Positions 1 to 64,000 of a DNA stretch of 64,000 bases are shown one piece after another. The DNA is from Malacoraja senta (taxonomy: Eukaryota), in assembly GCA_038087875.1 (NCBI GenBank), contig CM075988.1, forward strand, positions 21,144,001 to 21,208,000, written 5' to 3'. Position numbers and translations under genes: made by a program. The notes under the pieces were generated by a model, which was not told where the DNA came from, ran no database searches, and saw only the letters and a program-made list of their open reading frames with translations. Every line of letters starts with the position of its first letter. Position 1 is the stretch's first letter.

Positions 1-59
1 ACCCCACCCCCACCATCACCTGGATGAAAGGCAGCCACACCTACCGGGATGGTGAACAG
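1..59 (+). CDS. NCAM1: NCAM1 exon, 3' part of Ig4 first half (partial at window edge): (D)PTPTITWMKGSHTYRDGEQ
   Basis: Frame from base 3 matches NCAM1 GDPIPSITW...EEK; ends CAG|GTAGGA, a phase-0 donor compatible with VASE and the next exon. Confidence 0.85.
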
Positions 60-315
60 GTAGGAGAATTACATGCAGTTAGTTGCACACTCTCCACCAC
101 GCGGCGATGAGCACAAACTTCACCCATGTGTCTTCTGTCATGCTTGCTTGCCCTCCAGATGAAACTTAACCTAAATCCACCTAACGTCCACAAGGGTGCA
201 TGATTTAGTTGCCTGTCCCTTCCATTTAGGGTTTAAGCAGAGCCGTTGGTGGTGACGGCATGGGATTGCCAATTCCCGCCACATACACAGGCTCCACTGA
301 TGTGCTGTCGTTGGA

Positions 316-796
316 GAGGGCCCAGAGGAGGTTCACCAGAATGGTCGCGGGACTGATTGGGATAACGTATGATGAGCGTTTGACGGCACTGGGCCTGTAA
401 CTCACTGGAGTTTAGAAGGGTGCAGGGGGGACCTCATGAAAACTTACCGAATAGTGAAAGACCTGGATAGAGTGGATGTGGAAAAGATGTTTCCACTAGT
501 GGGAGAGGCCAGGACCAGAGGCCATAACCTCAGAATAAAAGGACGTTCCTTGAGGAAGGAGATGAGGAGGAATTTCTTTGCTCAGTGGGTGGTGAATCGT
601 TGCCACGTTGACAGTGCTGGAGGCCAATTCAATGAACATTTTTAAGACAGAGATTGACAGATTCTTGATTATTACGGGTGTCAGGGGTTATGAGGGGAAG
701 GCAGGAGAATGGGGTTGTGAGGTTGATAGATCAGCCACGACTGAATGGCGATGGGCCGAATGCCCTAATTCTGCTTCTAAAACCTATGAGCTTATG
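316..796 (+). mobile_element. CR1-clade LINE 3' fragment
   Basis: QRRFTRM...LEFRR..GDLMKTYRI...RTRGHNLRIKG...RRNFF, then 3' UTR. Confidence 0.88.
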
Positions 797-3053
797 ATGT
801 GACTTCATCCTGTGTCGGTCAAATGCACTCACTGGTGCTGAGAGTGAAGGGGTCACGGAGGCTGGTGAAGCAACAAATACTGCCTGACCCACTGCTCAGA
901 GTAAAACCAGAGGTGGGCAAGCAAGGTATGAAAAGGACGTGCAGAGCGATGTCAACAGGTTAGTATGGGAGACACAGTGACGCAGCTGGTAGAGCCACTG
1001 CCTCACAGCGTCGTAAACCCGGCTCAATCCCGACCTCGAGTCTGCGTGGAGTTTGCACGCTCCCCCTGTGATGGCGTGGAATTCCTAAGAATGCTCCGCT
1101 TTCCTCCCACATCCCAAAGGCCTGTGTGTCGGTGGGTTAATTGGCCTCTGTAAAATTGCCCCCCCCCCCTTGTGTGTAGGGAGTGGATGAGACAGTGGGA
1201 TAACGTGGTACTAGGTGTCAATGGATGATCGGGGGGGCCAGTGTGGACTCGGTGGGCCGATGGGCTTGCTTCAATGCCGGTATCATTAAACTAAACTGAA
1301 GAAATTTGGAGAAATGCGAAGTCGCCTCTTTGGAAGGAGGAATGGGTAAGCAAACTATTATTCAAGGGATGTGAAGTTGCTAAATGTCCTTCGGAAAGAT
1401 AGGGCGACGTTGTACGAGAAACACAGAGAGAGATAGCATGTACGTAAGCAGGTGAATGGAGCACAAAGTTAAGGAAGTCTTATTACAAAAATACAGTGTG
1501 TAGGTGAGACGTCACCCGATGGACACCTATGGAGGAGCTACTTGCAATGCAGACAATTCAGGGAAGGTTCACCAGGTTAATTCGTGGGATTGTTTTGAAA
1601 GGAAAGATTGGGTCTATGTTCTTTGGAGTTTAAAGTATGAGACCCAGGGTGGGAATGTCCGACAATAGAGGGCACGGCTAGTAGGTGAGAGGGGGGGGGG
1701 GTTATTGGAGATGTGCGGGGTAAGTTTTTTTACACAGAGAGTAGTGGGGGCCTGGAACACACTGCCAGGGGGTGGAGCCTGATACAACAGTGGTGTTTAA
1801 GATGCTTTTAGATAGACGCATGGAACAGAGGGTCATAGATCTCGTGCGGGCAGATGATTGTTGGTCTTGACATCATGATCGGTACTGGCATTGTGGGCCG
1901 AAGGGCCTGTTTCTGGGCTCTTCTATGTTCTATTATGAACTCTTCTATGTTCTATTATGAACAAACCTCAGTTACAGAGATTGTTATCGCGTGTTTACGC
2001 AACTTAGTTTCATTTCTACCCACATCAAAGCGCAGGGAATAGAGGGATATGGATCTTGTACACGGTTTAACGGTGCCATGTTCAGCACAAACATAGTGGG
2101 CCAAAGGGCCCGTTCCTGTGCTGTACTCTTCTATGTTGACACGAAAGATGAGGTGAGGACTTTGCCCAAGTGGGGACGTGTCGGGAACGGGGAAAGGCCA
2201 TTTAGTGGCTTTCAAAGCGAGGAGGAGGAATTTTCCTTCTCGAAGGCGGTAAATCTTCAAAATTCCCTCCACCGCAGACATGTTAATCACTAAATATATT
2301 TAAGATTGAGTTTGTGCGATTTCTGGATCTTTGTGAATCAAAGATGATGGGGAATATCAAGCTCCCATGTGGTCTCGTCGTCAATCTTTCATATGGTCTA
2401 GTGGTTAGGATTCCCGGTTTTGGGGTAGAGTTGCTGCCTGAAAGCGCCAGAGACCGGGTTCGATCCTGACTACAGGTGCTGTCTGTACGGAGTTTGTACC
2501 TTCTCCCTGTGACCACTTGAATTTTCTCCCAGTTTACTCCCACACTCCAAAGACATGCAGGTTTAGAGGTTGATTGACTTCAGTAAGTTGTAACATTGTC
2601 CCTAGGTCGGCGGGCTGAAGGGCCTGTTTCCACGCTGTTTCCGCACTGTATCTCCAAGTAAGTCTGAAGGGATCATGGTGTAAAATGGAGCTGAGGCCAA
2701 GAGAGGTTGGTTGTGATCTCATTGAATGGAGGGGCAGAGTGTTCTATCATTGCACTCACTACTTAAGTTGTGTTAACATCTCATCGTTTAACACCAGACT
2801 ATGCCTCCAAGCCTCCAAGCGAATTGTACATTTTGCATTAACATGCTGGACAAACATTGGTCGGATCACCACTTCTGAAACACAGCGGGATTATTTATCT
2901 GTCGTAGTTCACGAGCGTGGTGAAACGTGACTTGGTGTGGAGACTGTAACACGAATGACCTGCCGCCATTAGCATCGGTCTGCCCCCAGTTCTGCTCACT
3001 ATGTGTTCTGATCCTTCTGCGAAAGATTCTTGGGAGTAACGCCTCGTTATGCC

Positions 3054-3448
3054 CAAAGATCCTATGGCGAGCAAGATAGTCCACTCGATGAAAAAGACGT
3101 AGTACGGTCACGGGCAGATTCATGGGTAATTTAAGGCCTCATTTCCGTAACCGGCTTCCATCTCCGCACCAAAGATCCCACAGGATAATAGTACGGAGAC
3201 GGAAGCCGGTTACGGAAACATCCTCGTAAAAATAAAAGTTATTTGGTAAAAATCTTCTCCTCATTTTCAGAATTTTAATTTATTAACACAAACTGTTCCC
3301 CCGCAACGTTGATTACACTGCGAGTCGGGTCGGGTCCGGTTACGGAAATGGATGAAAAAAAGGCCCACGTTCCGTTCCGTTGCGTACTACACGTCAGCCC
3401 ATTGCATTTAGCAGGAGTGGTCTATCTTGCTCCGCTATAGGATCTTTG
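3054..3448. mobile_element. Non-autonomous TIR DNA transposon (MITE) with 8-bp TSD; P- or hAT-superfamily
   Basis: About 33-bp TIR CAAAGATCCTAT..GAGCAAGATAG.CCACTC; TSD GTTATGCC at 3046-3053 and 3449-3456; internal CCGGTTACGGAAA repeats in both orientations. Confidence 0.85.
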
Positions 3449-5717
3449 GTTATGCCAGCAGCTTCTGGTCTGTTTTATATCGTTGCCTAAGAGTGGCCAT
3501 TATACACATATCCACATATGGTGGATATGTGCAGGAAGGAACTGCAGATGCTGGTTTACACCGAAGATAAACACAGAATGCTGGAGTAACTCAGCGGGTC
3601 AGGCAATGTCTCTGGAGAGAAGGAATGGGTGACGTTTTGGGTCGAGACCCTTCTTCAGACATATATATGCGGTGGAACCCACACACACACACTGAAGTGA
3701 CACAACACTTCCTACCCACAAATGCTACAATGAACATCCCTGTGTGCTTTAAGCTGCAATGGGCTCCTGCATTTGATTACATATGGGGATTATGGTCATG
3801 TTTTGCAATTGTCAGGCGCTGTGTATTTGTGCCTTTAGCAAAGTCCGCAGCCATGTTAATTACAGAAGGGATGATGCACGCGTTGATCATTGATCATTGA
3901 TCATGCATCCTTTGTGCAAAAAATCTCCCAACCCTTCTAATTACCTCCATTGTGCATCACCATCTCAGTGGACTAACCAATAAGACAGTGTAGGAAGGAA
4001 CTGCAGATGCTGGTTTAAACCGAAGATAGGCACAAAAGGCTGGAGTAACTCAGTGGGACGGGCAGCGTCTCTGGCGAGAAGGGATGGGTGACGTTTCGGG
4101 TCGCGCCGTCCGAAGAAGAGCCTCGACCCGAAACGTCACCCGTTCCTTCTCTCCAGAGATGCTACCTGTCCCGCTGAGTTACTCCAGCTTTTTGTGTCTA
4201 ACTAATAAAACAAGTCGGGTTGGAAATATGTATCCTGACGGATTTCTGGTGCTGAATATCAGCGTCCAGACCTCGTGGCAGAAGACGAGGTTATTTATGA
4301 AGAATAAGGACATCCTCCGCGGGGAATTTCAGCAAAAATCATAAATCCAATTATAAAGAAGTTTCTGATTTTGCTCCGTCTCAGATGCCCAGAGCTAACA
4401 TTTGCCTTGAATTCTCCTTTAATTGACATTAGCATTTGTGAAGTTTGAATTATTTCTGCTATAGGAGATGGAGGGAAATAAATTCCCTGCATTCTCAGAC
4501 CTAGGCTGCAAAGTTCCTTCCACGTGTGTCCGTTTATGAGGGTCATTAAGTGGAAAGTCTTTAGGCAGAGAATGGTGAATGTGTGGAATTCATTGCCACA
4601 GAAGGCTGTGGAGGCCAGGCCAGTGGATATTTTCATGGCAGAGATAGATAGATTCTTGATTAGTGTGGGTGTCAGGGGTTATGGGGAGAAGGGGGTTCGG
4701 AGGGAGAGATAGATCAGCCATGATTGAATGGCGGAGTAGACTTGATGGGGCCGAATGGCCTAATTCTGCTCCTATCACTTATGATATGAAAATACAGCGC
4801 GGTCGTTCCTCTGCCCAGCGCTGATCTTGCAGTGATATGTGAGTGACACCCGACCTTTGTGTGCGTGAACCTAGGACACAGTTTGAACAACAAATGCTCT
4901 TCCCTGTCCAACGTTCCTTTTCGAATACCACAAGGGAACCCTGGAGCCGAGTATCCCGGGAGCTGTTGGTTGATCGATTGCCAGGTACAACATGGAAGGG
5001 TGGCACAGTGGGTAGAGCTGCTGCCTCACTGCGCCAGAGACCCGGGTTCGATCCTCGCCTCGGGGGCCGTCTGCGTGGAATTTGCACGTTCTCCCTGTGA
5101 CCGTGTGGGTTTCCACGGGGTGCTCAGGCTTCCTCCCACAGACACGCGGGTTTGTAGATTAATTGGCCTCTGTAACTAGTGTGTAGTGAGTGGATAGGAA
5201 AGTGGGCTGACAGAGCTACAGTGGTGTGAATGGGTGATCGATGGTCAGCGTGGATTCAGTGAGTCAAAGGGCCTGTTCCCATGCTGCATCTTTAAACTAA
5301 ACTAACTAAGTAAGCCCTTCGGCCCACCTAGTCCGCACCGACCAGCGATCCCCACACATTAACTCTATTCTGCACACACTAGGGACAATTTACATTTACA
5401 CCAAGCCAATTAACCTACAAACCTGCACGACTTGGGAGTGTGGGAGGAAACCGAAGATCTCGAAGAAAACAGGTCACGGGGAGATCGTACAAACTCCGTA
5501 CAGGATCGAACCCGGGTCTCTGGCGCTGTAAGGTAGCAACTCTACCGTGCCGCCTCAACATTGCCGGAACTATTTCCTCTTGCACCACCCTCTGTGTGGG
5601 AAATAATTCCCCTCAGGTTGCTATGACATCCTGCCCCTCTCACCATAAACCCATGACGTGCGCTTCTTGGTTCCCCTACTCTGGGCATGCAGCCTGTCTC
5701 CTTCCATATGTTAGCAA

Positions 5718-5790
5718 TGCCGAAACCAGGGATTGAACCAAGGGCCTTTAGATCTTCAGACTGACGCTCTCCCAACTGAGCTGTTCTAGC
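5718..5790 (-). pseudogene. tRNA-Phe(GAA) pseudogene
   Basis: 73 nt, colinear with vertebrate tRNA-Phe (AGCTCAGTTGGGAGAGCG, CTGAAGATCTAAAGG, GGTTC, TTTCGGCA) but acceptor and anticodon stems are mismatched and U8 is C. Confidence 0.85.
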
Positions 5791-7554
5791 TACAAATTAA
5801 TTCTCCAAAGAAGAGGCAGAACTACAGCTGATGACAGTTGAGGTTTAACTGTTAATTTTAATTCATTGAGCCACTTTGAAAATGAACCCTGCTTAAAACA
5901 AGCTGCAGTAAGTTGTTCTATCCTACATGTTAGACGAGCTGGCAGTGTTGAGCTGCCCTGACTTGATCCTGTCTGGAATCAATTCCTTATGGACATCCAT
6001 CCAAAGTAGAAAAGCAACTCCACGTTGATTGGTTGAATGGTAGTGGGCGTTGGGCCGAAGGGCCTGTTTCCACACTGTATCACTGTATACATGCACAGAG
6101 ACAGGCTCTGAGTCCACGCCGACCATCGATTACCCGCTCACGCTCGCTCTCTACACATCTGGGGCAATTTTCATCCATCTTCATACTCCCGTGTCTTTGG
6201 TGTGTGGGACCGAACTGGAGAGAACACACATGGTCACAGGGAGAGCATGCAAACTCTACACAGACAGCAGCAGAGGTCAGGATCGAACTGGATCTCTGTG
6301 GTACTGTGAGGCAGCAGCTCCACCCGCTGCGGTATTGTGGGCCAGTCAAACACGGATGCTGTTTTATCAGCGTCAGCGTGAAACACTAACAAATACCGCT
6401 TCTATTATCGACCACTAGCTGCGACCTTGTGCCTCCGTCGTTGGCTGAAGGCAGTGACAGATACGTCCAACATCAGCAGAACGGCTGCAGATTTTCACAT
6501 TTGATTCTAAAAGCCAGGCGGAGCGCAGCTGTCAGCATGATGAGTTGCTTCGTACAGATAGCACGGGCAAACTGTGCATCGTCCCCATGTTCAGACAGCG
6601 TGTAAAATCACAATCTGCCCCAATCAACACCTGATCTCCATCTCCCAAGGACTCAGAAAGGTTTTCCCAGACAACGTCGTATTAATACGAGCGATGCGCC
6701 TCACTGCACCGTCTGTTTTGTATGTTGTTTGTCTTCTTAAGTGGTAGCAACCTAACCAATGTGATTTCTGTCAGAGACGGATGTTGCTAAGGATCAGGAG
6801 ACAACTGGAGAACATCCATTATCCTTCACCTTGCATGTTGCACTGCCTGATCTTCCCATTCATCGCATTGTTCTCTTGTGCACTTCTTGCTCTTCATAAG
6901 GATCGTTAAGTTAAGGAGCAGAATTAGGCCACTCTGCCCATCAAGTCTATCCCGCCATTCAATAATGGCCGATCTATCTTTCCCTCTCAGAGATAGATAG
7001 ATTCTTGATTAGTACTAGTCAAAGGTTATGGGGAGAAGGCAGGAGAATGTGATTAGGAGGGAGAGATAGATTAGCCATGATTGATGGCGGAGTAGACCTG
7101 ATGGGCCGAATGGCCTAATTCTACTATTCTTTATGACCTCTCAACTGCATTCTCCTGCCTTCTCCCCAAAGCTCTTGACACCCTTACTAATCAAGAACCT
7201 GTTAATCTCCGCAATAAAAAGATCCATTGACTTGGCCTCCATAGCCGTCTGTGGCAATGAATTCCACAGATTCACCACCCACTGACTAAAGAAATTCCTT
7301 CTCATCTCCTTTCTATAGGTACGTCCTTTTATTCTGAGGCTGTGGCCGCTGGTCCTAGATGCTCCCACTAGTGGAAGCATCCTCTCCGCATCCACTCTAT
7401 CCTGGCATTTCATCATTCATACTTCCATCGCTATGAACCCGATGGTGAAAACCAGTCCTCCAATATTATATAATGACAATGAAGTCTTAACACAAGTAGC
7501 GGGGAAAATAGACTTGTACAGCATGGAAACAGGCCCTTCGGCCCAAATCATATG

Positions 7555-7862
7555 TAGTTTAGTTTAGAGATACAGCGCGGAAACAGGCCCTTTCGGCCCA
7601 CCGGGTCCACGCCGACCAGCGATCCCCGCACATTAACACTATCCCATACTCACTAGGGACAATTTTTACATTTATACCAAGCCAATTAACCTACAAACCT
7701 GTACGTCTTTGGAGTGTGGGAGGAAACCGAAGATCTTGGAGAAATCCCACGCAGGTCACGGGGAGAACGTGCAAACTCCGTACAGACAGCACTGGTAGTC
7801 AGGATTGAACCCAGGTCTCTGGCTCTGCATTCGCTGTAAGGCAGCAACTCTACCGCTGTGCC
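7555..7862 (-). mobile_element. HE1-like SINE, subfamily with an extra GAATGCA segment in the tRNA head
   Basis: Same architecture on the minus strand. Confidence 0.85.
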
Positions 7863-8460
7863 ATCGCACTGCCTGCAAGAGGGAATGTTATGTTGTATCT
7901 GCACCATGAGTCTGACTTTACTTGGGGCCCAGCTCAGATAGGCACATCCACAAAATAAAACATCTTGGAGATCAGTGGTGTTTCTCCAAGTTGGTTTATT
8001 GAAGGCCTAAACAGTGTGCATTGGTAAATACTCTGAGAAAACCAAAAGTGCCTCAAAAGATTCACTATTTTTATATTCTCACGCCACAATGGTTACATGT
8101 GGATCCTACATTTTTTTTAAATGTCATCATTGATCAATGTCTCTGTAACCTTTCATCTTTGTCTTTCTCCAGAGTTATATTTAACCTTATGCTCCCTGTC
8201 ACCTGCAGAACCACTCTCCCATTTGTATGACAAATGGGCCCCAGAAATGTCTGAAGGGGGGGGGGGGGTCCCGACCTGAAACCTCACCCATCCTTTTCTC
8301 CAGATATGTTGTCTCTCCCGCTGAGTTACTCCAGCACTTTGTGTCTATCTTCGGTACATACTAGCATCTGCAGTTCCTTTCTGCAGCACAAATGCCAGTA
8401 CCCCTGGATCAGTTTTATTGCCCTCAGCTTAGTTTACAAATTCCAATGTTTATGTTAACC

Positions 8461-9614
8461 CAATATTTTAAATATTTTCAAATATGTGACTATTTGAAAA
8501 AACATACAAAAGATCATCATAATACCTCAACAGATGTATTGGATGAAGCAATGCAGATAAAAGCTGAAAGCAAACTTAATATCATATTTGTATAATATTA
8601 TTTTAAATGTAGAAATACCATCTACGGAAGGTATTAGAAAAGACTGGGAACAAGAATTAGCTATTAAAATCTCAAAGGAAAGGTGGAATGAACATTTATT
8701 AAACGTGCATAAATGTTCGATTAATGTAAGACACACTTTAATACAATTTAAATTTTTACATAGATTATATTATTCTAAAACTAAAATTAATAAAATGTTC
8801 CCAAATGTATCATCAATTTGTGATCAATGTCAATCTCAAGAAGCTACTATAGCGCACTCATTTGTTTTCTGTACAAAAATTCAAAAATTTTGGATTGAAA
8901 TTTTAGAAATCTTTACAAAATTATTTAAAATTAAACTGATACCCAAAGCAGAATGGATTATCTTCGGAACAACAGAAGATAGTCCAGAACTAAATGTGTT
9001 CCAAAAGAAATTAATAGACTATGGGTTAATAATTGGAAAAAAGTTAATCCTAAAATTCTGGAAAAACGCTCCAATACCAACTATAAACATGTGGATTTCA
9101 AATATGTTCGAAACATTACACCTAGAAGAGATAAGACTCCTCCTGGCAGGTAAACCAGATCACTTCCACCTGACGTGGTCTGCATTTATAGAATTATTAC
9201 AAGTATAGGGTGCAAAAGTACTAAAAAAAACTGAGGTCAGGTAAAGGGGGATGAAAGCTGGAGAGTTGGTATATCCCATTTGCGTGATGCTTACAAAAAC
9301 AGTATTTGTTTTTCTCTTTTCCCTCTTTCTCTTTTTTCTTCTTTTTCAGGGTCTATTTCTTAACTCTTTCCTTTTGTTTTTAATTTCTTTCTTATAGGGT
9401 CTTTGTCTTTTGTTTTTGTTTTTGTTGTTGTCACGTTTTTTACACCTTCACTTTTTCCCATCACTTTCTTCTTTCTCTCAATCTTATCCTTTCCCTTTAT
9501 TAGTGTATAAAATAAACGGAGTACATTAATTGTAATAAGATATATGTGATGAGTACTAGTGTAATTGGTTGTAATGTAATGTACTTCTAATAAATAAAAT
9601 AAATAAATAAATAA
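8461..9614 (+). mobile_element. 5'-truncated L1/Tx1-clade LINE: ORF2 C-terminus, 3' UTR and A-rich tail
   Basis: ORF 8588-9208 has QFKFLHRLY and the CCHC knuckle CDQC-x7-H-x4-C; T-rich UTR; (AATA)n tail; flanking direct repeat ATGTTAACC at 8452-8460 and 9615-9623. Confidence 0.88.
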
Positions 9615-10559
9615 ATGTTAACCAAACTAATTATGCTGTGGAACCGAAACACCGTGATACATCTATTTATTGCCTCACTGACATCCTTAAGTTCCCTATG
9701 TTGGCCATTTGTTCCCATCACCCTTCCCAGGATGTAAGCTCTTGGGATTAACACATTACAAACTACTCATCCTCCTTCTAATGTTCAAAATATCCATCAA
9801 CATCATCTATACTGACCATGGTGCCCCATCTAAGCTAGTCCAATTTGCCCACGTTTGGCCTTTCTCCCTCTAAACCTTTCCTATTCATCAATCACTGGTG
9901 TATTGTCATGTGTGCCGAGGTGCAGTGGAAAGCTTTTGTTGCATGCTATCCAGTCAACGGAAAGACAAATACATGATTACATTCCACCTGCCCATATGTC
10001 TTTAAAATACTGTTAAAGTATCTGCCTCAACTACCTCCTCCAACAGCTTGCTCCATATATCCACCACCATCTTTGTGAAAAAGTTGCCCCTCAGTTTCCT
10101 ATTGGATTTTTCCCCTCTCACCTTCAATGTTTAGTTCTTGATTTCTCCTACTCTGGTTAAAAGATTGCTTTTTCAAAATGTTTGAACCCAGGCCAAAAGG
10201 TATAACAATAGTACATTTGGTAAAGATTAGTGGAATTGGACAAAGCCAGCCTTTAGAAAGGAGATGAGGAGGAATTTCTTTAACCAGGGGATGGTGAATC
10301 TGTGGAATTCAATGCTACACAAAAGGTTGTGGAGGCCAAGTCAATGGCTATCGTTAAGGTGGAGATTGACAGGTTCTTGATTAGTGCGGGTGTCAGGGGT
10401 TTTGGGGAGAAGGCAGGAGAATGAGGTTGAAAAGGGAGAGATAGATAGATCAGCCATGATTGAATGGCGGAATAGACTTGATGGGCCGAATGGCCTAAAT
10501 CTGCTCCTACAACTTATGAACATACGAGCATTTGACGAGAGAAGGAAACCGTGATTCAC

Positions 10560-11040
10560 CACTGCCTCTGGAGTTTGCTTGAGGTTGTGAGCGACAGAAT
10601 AGCGAAGGGTGAATCGATGGGTCTGGTTATTTGGACTTTCGTTAAAAGATTAGTGTGCATGGTTACAGAATATGGACCTGTTGAATAATACACTGGCTTG
10701 GGTTGGGATTTGGTTACCAGAATGGATATGGAAGGAATGAACGGGCCTTTATTCTGGGTGGCTTGTGGGGTATAACACTAACACAGGTGGACATGGATTG
10801 TTCTCAATATATATCTATGATTTGGATGAGAGAACTAAATATGGGACCCCTGAGTTTGCGGACGACACCAAGCTGGTAGTTTGGTGAAGGCAGGGGATCA
10901 AGATGAGCTTCGGAGGATGATGCATAGAAAGTCCTTTGTGCTTTCGACAAGATGGATAATTGGGCAAATGCATGGCAGATGCAGATTAATGTTGATAAAT
11001 ATGAAGTAATTCGCTTTGGTTTTAAAAAGAGAGAGATTAT
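10560..11040 (+). mobile_element. Old CR1 reverse-transcriptase internal fragment
   Basis: Degraded LDF...FADDTKL...WANAWQM..NVDKYEV motifs. Confidence 0.7.
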
Positions 11041-12497
11041 TATCTATCTTTATATCTTTTGTGGTGACGCAGTGCCAGAGACACAGGTTCGATCCTGACT
11101 TTGGGTGCTGTCTGTACGTAGTTTGTACGTTCTCCCCGTGGCCGCGTGGGTTTACTCCGAGATCTTCGGTTTCCTCCCACACTCCAAAGACATAGAGGTT
11201 TGTAGGTTAAAATGGCTTCTGTAAATTGTGAATTGTCCCTGGTGTGTAGGATAGTGCAAGTGTACGGGGTGATGGGCGGTCGACGTGGGCTCGGTGGGCC
11301 AAAGGGCCTGTTACCGCGCTGTATCTGAGGTAAAGCGTGTTCCTTATGTCCGTGATCTCATTCCCACTCGCGCTGTGAGGATGGGATGTTCCCTGCAGCT
11401 CTGCACCACCGGTGAATCATGTCCTCATGTCTTGGTTGCCAAGCAACAAGTATAGTCCCAGGGCTCATGTCAGCAGAGCTCCTCTATATCGGCCAGTGAT
11501 CTGGCTCTCCCTTCAGCTGCTGTCTTGTTATAGTCATCAGATCCTACCTCGGGTACATAAGCTGCCGACTCCTCTGCCTGCCTCCGAATGACGATCACTG
11601 CTGATCCAACGCTTCAATTCCACTTCCCTCCACAATCATCCCAAGCCGTATTTATATCAGCGTTCAATGTCTGGTGACCAGCTGGTGAACAAGTCAGGAA
11701 TCGAGAGAGTTTAATTGTCATGTGTGCGGGCAGCAGGACAATGAGACCCTCACTCGCTGCAGCTTAAGGCAACAACACGCAAATGTTGGGCTGGGCAGCG
11801 GTAGTGCTGCTGCCTCACAGCGCCAGAGACCCGGGTTCGATCCTGCGCACGGGTGCTATCTGTACGGAGTTTGTACGTTCTCCCTGTGACCCGCGTGGGT
11901 TTCCTTCGGGTGCTCCGGTTTCTCCAAAGACCTACAGGTTTGTAGGTTAATTGGCTTGGTAAAATTGTAAATTATCCCTAGTCTGTGTAGGATAATGTTA
12001 ATGTGCGGGGATCGCTTGTCGGTGCGGACCCGGTGGGCCAAAGGGCCTGTTTCTGCCTCGTATCTCTATACTTTCGGGGACCAGACCCAACGGGTCTGCA
12101 CTTGGTCTAGTGACCCTTAAAACTAAAATCAATTGGCCTAAATTGACATCATGTCATTCTCGCCCCATGTGTGGCTCGTGATTCTTTGTACTTGTTCCCA
12201 AGACCTTACTGTAGACTTTAGAGATGAAGCAGGCTCCATTTGATCGGCTGCTCATTTACTTTAGCACCTGGATAGCTGCTCACCCAGAAAAGTTCATTCC
12301 AGTAGCTTTTTGCCATCGGCCTTTCACATTTTAGAAATGATACGGCAATTTGGGAAGAAGGAGCCGGCTTATTGCAGTTTAAACACCACGCTTTGAAAGG
12401 TGCTCCGTTGTGAAATGGAATATTGACTGGGAATTCACCCCTTACTGGAAAGCTAGGCAGGTCTCAGTCCCCTCATGCAGTTGTTTGTTTAGATGTA

Positions 12498-13538
12498 GCA
12501 ATGTTACAACATTTTGAGATTTAAAAAATAAAGTCTGTAATTTATCCCATCAGATAAAGCATAAAAAGAAGATTAATTTGACACCTAATTCACTTTCATA
12601 TCTTCTGTATTAAAAAAGTTATGGCCATTTTCATACTCGGAAATTAGCATCTTGTTCCCTACTGCTTTTCCATTGACTTAACACAAAAGCTGTGATCGAG
12701 GACAGTTAAAAGCCCATAACTTTCAAAAAAATTAAGAGAACTGAAAGAAATTTTCAGTTATTATAGATTGAAGCATTCTGAAACAAATATGAAACAATCT
12801 TACTTAGATGACATGAAATTAAAGCATATAATTAGTTAGTTACCTAATTGTAGCTAATTACAAAATTCAATTACTAGATCTAAACATCTATCAATTTCTT
12901 AAGAATAGATTAACATTTTTTAATAGCCTAAGTGTCCAAATAACATTCACACAAGAATTCACAATATAACATAATTTTTTTATCTCATTGTCATGGATTT
13001 ATAGGCCAAATGGAAGAAATTTAATGTTTAATACCTGTAAATTAATGGGCATTTATATCATCTTGCGAATGGGGATTTCTGGAACGCGATCATTTGGAAC
13101 GTTGATTTGCGGTGAATTTAACCCCGTATCGGCATGAAAATTATTGCCGTTAGTTCGGGGAAAAGAATCACCGTTTCGCATGTAAAAATGTGAATTAAAG
13201 GCTTCTTAAGGAGAACATTTATACATAAAAATAAACTACTTTCGTTTACCTGTCCCGTGTGTGAAATCCGTCCCCGTTGTCGGCGTTGACGGCTTCAGAA
13301 GGTGATTTTAAAATGACTCCAGCGCTGAAATTGTGGGGAGATTTTTAAAACAAAATACTCAAAACGCCCCTCGGAACGATTCTTCCGCAAAAGCTGGTAC
13401 TCCAACGAAATATAATACAGGACAAGGTAGGAGAAACCCGCGTTTTAACCCCGCCCCCCCCCCTCAAAGGCGCCAAAATCGCGCACACGGCCAGTGGCAG
13501 AATTGCAGCGCCGCTGAAGGTAAGTATTGTAACATACC
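12498..13538. mobile_element. Putative 1-kb non-autonomous DNA element with short imperfect TIRs
   Basis: Ends GCAATGTTACAA and TTGTAACATACC, each flanked by TA; AT-rich left part, CpG-rich right end; no ORF. Confidence 0.5.
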
Positions 13539-13821
13539 TATTAGATGGCTGCTAAATGGAGGCAGCAGCACCTACCCTGCGGGGAGAGAATCGTCCCACA
13601 CACGTGAGCGGTAAATGACGTGTATCTCCTCTGCATTGCGTGCCTGAGATTGGCACAGCCTCGAGCTCCAGAAACAAACGTGCCATCCTATTTGGAGAGG
13701 CACCGATCTGTCGCTGGAAATTACCCCGTCAGTACAAGTTTCCTTTCTCCAACGAGGAAGGTCTCCGTATCCGACTGGGAGCCTCGCTGTCTACCTTCAG
13801 TCGGGTTGGAGAGGGAATCTG

Positions 13822-14207
13822 GAAACAAAGGACTGCAGATGCTGCCTTGTACCAGAGAGACACAAAGAAACAGCTGGAGAAAGAAACAGATTCCCTCTCG
13901 AAAGATAGACACAAAGTGCTGGAGTAACTCAGGGTAGACAAAAATGCTGGAGAAACTCAGCGGGTGAGGCAGCATCTATGGAGCGAAGGAAATAGGCAAC
14001 GTTTCAGGTCAAGACCCTTCTTCAGACCGAAGGAGTAACTCAGGGGGTCAGGGAGCATCTCTGCCTGAATAGGTGATGTTAGGTTCCATCAGTAGGTGAT
14101 GTTTTGGGTCAGGACCCGTCTTTCTTCTGATCCGAAACGTCACCTATTCCTTCTCTCCAGAGATGCTGCCTGACTCACTGAGTTACTCCAGCATTTTGTG
14201 TCCATCT
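13822..14207. repeat. Composite fold-back Penelope-derived unit with a nested second-subfamily copy
   Basis: 16-bp flanking direct repeat TTGGAGAGGGAATCTG at 13806-13821 and 14208-14223. Confidence 0.8.
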
Positions 14208-14954
14208 TTGGAGAGGGAATCTGTTCCTTTCTCCAGCTCCTTGTGTCCTGTTGCTCCCACCGTTAGCCGAGTTGACCGTCTAGCTTCTCGGACTCCTGCC
14301 TTGCAGCGGGGATTTTTTTAAACTATCGCACGGGTGTGGCCAGAAAGCCTCCTGTGTTAAATTAGCGATTGACAGCGGGGCATTGAGACTCTCCGTGAGG
14401 GACGATTGCTGGTAAATTTTGCTCTTTGTGATGCGTAGAGCGGAATGGGACCTCGTGAACAGGGGTCAGTGGCTCTGGGGGGGGGGGGGTGGGAGATTGC
14501 AACCTTCACGTGGTCTTCCCTGTTTCAACTGATGCAATCAACCCAACATGCACAAACACATTGATCAAACAGAGCAAGTTGTCAATAGACAATAGGTGCA
14601 GGAGTAGGCCATTCGGCCCTTCGAGCCAGCACCGCCATTCAATGTGATCATGGCTGATCATCCCCAATCAGTACCCCGTTCCTGCCTTCTCCCCATATCC
14701 CCTGACTCCGCTATTTTTAAGAGCCCTATCTAGCTCTCTCTTGACAGCATCCAGAGAACCTGCCTCCACCGCCCTCTGAGGCAGAGAATTCCACAGACTC
14801 ACCACTCTCTGTGAGAAAAAGTGTTTCCTCGTCTCCGTCCTACAACTTTAGGCTGTGCACGCCATACGCAAGAAGAAGAAGTGGCTCTGGGGGTAAGGAA
14901 GTCATAGCCTGGAGCTCAGATGTGAGGGGAAGGTGGGTTGCAGTGAGTTGCTGA

Positions 14955-15283
14955 GGGCGGCACGGTGGAGCAGCAGTAGAGTTGCTGCCTTACAGCGCCA
15001 GAGACCCGGGTTCAATCCTGACTTCGGGTGCTGTCTGTACGGAGTTTGTACGTTCACCCCATGACCGCGTGGGTTTTCTCCAGGTGCACCGGTTTCCTCC
15101 CACACTCCAAAGACGTGCAGGTTCGTAGGTTAATTGGTTTCTGTAAAATTGCCCCAAATGTGCAGGATGCGAAATGGGATAACGTAGAACTAGTGATCGG
15201 GTGACCGGGTGATCGGCACTGACTCGGTGGGCTGAAGGAACAGCTTCCACGCTGTATCTCTAAACCAAACTAAACTAAACTAA
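14955..15283 (+). mobile_element. Full-length tRNA-derived V-SINE (HE1-like); one of dozens of copies
   Basis: A-box GGTGG.GCAGC.GTAG, B-box GGTTCAATCC, V-domain GGTTTCCTCCCACACTCCAAAGAC, CR1-type tail and (TAAAC)n. Confidence 0.88.
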
Positions 15284-15907
15284 AAACAAATCTCCAGCAT
15301 GAGTGCTGCGATAAATGTAGAGGGGAAATGTACGCTACTGCATGGGTTTGCACCTCTATGCATTAGTGCATCATCCAGAATAGGCTGCATGTTGGGGGAA
15401 GGCAGTTATATTCTGTTACGTAAACTTTCCGCGATAATATTCGCTGGTGCATCCAGGAATAGCCCAACTGATCAGAAACCCACATCTCAAAATGTTTGCT
15501 TGTAGAGAATCATTTCATCTCCACCTACAGTAGCTCCTATAGCTGAGATCGGTTGTGTTCCAACCTTCTTCTGAAGTACGATAGGGTTAATATTGGCTAA
15601 AATTGCACCTTTCCACCGAAGATTGACACAAAATGCTGGAGTAACTCAGGCAGCGTCTCTGGAGACAAGGAATGGGTGACATTTAGGGTTGAGATCCTAC
15701 TTCTCAATCCGAAACATCGCCCGTTCCTATCCAGAGATTGTGTCTGCCCCGCCGAGTTACTCCAGCATTCTGTGTCCATCTTCGGTGTAAACAAGCACCT
15801 GCAGTTCCTTCCTACACACATTTCCTCCACCTGTTTGGAGATTGAAAAATGGCAAAGTATGTTGTAAGGTGGAAGCAAACACTGTGTGAACATGGAAGCA
15901 GTGTACG

Positions 15908-16125
15908 TGTGGGAAGGAACTGCAGATGCTGGTTTATACCATAGACAGTCACAAAATGCTGGAGTAATTCAGCAGGTCAGGCAGCATCTCTGGAGAAAGA
16001 ATAGGTGACGTTTCGGGTCGGAACCCTTCTTCAGATTGAAGAAGAGTCTCGACCCGAAACGTTACCTATTCTTTCTCTCGAGATGCTGCCTGGCCTGCTG
16101 AGTTACTCCAGCATTTTGTGTCTGT
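15908..16125. repeat. Fold-back Penelope-derived unit; similar copies at about 3990-4200, 15615-15820, 16725-16960, 22545-22838, 25055-25240, 29985-30166, 30923-31109 and 38410-38625
   Basis: GGAACTGCAGATGCTGG...GCTGGAGTAA.TCAGC...GCAGCATCTC arm followed by its reverse complement. Confidence 0.85.
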
Positions 16126-16294
16126 CTTCAGAGAATGTCCATTGTGCTGCTGCTCCCAAGAAGGAAATGGAATCTGGGTCAACCAGTGGCCCAAGTTGAC
16201 ATTCAAGTGGGTGGGACCTTTATACCACTGGCTTTTTAATTAAGTATGGACTCGGAAGGCGAGGTAGGCTGTAGACATGGTCACGAAAGCTCTG

Positions 16295-16720
16295 GACATG
16301 TACTCGCTAGAGTTTAGAAGGGTGAGGGGAGATCTCATTGACACATATAAGATTGTTAAGGGCTTGGACACGCTAGAGGCAGGAAACATGTTCCCGATGT
16401 TGGGGGAGTCCAGAACCAGGTGCCACAGTTTAAGAATAAGGAGTAAACCATTTAGAACGGAGATGTGGAAACACTTTTTCTCACAGAGAGTGGTGAGTCT
16501 GTGGAATTCTCTGCCTCAGAGGGCGGTGGAGGCATGTTCTCTGGATACTTTCAAGAGAGAGCTGGATAGGGCTCTTAAAAATAGCAGATTCAGGGGATAT
16601 GGGGAGAAGGCAGGAACGGGGTACTGATTGGGGATGATCAGCCATGATCACATTGAATGGCGGTGCTGGCTCGAAGGGCCAAATGGCCTACTCCTGCACC
16701 TATTGTCTATTGTCTATTGA
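16295..16720 (+). mobile_element. CR1 3' fragment, young subfamily with (ATTGTCT)n tail; also at 20030-20453(+), 51680-52036(+), 49246-49745(-) and 14584-14838(-)
   Basis: Open ORF end ...FSQRVVSLWNSLPQRAVEA...GYGEKAGTGY*, plus UTR and microsatellite tail. Confidence 0.9.
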
Positions 16721-17883
16721 CACATGTGTGGAAAGGAACTGCAGATGCTGGTATATACCGGAGATAGGCACAAACTAACTCAGCGATTCAGGCAGCATCT
16801 TTAGAGAAAAATGGATGAGTGACATTTCGGGCGGGGACCCTTCTTCAGACTGGAGACTTGAGGGTCTGAAGTTGGGTTCTGAGCCGAAACGTCACCCATC
16901 ATTTTTATCCGGAGATGCTGCCTGACCCGCTGAGTTACTCCAGCACTTTGTCCCTATCTCATTGAAACCTACCGTATAATGAAAGACCTAACTAGAATGG
17001 ACATGGAGAGGATCTTTCTGTTAATGGGAGAGTCCAGCCTCAGTATTAAAGGACGTACATTTAGAATGGAGATGAGGAGGAATTTCTTTAGCCAGAGAGT
17101 GGCGAATCTGTGGAATTCATTGCCACAGACGGCTGCGGAGGCTGGCATTGTGTATTTTTAAAGCAGAGATTGAATAAATGAATGAATGAATAGTTTATGA
17201 ATGAATGAAGATTGAAAGATTCTTGATTCGTATTGGGTGTTAAAGGTTATTGGGAGAAGGCTGGAGAATGGGGTTGAGAGGGAAAAATAGATCAGCCATG
17301 ATTCAATGGTGGAGTACACTCGATGGGTTGAATGGCCTCATTCTGCTCCGATGTCTAATGGTCTTATAGTGTCAACACCACCTACCCCCCCAATGATTGG
17401 GATCTCACCCAAATCTTCACCCTGGGGAAGAGGCTGCAGAGGGCGTGGCGACCGGCAGTTTCTTGCTGGCACTCCCAGGACTTCATGGAGTGTCACCAGT
17501 GGGTGCATGTGGTCTGAGCTTACACCCTCTCCTTGCCAATGGGTCCGGCCGTCCGCCTGTCCCCTGCTCCAACAACTGCATGAAGCTCACCGTATCCCTT
17601 GCTCTGGACAATCTCATGGAGAAACATCCAGGAATGCCTTCCACCTCAAAGGGTGTACGAGAGAAGTTCTAATCATTGTGGAAGTGTCTTAACTCCCTGA
17701 TATTGTGAATCACAATCTTCATCAAACTTATGGTCATTTTGTTGTTAAAATCTCAGTTTCATTGGCAAAGCATCTTCACGCCACAATGATTGGGCCAGGA
17801 TATCGCAATCATTTATTTCCCGAGCTCGACTAATGTGAACAGCCCCTCTTAAGACCAAGGGGAACCTAGCACTGGTGAAGATG

Positions 17884-18128
17884 ATCGACACAGAAAGCTG
17901 GAGTAACTCAGCGGGACAGGTAGCATCTCTGGAGAGAAGGAATGGGTGATGTTTCGGGTCGAGACCCTTCTTCAGACTGGTTAGTGATCCCTAACCAGTC
18001 TGAAGAAGGGTCTCGACCTGAATCGTCACCCATTCCTTCTCTACAGAGATTCTGCCTGTCCCGCTGAGTTACTCCAGCATTCTGTGTCTATCTTCGGTTT
18101 ATACCAGCATCTGCAGTTCCTTCTTACA
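17884..18128. repeat. Fold-back Penelope-derived terminal unit with 14-bp TSD
   Basis: Arms of about 100 bp around loop TGATCC (17985-17990); CACTGGTGAAGATG at 17870-17883 and 18129-18142. Confidence 0.88.
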
Positions 18129-18280
18129 CACTGGTGAAGATGGTGATCTTTCTCGGCTTACAATGGTCGAGGTTAGGATGTACTTGCATAAAGCATCGGT
18201 ATTTACACAGAGCGGGCTGTGCATGTTCATGATGTCAATGCATATCTAAAGTTCTTGTGTTTCATGTTTCTTTCCTCCAG

Positions 18281-18310
18281 GATTCATGGACTCGGCCGGT
18301 GAAACTAAAG
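18281..18310 (+). CDS. NCAM1: NCAM1 VASE alternative micro-exon, 30 nt: DSWTRPVKLK
   Basis: Acceptor tttctttcctccag, donor AAG|gtatgg, phase 0-0. SWTRP matches mammalian VASE ASWTRPEKQE and sits between the two Ig4 exons. Confidence 0.93.
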
Positions 18311-19086
18311 GTATGGCTACCAATTTGTAGCCAAACTCTCTATAACTCTTTAACCAACCCCACTTGCGAGTTTCAAAAACTAGTCACTAAAATTAACCAA
18401 ACTAATGCAGATTATAATAGAAAATAAGTTACTAATGGACAGCACTGAGAGGATTGAAAGCTCCAAATTGCTGACACAAGTTATTTTTCACGTTATTGTT
18501 CATTTGCACGTATATATTTTGAGGAAACGGGTGTACAGTGATGTATGACTGATGGGCACCACAACCTATTGAACGGGTTTAGCAGTGGTTTGTCCTCTGT
18601 TGCTTGAGTGAGACTTATGTAGACTTCCCGTAGTAAATAATGTCGGAAATCCATTTCCATTGCACGGACGTCAGTGTAGCCAAATTTTAGAAGGCATGTA
18701 TCATGCTGATGTGCTAAAAATAATGCTTTTGCACTTGGAATCAATTCTATCACCATTACTAAATAATGCAGAGCATTTCAATTTGGTCTCTCCAATTACC
18801 AGTCCGATGTTCCCCGTAACTCATGTATTTTTTAAGTACATTTAAAACGACTGAGTATTAAATAAATTTTATTTCTGAGCTCCGTCATGCGATAACACGT
18901 TTGCCAAATACATTAAATATGTGACTTAAAACTGTGCCTATTTCGGGATGCCACACACCTTCCTGTACAGCATACCTAAAGGAGTCCAGGGATATGGGGA
19001 AAATGCAGGAACAGGTTACTGATCTTGGATGATGAGACATGATCATAATTGCATGGCCCGAAGGGCGGAATGGCCTACTCCTGCAT

Positions 19087-19231
19087 CGCGGGGTGACTCC
19101 TGTATGGTCGTGAGTAGTCGCCCAAAGAGTCGTACCTTTTTCTGGTCGCCGCTGAATTTTCGGCGACCTGCTGCGACTATGACGGGTGCCGGCAAGTCGC
19201 CGAAAAATATCGCGTAAGTGGGACAGGCTCT
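19087..19231. mobile_element. One-ended fragment of the same MITE group
   Basis: CpG-rich stretch with GTCGCC repeats ending GTGGGACAGGCTCT-TA. Confidence 0.55.
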
Positions 19232-20611
19232 TAACTTTGTCAAGTAAGCTCACAAGATATGTGTGAATGGCTGCCAGGGGTGGTGGTGGAGGTAGATAGG
19301 ATGGTGGCATTTAAGAGACTTTTGTATGGGCGTATGGATGTTTAGTTTTGTTTATTATTATCACGTTAATGGAGGGATATGGATTATGTGCAGAGAGATA
19401 AGAGTTGGTCTTGGTTGGCATCATGTTCAGGATACAGGGTATGGGCCGAAGGGCCTATTCTTGTGACGTACTGTTCCGTGTCATTTTACATAATCTCTAA
19501 TCACCACGTCGACCCGGGTTCAATCCCGACCTCGGATGCTCTCAGTGTGGAGTTTGCAAGTTCAGTGGGTTTCCTCCGGGTGTTCCGGTTTTCTCCCACA
19601 TCACAAAGACGTGCGGGTTTGTAGGTTAATTGGTCCTCGTGTGGAGGGGAGTGGATGTGAAAGTGGGATCGATGGTTGGCGTGGACTCGGTGGGCTGATG
19701 GGCCTGTTCCCACACGAACTTTCAATCAATGAGCAGAATCCCTGCTCCCAGGACCTTATCATTGAGCTCGTGGAAGAGACAACGGTTGGGGTCTTCTTCT
19801 TTCGTGCCCATCATCTTTGTCTCAAATGTTCGGCCAGGCTCTTGCACAGTGGACGGCCTTCCAGTTTGCCACCGCTAGATATTCCAGGCAGCATTGTTCA
19901 CCAAGAAGTGGGCATCTTATCTGGTGTGGCATGGATTGTACAGACGTTCCACGTTCACATTCTGTGCCTGCCACATCTGCATAGCCCCATTTGCTCATAT
20001 TGGCCTTGCTTCGGCCCATCCCTGTACGAAGCTTGTACACTCTGGAGTTTAGAAGGATGAGAGGGAATCTTATTGAAACACATAAGATTGTTAAGGGTTT
20101 GGACACGCTGGAGGCAGGAAACATGTTCCCGATGTTGGGGGAGTCCAGAACCAGGGGCCACAATTTAAGAATAAGGAGTAAGCCATTTAGAACTGAGACG
20201 AGGAAACACTTTTTCTCACAGAGAGTTGTGAGTCTGTGGCATTCTCTGCCTCAGAGGGCGGTGGAGGCCGGTTCTCTGGATGCTTTCAAGAGAGAGCTAG
20301 ATAGGGTTCTTAAAAATAGCGGAGTCAGGGGATATGGGGAGAAGGCAGGAACGGGGTACTGATTGGGGATGATCAGCCATGATCACATTGAATGGCGGTG
20401 CTGGCTCGAAGGGCCGAATGGCCTACTTCTGCACCTATTATCTATTGTCTATTGAAGCCTATTGAAGAACTTCCAGCTCTTCCAGTCACACCTGTGACCA
20501 GCTGGTAGCTGTTCCTTGGTTGGGATAAATAGACCACAGATTGGCAGGAAGTAGCAACTTTCGTAAGTTGATCTTTACAAGAAAATGTCCAAGGTTGTAA
20601 AACATCTTTAG

Positions 20612-20910
20612 ATTTTAGACTTTAGAGATGCAGCATGGAAACAGGCCCTTTTGCCCATCGACTCCGTGCCCACCAGCGATCACCCCGTACACTAGCACTA
20701 TCCTGCACACTAGGGACAATTTACAATTTTACTGAAGCCAATTAACCTACAAACCTGCACGTCTTTGGAGCGTAGAAGGAAACCGGAGCACCCGGAGAAA
20801 ACCAACGCAGTCATGGGGAGAACGTACAAACTCCGTACAGGCAGCACCCGTAGTTAGGATCGAACCCGGGTCTCTGGCGCTGTAAGGTAGCAACTCTACC
20901 ACTGCGCCAC
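20612..20910 (-). mobile_element. HE1-like SINE
   Basis: Full head, V-domain and tail. Confidence 0.85.
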
Positions 20911-21741
20911 TTGTGTCCACCTTTACAACCCAGAGGTTGTTGCCATAGCTGTACACAAAGACACCTCGGAATGCATTGAGCTGATATTCAGAATGTCAAG
21001 TACAAATGTAATTGGAACAATTTCCGTACGATAACACTGTGAATCCTTTAGCACTTAAGTATTTGAAACCTGCTTTATCTTAATTCATTGGTGGCAATAA
21101 ATTAAGGTTACTAATCAATGTGTGTTGAATTTATTCAAATTTGCCACTTCAGCAAGAGTATCAGTGAACTGACCTTTGTGATTTAGCATGATGTTTTACA
21201 CCTTGTCAAAGAATAGATCCACATTGCTCAGGTGTTAGTGCTCCAGTTTATATTACCAGACACATGTTCAGCACACTTTGTGCATTTCATATTGGGGAAG
21301 ACCTGTGGGAAACCTGTGAGTTAAGGAAAACCTTAGGAAACGCACTGGTGTGATCAAAGCATATTGATAAATAGTAGTTGATTGAAATGGAAACGACATT
21401 GTCTCCAGAACCTGGCCACCCAATGCAATGATTTTCTGGAGTGACTCAGTGGGTCAGGCAGCATCTCTGGAGGTCATAGATAAGTGATATTTCTGGTCAG
21501 GACCATTCTTGACTGATTGTGGTAAGGAGAATGGGGACAAAAATGACGTTTCGGGTCAGGACACTCCTCCAGTCTGAAGAAGTGTCTCAACCCAAAACGT
21601 TACCAAATTGCCGAACGCCAACTCCAAGTGGCCTTTCATCCTGCTGCCTGACCTACTGTTACTCCAGCACTTTGTGTATTAACCAGCATCTGCAGATTTT
21701 CTGCATCTTAGGCTCTTAATTTCCATAGAATCATTGTTTTT

Positions 21742-22043
21742 TAGTGTAGTTTGGTTAACTTTTAGAGATGCAGCGTAGAAACAGGTGTCTTCTGCCCACT
21801 GAATCCACACTGACCAACGATCGCCTGTACACTAGCTCTATCCTACACACTAGGGACAATTTACAAGAGCCAATTAACCTAGAAACCTGTACGTCTTTGG
21901 AATGTGGGAGGAAACCAGAGCACCCGGAGAAAACCCACGTGGTCACGGGGAGATGGTACAGACTCCGTACAGGCAAGCACCCGTAGTCAGGATCGAACCC
22001 GGGTCTCTGGCGCTGTAAGGCAGCAGCTCTACCGCTGCGCCAC
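21742..22043 (-). mobile_element. HE1-like SINE
   Basis: Full head, V-domain and tail. Confidence 0.85.
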
Positions 22044-23973
22044 TCTAAAAAGATAATTTTCAACGCTGATAATTAGCAATGCCAATAATTTTCAAAGCAC
22101 GCCGGAGTAACCTTCAGTAGCACAGAGACCGGATGATAGGTTTGATGACTTCCCGTGTTGTCAGTGAAGCTGTGTCCCTTCACCACGCTGTAACGTGGCT
22201 GGTCACCATCAGGTGATAACCAGCTCTGCAGCATTGCACTGCACTAATTGCTTCACTCCCATCATGGACAGTTCAGACTTTGAACATGTGGAGAATACTC
22301 CTAATACTCCACCCTTTTTACACCAATTATGAGAATACTCCTAATACTCCACCAATTCAACTTGTTAGACTGTAAAACAGGTTGGTGGGGGGTGGGGTGG
22401 GGGGGGGGGGGGGGGAGGCAAGAGAGCAAGGCAAAGGTGTTATTTTTTAATAGCTAAAGTTTAATAAAGCTAAAAATACTGGCCATATCTTACATAGTTT
22501 GATCGAGTATCTTTGTACAGCATCAATAGAGGTGTAGAAACATAGAACTGCAGATGCTGATCAGTACACAAAAGGACACAAAGTGCTGGAGTAACTCGGC
22601 AGGTCAGGCAGCATCTCTGGAGAGATGACATTTCGGATCAAGACTGCAGGAGGGTCCCGACTCAAAACACAATTTTTTCCGCGCTTTTCTTCCTACAATC
22701 AGTATGAAAAAAGATCCCGACCCGAAACGTCACCGATCCATGTTCTCTAGTGAGTCACTGAGTTACCTGATCCACTGAGTTACCCCAGCATTTTGTGTCT
22801 TATTATCTTTAGTACGAACCGGCATCTGCAATTCCTTTTTATTACAATCTATCCAATTCATGTTCTGGAAACTGGTTATAACAGCTACCTGTATAGGAAT
22901 AGCCAAGAGTTCATGATTAATGGGCTGGAAACGGGTCATAGAATCATACAGCGTGGAAACAGGCCCTTCAGCCCAACTTGCTCACACCGACAACTCTACA
23001 CTAGTCCCATCTACACTATGCGTTCGCCCATATCCCTCTAAACCTGTCCTATCCATGTACCTGTCAAACTGCTTCTTAAACGTTGCAATAGTACCTGCCT
23101 CAATTACCTCCTCTGGAAGTTTGTTCCATACACCTTTGTGTTAAAAAGTTACCCCTCAGATTCTTATTAAATCTTTCCCCCCCTTCACTTTAAACCAATG
23201 TCATCTGGTCCTCGATTCCCCTACTCTGGGCAAGAGACTCGGTGCATCTACCCGATCTATTCCTCTCAGGATTTTGTACACCACTACAAGATTGCCCCTC
23301 ATTCCCCTGCGCTCCAGGGAACAGAGTCCCAGCCTGCTCGCCCTCTCCCTATAGCTCGGGCCCTCGAGGCCCGGCCAACATCCTCGTCGAGTGCAAAGGG
23401 GCAAGTGTGGAGCAGTGGGCTGGCATTTGAAACATCCGTCGGTGACAAGCGAGAGCGGTGGCTCTTTAATAATTCATGAAGCTGGAATGAAAAATGTCAC
23501 AACAACAACAACAAAACACATGCCATCTTATAAAGAGCAAAGGTGACAAAGCGCAGTAATTAAATTCATGGCAGAAAATCTGACCATTTCTTGACGAGCC
23601 CGCTGAATGAATGATTCAGAATATTTCCACTCAGATCTGTAAAGGTTACCGGCAATGCAATGTTGGGGGATATTTCACTGCATGTTATGTTGGTATTAAT
23701 TTAACAATAGACAGGCAACAGGATGCTGGTGACGCGGGTTGTAAACGTGTCTGGAACTCACTGCCAGGGGTGGTGGTGGAGGCAGACATGGTGGTGGTGT
23801 TTAAGAGGCTTTTAGATAGGCCCATGGATATACATACAGGGAATGCAGGGATATGCTGACAGAGGAGATGAGTTTAACTTGTAGTCACGTTTGCTACAGT
23901 CACCGTGCGGGCCTGTTTCAGTGCGGTTCTATGTTAAATCCAGCAGGGAGTTTGGTGGGAACAACTTCTCGGG

Positions 23974-24328
23974 CAGGGGTAGGGAACTTTTTCAGGTCGG
24001 AAGGCCGCATTAAGTTAGCTGTAATCTAATAAGGCCGCATCCAAGAAACTTCAATTAGATACACTTCAAAAATGTACATTATTTTTTAAAATAGCCCTCA
24101 TGACTTACTAATGTTTTAATTGTGGCCGTCAGTCGGGGAGGATTATTTCGCTGAATCTTCTTTTACTCTTTGGTATTTTAAATAGGTTCATTTTAAGATT
24201 AAAATAAAAAATAATAAAAGACGAACAAAAACATATTAATAAAAATAAAAGGATTTGTTCCACAAAATTTGGATTCATTCAAAAGGCCGCACTTAATGGC
24301 CTGGAAGTCCGCAGGTTCCCCACCCCTG
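23974..24328. mobile_element. hAT (Charlie-like) MITE
   Basis: TIR CAGGGGT.GGGAAC / GTTCCCCACCCCTG; 8-bp TSD TTCTCGGG / TTCTAGGG; subterminal GGCCGCA motifs. Confidence 0.88.
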
Positions 24329-24334
24329 TTCTAG

Positions 24335-24620
24335 GGGCAGCACAGTGGAGCAGCGGTAGAGTTGCTGCCTCACAGCGCCAGAGACCCGGGTTGGATCCTG
24401 ACTGTGGGTGCTGCCTGTGCAGAGTTTGTACGTTCTCCCTGTGACCTGCGTGGGTTTTCTCCGGGTGCTCCGGTTTCCTCCCACACTCCAAAGACGAAGA
24501 GGTTTGTAGGTTAGTTGGTCTTCATTGAAGTTATAAATTGTCCCTAGTGTAGGATGGTGTTAGTGTGGGGGGACGATCGCTGGTTGGCACCGACACAGTG
24601 GGCCGAATGGCCTGTGTCTC
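24335..24620 (+). mobile_element. HE1-like SINE
   Basis: Head, V-domain and partial tail. Confidence 0.85.
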
Positions 24621-26191
24621 TCAAGTGGGGTATAGGATTAGTTTGTGTGTGTAAAGACACTGTAAACTAGGCACTGAAATCTAATGCCCTCAGTTCATGT
24701 ACACTCACAGGTGTCAGCGTTTGCATGGACTCTACTGAACACTCGGTGTGGACTAGCCTTGTTGGAACTGTATAGAACAGAGAGTGCCTGGGACGTGAGC
24801 TATAAACGTGTTCCTCGATGGTCACTGTTGTCTTGTATTGCTCCTCATTGTAGTGCGTGTCAGTAATCAATACTTCAACTTGATCTCTTTAATTACTGTA
24901 ACCTACGGGCTTGTCAGAGGTAGCTGATGCAATGGATCCTCTGAATCTCTCACCAATAATCTCAGTCAAGTTCCAGGGCCAGTGTTTATGAGTTCAGAGA
25001 TGCAGTGTGGAAACAGGCCCTTCATCACAACAATTCCTCACCAACCATTGATCATGTGTAGGAAGGAACTGCAGGTGCTGGTTTACACCAAAAGGAGACA
25101 CAAAATGCTGGAGTAACTCGGCGGGGTCATACAGCATCTCTGGAGAAAAGGTGATAGGTGACGTTAGGGACCCAACCTGAAACGTCACCTATTCCTTTTC
25201 TCCAGAGATGCTGCCTGACCCGCCGAGTTACTCCAGTACTCAGTGTCTACAGACCATTAATCACCAATAACACTAGTTCTATGTTGTCCCAGTGGCAATT
25301 TTTATAGAAGTCAATTAACCTGCACGTCTTTGGAGTGCGGGAGGAAACCGGAGCACCCGGAGAAAACTTATGCAGGTCACGGGGAGAGCGAGCAAACTCC
25401 GTACAGACAGCTCCCGTAGTTGGGATCGAACCCGGGACTCTGGCGCTGTAAGGCAACGGGGTCTACCGCTCTGCTGCCCGTTCTGGGTCCTTTCAATGAA
25501 ATTTGGAATGACATCCTGTGCAAACACAGCAGCCCGGCTGAGAAACAAGTGGATGACTGCCAGTGCCTTGTCACATAGGGCCAGCAATGATAAGGAGCAG
25601 CATTTCAAAGCTGACATATTATTTAAGAATCAGCACAGGAGATGATCTGTCACAATTGCATGAACTGTATATCTACTGCTTATATTAGTAGCTATTCACT
25701 TGGTCACGACAGTGGCATTTAAAAGACTTATTGATAGGCATATGGATATGCGGGGAGCAGAAGGACATGGATTATGTCCAGGCAGATAAGGGTTGGTGTT
25801 TGCATCATGTTTGGCACAGATATTGGTGTGAACAAAGGGCCTGTTCCTGTGCTGCATTTTTCTGAAGAAGGGTTCAATCCAAAAAAAACGTCACCCATCA
25901 TTTTCCTTCAGAAGTGCTGCCTGTCCCGCTGAGTTACTCCAGCATTTTATGTCTGTCTTTGGTATAAACCAGCATCTGCAGTTGCTTCCCACTTCAATGT
26001 TCACACAATGTTCCCTTTCAACATACATTGTCATTTTTCAAACTCCAAACTGAAGGTCCTGCACTCAATACATTTATTTAATTGTTTGGGTTTTTTTTTG
26101 CTCAAACAGGTGGAGGAAATGTGTGTGTTGTAGGAACACTTGGTACTGACCAGCAAATGATGCATTATTAATATCCAAAGAAAACAAGCAT

Positions 26192-26608
26192 GTATCATAC
26201 TCGGCAAGACCAAGCGCAGGCTCGCCGATCGTTTCGCTGAACACCTCCGCTCGGGCCGCCTAAACCTACCTGATCTCCCGGTTGCTCAACTCTTTAACTC
26301 CCCCTCCCAATCTGCCCTTTCTGTCCTGGGCCTCCTCCATTGTCAGAGTGAGGCCCAGCGCAAATTGGAGGAACAGCGCCTCATATTTTGCTTGGGCAGC
26401 TTACACCCCAGCGGTATGAACATTGACTCTTCTATCTCCATCCCCTCCCCCTTCCCAGTTCTCCCACCAGTCGTACTGTCTCCGACTACATTCTATCTCT
26501 GTACCACCCACTCCATTGACATCAGTCTGAAGAAGGGTCTAGGCCCGAGACATCGCTCATTCCTTCTCTCCAGAGATGCAGAGTTACTCCAGCATTTTGT
26601 GTCTATCC
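26192..26608 (+). mobile_element. Penelope-like element 3' fragment: GIY-YIG C-terminus and terminal unit
   Basis: GKTKRRLADRFAEHL...EAQRKLEEQRLIFCLGSLHPSGMNID, then CTGAAGAAGGGTCT and the terminal unit. Confidence 0.82.
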
Positions 26609-27425
26609 AGAACTTGCATTGAACTGTGCAAGGATTTTTAATAGTATGACCAAATAGCTGGTGTCTTGATTGCTAATTCTATACTACACTATTAAGCACT
26701 TCTGTTAACATATTTAAGGCAGGTACTTCAAAAATCTGTTCCCGTAAACAGTGTATTATCAAGTTCACCCTATCTTTGAGGCACTTAGAAATTATTGTGA
26801 TGATTTTTTTTTTCAATAATGCTTACACATTATGGCTTTTAATTTGATCCTGTGGAAAAAAAAAAAACTATTGAAGTATTAAAATCAGATAAATGATAAT
26901 TACAGTTTAAATATTTGAAGAACCTGGCATAATGAAAATTGGAAGATGAAAATTAAATGTAGAATGTGGTATTAATGATCAGCTTGATGGTTTTGTTTTT
27001 GCACAACTGGAAATTCTCAGTTATTTTCAGACAGTGCCAGTCGACAACCGATCAGTCTGTGTGGACATCTTTGTGTTTTAGTTTAGTTTAGAGATACAGC
27101 GCAGTGTGTCCCAGTGCAGAGCTGAGCCTGTGGGGTGTACAGGGTAGTTTCCTCAGACTCTTGCTTGCTATACTCTGCTGCCTAGGTCTAATCAAGTCAC
27201 ATTTTTTATTTGTGAAATGTAATATCAGGCTGAAGAAGGGCCTCGACCCGAACTCAACCCATTTCTTTTGTCCAGAGATGCTGCCTGTCCCGCTGAATTA
27301 CTCCTGCAATTTGTGTCCAGCTTCGGCAGAAACAGGCCCTTCGGCCCACCCAGTCCGCGCCGACCAGCGATCCCCGCACACCAGCGGTACCCTACACACA
27401 CTAGAGGCGATTTACGATTGTACTA

Positions 27426-27757
27426 ATAGTCCTGTCCCACGGTACGAGTTCATTGCAAGAGCTCTCCCGAGTTTGCCCTGATTCGAACTCGGAGATTTAC
27501 GGTAATGGCCGCTCGTCGGTACTCGGGGCTCTCGTGGACATTTTTCAACGTTGAAAAATCTTCTCGAGTCTTCCCGAGCTTACCTGCCGTTAGCGAGTCT
27601 TCCCCAGTACCGGCCGTTAGCGTTACGAGCCGCTAAGAGACGTCCCCGAGCTCCGACGTACCCGCTACGTTCATTCTCCGTGCTTACCACGAGTTTGATT
27701 TTTTTTAAAACTCGGGAGAGCTCTTGGAATGAACTCGTACCGTGGGACAGGGGCTAT
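27426..27757. mobile_element. MITE with CCTGTCCCAC TIRs and TA flanks, nested in a SINE
   Basis: About 48-bp inverted termini (CCTGTCCCACGGTACGAGTTCATT.CAAGAGCTCTCCCGAGTTT); the interrupted SINE resumes after it. Confidence 0.85.
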
Positions 27758-30299
27758 TAGTCAATTAGCCTGCAAACCTGTACGTCTTAGGAGTGTGGGA
27801 GAAAACCAGAGATCCCGGAGAAAACCCACGCAGGTCACGGGGAGAAAGTACAAACTCCGTACAGACAGCACCGGTGGTCAGTATAGAAAGGCAGCAACTC
27901 AACCAGTGCGCCACCGTTCCGCCCAAATGTGTTGTATTACAGGAAGCAAGATTAATTTAACATTAAGTCCCTCGTGCCAAATGTCTGATTCTTAAAATGT
28001 GCAATTGAAATTTATGTCAAGAGCATCAATCATTTGTCGTTTGAAAATAAAGCATAGGGTCCAAATCTGTGGACAGCCAAGGCTGTTCATAGTTCAGAGT
28101 TTAATTAGAGTTTGTAGTGTTCATTAGCCTGATGGTTGTTGTCAAGAATCTGTTCCTCTACCTGGACGCTACAGTTTTCAGACTCCTGATGGCAGTGTGG
28201 TCGTATGGTCATAAGTGGGAGGAGCAGAATTAGGCCATTCGGCCCATCAAGTCTACTCCGCCATTCAATCATAACTGGTCTATCTCCCTCCTAACCCCAT
28301 TCTCCTGCCTTCTCTCCATAATCTCTTACACCTGTACCAATCAAGAATCTATCTATCTCTGCCTTAATAATATTCACTAACAGCTTTCCGCAGCAAGGAA
28401 TTCCACAGATTCACCAACCTCTGACTAAATAAATCTCTCCTCATCTCCTTCCTAACAGAACGTCCTTTAATTCTGAGGCTATGACCTCTAGCCCTAGACT
28501 CTCCCACAAGTGCAAACATCCTCTCCATATCCACTCTATCCAGGCTTTTCACTATTCTCCATACAGACAGCACCCGTAGTCAGGATCGAACCCGGGTCCC
28601 TGGCGCTGTAAGGCAGCAACTCTACCCACTGCACCACCGTGCCAGACGTTTCATCTTTCATCTCCTTTGATGTGACTGTGTGCACGGATAGGATCTGACA
28701 GAGAAGGACTACTTCAGTGGATTCGTTTTATTTTTAATTGTGTTGGAAATTAACTTCTGAACCTTCTGATCAGCTCAGTTTCTTCCCTTATCTTCGTGTT
28801 ATTGCCATGTTATTTTGCTGTGTGACTGGTTAGCAAAGGTTTTACGCCTGCGCGCGGTCGTCAGATACTTTGTTCAATGGGGCCGGGTCATTGAGGTTGA
28901 GGCGAAACCATGGTACGAGGAAAATTGAGTCAATGCAGGGATGGGGGCAGCAGTGTGTTCCAATGCAGAGCTGAGCATGAGATGTACAGGGTAGGTACAC
29001 AAAAATGCTGGAGAAACTCAGCGGGTGCAGCAGCATCTATGGAGCGAAGGAAATAGGCAACGTTTCGGGCCGAAACCCTTCTTCAGACGTACAGGGTAGT
29101 TTCCTCTTGCTTTCTACACTCTGCCACCGAGGTCTAATCAAGTCACATTGAGATTTTTAATTGTGAAATTAAAAACCGGTCCGAAGGAGGGCCTCAAACC
29201 GAACTCAAGCCATTCCTTCTGTCCGGAGATGCTGCCCTATATATTCAAATCCTACTTGCAGAAGCATCTCAGACACAGTCCAAGACTAAAGTAAACTAAA
29301 ACTCACCCTGAGTCTTTGTTAGATTCTTCTCACAATTAAAGAATACAATTATAAATTAATCGGTATTTTCTTGGCAGTTTGTTGTGATCACTTAGTGAAA
29401 TTAAAGTCAAGTAAATACATTTAAAATGCAATGAATATTAATTCTTACTAAGATTGGTTGTGAAACAATAGGTTGTACTTAAGAAATGGATTTGGATGGA
29501 AGTCATTCTGTAAGAAGTTTAAATTTCTTTGGTGTATTTTCTTTAGTGACAGAATGGTGAATCCGTGAAATTCTTTACTACAGAAGGCTGTGGAGGCCAA
29601 GTCTATAGATATTTTTAAGGCAGAGATAGATAAATTCTTGATTGGTACGGGTGTCAGGGGTTATGGGGAGAAGGCAGGACAATGGGGTTAGGAGGGAGAG
29701 GTAGATAGAAACATAGAAAATAGGTGCAGGAGGAGGCCATTTGGCCCTTCGAGCCAGCACCGCCATGATCAGCCATGATTGAATGGCGGAGTAGACCTGA
29801 TGGGCCGAATGGCCTAATTCTGCTCCTATCACTTCTGACCTTTTGACCTTTAGGCAGCTATAATGTCTGAAATCATTTATTCTAGCTGTAATTGAACAAA
29901 AATATGTGGGATTAGTCGGAAACGACTAGTCTGTGTACTACAGGCAGCTTTTGTTTAGGCCAGCATTGCAATGATAAACGTGCAAACAGTAACTGCAGAT
30001 GCTGGTTTAAACCGAAGATAGACACAAAAAGCTGGGGTAACTCAGCGGGACAGGCAGCATCTCTGGAGAGAAGGAATGGGTGACGTTTCGGGACCCGAAA
30101 CGTCACCCATTCCTTCTCTCCAGAGATGCTGCATGTCCTGCTGAGTTACTCCAGCTTTTTGTGTCCATAATGACAAACGTGCCATTGTAACACTTTGGAG
30201 ATTACGGGAAAAAATGGGTTACGTTGAGATGGTGGTAAATTGAACATATAGGGCGGAGGATTTCACGAAGGAGAGAAGAAATAAGAGAGGAATGGGTGT

Positions 30300-30872
30300 A
30301 TGGTCCGCAAGAAATTGCAGAGAATTGTACATCATACAAACCAAACTCCCTTCCACTGACTCGATCTACACCTCATGCTGCCTTGACAAGGCCAGCAGCC
30401 AATTCAAGGACAAGTCGAACCCTGTCCACTCCCTCCTCTCCACTCTCCCATCGGGAAAAAGGTATGGAAGTGTGAAAACGCACACCTCCGGATTCAGGGA
30501 CAGTTTCTTCCCAGCCGCTATCAAGAACTGAACCACCCTACCAACAATTGGAGAGCAGTCCTGAACTACTAAGAAGGGTTTCGGCCCGAAACGTTGCCTA
30601 TTTCCTTTGCTCCATAGATGCTGCTGCACCCGCTGAGTTTTTCCAGCACCTTTGTCTACCTTAGTCCTGAACTACTATCTACCTCATTGGAGACCCTCAG
30701 ACTATTTTGATCGGCCTTTACTTTCTGCTATTCACATTATTCCCTTTATCATGTATCTGTACAGTATGGATGACTCAATTATAATAATGCATTGTCTTTC
30801 CGCTGAATAGTTAGCAGGCAACAAAAGCTTTTCACTGTACCTCGGTAACGTGACAATAAACTCAACTCAAAC
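30300..30872 (+). mobile_element. Rex-Babar-like LINE 3' fragment; also about 47285-47630(+), 47640-48065(-), 53227-53497(+), 58155-58897(+) and 41990-42560(-)
   Basis: LPSGKRYGSVKTHTSGFRDSFFPAAI-type C-terminus, UTR ending GACAATAAA and a short tandem tail. Confidence 0.7.
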
Positions 30873-33800
30873 TGTCTGATATGTTAGTTCAGTGTAGTTT
30901 GTAGATACAGTGTGGAAGCAGGTACACAAAAAAGCTGGAGAAACTCAGCGGGTGCAGCAGCATCTATGGAGCGAAGGAAAAGGCAACGTTTCGGGCCGAA
31001 ACCCTCCCTCAGTTCCTTCGCTCCATAGATGCTGCTGCACCCGCTGAGTTTCTCCAGCTTTTTTGTGTACCTTCGATTTTCCAGCATCTGCACTTCCTTC
31101 TTAAGCAAAACAGTGTGGAAGCAGGCTCTTCGGCCCTCCCAGCCCATTCCTACCATCAATCACCCGTTCAACCTAGTCCTATATAATCCCACTTCCACAT
31201 CCACTCCCTGCACACCAGGAGTAATTTTACCGGGGTCAATTAACCCACAAACCTGCACGTCTTCGAGGTGTGGGGTCAATCCGGAGGAAACACGCGCGGT
31301 CGCAGGGAGAACGTGCAAACTCCACACAGAGTGCTCGCGAGGTCAGGATCGAACCCGGTTCTCTGGCGCGTGAGGCAGCAACTCTGAAAAGCTGCGCCAC
31401 TGTGCCACCATTTAAATTCATGGAGTCGTTCAGCGTGGAAACAGGCCCTTCTGCCCAACTAGTCCATGCTGACCAAGATGCCAATTTATGCTAGTCCCAT
31501 TTGCTCGCGTTTGACCCATATCCCTCTCTAAACCATTCCTATCCATGCACCTGTCCAAAGGTCGTGAATGCTGTTATTGTTCAGGATCAATTGGAAATGT
31601 TCAGTGCCCGTGGACAAGGGAAGAAGACATTTATTGGCTGTAAAGCCTGCCCTAGTTAACCAGTCGCACCTAGCCCAGAGCTCGGCATGCATCAGAGGGT
31701 TCCTTCACATGAAAGGATGTCAGAGTAAAAATGACGGTCAATCATTTCAGCTCACAGTGAACACAAGAAACCACAGCCGCCCGCGAGCCACATCACATGG
31801 ACAGCCATTGTTTGCAGCACCCTTCCATCTCCAGATGCCAGTCTGGTTTCATGTCCTCATCATTCCTCCATCCTCCCATTGTTGCACCAGTGTTCAGCTC
31901 ATCCCAGGATAGTTTCATTTGCCTCAACGTCTCAGTCTATGTCTGCATGGGTCTTCTGCATGGAGGGAGGCTGGGACTGGAAGCAACAAAACGTTTCTTG
32001 TTTGTCCCCTTTTATTCTCCTTTTCTTGCTTCCAGTCTCCCTCCTCTTCCTCCTCCCCCGCCCCCCGCCCCCCCGCCACCCTATAATCAGTCTAAAGAAG
32101 GGTCATGACCTGAAACGCCAACTATCTCCAATGTTCTCCAGAGATGCTGCCAGACCCGCTTAGTTTAGTTTAGAGATACAGCGCGGAACCAGGCCCTTCG
32201 GCCCACCGAGTCCGCACCGACCAGCGATCCCCGCACATTAACACTATCCTACACACACAAGGGACAATTTACATTGATACCAAGCAAATTAACCGATAAA
32301 CATGTATGTCTTTGGCTTCGATAAAAATTGTAAAATGTCCCTCGTGTGTGTCGGATAGTGTTAATGTGTGGGGATCGCTTGTCGGCAGGGACTCGGTGGG
32401 CCGAAGGGCCTGTTTCCGCGCTGTATGTCTAAAGTCTAATGTCTAAAAGAACTGTTTTGCAGTAAATATACCTTGTGCAAGCACCTTTAAATAGAGAGGC
32501 TTCTGCGGGTTAAAATGTTTATTCTTGTTTAAGGTGCATGTGCAAACAAGAGATAGTTGAGGGCAGTATCATCTTGTGGTGTAAAACCTATCTGTGTGAT
32601 AAGATGTTCCATTACATTGACATCAACCCCTCTGTGGAACATACAACCCTCATTTTGTACAGCTGCTCCAAGAAAGATTTGTCATTAATCTACCCACTGT
32701 ACGGGTCAGTGCACTGTGGCCGGCAACAGCGGAACAGCGACACAGTGCAGCCTCAGTCATTTCCCGTTCATTATCTTTCATATTAGGTTTGCTGTTGGAA
32801 ACAAAAGCGTTACAGAAATTTATCTGGTTATATTCTTCGAGTTCACCTTGGTTTCAGAGACTTTTATATTTAGCTGCTACCTAGTGGGAGGAATAGATCG
32901 GGTAGACACACAGAGTCACTTGCCCAGAGTAGGGGAATCGAGAACCAGAGGACATAGGTTTAAGGTGAATTGGGGGGGGAAGGGGAAAGATTTAATGGGA
33001 ACCCAAGGGGTAGCTTTTTTATGCAAAGGGTGGTAGGTGTATGGAACGAGCTGCCGGGGGAGGTAGATGAGGCAGGGACTATCGCAGTGTTTAAGAAACA
33101 GGTACATGGATAGGATAGGTTTAGAGGGATTTGGGCCAAATGCAGGCAGGTGGGACTGGTGTAGATGGAACATGTTGGCCGATGTGGACAGGATTGGTCG
33201 AAGGGCCTGTTTCCACGCTGCAAGACTCGCCTATGACGCCAGTGGCGCATGTGTAGACTTTATGACAAAAAGCGGATGGAGCATGGGTTGAGTATGGATT
33301 TTAATGTTAGGATTCATTCCAGTGAACTGCATCAAAACATAAATTATAACAGGCAAGAGCCATAGAGTCATACAGTGTGGAAACAGGCTCTTTTGCCAAA
33401 CTTGCCCACACCGACCAATATGCACCATCTACACTAGTCCCACCTGGCTGTGTTTGGCCCATATCCCTCTAGACTGGTCCGATCTACGTTCCTGAAGGAA
33501 TATGATGTGTTGACCGGGAAACCTGCACTGCAGTGGATGGTGCCTATTGCAGCGGAGATGTATGTACTGGTGGGAGAGGGGCCGAATGGTTAGGGAAGTG
33601 GATGGATGCCAATTGACTGTGCCTCTTTGTCCTGGCTATCCTTGAGCATTGTTGGGAGTTGTGGAAGGTTTAGAGATTAGTTTAGAGATACAACGTGGAA
33701 ACAGCCCCATCAGCCCACACCGGCCATCCATCACCCGTTCACACTAGTTCTGTGTCATCTCACTTTCTCATCCACACTGGAGCAATTTGACAGGGGCCGT

Positions 33801-34104
33801 TTAACCCACAAACCCGCACGTCTATGATATGTGGAAGGGAACCCACGGGGAACGTGCAAACTCCACACAGGTGGTATCTGCGGGGGGGGGGGGGGGATCC
33901 AACCAGGGTCTCTGGCACAGTGAGGCAGCAACTTTACCAGCTGCACCACTGTGCTTCGTCTAAGGTGGTCCATCATACTCTTGACTTGTACCTGGCAGAT
34001 GGTAGTCAGATGAGGGGTCAGGAGTTGAGTCACCGACTGTAGGATGCCCATCCTCTGACCTACTCCTGTAGCGGTAGTATTTTTCAAAAGTCACAGCAGC
34101 CGAA

Positions 34105-34520
34105 TTAGGCCATTCAGCCCATCAAGTCCACTCCGCCATTCAATCATGGCCGATCTATCTTTTCCCTCTCAACTCCATTCTCCCGCCTTCTCCCCATAAC
34201 CTTTGAATACCTTACCAATCAAGAACCTGTCAATCTCCGCTTAAAAAAAATACCCAATGACGACCTCCACAGCTGTCTGTGCAATGAATTCCACAGATTC
34301 ACCTCCTTCTGACCCAAGAAATTCCTCCTCATCTCCTTTCTGAAGGAAGGTCCTTTTATTCTGATGCTGTGTCCTCTGGTCCTAGACTCTCCCACTAGTG
34401 GAAACATCCTCTCCCCATCCACTCTATCTAAGCCTTTCACTATTCGGTAAGTTTCAACGAGGTTCCCCCTCATCCTTCTAAACTCCAGTAAGTACAGGCC
34501 CAGTGCCGTCAAACGCATTG
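34105..34520 (-). mobile_element. CR1 3' fragment; similar at 7141-7415(-), 28205-28560(-), 10250-10520(+) and 4550-4785(+)
   Basis: [24 protein letters not shown]...RTRGHS... Confidence 0.88.
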
Positions 34521-34836
34521 TTCAGGTCCTGCCCAGTGGCAATCCCCAAGGAGTTGCTGGTGGGGAATTCCTCCATAATAAGACATTGAGTGCCAAGGAT
34601 TGGCAATGGGGCTCCCTTTCAATGGAGGTAGACATGCCTGGCACTCTTGTGGTGTCGGTGTGACTTGGCGCATGCAGCCGCCCCTGAGCATAGCCGGGTC
34701 TTTCTGCACGATGGCATGGACTACTTCTTCATCCGAGGAAGCGCCAAAGGAAATGGCCCGAGTGCAGTTCATCGCAAATAGTTTTTTTGGCAGGTTGAGT
34801 TTCCGAATGCATTGCCTAGGTTCACAGTGTCAGATA

Positions 34837-35172
34837 AAGGCCCTGTCCCACTTTCCCGATTTGCTCACAAATTCTCCCGAGTTTTTCCCTTTGATTCGAA
34901 CTCGGGGAATGTCGGGTAATGTCGGTAGCGAGTCCGTAGGAGGCCGTAGGACTCCGTAGATGTTTCGTAGCGGCTCGTAATGCCAGCCGTAGGTACTCGG
35001 GGCATCGGGTAGGTTGGGACGTTTTTTTCAACATGTTGAAAAATGTCCACGAGTAAAAAAGAATTGCCTCGAGTGCCTACGAACAGCTATTACCGTCATT
35101 CTCCGAGTTTGAATCAAGGTGGAAAACTCGGGAGAAATCGTGAGTAACTCGGGAAAGTGGGACAGGGGCCTT
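34837..35172. mobile_element. MITE, related subfamily with CCTGTCCCAC TIRs
   Basis: TA-AAGGCCCTGTCCCACTTTCCCGA ... TCGGGAAAGTGGGACAGGGGCCTT-TA; shares TTGATTCGAACTCGG with the 27.4-kb copy. Confidence 0.85.
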
Positions 35173-35902
35173 TAGTTCCCTTTCCCTTGCCAAAGGTTGC
35201 TGCTGCTGCCAAGTATAGTTTACCCTTGCATTAACAACATATTTCGGTTCTTTGTTTTTGCATTATTTCCCTGTCTCTGTTCTTGTAGGGAGTTATAACT
35301 AGGCTAGATACAATTCTGGGACTTACTTCCTCCACTGCCCATGATTATTAAATATAAAATACTTGCCCATCGTTTGTGAAAGTAACGGTCTAATTGGCTT
35401 GGTATAAATGTAAAAATTGACCCTAGTGTGTGCAGGATAGTGTTAATGTGCGGGGATTGCTGGTCGGTGCGGGCCCGGTGGGCCGAGAGGCCTGTTTCCG
35501 CACTTTATCACTAAAACTAAAAAGGATAAGATCATAAGACATAGGAGCCATATTAGGCCATTCGTCCCATCGTCATTCGGCCATTCTGTTTCGCCATTCG
35601 ATCATGGCTGATCTATTTTTCCCTCTCAACCCCATTCTCCTGAATCACCAAACTCCCCCTGCACTTTGTGTTTTGCTCATGAAGAAAGTTGACCTTGGAT
35701 CGATGCACGATACACACAGGCGCACGCACACGCACGCGATCGCATTCAGTGCTAAAAATCCCACGGGGCAATATTCAGGCAAAACAACTTGGAGAAGACT
35801 TCAGCGAAGGTGACAGCCAAAAATAGCAGGAACGGGTCCAAACGCAAGTAACACGTTGTGTCCGCTGAACTCCCATACATCTCCTGACCACTTCACAGCA
35901 TT

Positions 35903-36218
35903 CGTTTAGTTTACAGATACAGCGCGGAAACAGGCCCTTCAGCCCACACCGACCAGCGATCGATCCCCGCACATCAACCCGACCCTACACACACTCGGGA
36001 CAATTTACAATTATATCAAAGCCAATTAACCTACAAAACTGTACGTCTTTGGAGTGTGGGAGGACACCGAAGATCTCGGAGAAAACCCACCCAGCTCACG
36101 GGGAGAACGTGCAAATTCCGTACAAGCAACATCCTTCGTCGGGATCGACCGGGGTCGGTCTCTGGCGCTAGAAAGCGTTGTAAGGCAGCAACTCTACCGT
36201 TGCGCCACTGTGCCGCCC
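35903..36218 (-). mobile_element. HE1-like SINE
   Basis: Full architecture with an insertion in the head. Confidence 0.82.
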
Positions 36219-36600
36219 AATGCGTTTTCCCGCTGAAGCTATAAACGTAATTTAGTGCCTCATAATATTCCTGACACCATTTCACAAACAACCCCACTGG
36301 CTGATTAATAAGTTCGCCTATTCCGCCTTGCATCGTATGTAATGTATTTTAACTAAACCCAGATGATAAATATGATAATATGGCTCTGGCATTTTATAAC
36401 TAAGATGTAATACTCCCTGGCTTGTTCACAAGAAAACGTCTTGAATTTAAAGTGGCCAATGCAAATATTTCTGAATGATGATGGAAAATGAAATCGACCT
36501 CTCTGGATTTGAAAATACTGCAACAATTCCTGGGATTAGTTGCTGTTGCTCTGCAATTCCTCCCTGTACATTTTCTCGTCCTTTCCTAAGCATTGCTGGT

Positions 36601-37490
36601 GTTGGAAGGAACTGCAGATGCTGGTTTAAACCGAAGATGGACACATAGAGCAGGAGTAACTCAGCGGGTCCGACAGCATCTCTGGGGAAAAGGAAAAGGA
36701 ATAGGTGACGTTTCGGGTCGAGACCCTTTTTCAGACTGAGAGTCAGGGGAAAGGGAAACGAGAGATATAGACGGTGATGTAGGGAGATAGAAACATAGAA
36801 AATAGGTGCAGGAGGAGGCCATTCGGCCCTTCGAGCCAGCACCACCATTCATTGTGATCATGGCTGATCGTCCCCTATCAATAACCCATGCCTGCCTTCT
36901 CCCCATATCCCTTGACTCCACTAGCCCCTAGAGCTCTATCTAACTCTCTCTTAAATCCATCCAGTGACTTGGCCTCCACTGCCCTCTGTGGCAGGGAATT
37001 CCACAAATTCACAACTCTCTGGGTGAAAACGTTTTTTCTCACCACAGTCTTAAATGGCCTCCCCTTTATTCTAAGACTGTGTCCCCTGGTTCTGGACTCG
37101 CCCAACATTGGGAACATTTTTCCTGCATCTAGCTTGTCCAGTCCTTTTATAATTTTATATGTCTCTATAAGGTCCCCCCCTCATCCTTCTAAACTCCAGT
37201 GAATACAAGCCTAGTCTTTTCAATCTTTCCTCATATGACAGTCCCTCCATCCCAGGGATCAATCTCGTGAACCTACGCTGCACTGCCTCAATCACAAGGA
37301 TGTCCTTCCTCAAAGATATAGAACAGATGAATGAAAGATATGCAAAAAAGTAACCATGATATCTTGTTTCCCTTTCCCTTGACTCTCAGTCTGAAGAAGG
37401 GTCTCGACCCGAAACGTCACCTATTCCTTTTCCTTTTCCCCAGAGATGCTATCTGACCCACTGAGTTATTCCAGCATTGTGTGTCTATTC
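36601..37490. repeat. Long fold-back Penelope-derived unit with a nested minus-strand CR1 (about 36787-37313)
   Basis: Inverted arms at 36635-36760 and 37365-37487; the most intact CTGAAGA...GAAACGTC core is at 37391-37418. Confidence 0.85.
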
Positions 37491-39373
37491 TAAGCTTTAA
37501 GCCCTGTTACACTGGTGCCCTGTGTGTGACTATGATCAGTCTCTGCGCATTCTCGCTGTGTTGATAAGGTATGCGAGAGCCTGGAATATCAGCCAGTTCC
37601 TGCCCGCAAATTCGATAAATGATGCCTAAATCCTAGTCACCTATTCCTACGGACTCGCTACCGACATTACCCGACATTCCCCGAGTTCGAATCAAAGGGA
37701 AAAACTCGGGAGAATTTGTGAGCAAATCGGGGAAAGTGGGACAGGGCCTTTATCTGACACTGTGAACCTAGGCAATGCATTCGAAAACTCAACCTGCCAA
37801 AAAAACACAGGTCATGGGGAGAAACGTACAGGCAAGCACCTGTAGTCAGGATCGAACCCGGGCCTCTGGTGTGTGAGGCAGTGACTTACTGCTGCGCCAC
37901 CGTGCCACCCTAGTGCAAGGAAGCATTTGTCATTTGCGAGAGATGGGGAGGGAGGGAATGCAGTTAAAGAAATCAAGGAGTGATGCATAAGGAGAGCATC
38001 AGACGATGCAGCAGTTTTGAATTAGAGTGTTGAAGTTCCAGGCTGCGACTGATTCCGGGTTTCTAATTGTTTGTGGAAGATGCAGTGCGGACTGGTTGTG
38101 CAGGAATGACCGAGGTTCACTACCTGGATATTCTGTTTACATTGTGGATGAAGTAATTGGCAATGTGAGCATGTGGTGTCTAGACAACTTGCAACTTCAT
38201 TCCCCAGGTAGTTTGGTTTAGTTCATTCTTGTCACGTATACCGAGATACAGTGAAAAGCTCATTCCACGAGTTGTCCAGTCAAATCATACGGTATGTGTA
38301 GGACGGAACTACAAATGTTGTTTTCTACTGAAAGTCTAGTCGCAAAAGACAAGAAATTCAGGTTTTTGTTTTGTAAAAAATAAACATGTTCCAATCAATA
38401 TACAAAAAAAAGGAACTGCAGAAGCTGGTTCATTCCAAAGATAGACACCAAAGTGCTGGAGTAACTCAGCGTGTCAGGCAGCATCTCTGCAGAAAAGGAA
38501 TAGGTGACATTTCGAATCGGAATGTCTGAAGAAGGGTCTCGACCCGAAAGGTCACCTAATTCCTTTTCTCCCGAGGAGCTGCCTGCCTGACCCGCTGAGT
38601 TACTCCAGCATTTTGTTTCCATCTTCAAATCATATTTGAGTACAGTCGTACACAAGTAAAAGAGTGAAACCGATGTGAGTAGATCCTCTGTTGGGATAGC
38701 GCGCAAAGAGTCATCGTGTTCTGCCGCCATTTTGCTTGTGGTAGTTTGAGAGAAGCAAAATTCTACCGTCTTACAAGATAGTTGCACTGGACTTTAATGA
38801 ATCGGACAGCCCATCGCCAACTACCCATCGACAACAGCTTACATACTTTGGTAATGACAAATACAAAGTGCTTGGAGCAACTCAGCAGGGCAGGCAGTAT
38901 CTGTGGGAGGATCTGCTATTTCTTGTAGCAACAAGGAACTGCAGACGCTGGTCTGCCAAGGAATGACACAAACTGCTGGAGTAATTTCACGGGTCAGGCA
39001 GCATCCCTGAGAACATGGATAGGTGCCATTTCTGCATTTCCTTGTTCATTTAAATTCCTCTGTACATTGGTGGCCTCTTCACATCCATTAGTTAGACCGT
39101 GGGATTTCACAATGGGGGAGGCGGTTTTCATCAACTTGTGGGGCTTTAAAGCATCGGTTAATGAGCAGTTAATGAACAGTGCAAATTAAATGATCAATGC
39201 AGGCTTTTTGCACTGTTACTGATCAGTGCGAGTTTTCTGTACTGGAATTAGTTCCGTATGGAATGTAGACCTGGGGAATACTGCAGAGACCTTGCAGTAC
39301 CTGAGGCCAGCCTATGTTGTGATCATTGCTTCACCATAAACCATTGCTAACGCCACATTTTTCCTTCCGACAG

Positions 39374-39524
39374 ACCATGGACGGGAGAATCGAGGTGCAC
39401 GGCTACGCAAGAGTTTCTTCACTGACGCTCAAGAACATAGAACACACCGACTCGGGGGAATATGTATGCAGAGCTAAAAACCCAGTGGGCCATGACACAA
39501 AGTTCATGTACCTCGAAGTTCAGT
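39374..39524 (+). CDS. NCAM1: NCAM1 exon, Ig4 second half: TMDGRIEVHGYARVSSLTLKNIEHTDSGEYVCRAKNPVGHDTKFMYLEVQ
   Basis: cag|ACC acceptor, T|gtaagt donor, 151 nt (phase 0-1); strong match to NCAM1 ARVSSLTLK...MYLEVQY. Confidence 0.96.
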
Positions 39525-39561
39525 GTAAGTGAGAATCTAATACCATTTACAGATGTTTAGA

Positions 39562-39738
39562 CATAAAACGCTGGAGTAACTCAGCGGGACAGGCAGCATC
39601 TCTGGAGAGAAGGAATGGGTGACGTTTTGGGTCGAGACCCTTCTTCAGACTGAGATGCTGACTCTCCCGCTGAGTTGCTCCAGCATTTTGGGTCTATCTC
39701 GGTTTAAACCAGCATCTGCAGTTCCCCTTCCTACACAA
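39562..39738. repeat. Fold-back Penelope-derived unit just downstream of the Ig4b donor
   Basis: TSD AGATGTTTAGA at 39551-39561 and 39739-39749. Confidence 0.82.
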
Positions 39739-41204
39739 AGATGTTTAGATGTTAACTTTGTGTTTTCTGACTTAACATGAATAGGAAACTGGCATGGCGT
39801 GCAATTTATTCCCACACAACTATTTTGATTTATTTTTCAATGATCTAAAAATCTTTAAAAAAAACGAATTAGTGGACACCAGATACTGGAATCTTGAAGG
39901 GAAAAAAAACATGTTGTAGGATCCTTCCCATCGGGTCCCTCCAGCCCTTTATTTCTTTAGATTAGTTTAGAGATGCAGCATGGAAAGAGGCCCTTCGGCC
40001 CACCGAGTTCACACTATTTCTATGCCATCCCATTATCCCACTCCCTACGCACTTAGGGTAATGAACAGAGACCAATTAACCTACAAACCTGCACTCTTTG
40101 TGATGTGGGAGGAACCCACAAGACGCAGTCACAGGGAGAACATGCAAACTCTGCACAGACATCACCTGAGGTCAGGATCGAACCTGGGTCTCTGGCGCTG
40201 TTAGGCAGCAGCTCTACCTGCTGCACCCCTGTGCCGCCACCCCCTCCCACCCCCCTGTCTCATCTTATGTTCTTGATGTGTTCTTCTGTCCGTGTTCTGG
40301 TAAAAACACTTCTGCTTGGAATGTGTTGGTGTTGATTGTAAATATGCTGGAGTGGACCAGCATGAAGAGGACTAGGAACTGGTGCAGGGGTCTCATCATC
40401 AAGGTCTGGACCCAGGGTCTGTTTATCCACAAGTTCTGAACTGGAGGACAGATGCCTCCTTGGTCACCATCTCAACCCCTCTCACAATGGAGAGAAAGAA
40501 CCTGAATGAATCTCCGCAGTGACATCTGCTGTTGCCCAAGTTCCCGAGCTCAGAACCCGAGGTCCTCCAGCCGATTGTGATGAAATTCGCACGGTGTCCA
40601 GTCCCTGCTGAGGCTCTTCCTGCTTAAATTAGCTCAAAGCAAACGCTATGCTCCCCATACTTTCATTCCTCAAGACAAGCGATATGACGGCACGGCAGCG
40701 CAGCGGTAGAGTTGCCTCCTCACGGCGACAGAGACCCGGGTTCGATCCTGACCACGGGTGCTGTCTGTACGGAGTTTGTACCTTCTCCCCGTGACCACGT
40801 GTTCACTCCGGGTGCCCCGGTTTCCTCCCGCACCCCAAAGACGTACAGATTTGTAGGTTAATTGGCTTCGGTAAAATTGTAAATTGGGGTGATCGCTGGT
40901 CGGCACGGACTCAGTGGGACGAAGGGCCTGTTTCTGAGCTGTATCTCTGAAGTCACTAAAATAGAGTAAAAATAAAGGTGGCAGCTCAATACCACCTTCC
41001 CAAAGGCAGTTAGGGAATGAACAATAAATGCTGGCTCAGCCGCTGAAGCCCACGTGATGAACGAAATGTTTAAAAATACGAGTTTTTGGAAAGTAATTCC
41101 TTTGGAGAGAGTCCAATATGATATTAGGGCAGATGAGAAGAGTGAAGCATAAGCTTGGGGAGATGTTCATTGCCAAAATGTCGCCAGATTGCTCCTTGCA
41201 ATTA

Positions 41205-41523
41205 AGTTTAATTTAGTTTAGTTTAGAGATACAGCCCTGCAACAGGCCCTTTGGCCCACTGAGTCCACGCCAACCAGCGATTCCCATACACTAGCACCAT
41301 CCCATACACACACTGCGGGCAATTTATAATTTACCAAGCCAATTAGCCTACAAACCTGTACATCTTTGGAGTGTGGGAGGGAAACCGGAGAACCCGGAGA
41401 AAACCCACGCGGTCACAGGGAGAACATGCAAAAAACGCCGTGCAGACAGCACACATAGTCCGGATCGAACCCGGGTCTCTGCGCTGTGAGGCAGCACTCT
41501 ACCGCTGCACTGCCGTGCCACCC
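41205..41523 (-). mobile_element. HE1-like SINE
   Basis: Full architecture. Confidence 0.85.
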
Positions 41524-43125
41524 AATTAAATTGGATCTAATGCTTATATGCTCAAACCAAACTTTAGGAAAGTTTTTTTTTTTAATGTTCTGTTGGCGTC
41601 ATTCTGCTTTTTTTTTTTAAGGTATAAAGCAGTTCAGTTAAAATGCTAATTGATTCGCAGAAATAAACAATGAATGAGGATTCTCTCGTCCTTGATCCAG
41701 AATATGATTTAATTACCTGGATTCAAACTCACACTAAAAAACGTATTTCTTGGCTCAATTATGTAGCATAATTACAGCAATGACAAACCATGTTTCAAAT
41801 TATGTTTCTAAATTTGGATGCAGTTCATGAAATAAATATCTCAGAAGCTTCTGATCTTTGGATGGCACCAACAGCAAACTGGCAATTTAGTGTAGTAATC
41901 GGTGTATAGAACACAGCATAAATTAACTTTTTTTTGGGAAATTAGTTCCTTTGAAGGAAGGAAGGAAGAAAACAGTCTATCATATAACCGTTCAGTTGCC
42001 TGATAACAGCTGGGGGAAAACTGCCCCAGAATAGACAACAGACAATAGGTGCAGGAGTAGGCCATTTGGCCCTTCGAGCCAGCCTCAATCAGTACCCCGT
42101 TCCTGCCTCCTCCCCATACCATGCCTTACTGTAGCAGGAATGTTACATGGATAGACAATAGACAATAGGTGCTGGAGTAGTCCATTCGGCCCTTCGAGCC
42201 AGCACCGACATTCAATATGATCATGGCTGATCATCCCCAATCAGTACCCCGTTCCTGCCTTCTCCCCATATCCCCTGACTCCACTATCTTTAAGAGCCCT
42301 ATCTAGCTCTCTCTTGAAAGCATCCAGAGAACCTGCCTCCACCGCCCTCTGAGGCAGAGAATTCCACAGCCTCACAACTCTCTGTGAGAAAAGTGTTTCC
42401 TCGTCTCCGTTCCAAATGCTTACCCCTTATTCTTAATCTGGTGGTCACACTTCTGTACCTCTAGCCTGATGGGAGAGGGGATGAAGAGGGAGTGAGTCTA
42501 GTCCTTGGTTATACTGGTGGCCTTGCCGAGGCAGCCTGTGTAAATGGAGTCAATGGAAGGGGAGGGTGGTTTTAGTTTTTCCTAGGTGCTTGTTTTCAAA
42601 ATATGCCTAATTTAAACTCCAAACGTATTAATGCAGATCATCACGGATACCTCTGGTCATGTGAATTATTCATGGACTAATTTCTCTAAATTTTAATTAC
42701 ATTTCATTCAGAAGCAAGTCACATACAAACATGTGAGCAGCCTTGATAGGATTTAAGGCATTTCATTTTCATTTGGAATTATGAAATATTCAGAGATTTT
42801 AATTGCATTAACAATGAAAGTAGAGAATTATTTTAACCAATCCAAGCCTAACAGAAACACATTTCCTTTTACATAAATCTTTGTTACTGTTTCACCTTTT
42901 CACATGATGAGATCTGGAAGGAGATAAGTTGACATCCAAATCACAAGTTGATTCAGTCCAGTGACCAACAAAGAGGTACCAGGTTCAATTCTACTTGCCT
43001 GTTCTCTGTCCCCTCTCTGTGTATGTTGAGGTCTTTTAAAATCCAATGAAGATTTTTGCCTCATCAGAGAGTTTAAGATCCTGAACATTCTCTGGTTTAA
43101 AAAAAATCTCCTCACCTCTCTGCTA

Positions 43126-43420
43126 AGTTTAGCTTAGTTTAGTTTAGAGATACAGGGCGGAAACAGGCCCTTCGGCCCACCGAGTCCGCACATTCACACT
43201 ACCCTACTCACACTAGGGACAATTTAAATTTCTTTACACCAAGCCAATTAACCTACAAACCTGTATGGTCTTTGGAGTGTGGGAGGAAACCGAAGATCTC
43301 GGAGAAAACCCACGCAGGTCACGGGGAGAACGTACAAACTCCGTACAGACGGCACCCGTATTCGGGATTGAATCCGGGTCCCTGGCGCTGTAAGGCAGCA
43401 ACTCTACCGCTGCGTCACCC
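43126..43420 (-). mobile_element. HE1-like SINE; another copy at about 43748-44038
   Basis: Full architecture. Confidence 0.85.
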
Positions 43421-44953
43421 TAGCTAATTATTTTGCTAATTGCTTTAAATTTCTGCCCCTTGTCTTGGAATCTTTCTGCAAAAGGTAACACATCCCCTGC
43501 CATTTTATCGATAGGGGCCTCATCGTTTAATACACGTACATAAATCATCACACTGCCCCAAGCCAATTCAATCCTTGCTTCCAAATAAATTGTACAATCC
43601 TGGGAATATCTTCCCTCATTAATCTCTAGCTACACACCGCTCGTGTGATTGCATCTTAATAATATGGTCATCAAAGCTATTATAATACCCAACCACGGAA
43701 TAGATAGAGTGAGATAATTGATTACAAAGTACATGCCGTGATTCTGTGTAGTTTAGTTTAGAGATACAGCACGGAAACAGGCCCTTCGGCCCACCGACCA
43801 GCGATCCCCGCACATTAACACTACCCTACACACACTAGGGACAATTTTACATTTTATACCAAGCCAATTAACCTACAAACCTGTACGTCTTTGGAGTGTG
43901 GGAGGAGAGAAGATCTCAGAGAAAACCCACACAGGTCACAGGGAGAACGTACAAAACTCTGTACAGACAGCACCCGTAGTCGGGATCGAACCCGGGTCTC
44001 TGGCGCTGTAAGGCAGCAACTATCTCGCCGCGCCACCCCAATACTTAATAATACGGTCGTCAAAACGATTTAAATACTCGACTGCTGCATAGGCAGAGTG
44101 GGATAATTGGTTAGAAATTACATGCGTGATTCGATGAGGTTGTTTTATTCACATTGTCAGCTGCTGCAGCAAAACAATTAGAATTCTTCTCTGTTAATCT
44201 TCCCATATTATTCACAATAGGGTTTTTTTCTGCTCACCTTTTGACATTAGCATTGTGTAAGAGGAATGTTAAATTTCACAGTGACTGCCTCAAGTTTTCG
44301 GAATAAATAATTGTTTACATCCAGCTCTGCTCTTAGTGCATTTTGTTTAACAGTGCCGTTAGCTGCAGGTTGCATACATTAAGAATGTGCGACTCTGTTC
44401 AGATACACAATCAGAGTGTCCATTTCATGTGAAACAGAAGTTGTTGGAGGCGCTCAGCAGGCCAAGTAGCATCTCAGGAGGGAGCAAGTGGGCCAATGTT
44501 TCAGTTCAAGGTCCCTTCCAATACTGATACTGCTGGGGTGTTCCGTAGCTGATGAATTTTGAGAGGCACGGTGGTGCAGCGGTAGAGTTGCTGCCTCACA
44601 GCGCCAGAGACCTGGGTTCAATCTTGTCTGTACGTTCTCCCTGTGACCACGTGGGTTTTCTCCGGGTGCTCCGGTTTCCTCCCACACTTCCAAGTTTGCA
44701 GGTTAATTGGCTTGTGTAAATTGTAAATTGTCCCTAGTGTGTGTGGATAGTACTAGTGTACGGGGTGATCGCTGGTCGGCGCGGACTGAGTGGGATGAAG
44801 GGCCTGTTTCCACGCTGTATCTCTCAAGTCTAAATTGTCTGCATCTTTGGTTTAAGCCAGCATCTGCGGCTCCTTATTATTACATATTGAGTGGAGTGTG
44901 TTTATTTTTTACAAACAAAAACCTTTCCAGTCATTCTTGTCTCTCGATCTCAG

Positions 44954-45138
44954 ATGCCCCGAAGCTGCAGGGCACGGTGACCGTCTACACCTGGGAGGGG
45001 AACCCCGTGAATATTACCTGCGAGGTCCTGGCCCACCCCCTTGCGCTGGTAACCTGGTTGCGAGATGGCCAGCGGTTGCCGAGCTCCAACTACAGCAGCT
45101 TGAAGGTCTACAGCACCCGAACCACCAACTACCTTCAG
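44954..45138 (+). CDS. NCAM1: NCAM1 exon, Ig5 first part: YAPKLQGTVTVYTWEGNPVNITCEVLAHPLALVTWLRDGQRLPSSNYSSLKVYSTRTTNYLQ
   Basis: cag|AT acceptor, CAG|gtaagg donor, 185 nt (phase 1-0); APKLQG, YTWEGN and LPSSNYS are NCAM1-type rather than NCAM2-type. Confidence 0.97.
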
Positions 45139-45339
45139 GTAAGGAGTTCAGACGGAGATTCGTCGCACGATTCACGCTAACCCCCTCCGCACGGTCGCAC
45201 TGGCCCTCGCTCAGGAGGGCATTTGAAACGTCTTGGGCGTGGAATGGGTCAGATTGGCAGGCTTTGAGCTCGGAATATTCAGTCCACATAGGAGAGGCAT
45301 GGTTCTTTGTAACATCATACCACTAAACTGTAGTACTGC

Positions 45340-45815
45340 ATGCCAAAACATCGCGGAGCTGCGGGTCTGTGGAGCGGCCAGCCGCGGGCGGCGGCGCTGA
45401 ACTTTAACATCGGGAGCCTGGGATCTCTCGCCGAGATCGCCAGTGGTGGAGCTCCGTCCAGCGCGTCCTGTCGGCTTCGGAAGCCGCGGTCTCCGGTAAG
45501 GAAGCGGCCGTTCCAGGTGTCCCAAGCCGCTGAGAGGATTCTCCCGACGCCCGAGCACCATCATCCAGCGAGAAGGGCCTGGAACATCGGGCCTCCATAA
45601 AGGCGACTGCGGAGGCCTCAATAGGCCCGACTATGGGTGGGGATGGGGACTGGACTCTGTGCCTTCCCTCATAATGGGGATCCATTGTGGGGGGATGTTT
45701 TTATGTTTAAATTTCTTTATTATTGTTCTGTTGTATTCTTTTTAATGTGCTGTAATGGCAATACACATTTCATTACACCAATTGGTGGATGTGACTAATA
45801 AAGAACCTTTGAACC
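45340..45815 (+). mobile_element. Unclassified CpG-rich retroposon-like insertion
   Basis: GC/CpG-rich body, then T-rich UTR, GTGACTAATAAA and (GAACCTTT) tail resembling the LINE tails in this window. Confidence 0.5.
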
Positions 45816-45842
45816 AGTATTTCTAATCTTGGAAGTCAGTCT

Positions 45843-45955
45843 GAAGCCAGATGTGAAGATCTATTGCCAGATGTGAAGATTTATTGCCATATATCTATTG
45901 TATATTGATCTATTGTATATTGCCAGATGTGAAGCCAGATGTGAAGATCTATTGT
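45843..45955. repeat. Short tandem repeat, unit GCCAGATGTGAAGATCTATT
   Basis: About four imperfect copies. Confidence 0.8.
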
Positions 45956-46469
45956 TCATACTCGGTGTGCCGAAGGATCTGTTTCCACGCTGTATCTCTA
46001 AACTAAATTAAACTATGATAGACACAAAAAGCTGGAGTAACTCAGCGGGAAAGGGTGACTTTTGGGGTCGAGACACTTTGTACACATACAAGGAATTTGC
46101 CTTGGTGCTCATGACTTTTGGGGGTCGAGACCGTTCAGCAGACCCTGAGCTACAACACCGAGGGTGTGGGAAAGTGTGTGTTGCTGAAGCTGGTGGTGTG
46201 GGACTTCAGGCTTCTGCACCTCCTGCCAGACGGTAGGAGCGGAACGCGGGCATGGCCCGGGTGGTGGTGTTCCTTGCTGATGGATGTAACAGGTCATTGC
46301 TAGTAGTTTAGTGATACAGCACGGAAACAGGCCCTTCGGCCCACCGGGTTCGCGCCGACCAGCGATCCCCGCACATGAGCCTTACACCCACTAAGGGCAA
46401 TATTTACATTTACCAAGCCAATTAACCTACAAGCCTGTACTTGGACTGTGGGAGATGCATCACAATCTC

Positions 46470-46783
46470 GTTTAGTTTAGTTTAGAGATACAGCACGGAA
46501 ACAGGCCCTTTAGCCCAGCGAATCCACAACGACCAGCGATCCCTGCACACTAACACTATCCTACACACAATAACGACTATTTACACTTATCCCAAGCCAA
46601 TTAACCTACCAACCTGTACGTCTTTGGAGTGTGGGAGGAAACCGAAGATCTCGGAAAAAACCCACGCAGGTCACGGGGAGAGCGTACAAACTCCGCACAG
46701 ACAGCACCCGTAGTCGGGATCGAACCCGGGTCTCCGGTGCTGCATTCGCTGCAAGGCAGCAACTCTACCGCTGCGCCACCGTG
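46470..46783 (-). mobile_element. HE1-like SINE ending 28 nt upstream of the Ig5b exon
   Basis: Full architecture; the head ends at CGCCACCGTG. Confidence 0.87.
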
Positions 46784-46811
46784 ACATTCTGATGATTCCC
46801 TCCCTCCCCAG

Positions 46812-46908
46812 GTCACACCCGACTCCGAAAACGACTTTGGTCCCTACAACTGCACAGCCAGCAACCTCGTCGGTGTGGAATCCAAGGAGTTTATTCTGGT
46901 GCAAGCTG
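46812..46908 (+). CDS. NCAM1: NCAM1 exon, Ig5 second part: VTPDSENDFGPYNCTASNLVGVESKEFILVQA
   Basis: ccccag|GTC acceptor, G|gtaagt donor, 97 nt (phase 0-1); near-identical to NCAM1 VTPDSENDFGNYNCTA...EFILVQA. Confidence 0.97.
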
Positions 46909-48711
46909 GTAAGTTGAAGTCCATTTTTACTCTTGATTTATTCATTGAAATTTCAGCATCCCAATGATACTTTGTTTGCCACTTCCTGATATCTTTCCCA
47001 GGGTAAAGGGTGTGCGCAGGATAAATCTGCCTTTGTAGCAGGATGATGTTGGTCCTGTTCATTCCAGTAAACTTACCATGGTTGAGTACATTGATGCTCT
47101 TTCAGGTTCACTGTCGAATCATCTCTGGGACTTATGTTCAATTTATTGTCACGTGTACCGAGGAACAGTGAGAAGCTTTTGTTGCGTCCTGATTAGTCAG
47201 TGGAAATATTACACGATCATCCATGATTACAATTGAGCCGTCCACAGTGTACAGATACAGGATAAAGGGAATAACGTTTAGTGCATCATCAAGGACCCAC
47301 GCCATCCTGGCCACACACTCATCTCTCCACTGCCATCAGGTAGAAGGTACAGGAGCCTGAAATCTGCAACATTCAGGTTCAGGAATAGCTGCTTCCCCAC
47401 AGCCATCAGGCTATTAAACACAACTTCAAACAAACTCTGAACTGTAACATCCTATTGCACTTTATCTGTTTATTGAGGTGTATATATATATATATTCTAT
47501 GGTATATGGACACACTGATCTGATCTGTATTTATGACTATAATATCCTGTTGTGCTGAAGCAAAGCAAGAATTTCATTGTCCTATCTGGGATAAATGACA
47601 ATAAACTCTCTTGACTTGACTTGACTTGCAAGGTAAAGTCCGTGGGTCTCCAATGAGGTCGATAGGAAGTCAGGCCCGCTCTCCAGTCAGTGCTAGGATG
47701 ATATAGTTGCCCGATAACAGCTGGGGAGAAACTCCCTGAATCTGGAGGTGTGCGTTCACACTTCTGTGAAAACCTCAAGCCTGAGGGGAGAAGAGGGAGT
47801 GACCGGGTTGAGGCGGGTCCTTGATTATGCTGGTGGCCGTGTCGAGGCAGCGGGAGGTGCAAACGGCGTCAATGGAAAGGAGGTTGGTTTGTGTGATGGT
47901 CTGGGCTGCATTCATAACTCTCTGCAGTTTCTCATGGGCTTGGACGGAGCTGTTCCCAAACCATGCTGCAACCCATCCTGATAAAATGTTTTCTGCGGCG
48001 CATCTGTAGAAGTTGGTGAGTGTTGTCGAGGACATGTCGAACTTCCTGAGTCGTCTTGAGCCTGGTGAGGAAGTAAGTGATATGATTGACGTGGCAAAGT
48101 TAGAACAGGACAATGCGGGGGACAGACTCTTCACTCCACAACGTCCGTGCCTTTGCTTCCACCACCACACTTGGCAGCACGTTCCAGGCGTCCAACACCC
48201 TCTGTGTGTAAAAAAAAAAACATGCCTCGCACATTCTCCTTTAAACTTTCCCCTCCTGGCAATGCTGAGGGCAGCACAGTGGAGTGTGGGAGGAAACCAG
48301 AGCACCCGGAGAAAACCCACGCGGTCACGCGTAACCCTGTACAGACAGCACCTGCAGTCAGGATCGAACCCGGGTCTCTGGCGCTGTAAAGGCAGCAACT
48401 CTACCGCTGCGCCACCGTGCATGCACTCAACAGTTTCCTGCCAAGACACAGTGGGAACTGTGACTCCCGGGATGGGAATGAATGTGAGGAAATGTGAAAC
48501 AAGGAGGTAAACAAGTTGCTAATTTGTTCCTCGGAGCTTCCTCTCCAACTTAATTTCCCGGGGGGTTATCCTCGGATACTCGCAGGTAAAGCTCTCGAGA
48601 AGATTGCAGTTTTCTCCAGTCTCTCTAGCTGAGTTCTTGTGAAACCTCTTTAGTCAGTGGGTGGTGAATCTGTGGAATTCATTGCCACAGACAGCCGTGG
48701 ACAGCATATCA

Positions 48712-49084
48712 ATGGCCCAGCACTTCAACTCCCCCTCCCATTCCCAATCTCACCTTTCTGTCCTGGGCCTCCTCCTTTGTCAGAGTGAGGCCCAGCGCAA
48801 ATTGGAGCAACAGCACCTCATATTTCGCTTAGGTAGTCTACACCCCAGTAGTATCAACATTGACTTCTCTAATTATAGATAGCCCTTGCTTTCTCCCTCC
48901 TTCCCCTTCCCCTTCTCAGTTCTCCCACAGTCCTACTGTCTCCGCCTACTTCCTTTCATCCACCCCCCCCCACCCCACCCCGACATCAGTCTGAAGAAGG
49001 GTGTCGACCCAAAACGTCACCTATTCCTTCTCTCCATAGATGCTGCCTCACCCGCTGAGTTTCTCCAGCATTTTTTGTCTACCT
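48712..49084 (+). mobile_element. Penelope-like element 3' fragment
   Basis: AQHFNSPSHS...QRKLEQQHLIFRLGSLHPSSINIDFSNYR* then terminal unit; interrupts a CR1 fragment. Confidence 0.82.
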
Positions 49085-52000
49085 ACAAGTCAATGGATAT
49101 TATTAAGGCAGAAATTGAAAGATTCTTGACTATTACAGCTGTCAGGGGTTACGGGGAGAAGACAGGAGAAAGGGGATGAGCGGGACAGATAGATCAGTCA
49201 TGATTGAATGGTGGAGCGGACTGGAGTAGGGCCTGTTTCCTGTAAGACAATAGACAATAGGCAATAAGTGCAGTAGGCCATTCGGCCCTTTGAGCCAGCA
49301 CCGCCATTCAATGTGATCATGGCTGATCATCCCCAATCAGTACCCCGTTCCTGCCTTCTCCCCATATCCCCTGACTGCACTATCTTTGAGAGCTCTATCA
49401 AGCTCTCGCTTGAAAGTATCCAGAGAACCTGTCTCCACCGCCCTCCGAGACAGAGAATTCCACAGACTCACCACTCTCTGTGAGAAAAAGTGTTTCCTCG
49501 CCTCCGTTCTAAATGGCTTACTCATTCTTAAAATGTAGCCCCTGGTTCTGGTCTCCCCCAACATCGGGAACATGTTTCCTGCCTCTAGCGTGTCCAAACC
49601 CTTAACAATCTTATATGTTTCAATGAGATCCCCTCTCATCCTTCTAAACTCCAGAGTGCACAAGCCCAGGTGCTCCATTCTCTCAGCATATGACAGTCCC
49701 GCCATCCCGGGAATTAACCTTGTAAACCTACGCTGCACTCCCTCAAAAGACTCTATGACATTATGCATAGATAGGGTGGACAGTCGCAACATTTTCCCCG
49801 GGATGGAAATATCAAAGGCAAAGAGGGCATAACTTTAATAAACACACCAAGCTGGAGTAACTCAGCGGGACAGGCAGCATCTCTGGAGAGAATGAATGGG
49901 TGACGTTTCGGGTCGAGGCCCGTCTTCAGACTCAGTAAGCGTAGCTTTGATGTGAGAGCAGCAAAGTTTAAGGGAGATGAGTGAGGCTTTTCTTTTACAC
50001 AGAGGGTGGTGGGTGCCTGAAATGCTCTGTCAGGGGTGGTGGTGGTGGAGGCAGATGCGATAGTGGTCTGACCTTCAAGAGTGCTTTAGATAGGCACATG
50101 GAAGTTCAGGGAACGGAGGGATGTGGATTGCGTGCAGGGAGAGGAGATTGGTTTAACCCTGCATCATATTTGTCATGATGATTATTATGGGCCAACAGGT
50201 GTGTTCCTTGCTGTATTGTTCATCGTGGATGCTGGTGATATTGGGAGTTAGGATGTTCTCAGCATGTTGGTGGAACCTTATGTCTAGCCGATATCAATCG
50301 GGAACACAGGGGGTCCAGACTAGAATCGAATGGCTGGTTCACCTCGTACTCAGGAATTCTCAGCTACCTTCTCCGCCATTGTCGTATCAATTTCTAAATG
50401 GCACGTGTCAAAATCACAAAGTGCGGCAAAGGATTTGATCCTGACACAAAAATGCTGGAGAAACTCAGCGGGTGCAGCAGCATCTGTGGAGCAAAATAAA
50501 TAGGCAACGTTTCGGGCCGAAACCCTTCTTCAGACTCTGAATTGTTTGATCCTGACTGCGGGTGCTGTCGGTACGGAGTTTGTTCCTTCTCCCTGCGACT
50601 GTGTGGGTTTTATCTGGGATCTCCGCTTTCCTTCCCCACTCCACAGACACACAGGTTTGTAGGCTAATTGGCTTGGTATCATTGCAAATTGTCCCTAGTG
50701 TGTGTAGGATAGTGTAAGTGTGTGGGGATTGCTGTGAACGATGAGTAGCTCACTTTGTAAGTACACGGCCGCAGGGGAATCTATACCTTGCACTCTGCTC
50801 TTGCCATTTTAAATAGACATCTCATGTATGAATGTCAGGTAAATCTCTACACATAAATACAATGCGATATGATTCAACTTTATTTATGCCTGTGGGATAT
50901 TGGTCTGCCGACAGTCGAAGGACACCGTGGCAAGGCTTTACGACTGTGGGGATTGCTGGCCAACACGGACACGGTGGGGCCGAAGGGCCAGTTTCTGCGC
51001 TGTTATCTCTGAACCAAACTAAACATTAGTGCTTGGGCCATTTGAAGGAAAGTTGTGTGTGGAATAAAATGGAATGTGATTTATTTGGCGAGATTTAATT
51101 CCCCGGCAATTATACGCAGCAGTCAGCCAGATGAACAGGTTTTTGGGTCTGAATTGAGAGCTCGTTCTCCTGTGTAATGAAAGGATGTGAGCTGCCGAAA
51201 CACATGGCACAGTTTGATCTAAACATGAAGCTACACGGAAGCCGATAAGGTGCGCCTGCATTAGCAAAGCGCACGTTTAGTGTGGGATCAGGAGGGGGGG
51301 GAAAATATGCAAACGCCTGGGTGAGCTGCCAAGTTGATCTCGCGCCCCTCTGTCCGACGGGACCTTGAATTGATAAGTATGGCGGTACTCACGGCAACTC
51401 TTGTCGGGAAGAGAAACCGCATGTCAACGGAGCTGAACGATTGCAAGATTGTCAATACATGCACCTTTACTGCGGTGTTCTGCACTGCAGTCTTGTCTGT
51501 GCATGCCATCTTCACATCTTTGCACATCTCTCATCCTGGACGTGGCCACCCAATAATTTCATTCCTGTTTGTTACACGTATGCTGCGCAATAACTGGTCA
51601 CTTATATGTCATCATTATTATTATAATGCCCATGACACTTTCAAAGCTACTCCGCCATTCAATCATGGCTGATCATATAAGTTAAGGGCTTGGACACGCT
51701 AGAGGCAGGAAACATGTTCCCGATGTTGGGGGAGTCCAGAACCAGGGGCCACAGTTTAAGAATAAGGAAGTAAGCCATTTAGAACGGAGATGAGGAAACA
51801 CTTTTTCTCACAGAGAGTTGTGAGTCTGTGGCATTCTCTGCCTCAGAGGGCAGTGGAGGCAGGTTCTCTGGATGCTTTCAAGAGAGAGCTAGATAGGGCT
51901 CTTAAAGATAGCGGAGTCAGGGGATATGGGGAGAAGGCAGGAACGGGGTACTGATTGGGGATGATCAGCCATGATCACATTGAATGGCGGTGCTGTCTCG

Positions 52001-52316
52001 AAGGGCCGAATGGCCTACTCCTGCACCTTTTGTCTATAAAGCCTTGCCACGGTGTCCTTCGACTGTCGGCAGACCAATATCCCGCCGGCATAAATAAAGT
52101 TGAATCATATCGCATTGTATTTATGTGTAGAGATTTACCTGACATTCATACATGAGATGTCTATTTAAAAATGGCAAGAGCAGAGTGCAAGGTATAGATT
52201 CCCCTGCGGCCGTGTACTTACAAAGTGAGCTTCTCATCGTTCACTGAAATGAGCCTGTGGTGGAAAATATTCCTCCTGGTTCATCAACGTTCAGCAAGTC
52301 TCTTCAAAAAGGCAGC

Positions 52317-52940
52317 TGGGTGGCGCAGTGGTAGAGTTGCTGCCTTACAGTGCAAGAGACCTGCGTTCGATCCAGACTGCGAGTGCTGTCTGTACAGAGT
52401 TTGTACGTTCTCCCCGTGACCTGCGGGTGCTCTGGATTTCCTCCCACACTGCAAAGACGTGCAGGTTTGTAGGTTAATTGGCTTCGGTAAGAATTGTAAA
52501 TTGTCCCTAGTGTGTGGGACATTGTTCGTGTATGCGGATCGCTGGTTGGTGCGGACTCGGTGGGCCAAAGGGCCTGTTTCTGCGCTGTATCTCTGAACTA
52601 GGCTAAACTAAATGCTCGGCAGCAGCACATGTTTTCGGCCCACCGGGTCCTTGCCCGACCAGCAATCCCCGCACACCGACCCCAACATCGGGAACCTGTT
52701 TCCTGCCTCTAGCGTGTCCAAACCCTACACACGAAGGACAATGTACAATTTTACCAAGTCGATCAGCCTACAAATCTGTACGTCTTTGGAGTGTGGGAGG
52801 AAACCGGAGCACCCGGAGAAAACCCACGCAGGTCATGGGGAGAACGTACAAACTCCATACAGACAGCACCCCTAGTCAGGATCGAACCGGGTCTCTGGCG
52901 CTGTAAGGCAGCAACTCTACCGCTGCGCCACCGTGCTGCC
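52317..52940. mobile_element. Tail-to-tail pair of HE1-like SINEs (+ then -)
   Basis: Plus copy 52317-52611, minus copy about 52633-52940. Confidence 0.85.
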
Positions 52941-53756
52941 CTGGTTCTATGGTTGATGAAGCCTTGTTCTCTGCCCTACTGGCACCATTTTTCTCCAGAT
53001 TGCAGCACCTGCAGTCTCTCTTGTATATCCATTTTCACCCTCTGGCAGCTAAGAAAAGCTGCTAATCGATGAAGGGCTCTGGTAACATCAACTTCGTGTT
53101 TCCGGATTGAGAAAGTGTACTCTATTTGCAGCAGCAGATGAGAGAAAGGATGGATTGTGTGAGTCATGTTTTCGTACAAGTGTTAAAAATCAGAATGCGG
53201 AGGCGTGCTTAATTTGTAGAGGTTGCTTTGCCTGTTGTCGGGCAACTGAACCATCCTACCAACAACGAGAGAGCAGTCCTGAACGATTATCTACTTCATT
53301 TGAGACCCTCGGACCATCTTGGATCAGATTTTACTGGACTTTATCTTGCACTAAATGTTATTCTCTTTATCACGTGTCTGTACACTGTAAATTACTCGAT
53401 TGTAACCATGTATTGTCTTTCCGCTGACTGGCTAGCACGCACCAAAAGCTTTTCACTGTAGCTCGGTACATGTGGCAATAAACTAAACTCAAACTCAAGG
53501 CTCTTCTCAGCTGGATGGTTTGTATTTTAAATTGATTTTCAGTCTGGTGACCCCCGTGAGGGGGGGGGGGGGAGGGGGTGGACCGCCCACGTGTGGGGGA
53601 CGTAGAACAATGGACAACGGTACCCGGCGTGGAGGGACCGCCGTGAGGGGGGGAGAACACAGGGGGAACTGTGGTGGTGGGGGGGGGGGGAGGATTTGTA
53701 ACTTTGTAAGCACCCTTTATGGACAATAAAGTATTTAATCATAATCACTCTTCCAG

Positions 53757-53928
53757 AGACCCCATCTGCCCCGGCAGTCCTGGACACCGGCTCCCTACTC
53801 CTCCTCGGCTCAGATTGAGGTTGGGGAACCCGAGTCCACTGGTGGCGTGCCAGTCCTGAATTATTTCGTTGAGTGGAGAGCCCAGGATACTGATGGGTGG
53901 CAGAAGAAGAATGCAGATGCAAAGGAAG
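53757..53928 (+). CDS. NCAM1: NCAM1 exon, FN3-1 first half, with a +1 frameshift near 53786-53790. Corrected reading: ETPSAPAVLDT/APYSSSAQIEVGEPESTGGVPVLNYFVEWRAQDTDGWQKKNADAKE
   Basis: ttccag|AG acceptor, G|gtgagt donor, 172 nt. Homology to TPSSP...PYSS...EPEATGGVP...DAKE needs one base removed. Confidence 0.92.
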
Positions 53929-53957
53929 GTGAGTAAAGGCAGGCAACTGGGAGAGGG

Positions 53958-54800
53958 GATGCAGGCACAAGGAACTGCAGATGCTGGTTTACAACAAAAA
54001 AAAAAGACACAGAGTGCTGGAGTTACTCAATGGGCCAGGCAGCATCGCTGGAGATAGACGCAAAGCGCTGGAGTAGCTCAGCGGGCCAGGCAGCATCTCT
54101 GGAGAATAAGGATGGTTGACATTTTGGGTCGGGACCCTTCTTCAGTGGGAAAAGGGGTGAGGGGGGGGGGGGGTGAAGAGCTGGAGGCAAGAAAAGACAA
54201 GGACCCATCAGGGCTGGCCACAAATGACCTCAGGCAGGGTGGTGCCTGGTAGGCCCATATTTGACTAGGGAAGATGTGATCTCAAGAGGCCAACAGTGTG
54301 GAGAACTGTGGACGTACAACAACTAGGGTGGCGGGAGGGGGGAGGTTTAAGTAGAAGTTACTTATAATTAGAGAAGTCAATATTCATACCGCTGGGGTGT
54401 AGCTACCCAAACAAAATATGAGGTGCTGTTCCTCCAATTTGCGTGTGGCCTCACTCTGGCAGTGGAGGAGGCCCAGGACAGTTAGGTCAGTGTGGGAATG
54501 GGAAGGGGGAGTTTAAATGGTTGGTAGCCGGGAGACCCCACAGGCCTAGGTGGACCGGACGTAAGTGTCCAGCGAAACGGTACGCCGAGTCTACGCTTGG
54601 TCTTTCCGATGTAAGGCCCGAGCCTACCTCTAGAACACCAACGAGGTACACGTGAACCTCTGTCTCACCTGAAAGGAATGTCGGGGTCCCTGGATGGAAT
54701 CAGGGGAGGAGGTAGAAGGACAGGTGTTGCATCTCCTGCGGTTGCAGGGGGAAGTACCTGGGGCAGACAGCGGTTTGGGTGGGAAGGGATGAGTGAACCA
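53958..54800 (-). mobile_element. Penelope-like element 3' fragment: Cys-rich linker, GIY-YIG endonuclease and terminal unit
   Basis: Minus strand gives degraded PCNRRRCNTC...YIG.TKRRLG.RF...RKLEEQHLIF...GMNIDFSN, followed by the terminal CAGCATCTGCAGTTCC unit. Confidence 0.8.
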
Positions 54801-57096
54801 AGGAGTTGCAGAAAGGCAGAAAGGGTGAAGATAGACACAAGATGCTGGAGTAACTCATCGGGACAGGCAGCATCTCTGGAGTGAAGGAACGGGTGACCGA
54901 TGGGAAGAAGTGATTAGTGGTGGGATCCCTTAGGAGGCGAAGACCAATAATTGTAGAGGGAGTGTTCAAGAAGGAACTGCAGATGCTGGAAAATCGAAGG
55001 TAGACAAAAGTGCTGGGAGAAACTCAGCGGGTGCAGCAGCATCTATGGAGCGAAGGAAATGGGCAACGTTTTGGGCCGAAACCCTTCTTCAGAGGGAGTG
55101 CGACTCCCTAAATGTCTCTAAAATTTATGACTTGAATCATTCTTGAAAAACAATGTGTGAAGATACAGACCAGAATGGAGGGAAAACACTAAACAAGTAC
55201 GTACAGATATAAAGAGACGTACAGCATGGAAACAGGCCCTTCGGCCCAACTTGCCCACGCCGACCAACATGCCCCATCTAAACTAGTCCCACCTGCCTGC
55301 ATTTGGCCCTTGTCTCTCCAAACCTGTCCTATCCATGTACCTGTCCAAATGTTTCTTAAACGTTGTGATAGTACATGCCACAACTACCTCCTCCGGCAGC
55401 TCATACACCCACCACCCCTTGTGTAAAAGGTTACCCCTCAGGTTCCCATTAAATCTTTCCCCTGCCCCCCTCACCCCCCCTCACCATTAACCCATGTCCT
55501 TGCAGATACAACTTGCATTTAATTGTCGCAGTGAAAATAAAGTGTTTGGCGCAGAAGGTGATAATAATATATTCCTTGCTCAGGAGACGGAGCAAGATAC
55601 TGTTGAGGAATCTCAGAAGGAAGGAATTCAGTCTGTAATTGTCTTGAAGCTCTGCATTTAAAGAAGTATTCTTTCACAACTGTTTTAATGAGTCTGCTAG
55701 TTTCTGCTGGCAGCAGTCCAGATCACTAGGCGACACACACCTCGTTATAAACCTTAAAATCGGTTCACTCCAAAGGTGAGTGTCATAATGAGGACTCGGC
55801 AGAAGTAGCTTATTGACCTAAAAGCAGCATGAATAACATTTGAACAAGGCCGCAGTTGAAGATGTACTCCGGCATTCCTGCTAACTAGTGATCGCGTACA
55901 GAAAGTTTTATGCTTCTCAAATTCCGTGACCTTTCCAACTCATTGGGAGTATTTAACTTGGCCGCGGATCTCGACAACTGAAATCAGTTAGCATGTTTAT
56001 GACAGCTCGCTCTGTACAAGTTGCCCTGGATTTCTGCCTTGAGATCCGTTAGGAATGTCCCTCTTCAATTAAGTTGGAATAGTTTACCATGCCTTACTGC
56101 GGCAGGAATGTTACATGGATAGACAATAGACAATAGGTGCTGGAGTAGTCCATTCGGCCCTTCGAGCCAGCACCGACATTCAATATGATCATGGCTGATC
56201 ATCCCCAATCAGTACCCCGTTCCTGCCTTCTCACCGTATCCCCTGACTCCGCTATCTTTAAGAGCCCTATCTAGCTCTCTCTTGAAAGTATCCAGAGGAC
56301 CTGCCTCCACCGCCCTCTGAGGCAGAGAATTCCACAGACTCACAACTCTCTGTGTGGAAAAAGTTAGGACAGGTTTGTAGGGACGTGGGCCAAATGCAGG
56401 CAGGTGGGACTAGTGTAGATGGGGCATGTTGGCTGGCGTGGGCAAGTTGGGCCGAAGGGCCTGTTTCCAGGCTGTGTGACTCTATGACGCTCTAAATAAA
56501 ACGCACAAGAGCAGATGGATGGGCGTGAGTAGATAAACACAACCCAGTGCCTGGCATGGGCCATGGTAATGATAGGGATAGAACATAGATCAGTACAGGG
56601 CAGGAGCGGAACTTTGGCCCACAATGTCTGTGCCAAACATGATGCTTCGTTAAAGTGATCGCATCTGCCTGCACGTGATCCATATCCCTCTATTCCATGT
56701 GCCTACCTAAAAGCCACTTAAATGCCACTATCGTATCTGCCTCCACCCCTTGGCAATGTGTTCCAGGCCCCCACCACAAAAACAATTTGCCCCGCACCTC
56801 TCCATTAAACTTTACCCTCTCTGCCCGCTAGCCTTGGACATTTCTGCCGTGGGAGAAAGGTTCTGACTGTCTACCTTATCCATATCTGCCATAATGTTGG
56901 ACACTTTTATCAGATTTCCCCTCAACCTTTAACCTTTCAGAGAAAACAATCCCAAGTCTATCCAATCGTTGAAACCCTCAAATCTAGGCAGCGTTCTGGT
57001 AAACCACCTCTGCACCCTCTCCAAAGCCTCCACGTCTCTCCTGCAATGGGGTGACCAGAACTGCATGCAGTACTCCAAATGCGTCCAAACTAAAAG

Positions 57097-57885
57097 AAGG
57101 GACTCGTTTTGCTGAACCCCTCCGCTCGGGCTGCCTAAACCTACCTGATCGCCCGGTTACTGAGCACTTTAACTCCCGCTCCCATTCCCAGACTGACCTT
57201 TCTGTCCTGGGCCTCCTCCATTGTCAGAGTGAGGCCCAGTGCAAATTGGAGGAACGGCACCTCATATTTCGCTTGGGTAGCTTACACCCCAGCAGTATGA
57301 ACATAGATACATAGATACATAGAAAATAGGTGCAGGAGTAGGCCATTCGGCCCTTCGAGCCTGCACTGTCATTCAATATGATCATGGCTGATCATGCAAA
57401 TCAGTATCCCGTACCTGCCTTCTCTCCATACCCCCTGATCCCTTTAGCCACAAGGGCCACATCTAACTCCCTCTTAAATATAGCCAATGAACTGGCCTCA
57501 ACTACCCTCTGTGGCAGAGAGTTCCAGAGATTCACCACTCTCTGTGTGAAAAATGTTTTTCTCATCTCGGTCTTAAAGGATTTCCCCCTTATCCTTAAGC
57601 TGTGACCCCTTGTCCTGGACTTCCCCAACATCGGGAACAATCTTCCTGCATCTAGCCTGAACATGGACTTCTCTGACTTCAAATAGCCCTTGCTTTCCCT
57701 CTCTCTCCATCCCTCCCCCTTCCCAGATCTCCTACCAGTCTTACTGTCTCCGACTACATTTTATCTCTGTCCCGCCCATTCCCCTGGCTTCAGTCTGAAG
57801 AAGGGTCTGGACTTGAAACATCACCCATTCCTTCTCTCTGGAGATGCCTCACTCGCTGAGTTACTCCAGCATTTTGTGTCTACCT
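57097..57885 (+). mobile_element. Penelope-like 3' fragment split by a minus-strand CR1 (about 57305-57657)
   Basis: RFAE...KLEERHLIFRLGSLHPSSMN is interrupted; TGAACAT is duplicated on both sides of the CR1. Confidence 0.8.
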
Positions 57886-58446
57886 TTAAAATCCTATAGA
57901 GTCGCATCGTGACTTCCAGCCTCTAATACCAGTGCCCCCAGCAATGAAGGCAAGCATAGCGTACGTCTACTTTGCCAGCCTATCTACTTGTGTTGCCACC
58001 CTCAGTGACTGATGAATTTGGACTCCAAGCCAATTCTGTACAATCTTCAAGCGCCACACAGATGCGAACCACTTTGTGTGTTTTTTTGCATTTGTTAACA
58101 TTTTAATCTTAAGCGATTTAAAAAATAAATGTCTCTAGCTATTTAGACAGAGTCACACACCATCCTGGCCTCACACTCATTTCACCCCTGCCATCGGGAA
58201 GAAGGTACAGGAGCCTGAAAACTGTAACGTCCAGGTTCAGGAACAGCTACTTCCCTACAGCCATCAGACTATTAAACACGACAACCTCATATAAGCTCTG
58301 AACTACATAGACTTGGGGGCATTGGTTTTGTCTTTTTGCACGATTATTGTTTGTTTATTTGTTTCTCTGTTTGCGTGCATGTATAATTATATAAACAAGA
58401 GAAAAATATATGAATATATATGTATATATAATATGTATAGATGTTA

Positions 58447-58483
<37 letters not shown>

Positions 58484-58606
58484 AAGAAGGGTCTCGACGC
58501 AAAACGTCGCCCATTCCTTCTCTCCAGAGATGCTGCCTCACCCGCTGAGTTACTCCAGCACTTTGTGCCTATCTTCGATTTAAACCAGCATCTGGAGTTC
58601 TTTCTG

Positions 58607-58719
<113 letters not shown>

Positions 58720-58956
58720 AATAAATAAATGAGAAATTGTTGAGTGCGTTGGTACATGTATATGTATACACACACACTGAACTTTTTTCCTTGTTTATTG
58801 TTTACAGTGTACTGTGTTTGCATATTCTGTTGTGCTGCTGCAAGTAAGAATTTCATTGTTCTATCTGGGACGTTTGACAATAAAACACTCTTGACTTGGG
58901 GGCAGGGTAACTCTCATTGCGCACATTTTCATAACGCTGCCCCCACTGTCTGCCAG

Positions 58957-59091
58957 TTCTAGGTGCCGACAATATCATCACTATCAGCGGGCTGCTTCCC
59001 GAGACCACGTACAGCCTGCGGCTATTCGCTGTCAATGGCAAGGGGACCGGTGACGCCAGCCAGATCATTAAGTTCAAGACACAGCCTATTC
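58957..59091 (+). CDS. NCAM1: NCAM1 exon, FN3-1 second half: (V)LGADNIITISGLLPETTYSLRLFAVNGKGTGDASQIIKFKTQPI; alternative start at 58963
   Basis: Acceptors tgccag| (58956) and ttctag| (58962), C|gtaagt donor; matches NCAM1 GLKPETTY...NGKG...FKTQPV. Confidence 0.95.
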
Positions 59092-61933
59092 GTAAGTACA
59101 AGATGGGTCTTTCATCACACCTTTCAAACCCACGGTTCAGAATGGATGAGAAAATGGGAGTGGTACTTTTGGCCTCATTAGCTTCAGCCTTGTGTTCAAT
59201 AACTGGTATTTTAGGGACCATTATGTGGTCAGATTGTTGTGTGTTCACCTCACCCCGATTAATTAATGGTGACAAATAATGCCCACAAAGTTCCGATACT
59301 GTTTGTTTTAATATATTACCTGTAAAGGACATTGCTTGTGTTGTGACTGCTACCTTTGCCGTGTTATTTAACGATACACGAGCTGAATGTTTTTCAATGT
59401 AAATTATGTGCCCTTTGAAGATGGAGTTATCTCTTCAATTGAAAGAGAATGGGAAAGCGGAGGCTCGAGCTCAAAGCCGGCGAGATGGAGGGAAATGTGT
59501 CATTTGTTCATATCATTTTGTATGAAAAGTCATTTCCTGAATGCCCTAAATACCGTGCATGGATCTTATCGATCGTGGATTTCGAACCGTGTTCGTTTGT
59601 TTAGGTGCTGGAGATAAGCCAGCTACACTGTTGCTGTGGGAAACTGCCTTCGAACCAATCTTGAGAAAGAAGATAAAAGACTTCTCTCTGAAGAAAAAGT
59701 AATTTCTGAAAATGAAGTGCAAATTGATGGGGGCTGATTATTGACCCTAATTTCACACCTAATTTGGCAGCCTTGGCTCGGAGAAATGCAGTTCTTTCAG
59801 CAGGCAGTGGCAGCAGGCAATGTGCTTGTTCTAGGAGTCTTCAGACGCAGCCTTCTGACAGAGGAGCCCAACCTTAACTGATGTTATTGACCTGAAAATC
59901 GAACGCAATGTGTCGTTCCTCGCGCCCTGGAAGGACAGGCATAACAAATCGTGATTTTGTGTCTTAGTCAGAAATTGCTTATTTAATTTGTTTGACAGCA
60001 TATCTACACCAAGGAATGACATATTACCCATTGCAGGCGATAGAGAGAACTCTAAAAGGGTTTATTCTTCACACTTTGGGCATGCTAAATCAATTTTTAC
60101 AATGTTCTTATTTGGTTATCGAGCTTATAGGCACCAAGTGCCTCGGTATTAGGTAATAGGTACCTTTTCAACACTTCAGAAACAACTGCCGTTGAACATG
60201 TTCAGCATTTGTGACCACTGTAGCGTTACTGGCTGTGTTTTATGGGCTTCAACATCTTGTAGTGTTCTGGTCTGCTGGCAACTAAAGAAGGCAGCCCAGC
60301 AGTGGGATACAGCGCCTCCACTTTCCCATTGATTGGTTTAGTTTACAGATAGAGCGTGGAAACAGGCCCTTCGGCCCATCGAGGCCACGCCGGCCAACAA
60401 TCCCCACACATTATCACTATCCCACACACACCAGGGACAATTTACAATTTTACCATGCCAATTCACCTGTGCGATTTTGGAGTGTGGGAGGAAACTGGTG
60501 CACCCAGAGAAAACCCACCCAGGTCCAGGGGAGGACGTACAAACTCTGTACAGGCAGCACCCGTAATCAGGATCGAACCCGGGCCTCTGGCACAGTAAAG
60601 ACCCATTCCTTCTCTTAGAGATGCTGCCTGTCCCGCTGAGTTCCTCCAGCATTTTGTGTCTATCTTTGGTGTAAACCGGCATCTGCAGTTCCTTCCTACA
60701 CAGGTGGATAGTAGTTGTTTGCCAAGTGACCCAAGCACTCAACTTTGCAAATAGCCATCGAGTTTTGGCTGATCCGCACAAGCTCGCTGGTTTTAATATC
60801 TTTGATTTGTTTAATGTTCTGCGAAGAGTGGGAGTAACTTTGTGTAGATGGCCATTAAGAAGATGAAGTCTCCAATTCATCAGCCGGGTGGGGGGGGGGG
60901 GGGGGGGGTTGCATCAGCTTCCTTGCTTAGAAAGCATAGCATGCACGGCAACAGGTGCCAGGGGACTGGGAAGGTAGACACTTAACCTTGCAATAAATTA
61001 GCATGACCTTGCATGTGTCACAGCTTTAGAAATGATTGTCTTCAATTAGTGTTTGAACACATCCCTTCATTGTGATATCCTTTCTTTACTGAATGTGCAG
61101 AGGTGTCAGGTTTCACAGCCAGATGAAAAGCATCACTAATCCATTCCAAAGGTAATTAGAGAGAACTATGTTGTTGCAGTTAACTGTTAAATGTAGAGTC
61201 TCCAACAAGGAATATCTAACACAGCATTGCAACCATTGCTACTGGCTGTTAACGCCAATTTTCTTCTAAGATCTTCAGGGCAACATTATAAATATTGATA
61301 AATTAGTGGTGATTTTTCAAAAATAAGATTCAGTAATATCCCCTCAATCCTTCATCTTGTTTGCCCACAATCCACAGACTCTCATTTAAACGTACGTTGT
61401 TGGTTGAGTTTCTGTCGCCAGCCCGATATCAACAAATCGATGGGTATGGATTAGCTGGTGAATTGTAAGTCTGAGTGTATCTCTTGCTGTCTGGGGAAAC
61501 AGTGAGTTACTGCCCGACACGTCTGATGTGCTGGCGGGTTTGTTGCCGGGTTGTGTCGGCTGTGGTCGGGAACACTGACAGGCAGCCATTTTAACGAAAG
61601 AAAGTCAGAACAAGGAACTGCATGTGCTGGTTTGCCAAAGAAAGGCACAGAGTGCTGGAGTAATTCAGCAGGGGATGAGGCAGCATCTCTTTTTGGGTCA
61701 GGACCCTTCTTCAGACGGATTACAGGAGTGTATATATTACAGGTATATATATAATATATATATATATATATGTGTGTGTAGGAAGGAACTGCAGATGCTG
61801 GTTTAAACCGAAGATATACCCAAAAAGCTGGAATAACAGGCAGCATCTCTGGAGAGAAGGGATGGGTGACGTTTTGTGTTGTGACCCTTCTTCAGATCCA
61901 ATATATATATATATGTTCAATATATATAGGCAC

Positions 61934-62348
61934 CAGGCACGTGCCGTCAGGGTAGGCAAGGTAGGCAGTGCTAACCGTTACTAAAATTAGAAAAAGGTTA
62001 TTATTAAATATAAATAGTAAAGATTTCCAATTCATTTACTAAATTCAGTATTTATTATTAAATGGTTATTATTTTAATAATCGATCTTAGGTAGGCATAA
62101 TTCTCCCGTGCCTTTCATCCGCAGTATGCGTAATACGAGTAACTATGTTCAACTCACGTGCCGTGGACGCTGCTTCAAGCCTCCACTTACAACGGGCAAT
62201 AAAGGCAGCTGAAATCCTACCTTTGCACCGTGGACTGAGCGCAAGGTGCTGCACATGGCCACAGGCGTGCGCGTTTTTTTTAACGATTTTTAAAGATCGA
62301 CTGACTGACCAGTGCCTGCCCTGAGTAATTACTCACGGCACGTGGCTG
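61934..62348. mobile_element. Putative hAT-like MITE
   Basis: Termini CAGGCACGTGCCGT and ACGGCACGTGGCTG; no recognisable TSD. Confidence 0.5.
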
Positions 62349-64000
62349 ACATACCCACACACGTACACATAAAAAACAAACAGTAGTCGTGCAAAAAGAC
62401 AAAACCAATGCCCCCAGGCAAACACAGGCCAGGTTTTTTTTTGATAGGTTGATTGTTGGACAAAGGCCAGAGTTGAAAGCAATCAGATGAGAGCCAAAAG
62501 GATAAAGAGTTGTGAATTGTGAATCTGGAGGAAGAAACGTAGGCAGAGGGGGAGAAACCCCATTTTGAAAATAGTCTACGCCTTTATTCCTTCTACCAAA
62601 ATGCATGACTGCACACTTTGCTACGCTGTATTCCATCTCCCACTTCTTTGCCCACTCCGCATGGTAAGATGTGCCAAGACCTAGCAACTGGAAAACAAAT
62701 TTGCATACAGCTGGAGTCACTCAGAGGGCCATGCACCATCTCTGGAGAGCATGAATAGTTGACAATTTGGATCTAGGAGATTCCCGACCTGTAACCTTGC
62801 CTGTTCATCTTCTCCAGAGATGCTGCCTGACCCTCTGAGTTACTCCAGCGGTTGGCGATTTTTTTTTATCTCCCATTTCCGAGGTCCTGACCTATCTTAT
62901 GTTATATTATGTTGAGTGGGCAATGAAGTGGCAGATGGAATACAGCAGAGCAAAGTGTGCAGTCACGCACTTTTTTTTTAGAAACCAACATTTGCAATTC
63001 CTTGTGTCTCTAAGGATCTGGGTGTTATTTTAGTTTAGTGCAGAGATACAACTTGGAAACAGGCTCTTCAGCCCACCAAGTCCGCGTCGACCAACGCTAA
63101 ACTGTACGCTCGTTCCGCGTTATCCCAGTTTCACATTCTACTCACTAGGGGGAGATTTACTGAGTCCGATTAACCTCCAAATCCGCATGTATTTAGGATG
63201 TGGAAGGATTGTGGATGATCAGCCATGATCACAATGAATGGCGGTGCAGGCTCGAAGGGCCAAACGGCCTCCTCCATGTACCTACCTATTTTTCTATGTT
63301 TTTATGAAACCCGGAGGAAACCCACGCGGTCATGGGGAGAACGTGCAAACTCTGTACAGACAGCACCCGTTGGGTCCCCCTTCATTCTTTGTGTCCCCCG
63401 CAGGGGCCCTTTTGTTCTCGACAGCCATTTAACAAGGAGATCCCGTGCGCAAGTCAGACTGGGTTTCATTCTCTGATAGCCCTATACTTGTGTTAGATAA
63501 ATAGTTCTATAAACAGCAGTTTATAAATAGTTTTCCTTTTATAGATCAACGGCAAAAGCTGAAATACACTGATTAAATCCAAGGCATTTTGAGGCTTTGG
63601 CATAGTCTATTAAACCAGGCTTCAGAAATAGCCATAAATTGCATCAATGTGTGTGTTGGACAGTTTAGAGCAGCTATTTGCAGACAAAACCATTCATCTG
63701 TCTGTATAAATGAGTCACTTTTTCGAAAATGAATCTGTTATGGGGGGGTTTTATTCCAGATTTTTTCCCCCAGCCTAATTTGCTATCTCATTACATTATA
63801 AACATCTTAGACGACAAAGGCAGTGATTTATGTCAGAGAGAAATGATGTAAAGTCTGGTTCGTTTCGTTCTCAATCACAGTTTGTATTTACATTGCAGTT
63901 AATTGCCATCCTGATGTTTCTCCACAAATTTTCAGCACTTTGCACAATATTGCTGACGGCAGTGGAAGGCAGATTTAGCCGAACATAAATGCAAGGTGTT

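What the first reader, a model, noticed from the sequence alone, without database searches (positions are those of the whole stretch)
53757..53928. +1 frameshift and premature TGA in an NCAM1 FN3-1 exon
Seen: entering in phase 1 the exon reads E-T-P-S-A-P-A-V-L-D-T-G-S-L-L-L-L-G-S-D-stop, with TGA at 53816-53818. Deleting one base in ACCGG (53786-53790) restores a 171-nt exon colinear with human NCAM1. The nearby AG at 53757-53758 does not rescue the frame. All other exons are intact. Inference: most likely a consensus indel error. If real, it is a null allele or an Ig1-5-only secreted product subject to NMD. Because flanking introns are phase 1-1, skipping the exon would keep frame but delete half of FN3-1.
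Basis: seen in the sequence. Interest (0 to 1): 0.7.

Follow-up and report, generated by a model that had tools for sequence, protein, structure and literature searches.

The report
Assembly typo in skate NCAM1 exon
The assembled genome has one extra base that breaks a cell-adhesion gene (NCAM1) of a skate-like fish, but a contig built from sequencing reads that match this stretch everywhere else lacks that base, so it is most likely an assembly error and not a real mutation.

Summary
The frameshift is in the assembly as described. The FN3-1 exon at 53757-53928 is 172 nt, 1 nt longer than the frame of skate and ray relatives allows, and TGA falls at 53816-53818. No nearby acceptor restores the frame (0 of 9). 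Run X1 has one 292-nt contig (depth 28.3) that matches 275 bases with no substitution and lacks only the G at 53789. Run X2, a relative, lacks it too. The same gene has a second 1-base break outside the window, a probable third, and exons not found beside N gaps. So 'all other exons are intact' holds only inside the window. Other coding genes of this assembly also show 1-2-base breaks (4-5 of 147 GPCR matches). Verdict: a consensus insertion error (about 0.93). A heterozygous null allele in the assembled animal is not excluded, because contigs drop variants and no raw reads were laid.

The parts
53757..53928 (+). NCAM1 exon for the first half of FN3-1; 172 nt in the assembly, 171 nt in the read contigs
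53789..53790 (+). GG in the assembly where the read contigs have one G (the extra base)
   Evidence: table 4: left out in X1 (28.3 of 28.3) and X2 (25 of 25)
53816..53818 (+). TGA reached only in the shifted frame of the assembly
1..59 (+). 3' part of the first Ig4 exon, intact, donor GT at 60
18281..18310 (+). 30-nt VASE-type alternative microexon (DSWTRPVKLK), open, AG/GT bounded; the name VASE is recalled
   Evidence: best of 158 candidates, score 39 against 7 for the next
39374..39524 (+). second Ig4 exon, intact
44954..45138 (+). first Ig5 exon, intact
46812..46908 (+). second Ig5 exon, intact, ends in phase 1
58957..59091 (+). second FN3-1 exon, intact, begins in phase 1

Best explanation
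The extra G at 53789-53790 is most likely a one-base consensus insertion error in a poorly polished stretch of the assembly, and the animal's NCAM1 exon is likely the ordinary 171-nt open exon. Shown: the assembly has GG, and the read contigs of X1 and X2 have one G. Inferred: a long-read consensus doubled the G and polishing did not fix it; the gene would make normal membrane NCAM1.
For:: X1 record 8 (292 nt, depth 28.3) covers 53695-53970 with 0 other letters and 1 gap, at 53789. No laid contig covers that base (bin depth 25.5 = 0.9 x 28.3). X2, with 9 substitutions, has the same gap. X1 holds 21 of 23 sampled words, and about 3 are expected to overlap the site. All 5 of the 6 relative proteins printed over this stretch read through in frame, and the sixth (P0002) does so in the tblastn of that call. 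The assembly is faulty around this gene: a second 1-base break in a C run of the long cytoplasmic exon, a probable third at the start of the first Ig1 exon, three exons not found, and 7 scaffold gaps of about 200 N in the 600 kb beside the window. The gene shows no decay: 0 stops and 25 differences in 713 codons against P0001, and AG/GT ends at all 15 exons bounded. PMC8081667 (passages) names short indels from consensus calling as the commonest long-read assembly errors and shows a locally unpolished locus with frameshifts in TLK1.
Against: Only contigs were laid, and they drop variants, so a heterozygous insertion could be hidden (header). It is not known whether X1 is the assembled individual; if it is not, it shows only that the break is not fixed in the species. 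X23 and X24 (same study) do not cover the exon. The assembly is not broken everywhere: 124 of 147 scored GPCR matches are near full length without a stop (my count). Two or more breaks in 3,020 nt are unlikely at the GPCR rate (P 0.005-0.008), so a local drop in quality must be assumed. The other two breaks and the local indel rate were not checked against reads.
Confidence: 0.93

Rival explanations
1. The assembled animal is heterozygous for a real 1-base insertion; the assembly took that haplotype and the X1 contig shows the other. The mutant mRNA would likely be degraded by nonsense-mediated decay or give a secreted Ig1-5 fragment without FN1.
For: The assembly carries the base. Contigs show presence, not absence. 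NCAM-null mice are viable according to PMC2806277 (passage), so a null allele could be tolerated.
Against: No contig of 4 runs laid shows the base at a 2% listing threshold. One allele would not explain the second and probable third 1-base breaks or the exons not found. A secreted ectodomain is dominant embryonic lethal in mice according to the same passage; that construct was the ectodomain, not Ig1-5 alone, so it bears only loosely.
Confidence: 0.045
2. NCAM1 is decaying into a pseudogene in this lineage or haplotype, and the several breaks and missing exons are real.
For: Two sure and one probable break in 3,020 nt exceed the GPCR rate. Three exons were not found. FN3-1 has 5 lineage-specific amino-acid changes in 100 residues against 8 in 613 elsewhere (Fisher p 0.025, uncorrected and chosen after looking).
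Against: The break in question is absent from X1, which matches the assembly at all other 275 bases. There are 0 in-frame stops in 713 codons, 96.5% identity to Leucoraja, canonical splice sites and an intact microexon. N gaps lie in the intervals where the FN3-2 exon and the last exon are expected.
Confidence: 0.015
3. The base is real and the frame is rescued by splicing, through another acceptor, a shifted upstream donor or exon skipping.
For: Phase 1-1 introns make skipping in-frame. Two upstream sites, 10 and 4 bases inside the Ig5 exon, would balance the frame arithmetically.
Against: 0 of 9 acceptors rescue the frame. The two donors read GTGCAA and GCTGGT, far from the consensus, beside a perfect GTAAGT. 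Skipping would remove the PSAP and GGVPV motifs, whose human counterparts PSSP and GGVPI are needed for polysialylation (PMC12682141, passages). The base itself is absent from read contigs.
Confidence: 0.01

Closest known systems
NCAM1 (ncam1a) of skates and rays: Leucoraja erinacea P0001, Rhinoraja longicauda P0002, Pristis pectinata P0003-P0006
   Same: Same exon and residue order; 93% identical to P0001 over the 46 residues after the break and 10 of 10 identical before it.
   Different: The assembly has one extra base; the species has three real substitutions in the exon (K>N, L>F, L>Q) that X1 shares.
Residual consensus indel errors of long-read vertebrate assemblies (e.g. the unpolished TLK1 locus in PMC8081667)
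   Same: A 1-base indel that doubles a neighbouring base, frameshifts a conserved gene and is absent from read-derived contigs, in a stretch with gaps and further breaks.
   Different: The sequencing and polishing method of this assembly is not known here, so the exact cause is inferred.
Engineered secreted NCAM allele of mouse (Rabinowitz 1996, seen only as cited in PMC2806277)
   Same: A stop before the membrane anchor would likewise give a soluble product.
   Different: Here the stop would fall at the start of FN1 with many introns downstream, so decay of the mRNA is the expected outcome; and the stop is likely not real.

Membership tests
NCAM1 orthologue | Five Ig domains, two FN3 domains, membrane segment and cytoplasmic tail in order | tested here: met
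   exons map in order over P0001 22-638 and 700-1091; the second half of FN3-2, the first and the last exon were not found in the assembly.
NCAM1 orthologue | Closer to NCAM1 than to NCAM2 | tested here: met
   NCAM1 chains E 6e-14 to 3e-11, NCAM2 2e-5; all 6 hits are named NCAM1a or NCAM1-like. No tree was built.
NCAM1 orthologue | Single locus (not a broken duplicate beside an intact copy) | tested here: met
   1 DNA match in G000, the window itself; the assembly may be incomplete.
Assembly consensus indel error | Base absent from read-derived sequence that otherwise matches the assembly | tested here: met
   X1 contig, 0 substitutions, 1 gap at 53789.
Assembly consensus indel error | Base absent from raw reads of the very individual assembled, on both haplotypes | not testable with these tools
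   All 24 listed runs are kept as contigs; the link between X1 and the assembly is unknown.
Assembly consensus indel error | Similar short indels elsewhere in the same assembly | tested here: met
   same gene; 4 clear and 1 probable among 20 GPCR loci cut out; none of these was checked against reads.
Unitary pseudogene | Disabling change fixed in the species | tested here: not met
   X1 has the open exon.
Unitary pseudogene | Accumulated stops, lost splice sites, relaxed constraint | tested here: not met
   0 stops in 713 codons, canonical splice sites, 25 differences from P0001; only a weak excess of changes in FN3-1.
Heterozygous null allele | About half of the individual's reads carry the insertion | tested here: inconclusive
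   One search shows no such contig, but contigs drop variants.

The most novel reading that the evidence does not exclude
The assembled skate carries a natural loss-of-function NCAM1 haplotype that truncates the protein at the Ig5-FN1 boundary, perhaps with the further breaks on the same haplotype. It would be a wild vertebrate allele that either silences NCAM1 or releases a non-polysialylated Ig1-5 fragment.
Probability: 0.05. Interest if true: 0.4.

Novelty: not a real feature. Interest (0 to 1): 0.05.

Why it matters
As an artefact it matters only as a warning. NCAM1 in this assembly has several faults and should not be scored as lost or truncated, and frameshift findings from this stretch of the genome need a read check first. 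If the base were real, it would be a natural NCAM1 null or secreted allele in a cartilaginous fish. That would be of modest interest, since FN1 is required for polysialylation (PMC12682141) and a secreted ectodomain is lethal in mice (as cited in PMC2806277).

Tried and rejected
X23 had no contig over the exon and X24 nothing on the stretch; neither is evidence. Splice rescue was rejected. An intact second copy elsewhere in G000 was not found. The exon for P0001 640-694 was not found by tblastn in 264 kb, in 600 kb beside the window, or by a genome search with 4 of 4 candidates scored; this is 'not found with this query', not shown lost. The signal-peptide exon was not found in the 300 kb fetched further upstream or the 100 kb next to the window, so the phase of intron 1, and with it the probable third break, stays untested. 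The GPCR survey did not show a genome-wide flood of errors. It scored only the best 147 of 3,368 candidates, which favours intact genes. I cut out 20 loci: 19 of the 23 rows that were partial or had a stop, plus one other; the 4 left out had open frames of 348-429 aa. Some breaks found may be true pseudogenes. The earlier-findings look-up returned nothing. A paper search for ncam1, skate, pseudogene, elasmobranch found 71 papers with 3 of 4 terms; none of the 10 listed contains 'ncam1'. I saw the listing only, so absence from print is not shown.

Full report
The observation. The window holds part of an NCAM1 gene on the + strand. The exon at 53757-53928 has an AG acceptor and a GTGAGT donor and is 172 nt long. 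Read from its phase-1 entry it gives ETPSAPAVLDTGSLLLLGSD and stops at TGA 53816-53818. From 53790 another frame gives 46 residues that match NCAM1 FN3-1 structures (E 6e-14) and six skate and ray NCAM1 proteins (80-93% identity). tblastn with Leucoraja NCAM1a (P0001) switches frame between 53788 and 53790. P0001 aligns without a gap to the NCAM1 structure 3mtr over this exon. None of 9 nearby AG sites restores an open frame. The flanking introns are both phase 1. G000 has one DNA match for the exon, the window itself.

The read test. Of 24 listed runs, all kept as contigs, X1 holds 0.91 of the 23 sampled words; about 3 words are expected to overlap the site and 2 are missing. I laid 4 of the 24 runs on 53690-53970. 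X1 has one contig of 292 nt at depth 28.3 that covers 53695-53970 with no other letter and one gap: base 53789 is left out at depth 28.3 of 28.3. X2, another organism, has 9 substitutions and the same gap. No laid contig covers the extra base. X23 and X24 do not cover the exon. Two limits apply: contigs drop variants, so a heterozygous insertion is not excluded, and whether X1 is the assembled animal is unknown.

The rest of the gene. I fetched 600 kb beside the window and mapped P0001 exon by exon. The long cytoplasmic exon switches frame in a C run at L007:7583-7590, one base short against P0001. The first Ig1 exon is 74 nt from its upstream AG and reads V-A-L in one frame and Q-V-D in the next, where relatives have A-A-L-Q-V-D. 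This is a probable third break; it is untested because the signal-peptide exon was not found. The second half of FN3-2 and the last exon were not found either, and 200-N gaps lie in both intervals. Otherwise the gene looks constrained: 0 stops and 25 differences in 713 codons against P0001, AG/GT ends at the 15 exons bounded, and an intact 30-nt microexon at 18281-18310. These further faults were not checked against reads.

Base rate. A PF00001 search scored 147 of 3,368 candidates; by my count 124 are near full length without a stop. Of 20 loci cut out (19 of the 23 partial or stop-bearing rows, plus one other), 4 show clear 1-2-base frame switches (L054, L060, L064, L066) and one a probable switch (L057). 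That is at least one break per 24-29 kb of coding sequence, some perhaps true pseudogenes. At that rate two or more breaks in the 3,020 nt mapped for NCAM1 have P 0.005-0.008. So this locus is worse than average, which fits either a locally unpolished stretch or a decaying gene. The open exon in X1 and the lack of stops favour the first. PMC8081667 (passages) names short indels from consensus calling as the commonest errors of long-read assemblies and shows a locally unpolished locus with frameshifts in TLK1.

Mechanism and rivals. Most likely (0.93) a long-read consensus doubled a G and polishing missed it; the gene would encode normal NCAM1. A heterozygous insertion in the assembled animal (0.045) would likely trigger nonsense-mediated decay, since many introns lie downstream (established knowledge). 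If translated it would give Ig1-5 without FN1, which is not polysialylated according to PMC12682141 (passages). PMC2806277 (passages) says NCAM-null mice are viable while a secreted ectodomain is dominant lethal. Pseudogenisation (0.015) has a weak point in its favour: 5 lineage-specific changes in 100 FN3-1 residues against 8 in 613 elsewhere (p 0.025, uncorrected). Splice rescue (0.01) has no good site. No supplements were consulted; none bears on the verdict.

Verdict. A real error in the assembly text, not a biological feature. Interest 0.05.

Noticed in passing
L007:7583-7590 (G000:C12, about 57 kb past the window end): Second frame break in NCAM1: the long cytoplasmic exon is one base short in a C run against P0001. 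Not checked against reads.
   Followed up: partly
L014:5354-5363: Probable third 1-base break at the start of the first Ig1 exon (74 nt; V-A-L and Q-V-D lie in different frames); depends on the phase of intron 1, which was not seen.
   Followed up: partly
between L003:7816 and L007:3868; gap at L004:8378-8577: The exon for the second half of FN3-2 (P0001 640-694) was not found in the assembly; a 200-N gap lies in the interval. The first and last coding exons were not found either.
   Followed up: partly
window 18281-18310: Intact 30-nt VASE-type microexon inside the 39-kb Ig4 intron.
   Followed up: yes
window 53859-53903 and 58959-59090: Species-specific amino-acid changes in FN3-1 (K>N, L>F, L>Q, S>F, I>T); the first three are also in X1, so real. 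Mild excess over the rest of the protein.
   Followed up: partly
L054:1725-1728, L066:1187-1189, L060, L064:1716-1719: GPCR genes in G000 with 1-2-base frame switches; L054 and L066 are 96-99% identical in protein to intact paralogues on the same contig. Errors or young pseudogenes.
   Followed up: partly
G000 C2820/C3357, C575/C4058, C3/C925, C85/C3039, C15:9507157/9578113: Pairs of GPCR matches with identical scores and lengths on different contigs or places, suggesting retained haplotype duplicates in the assembly.
   Followed up: no
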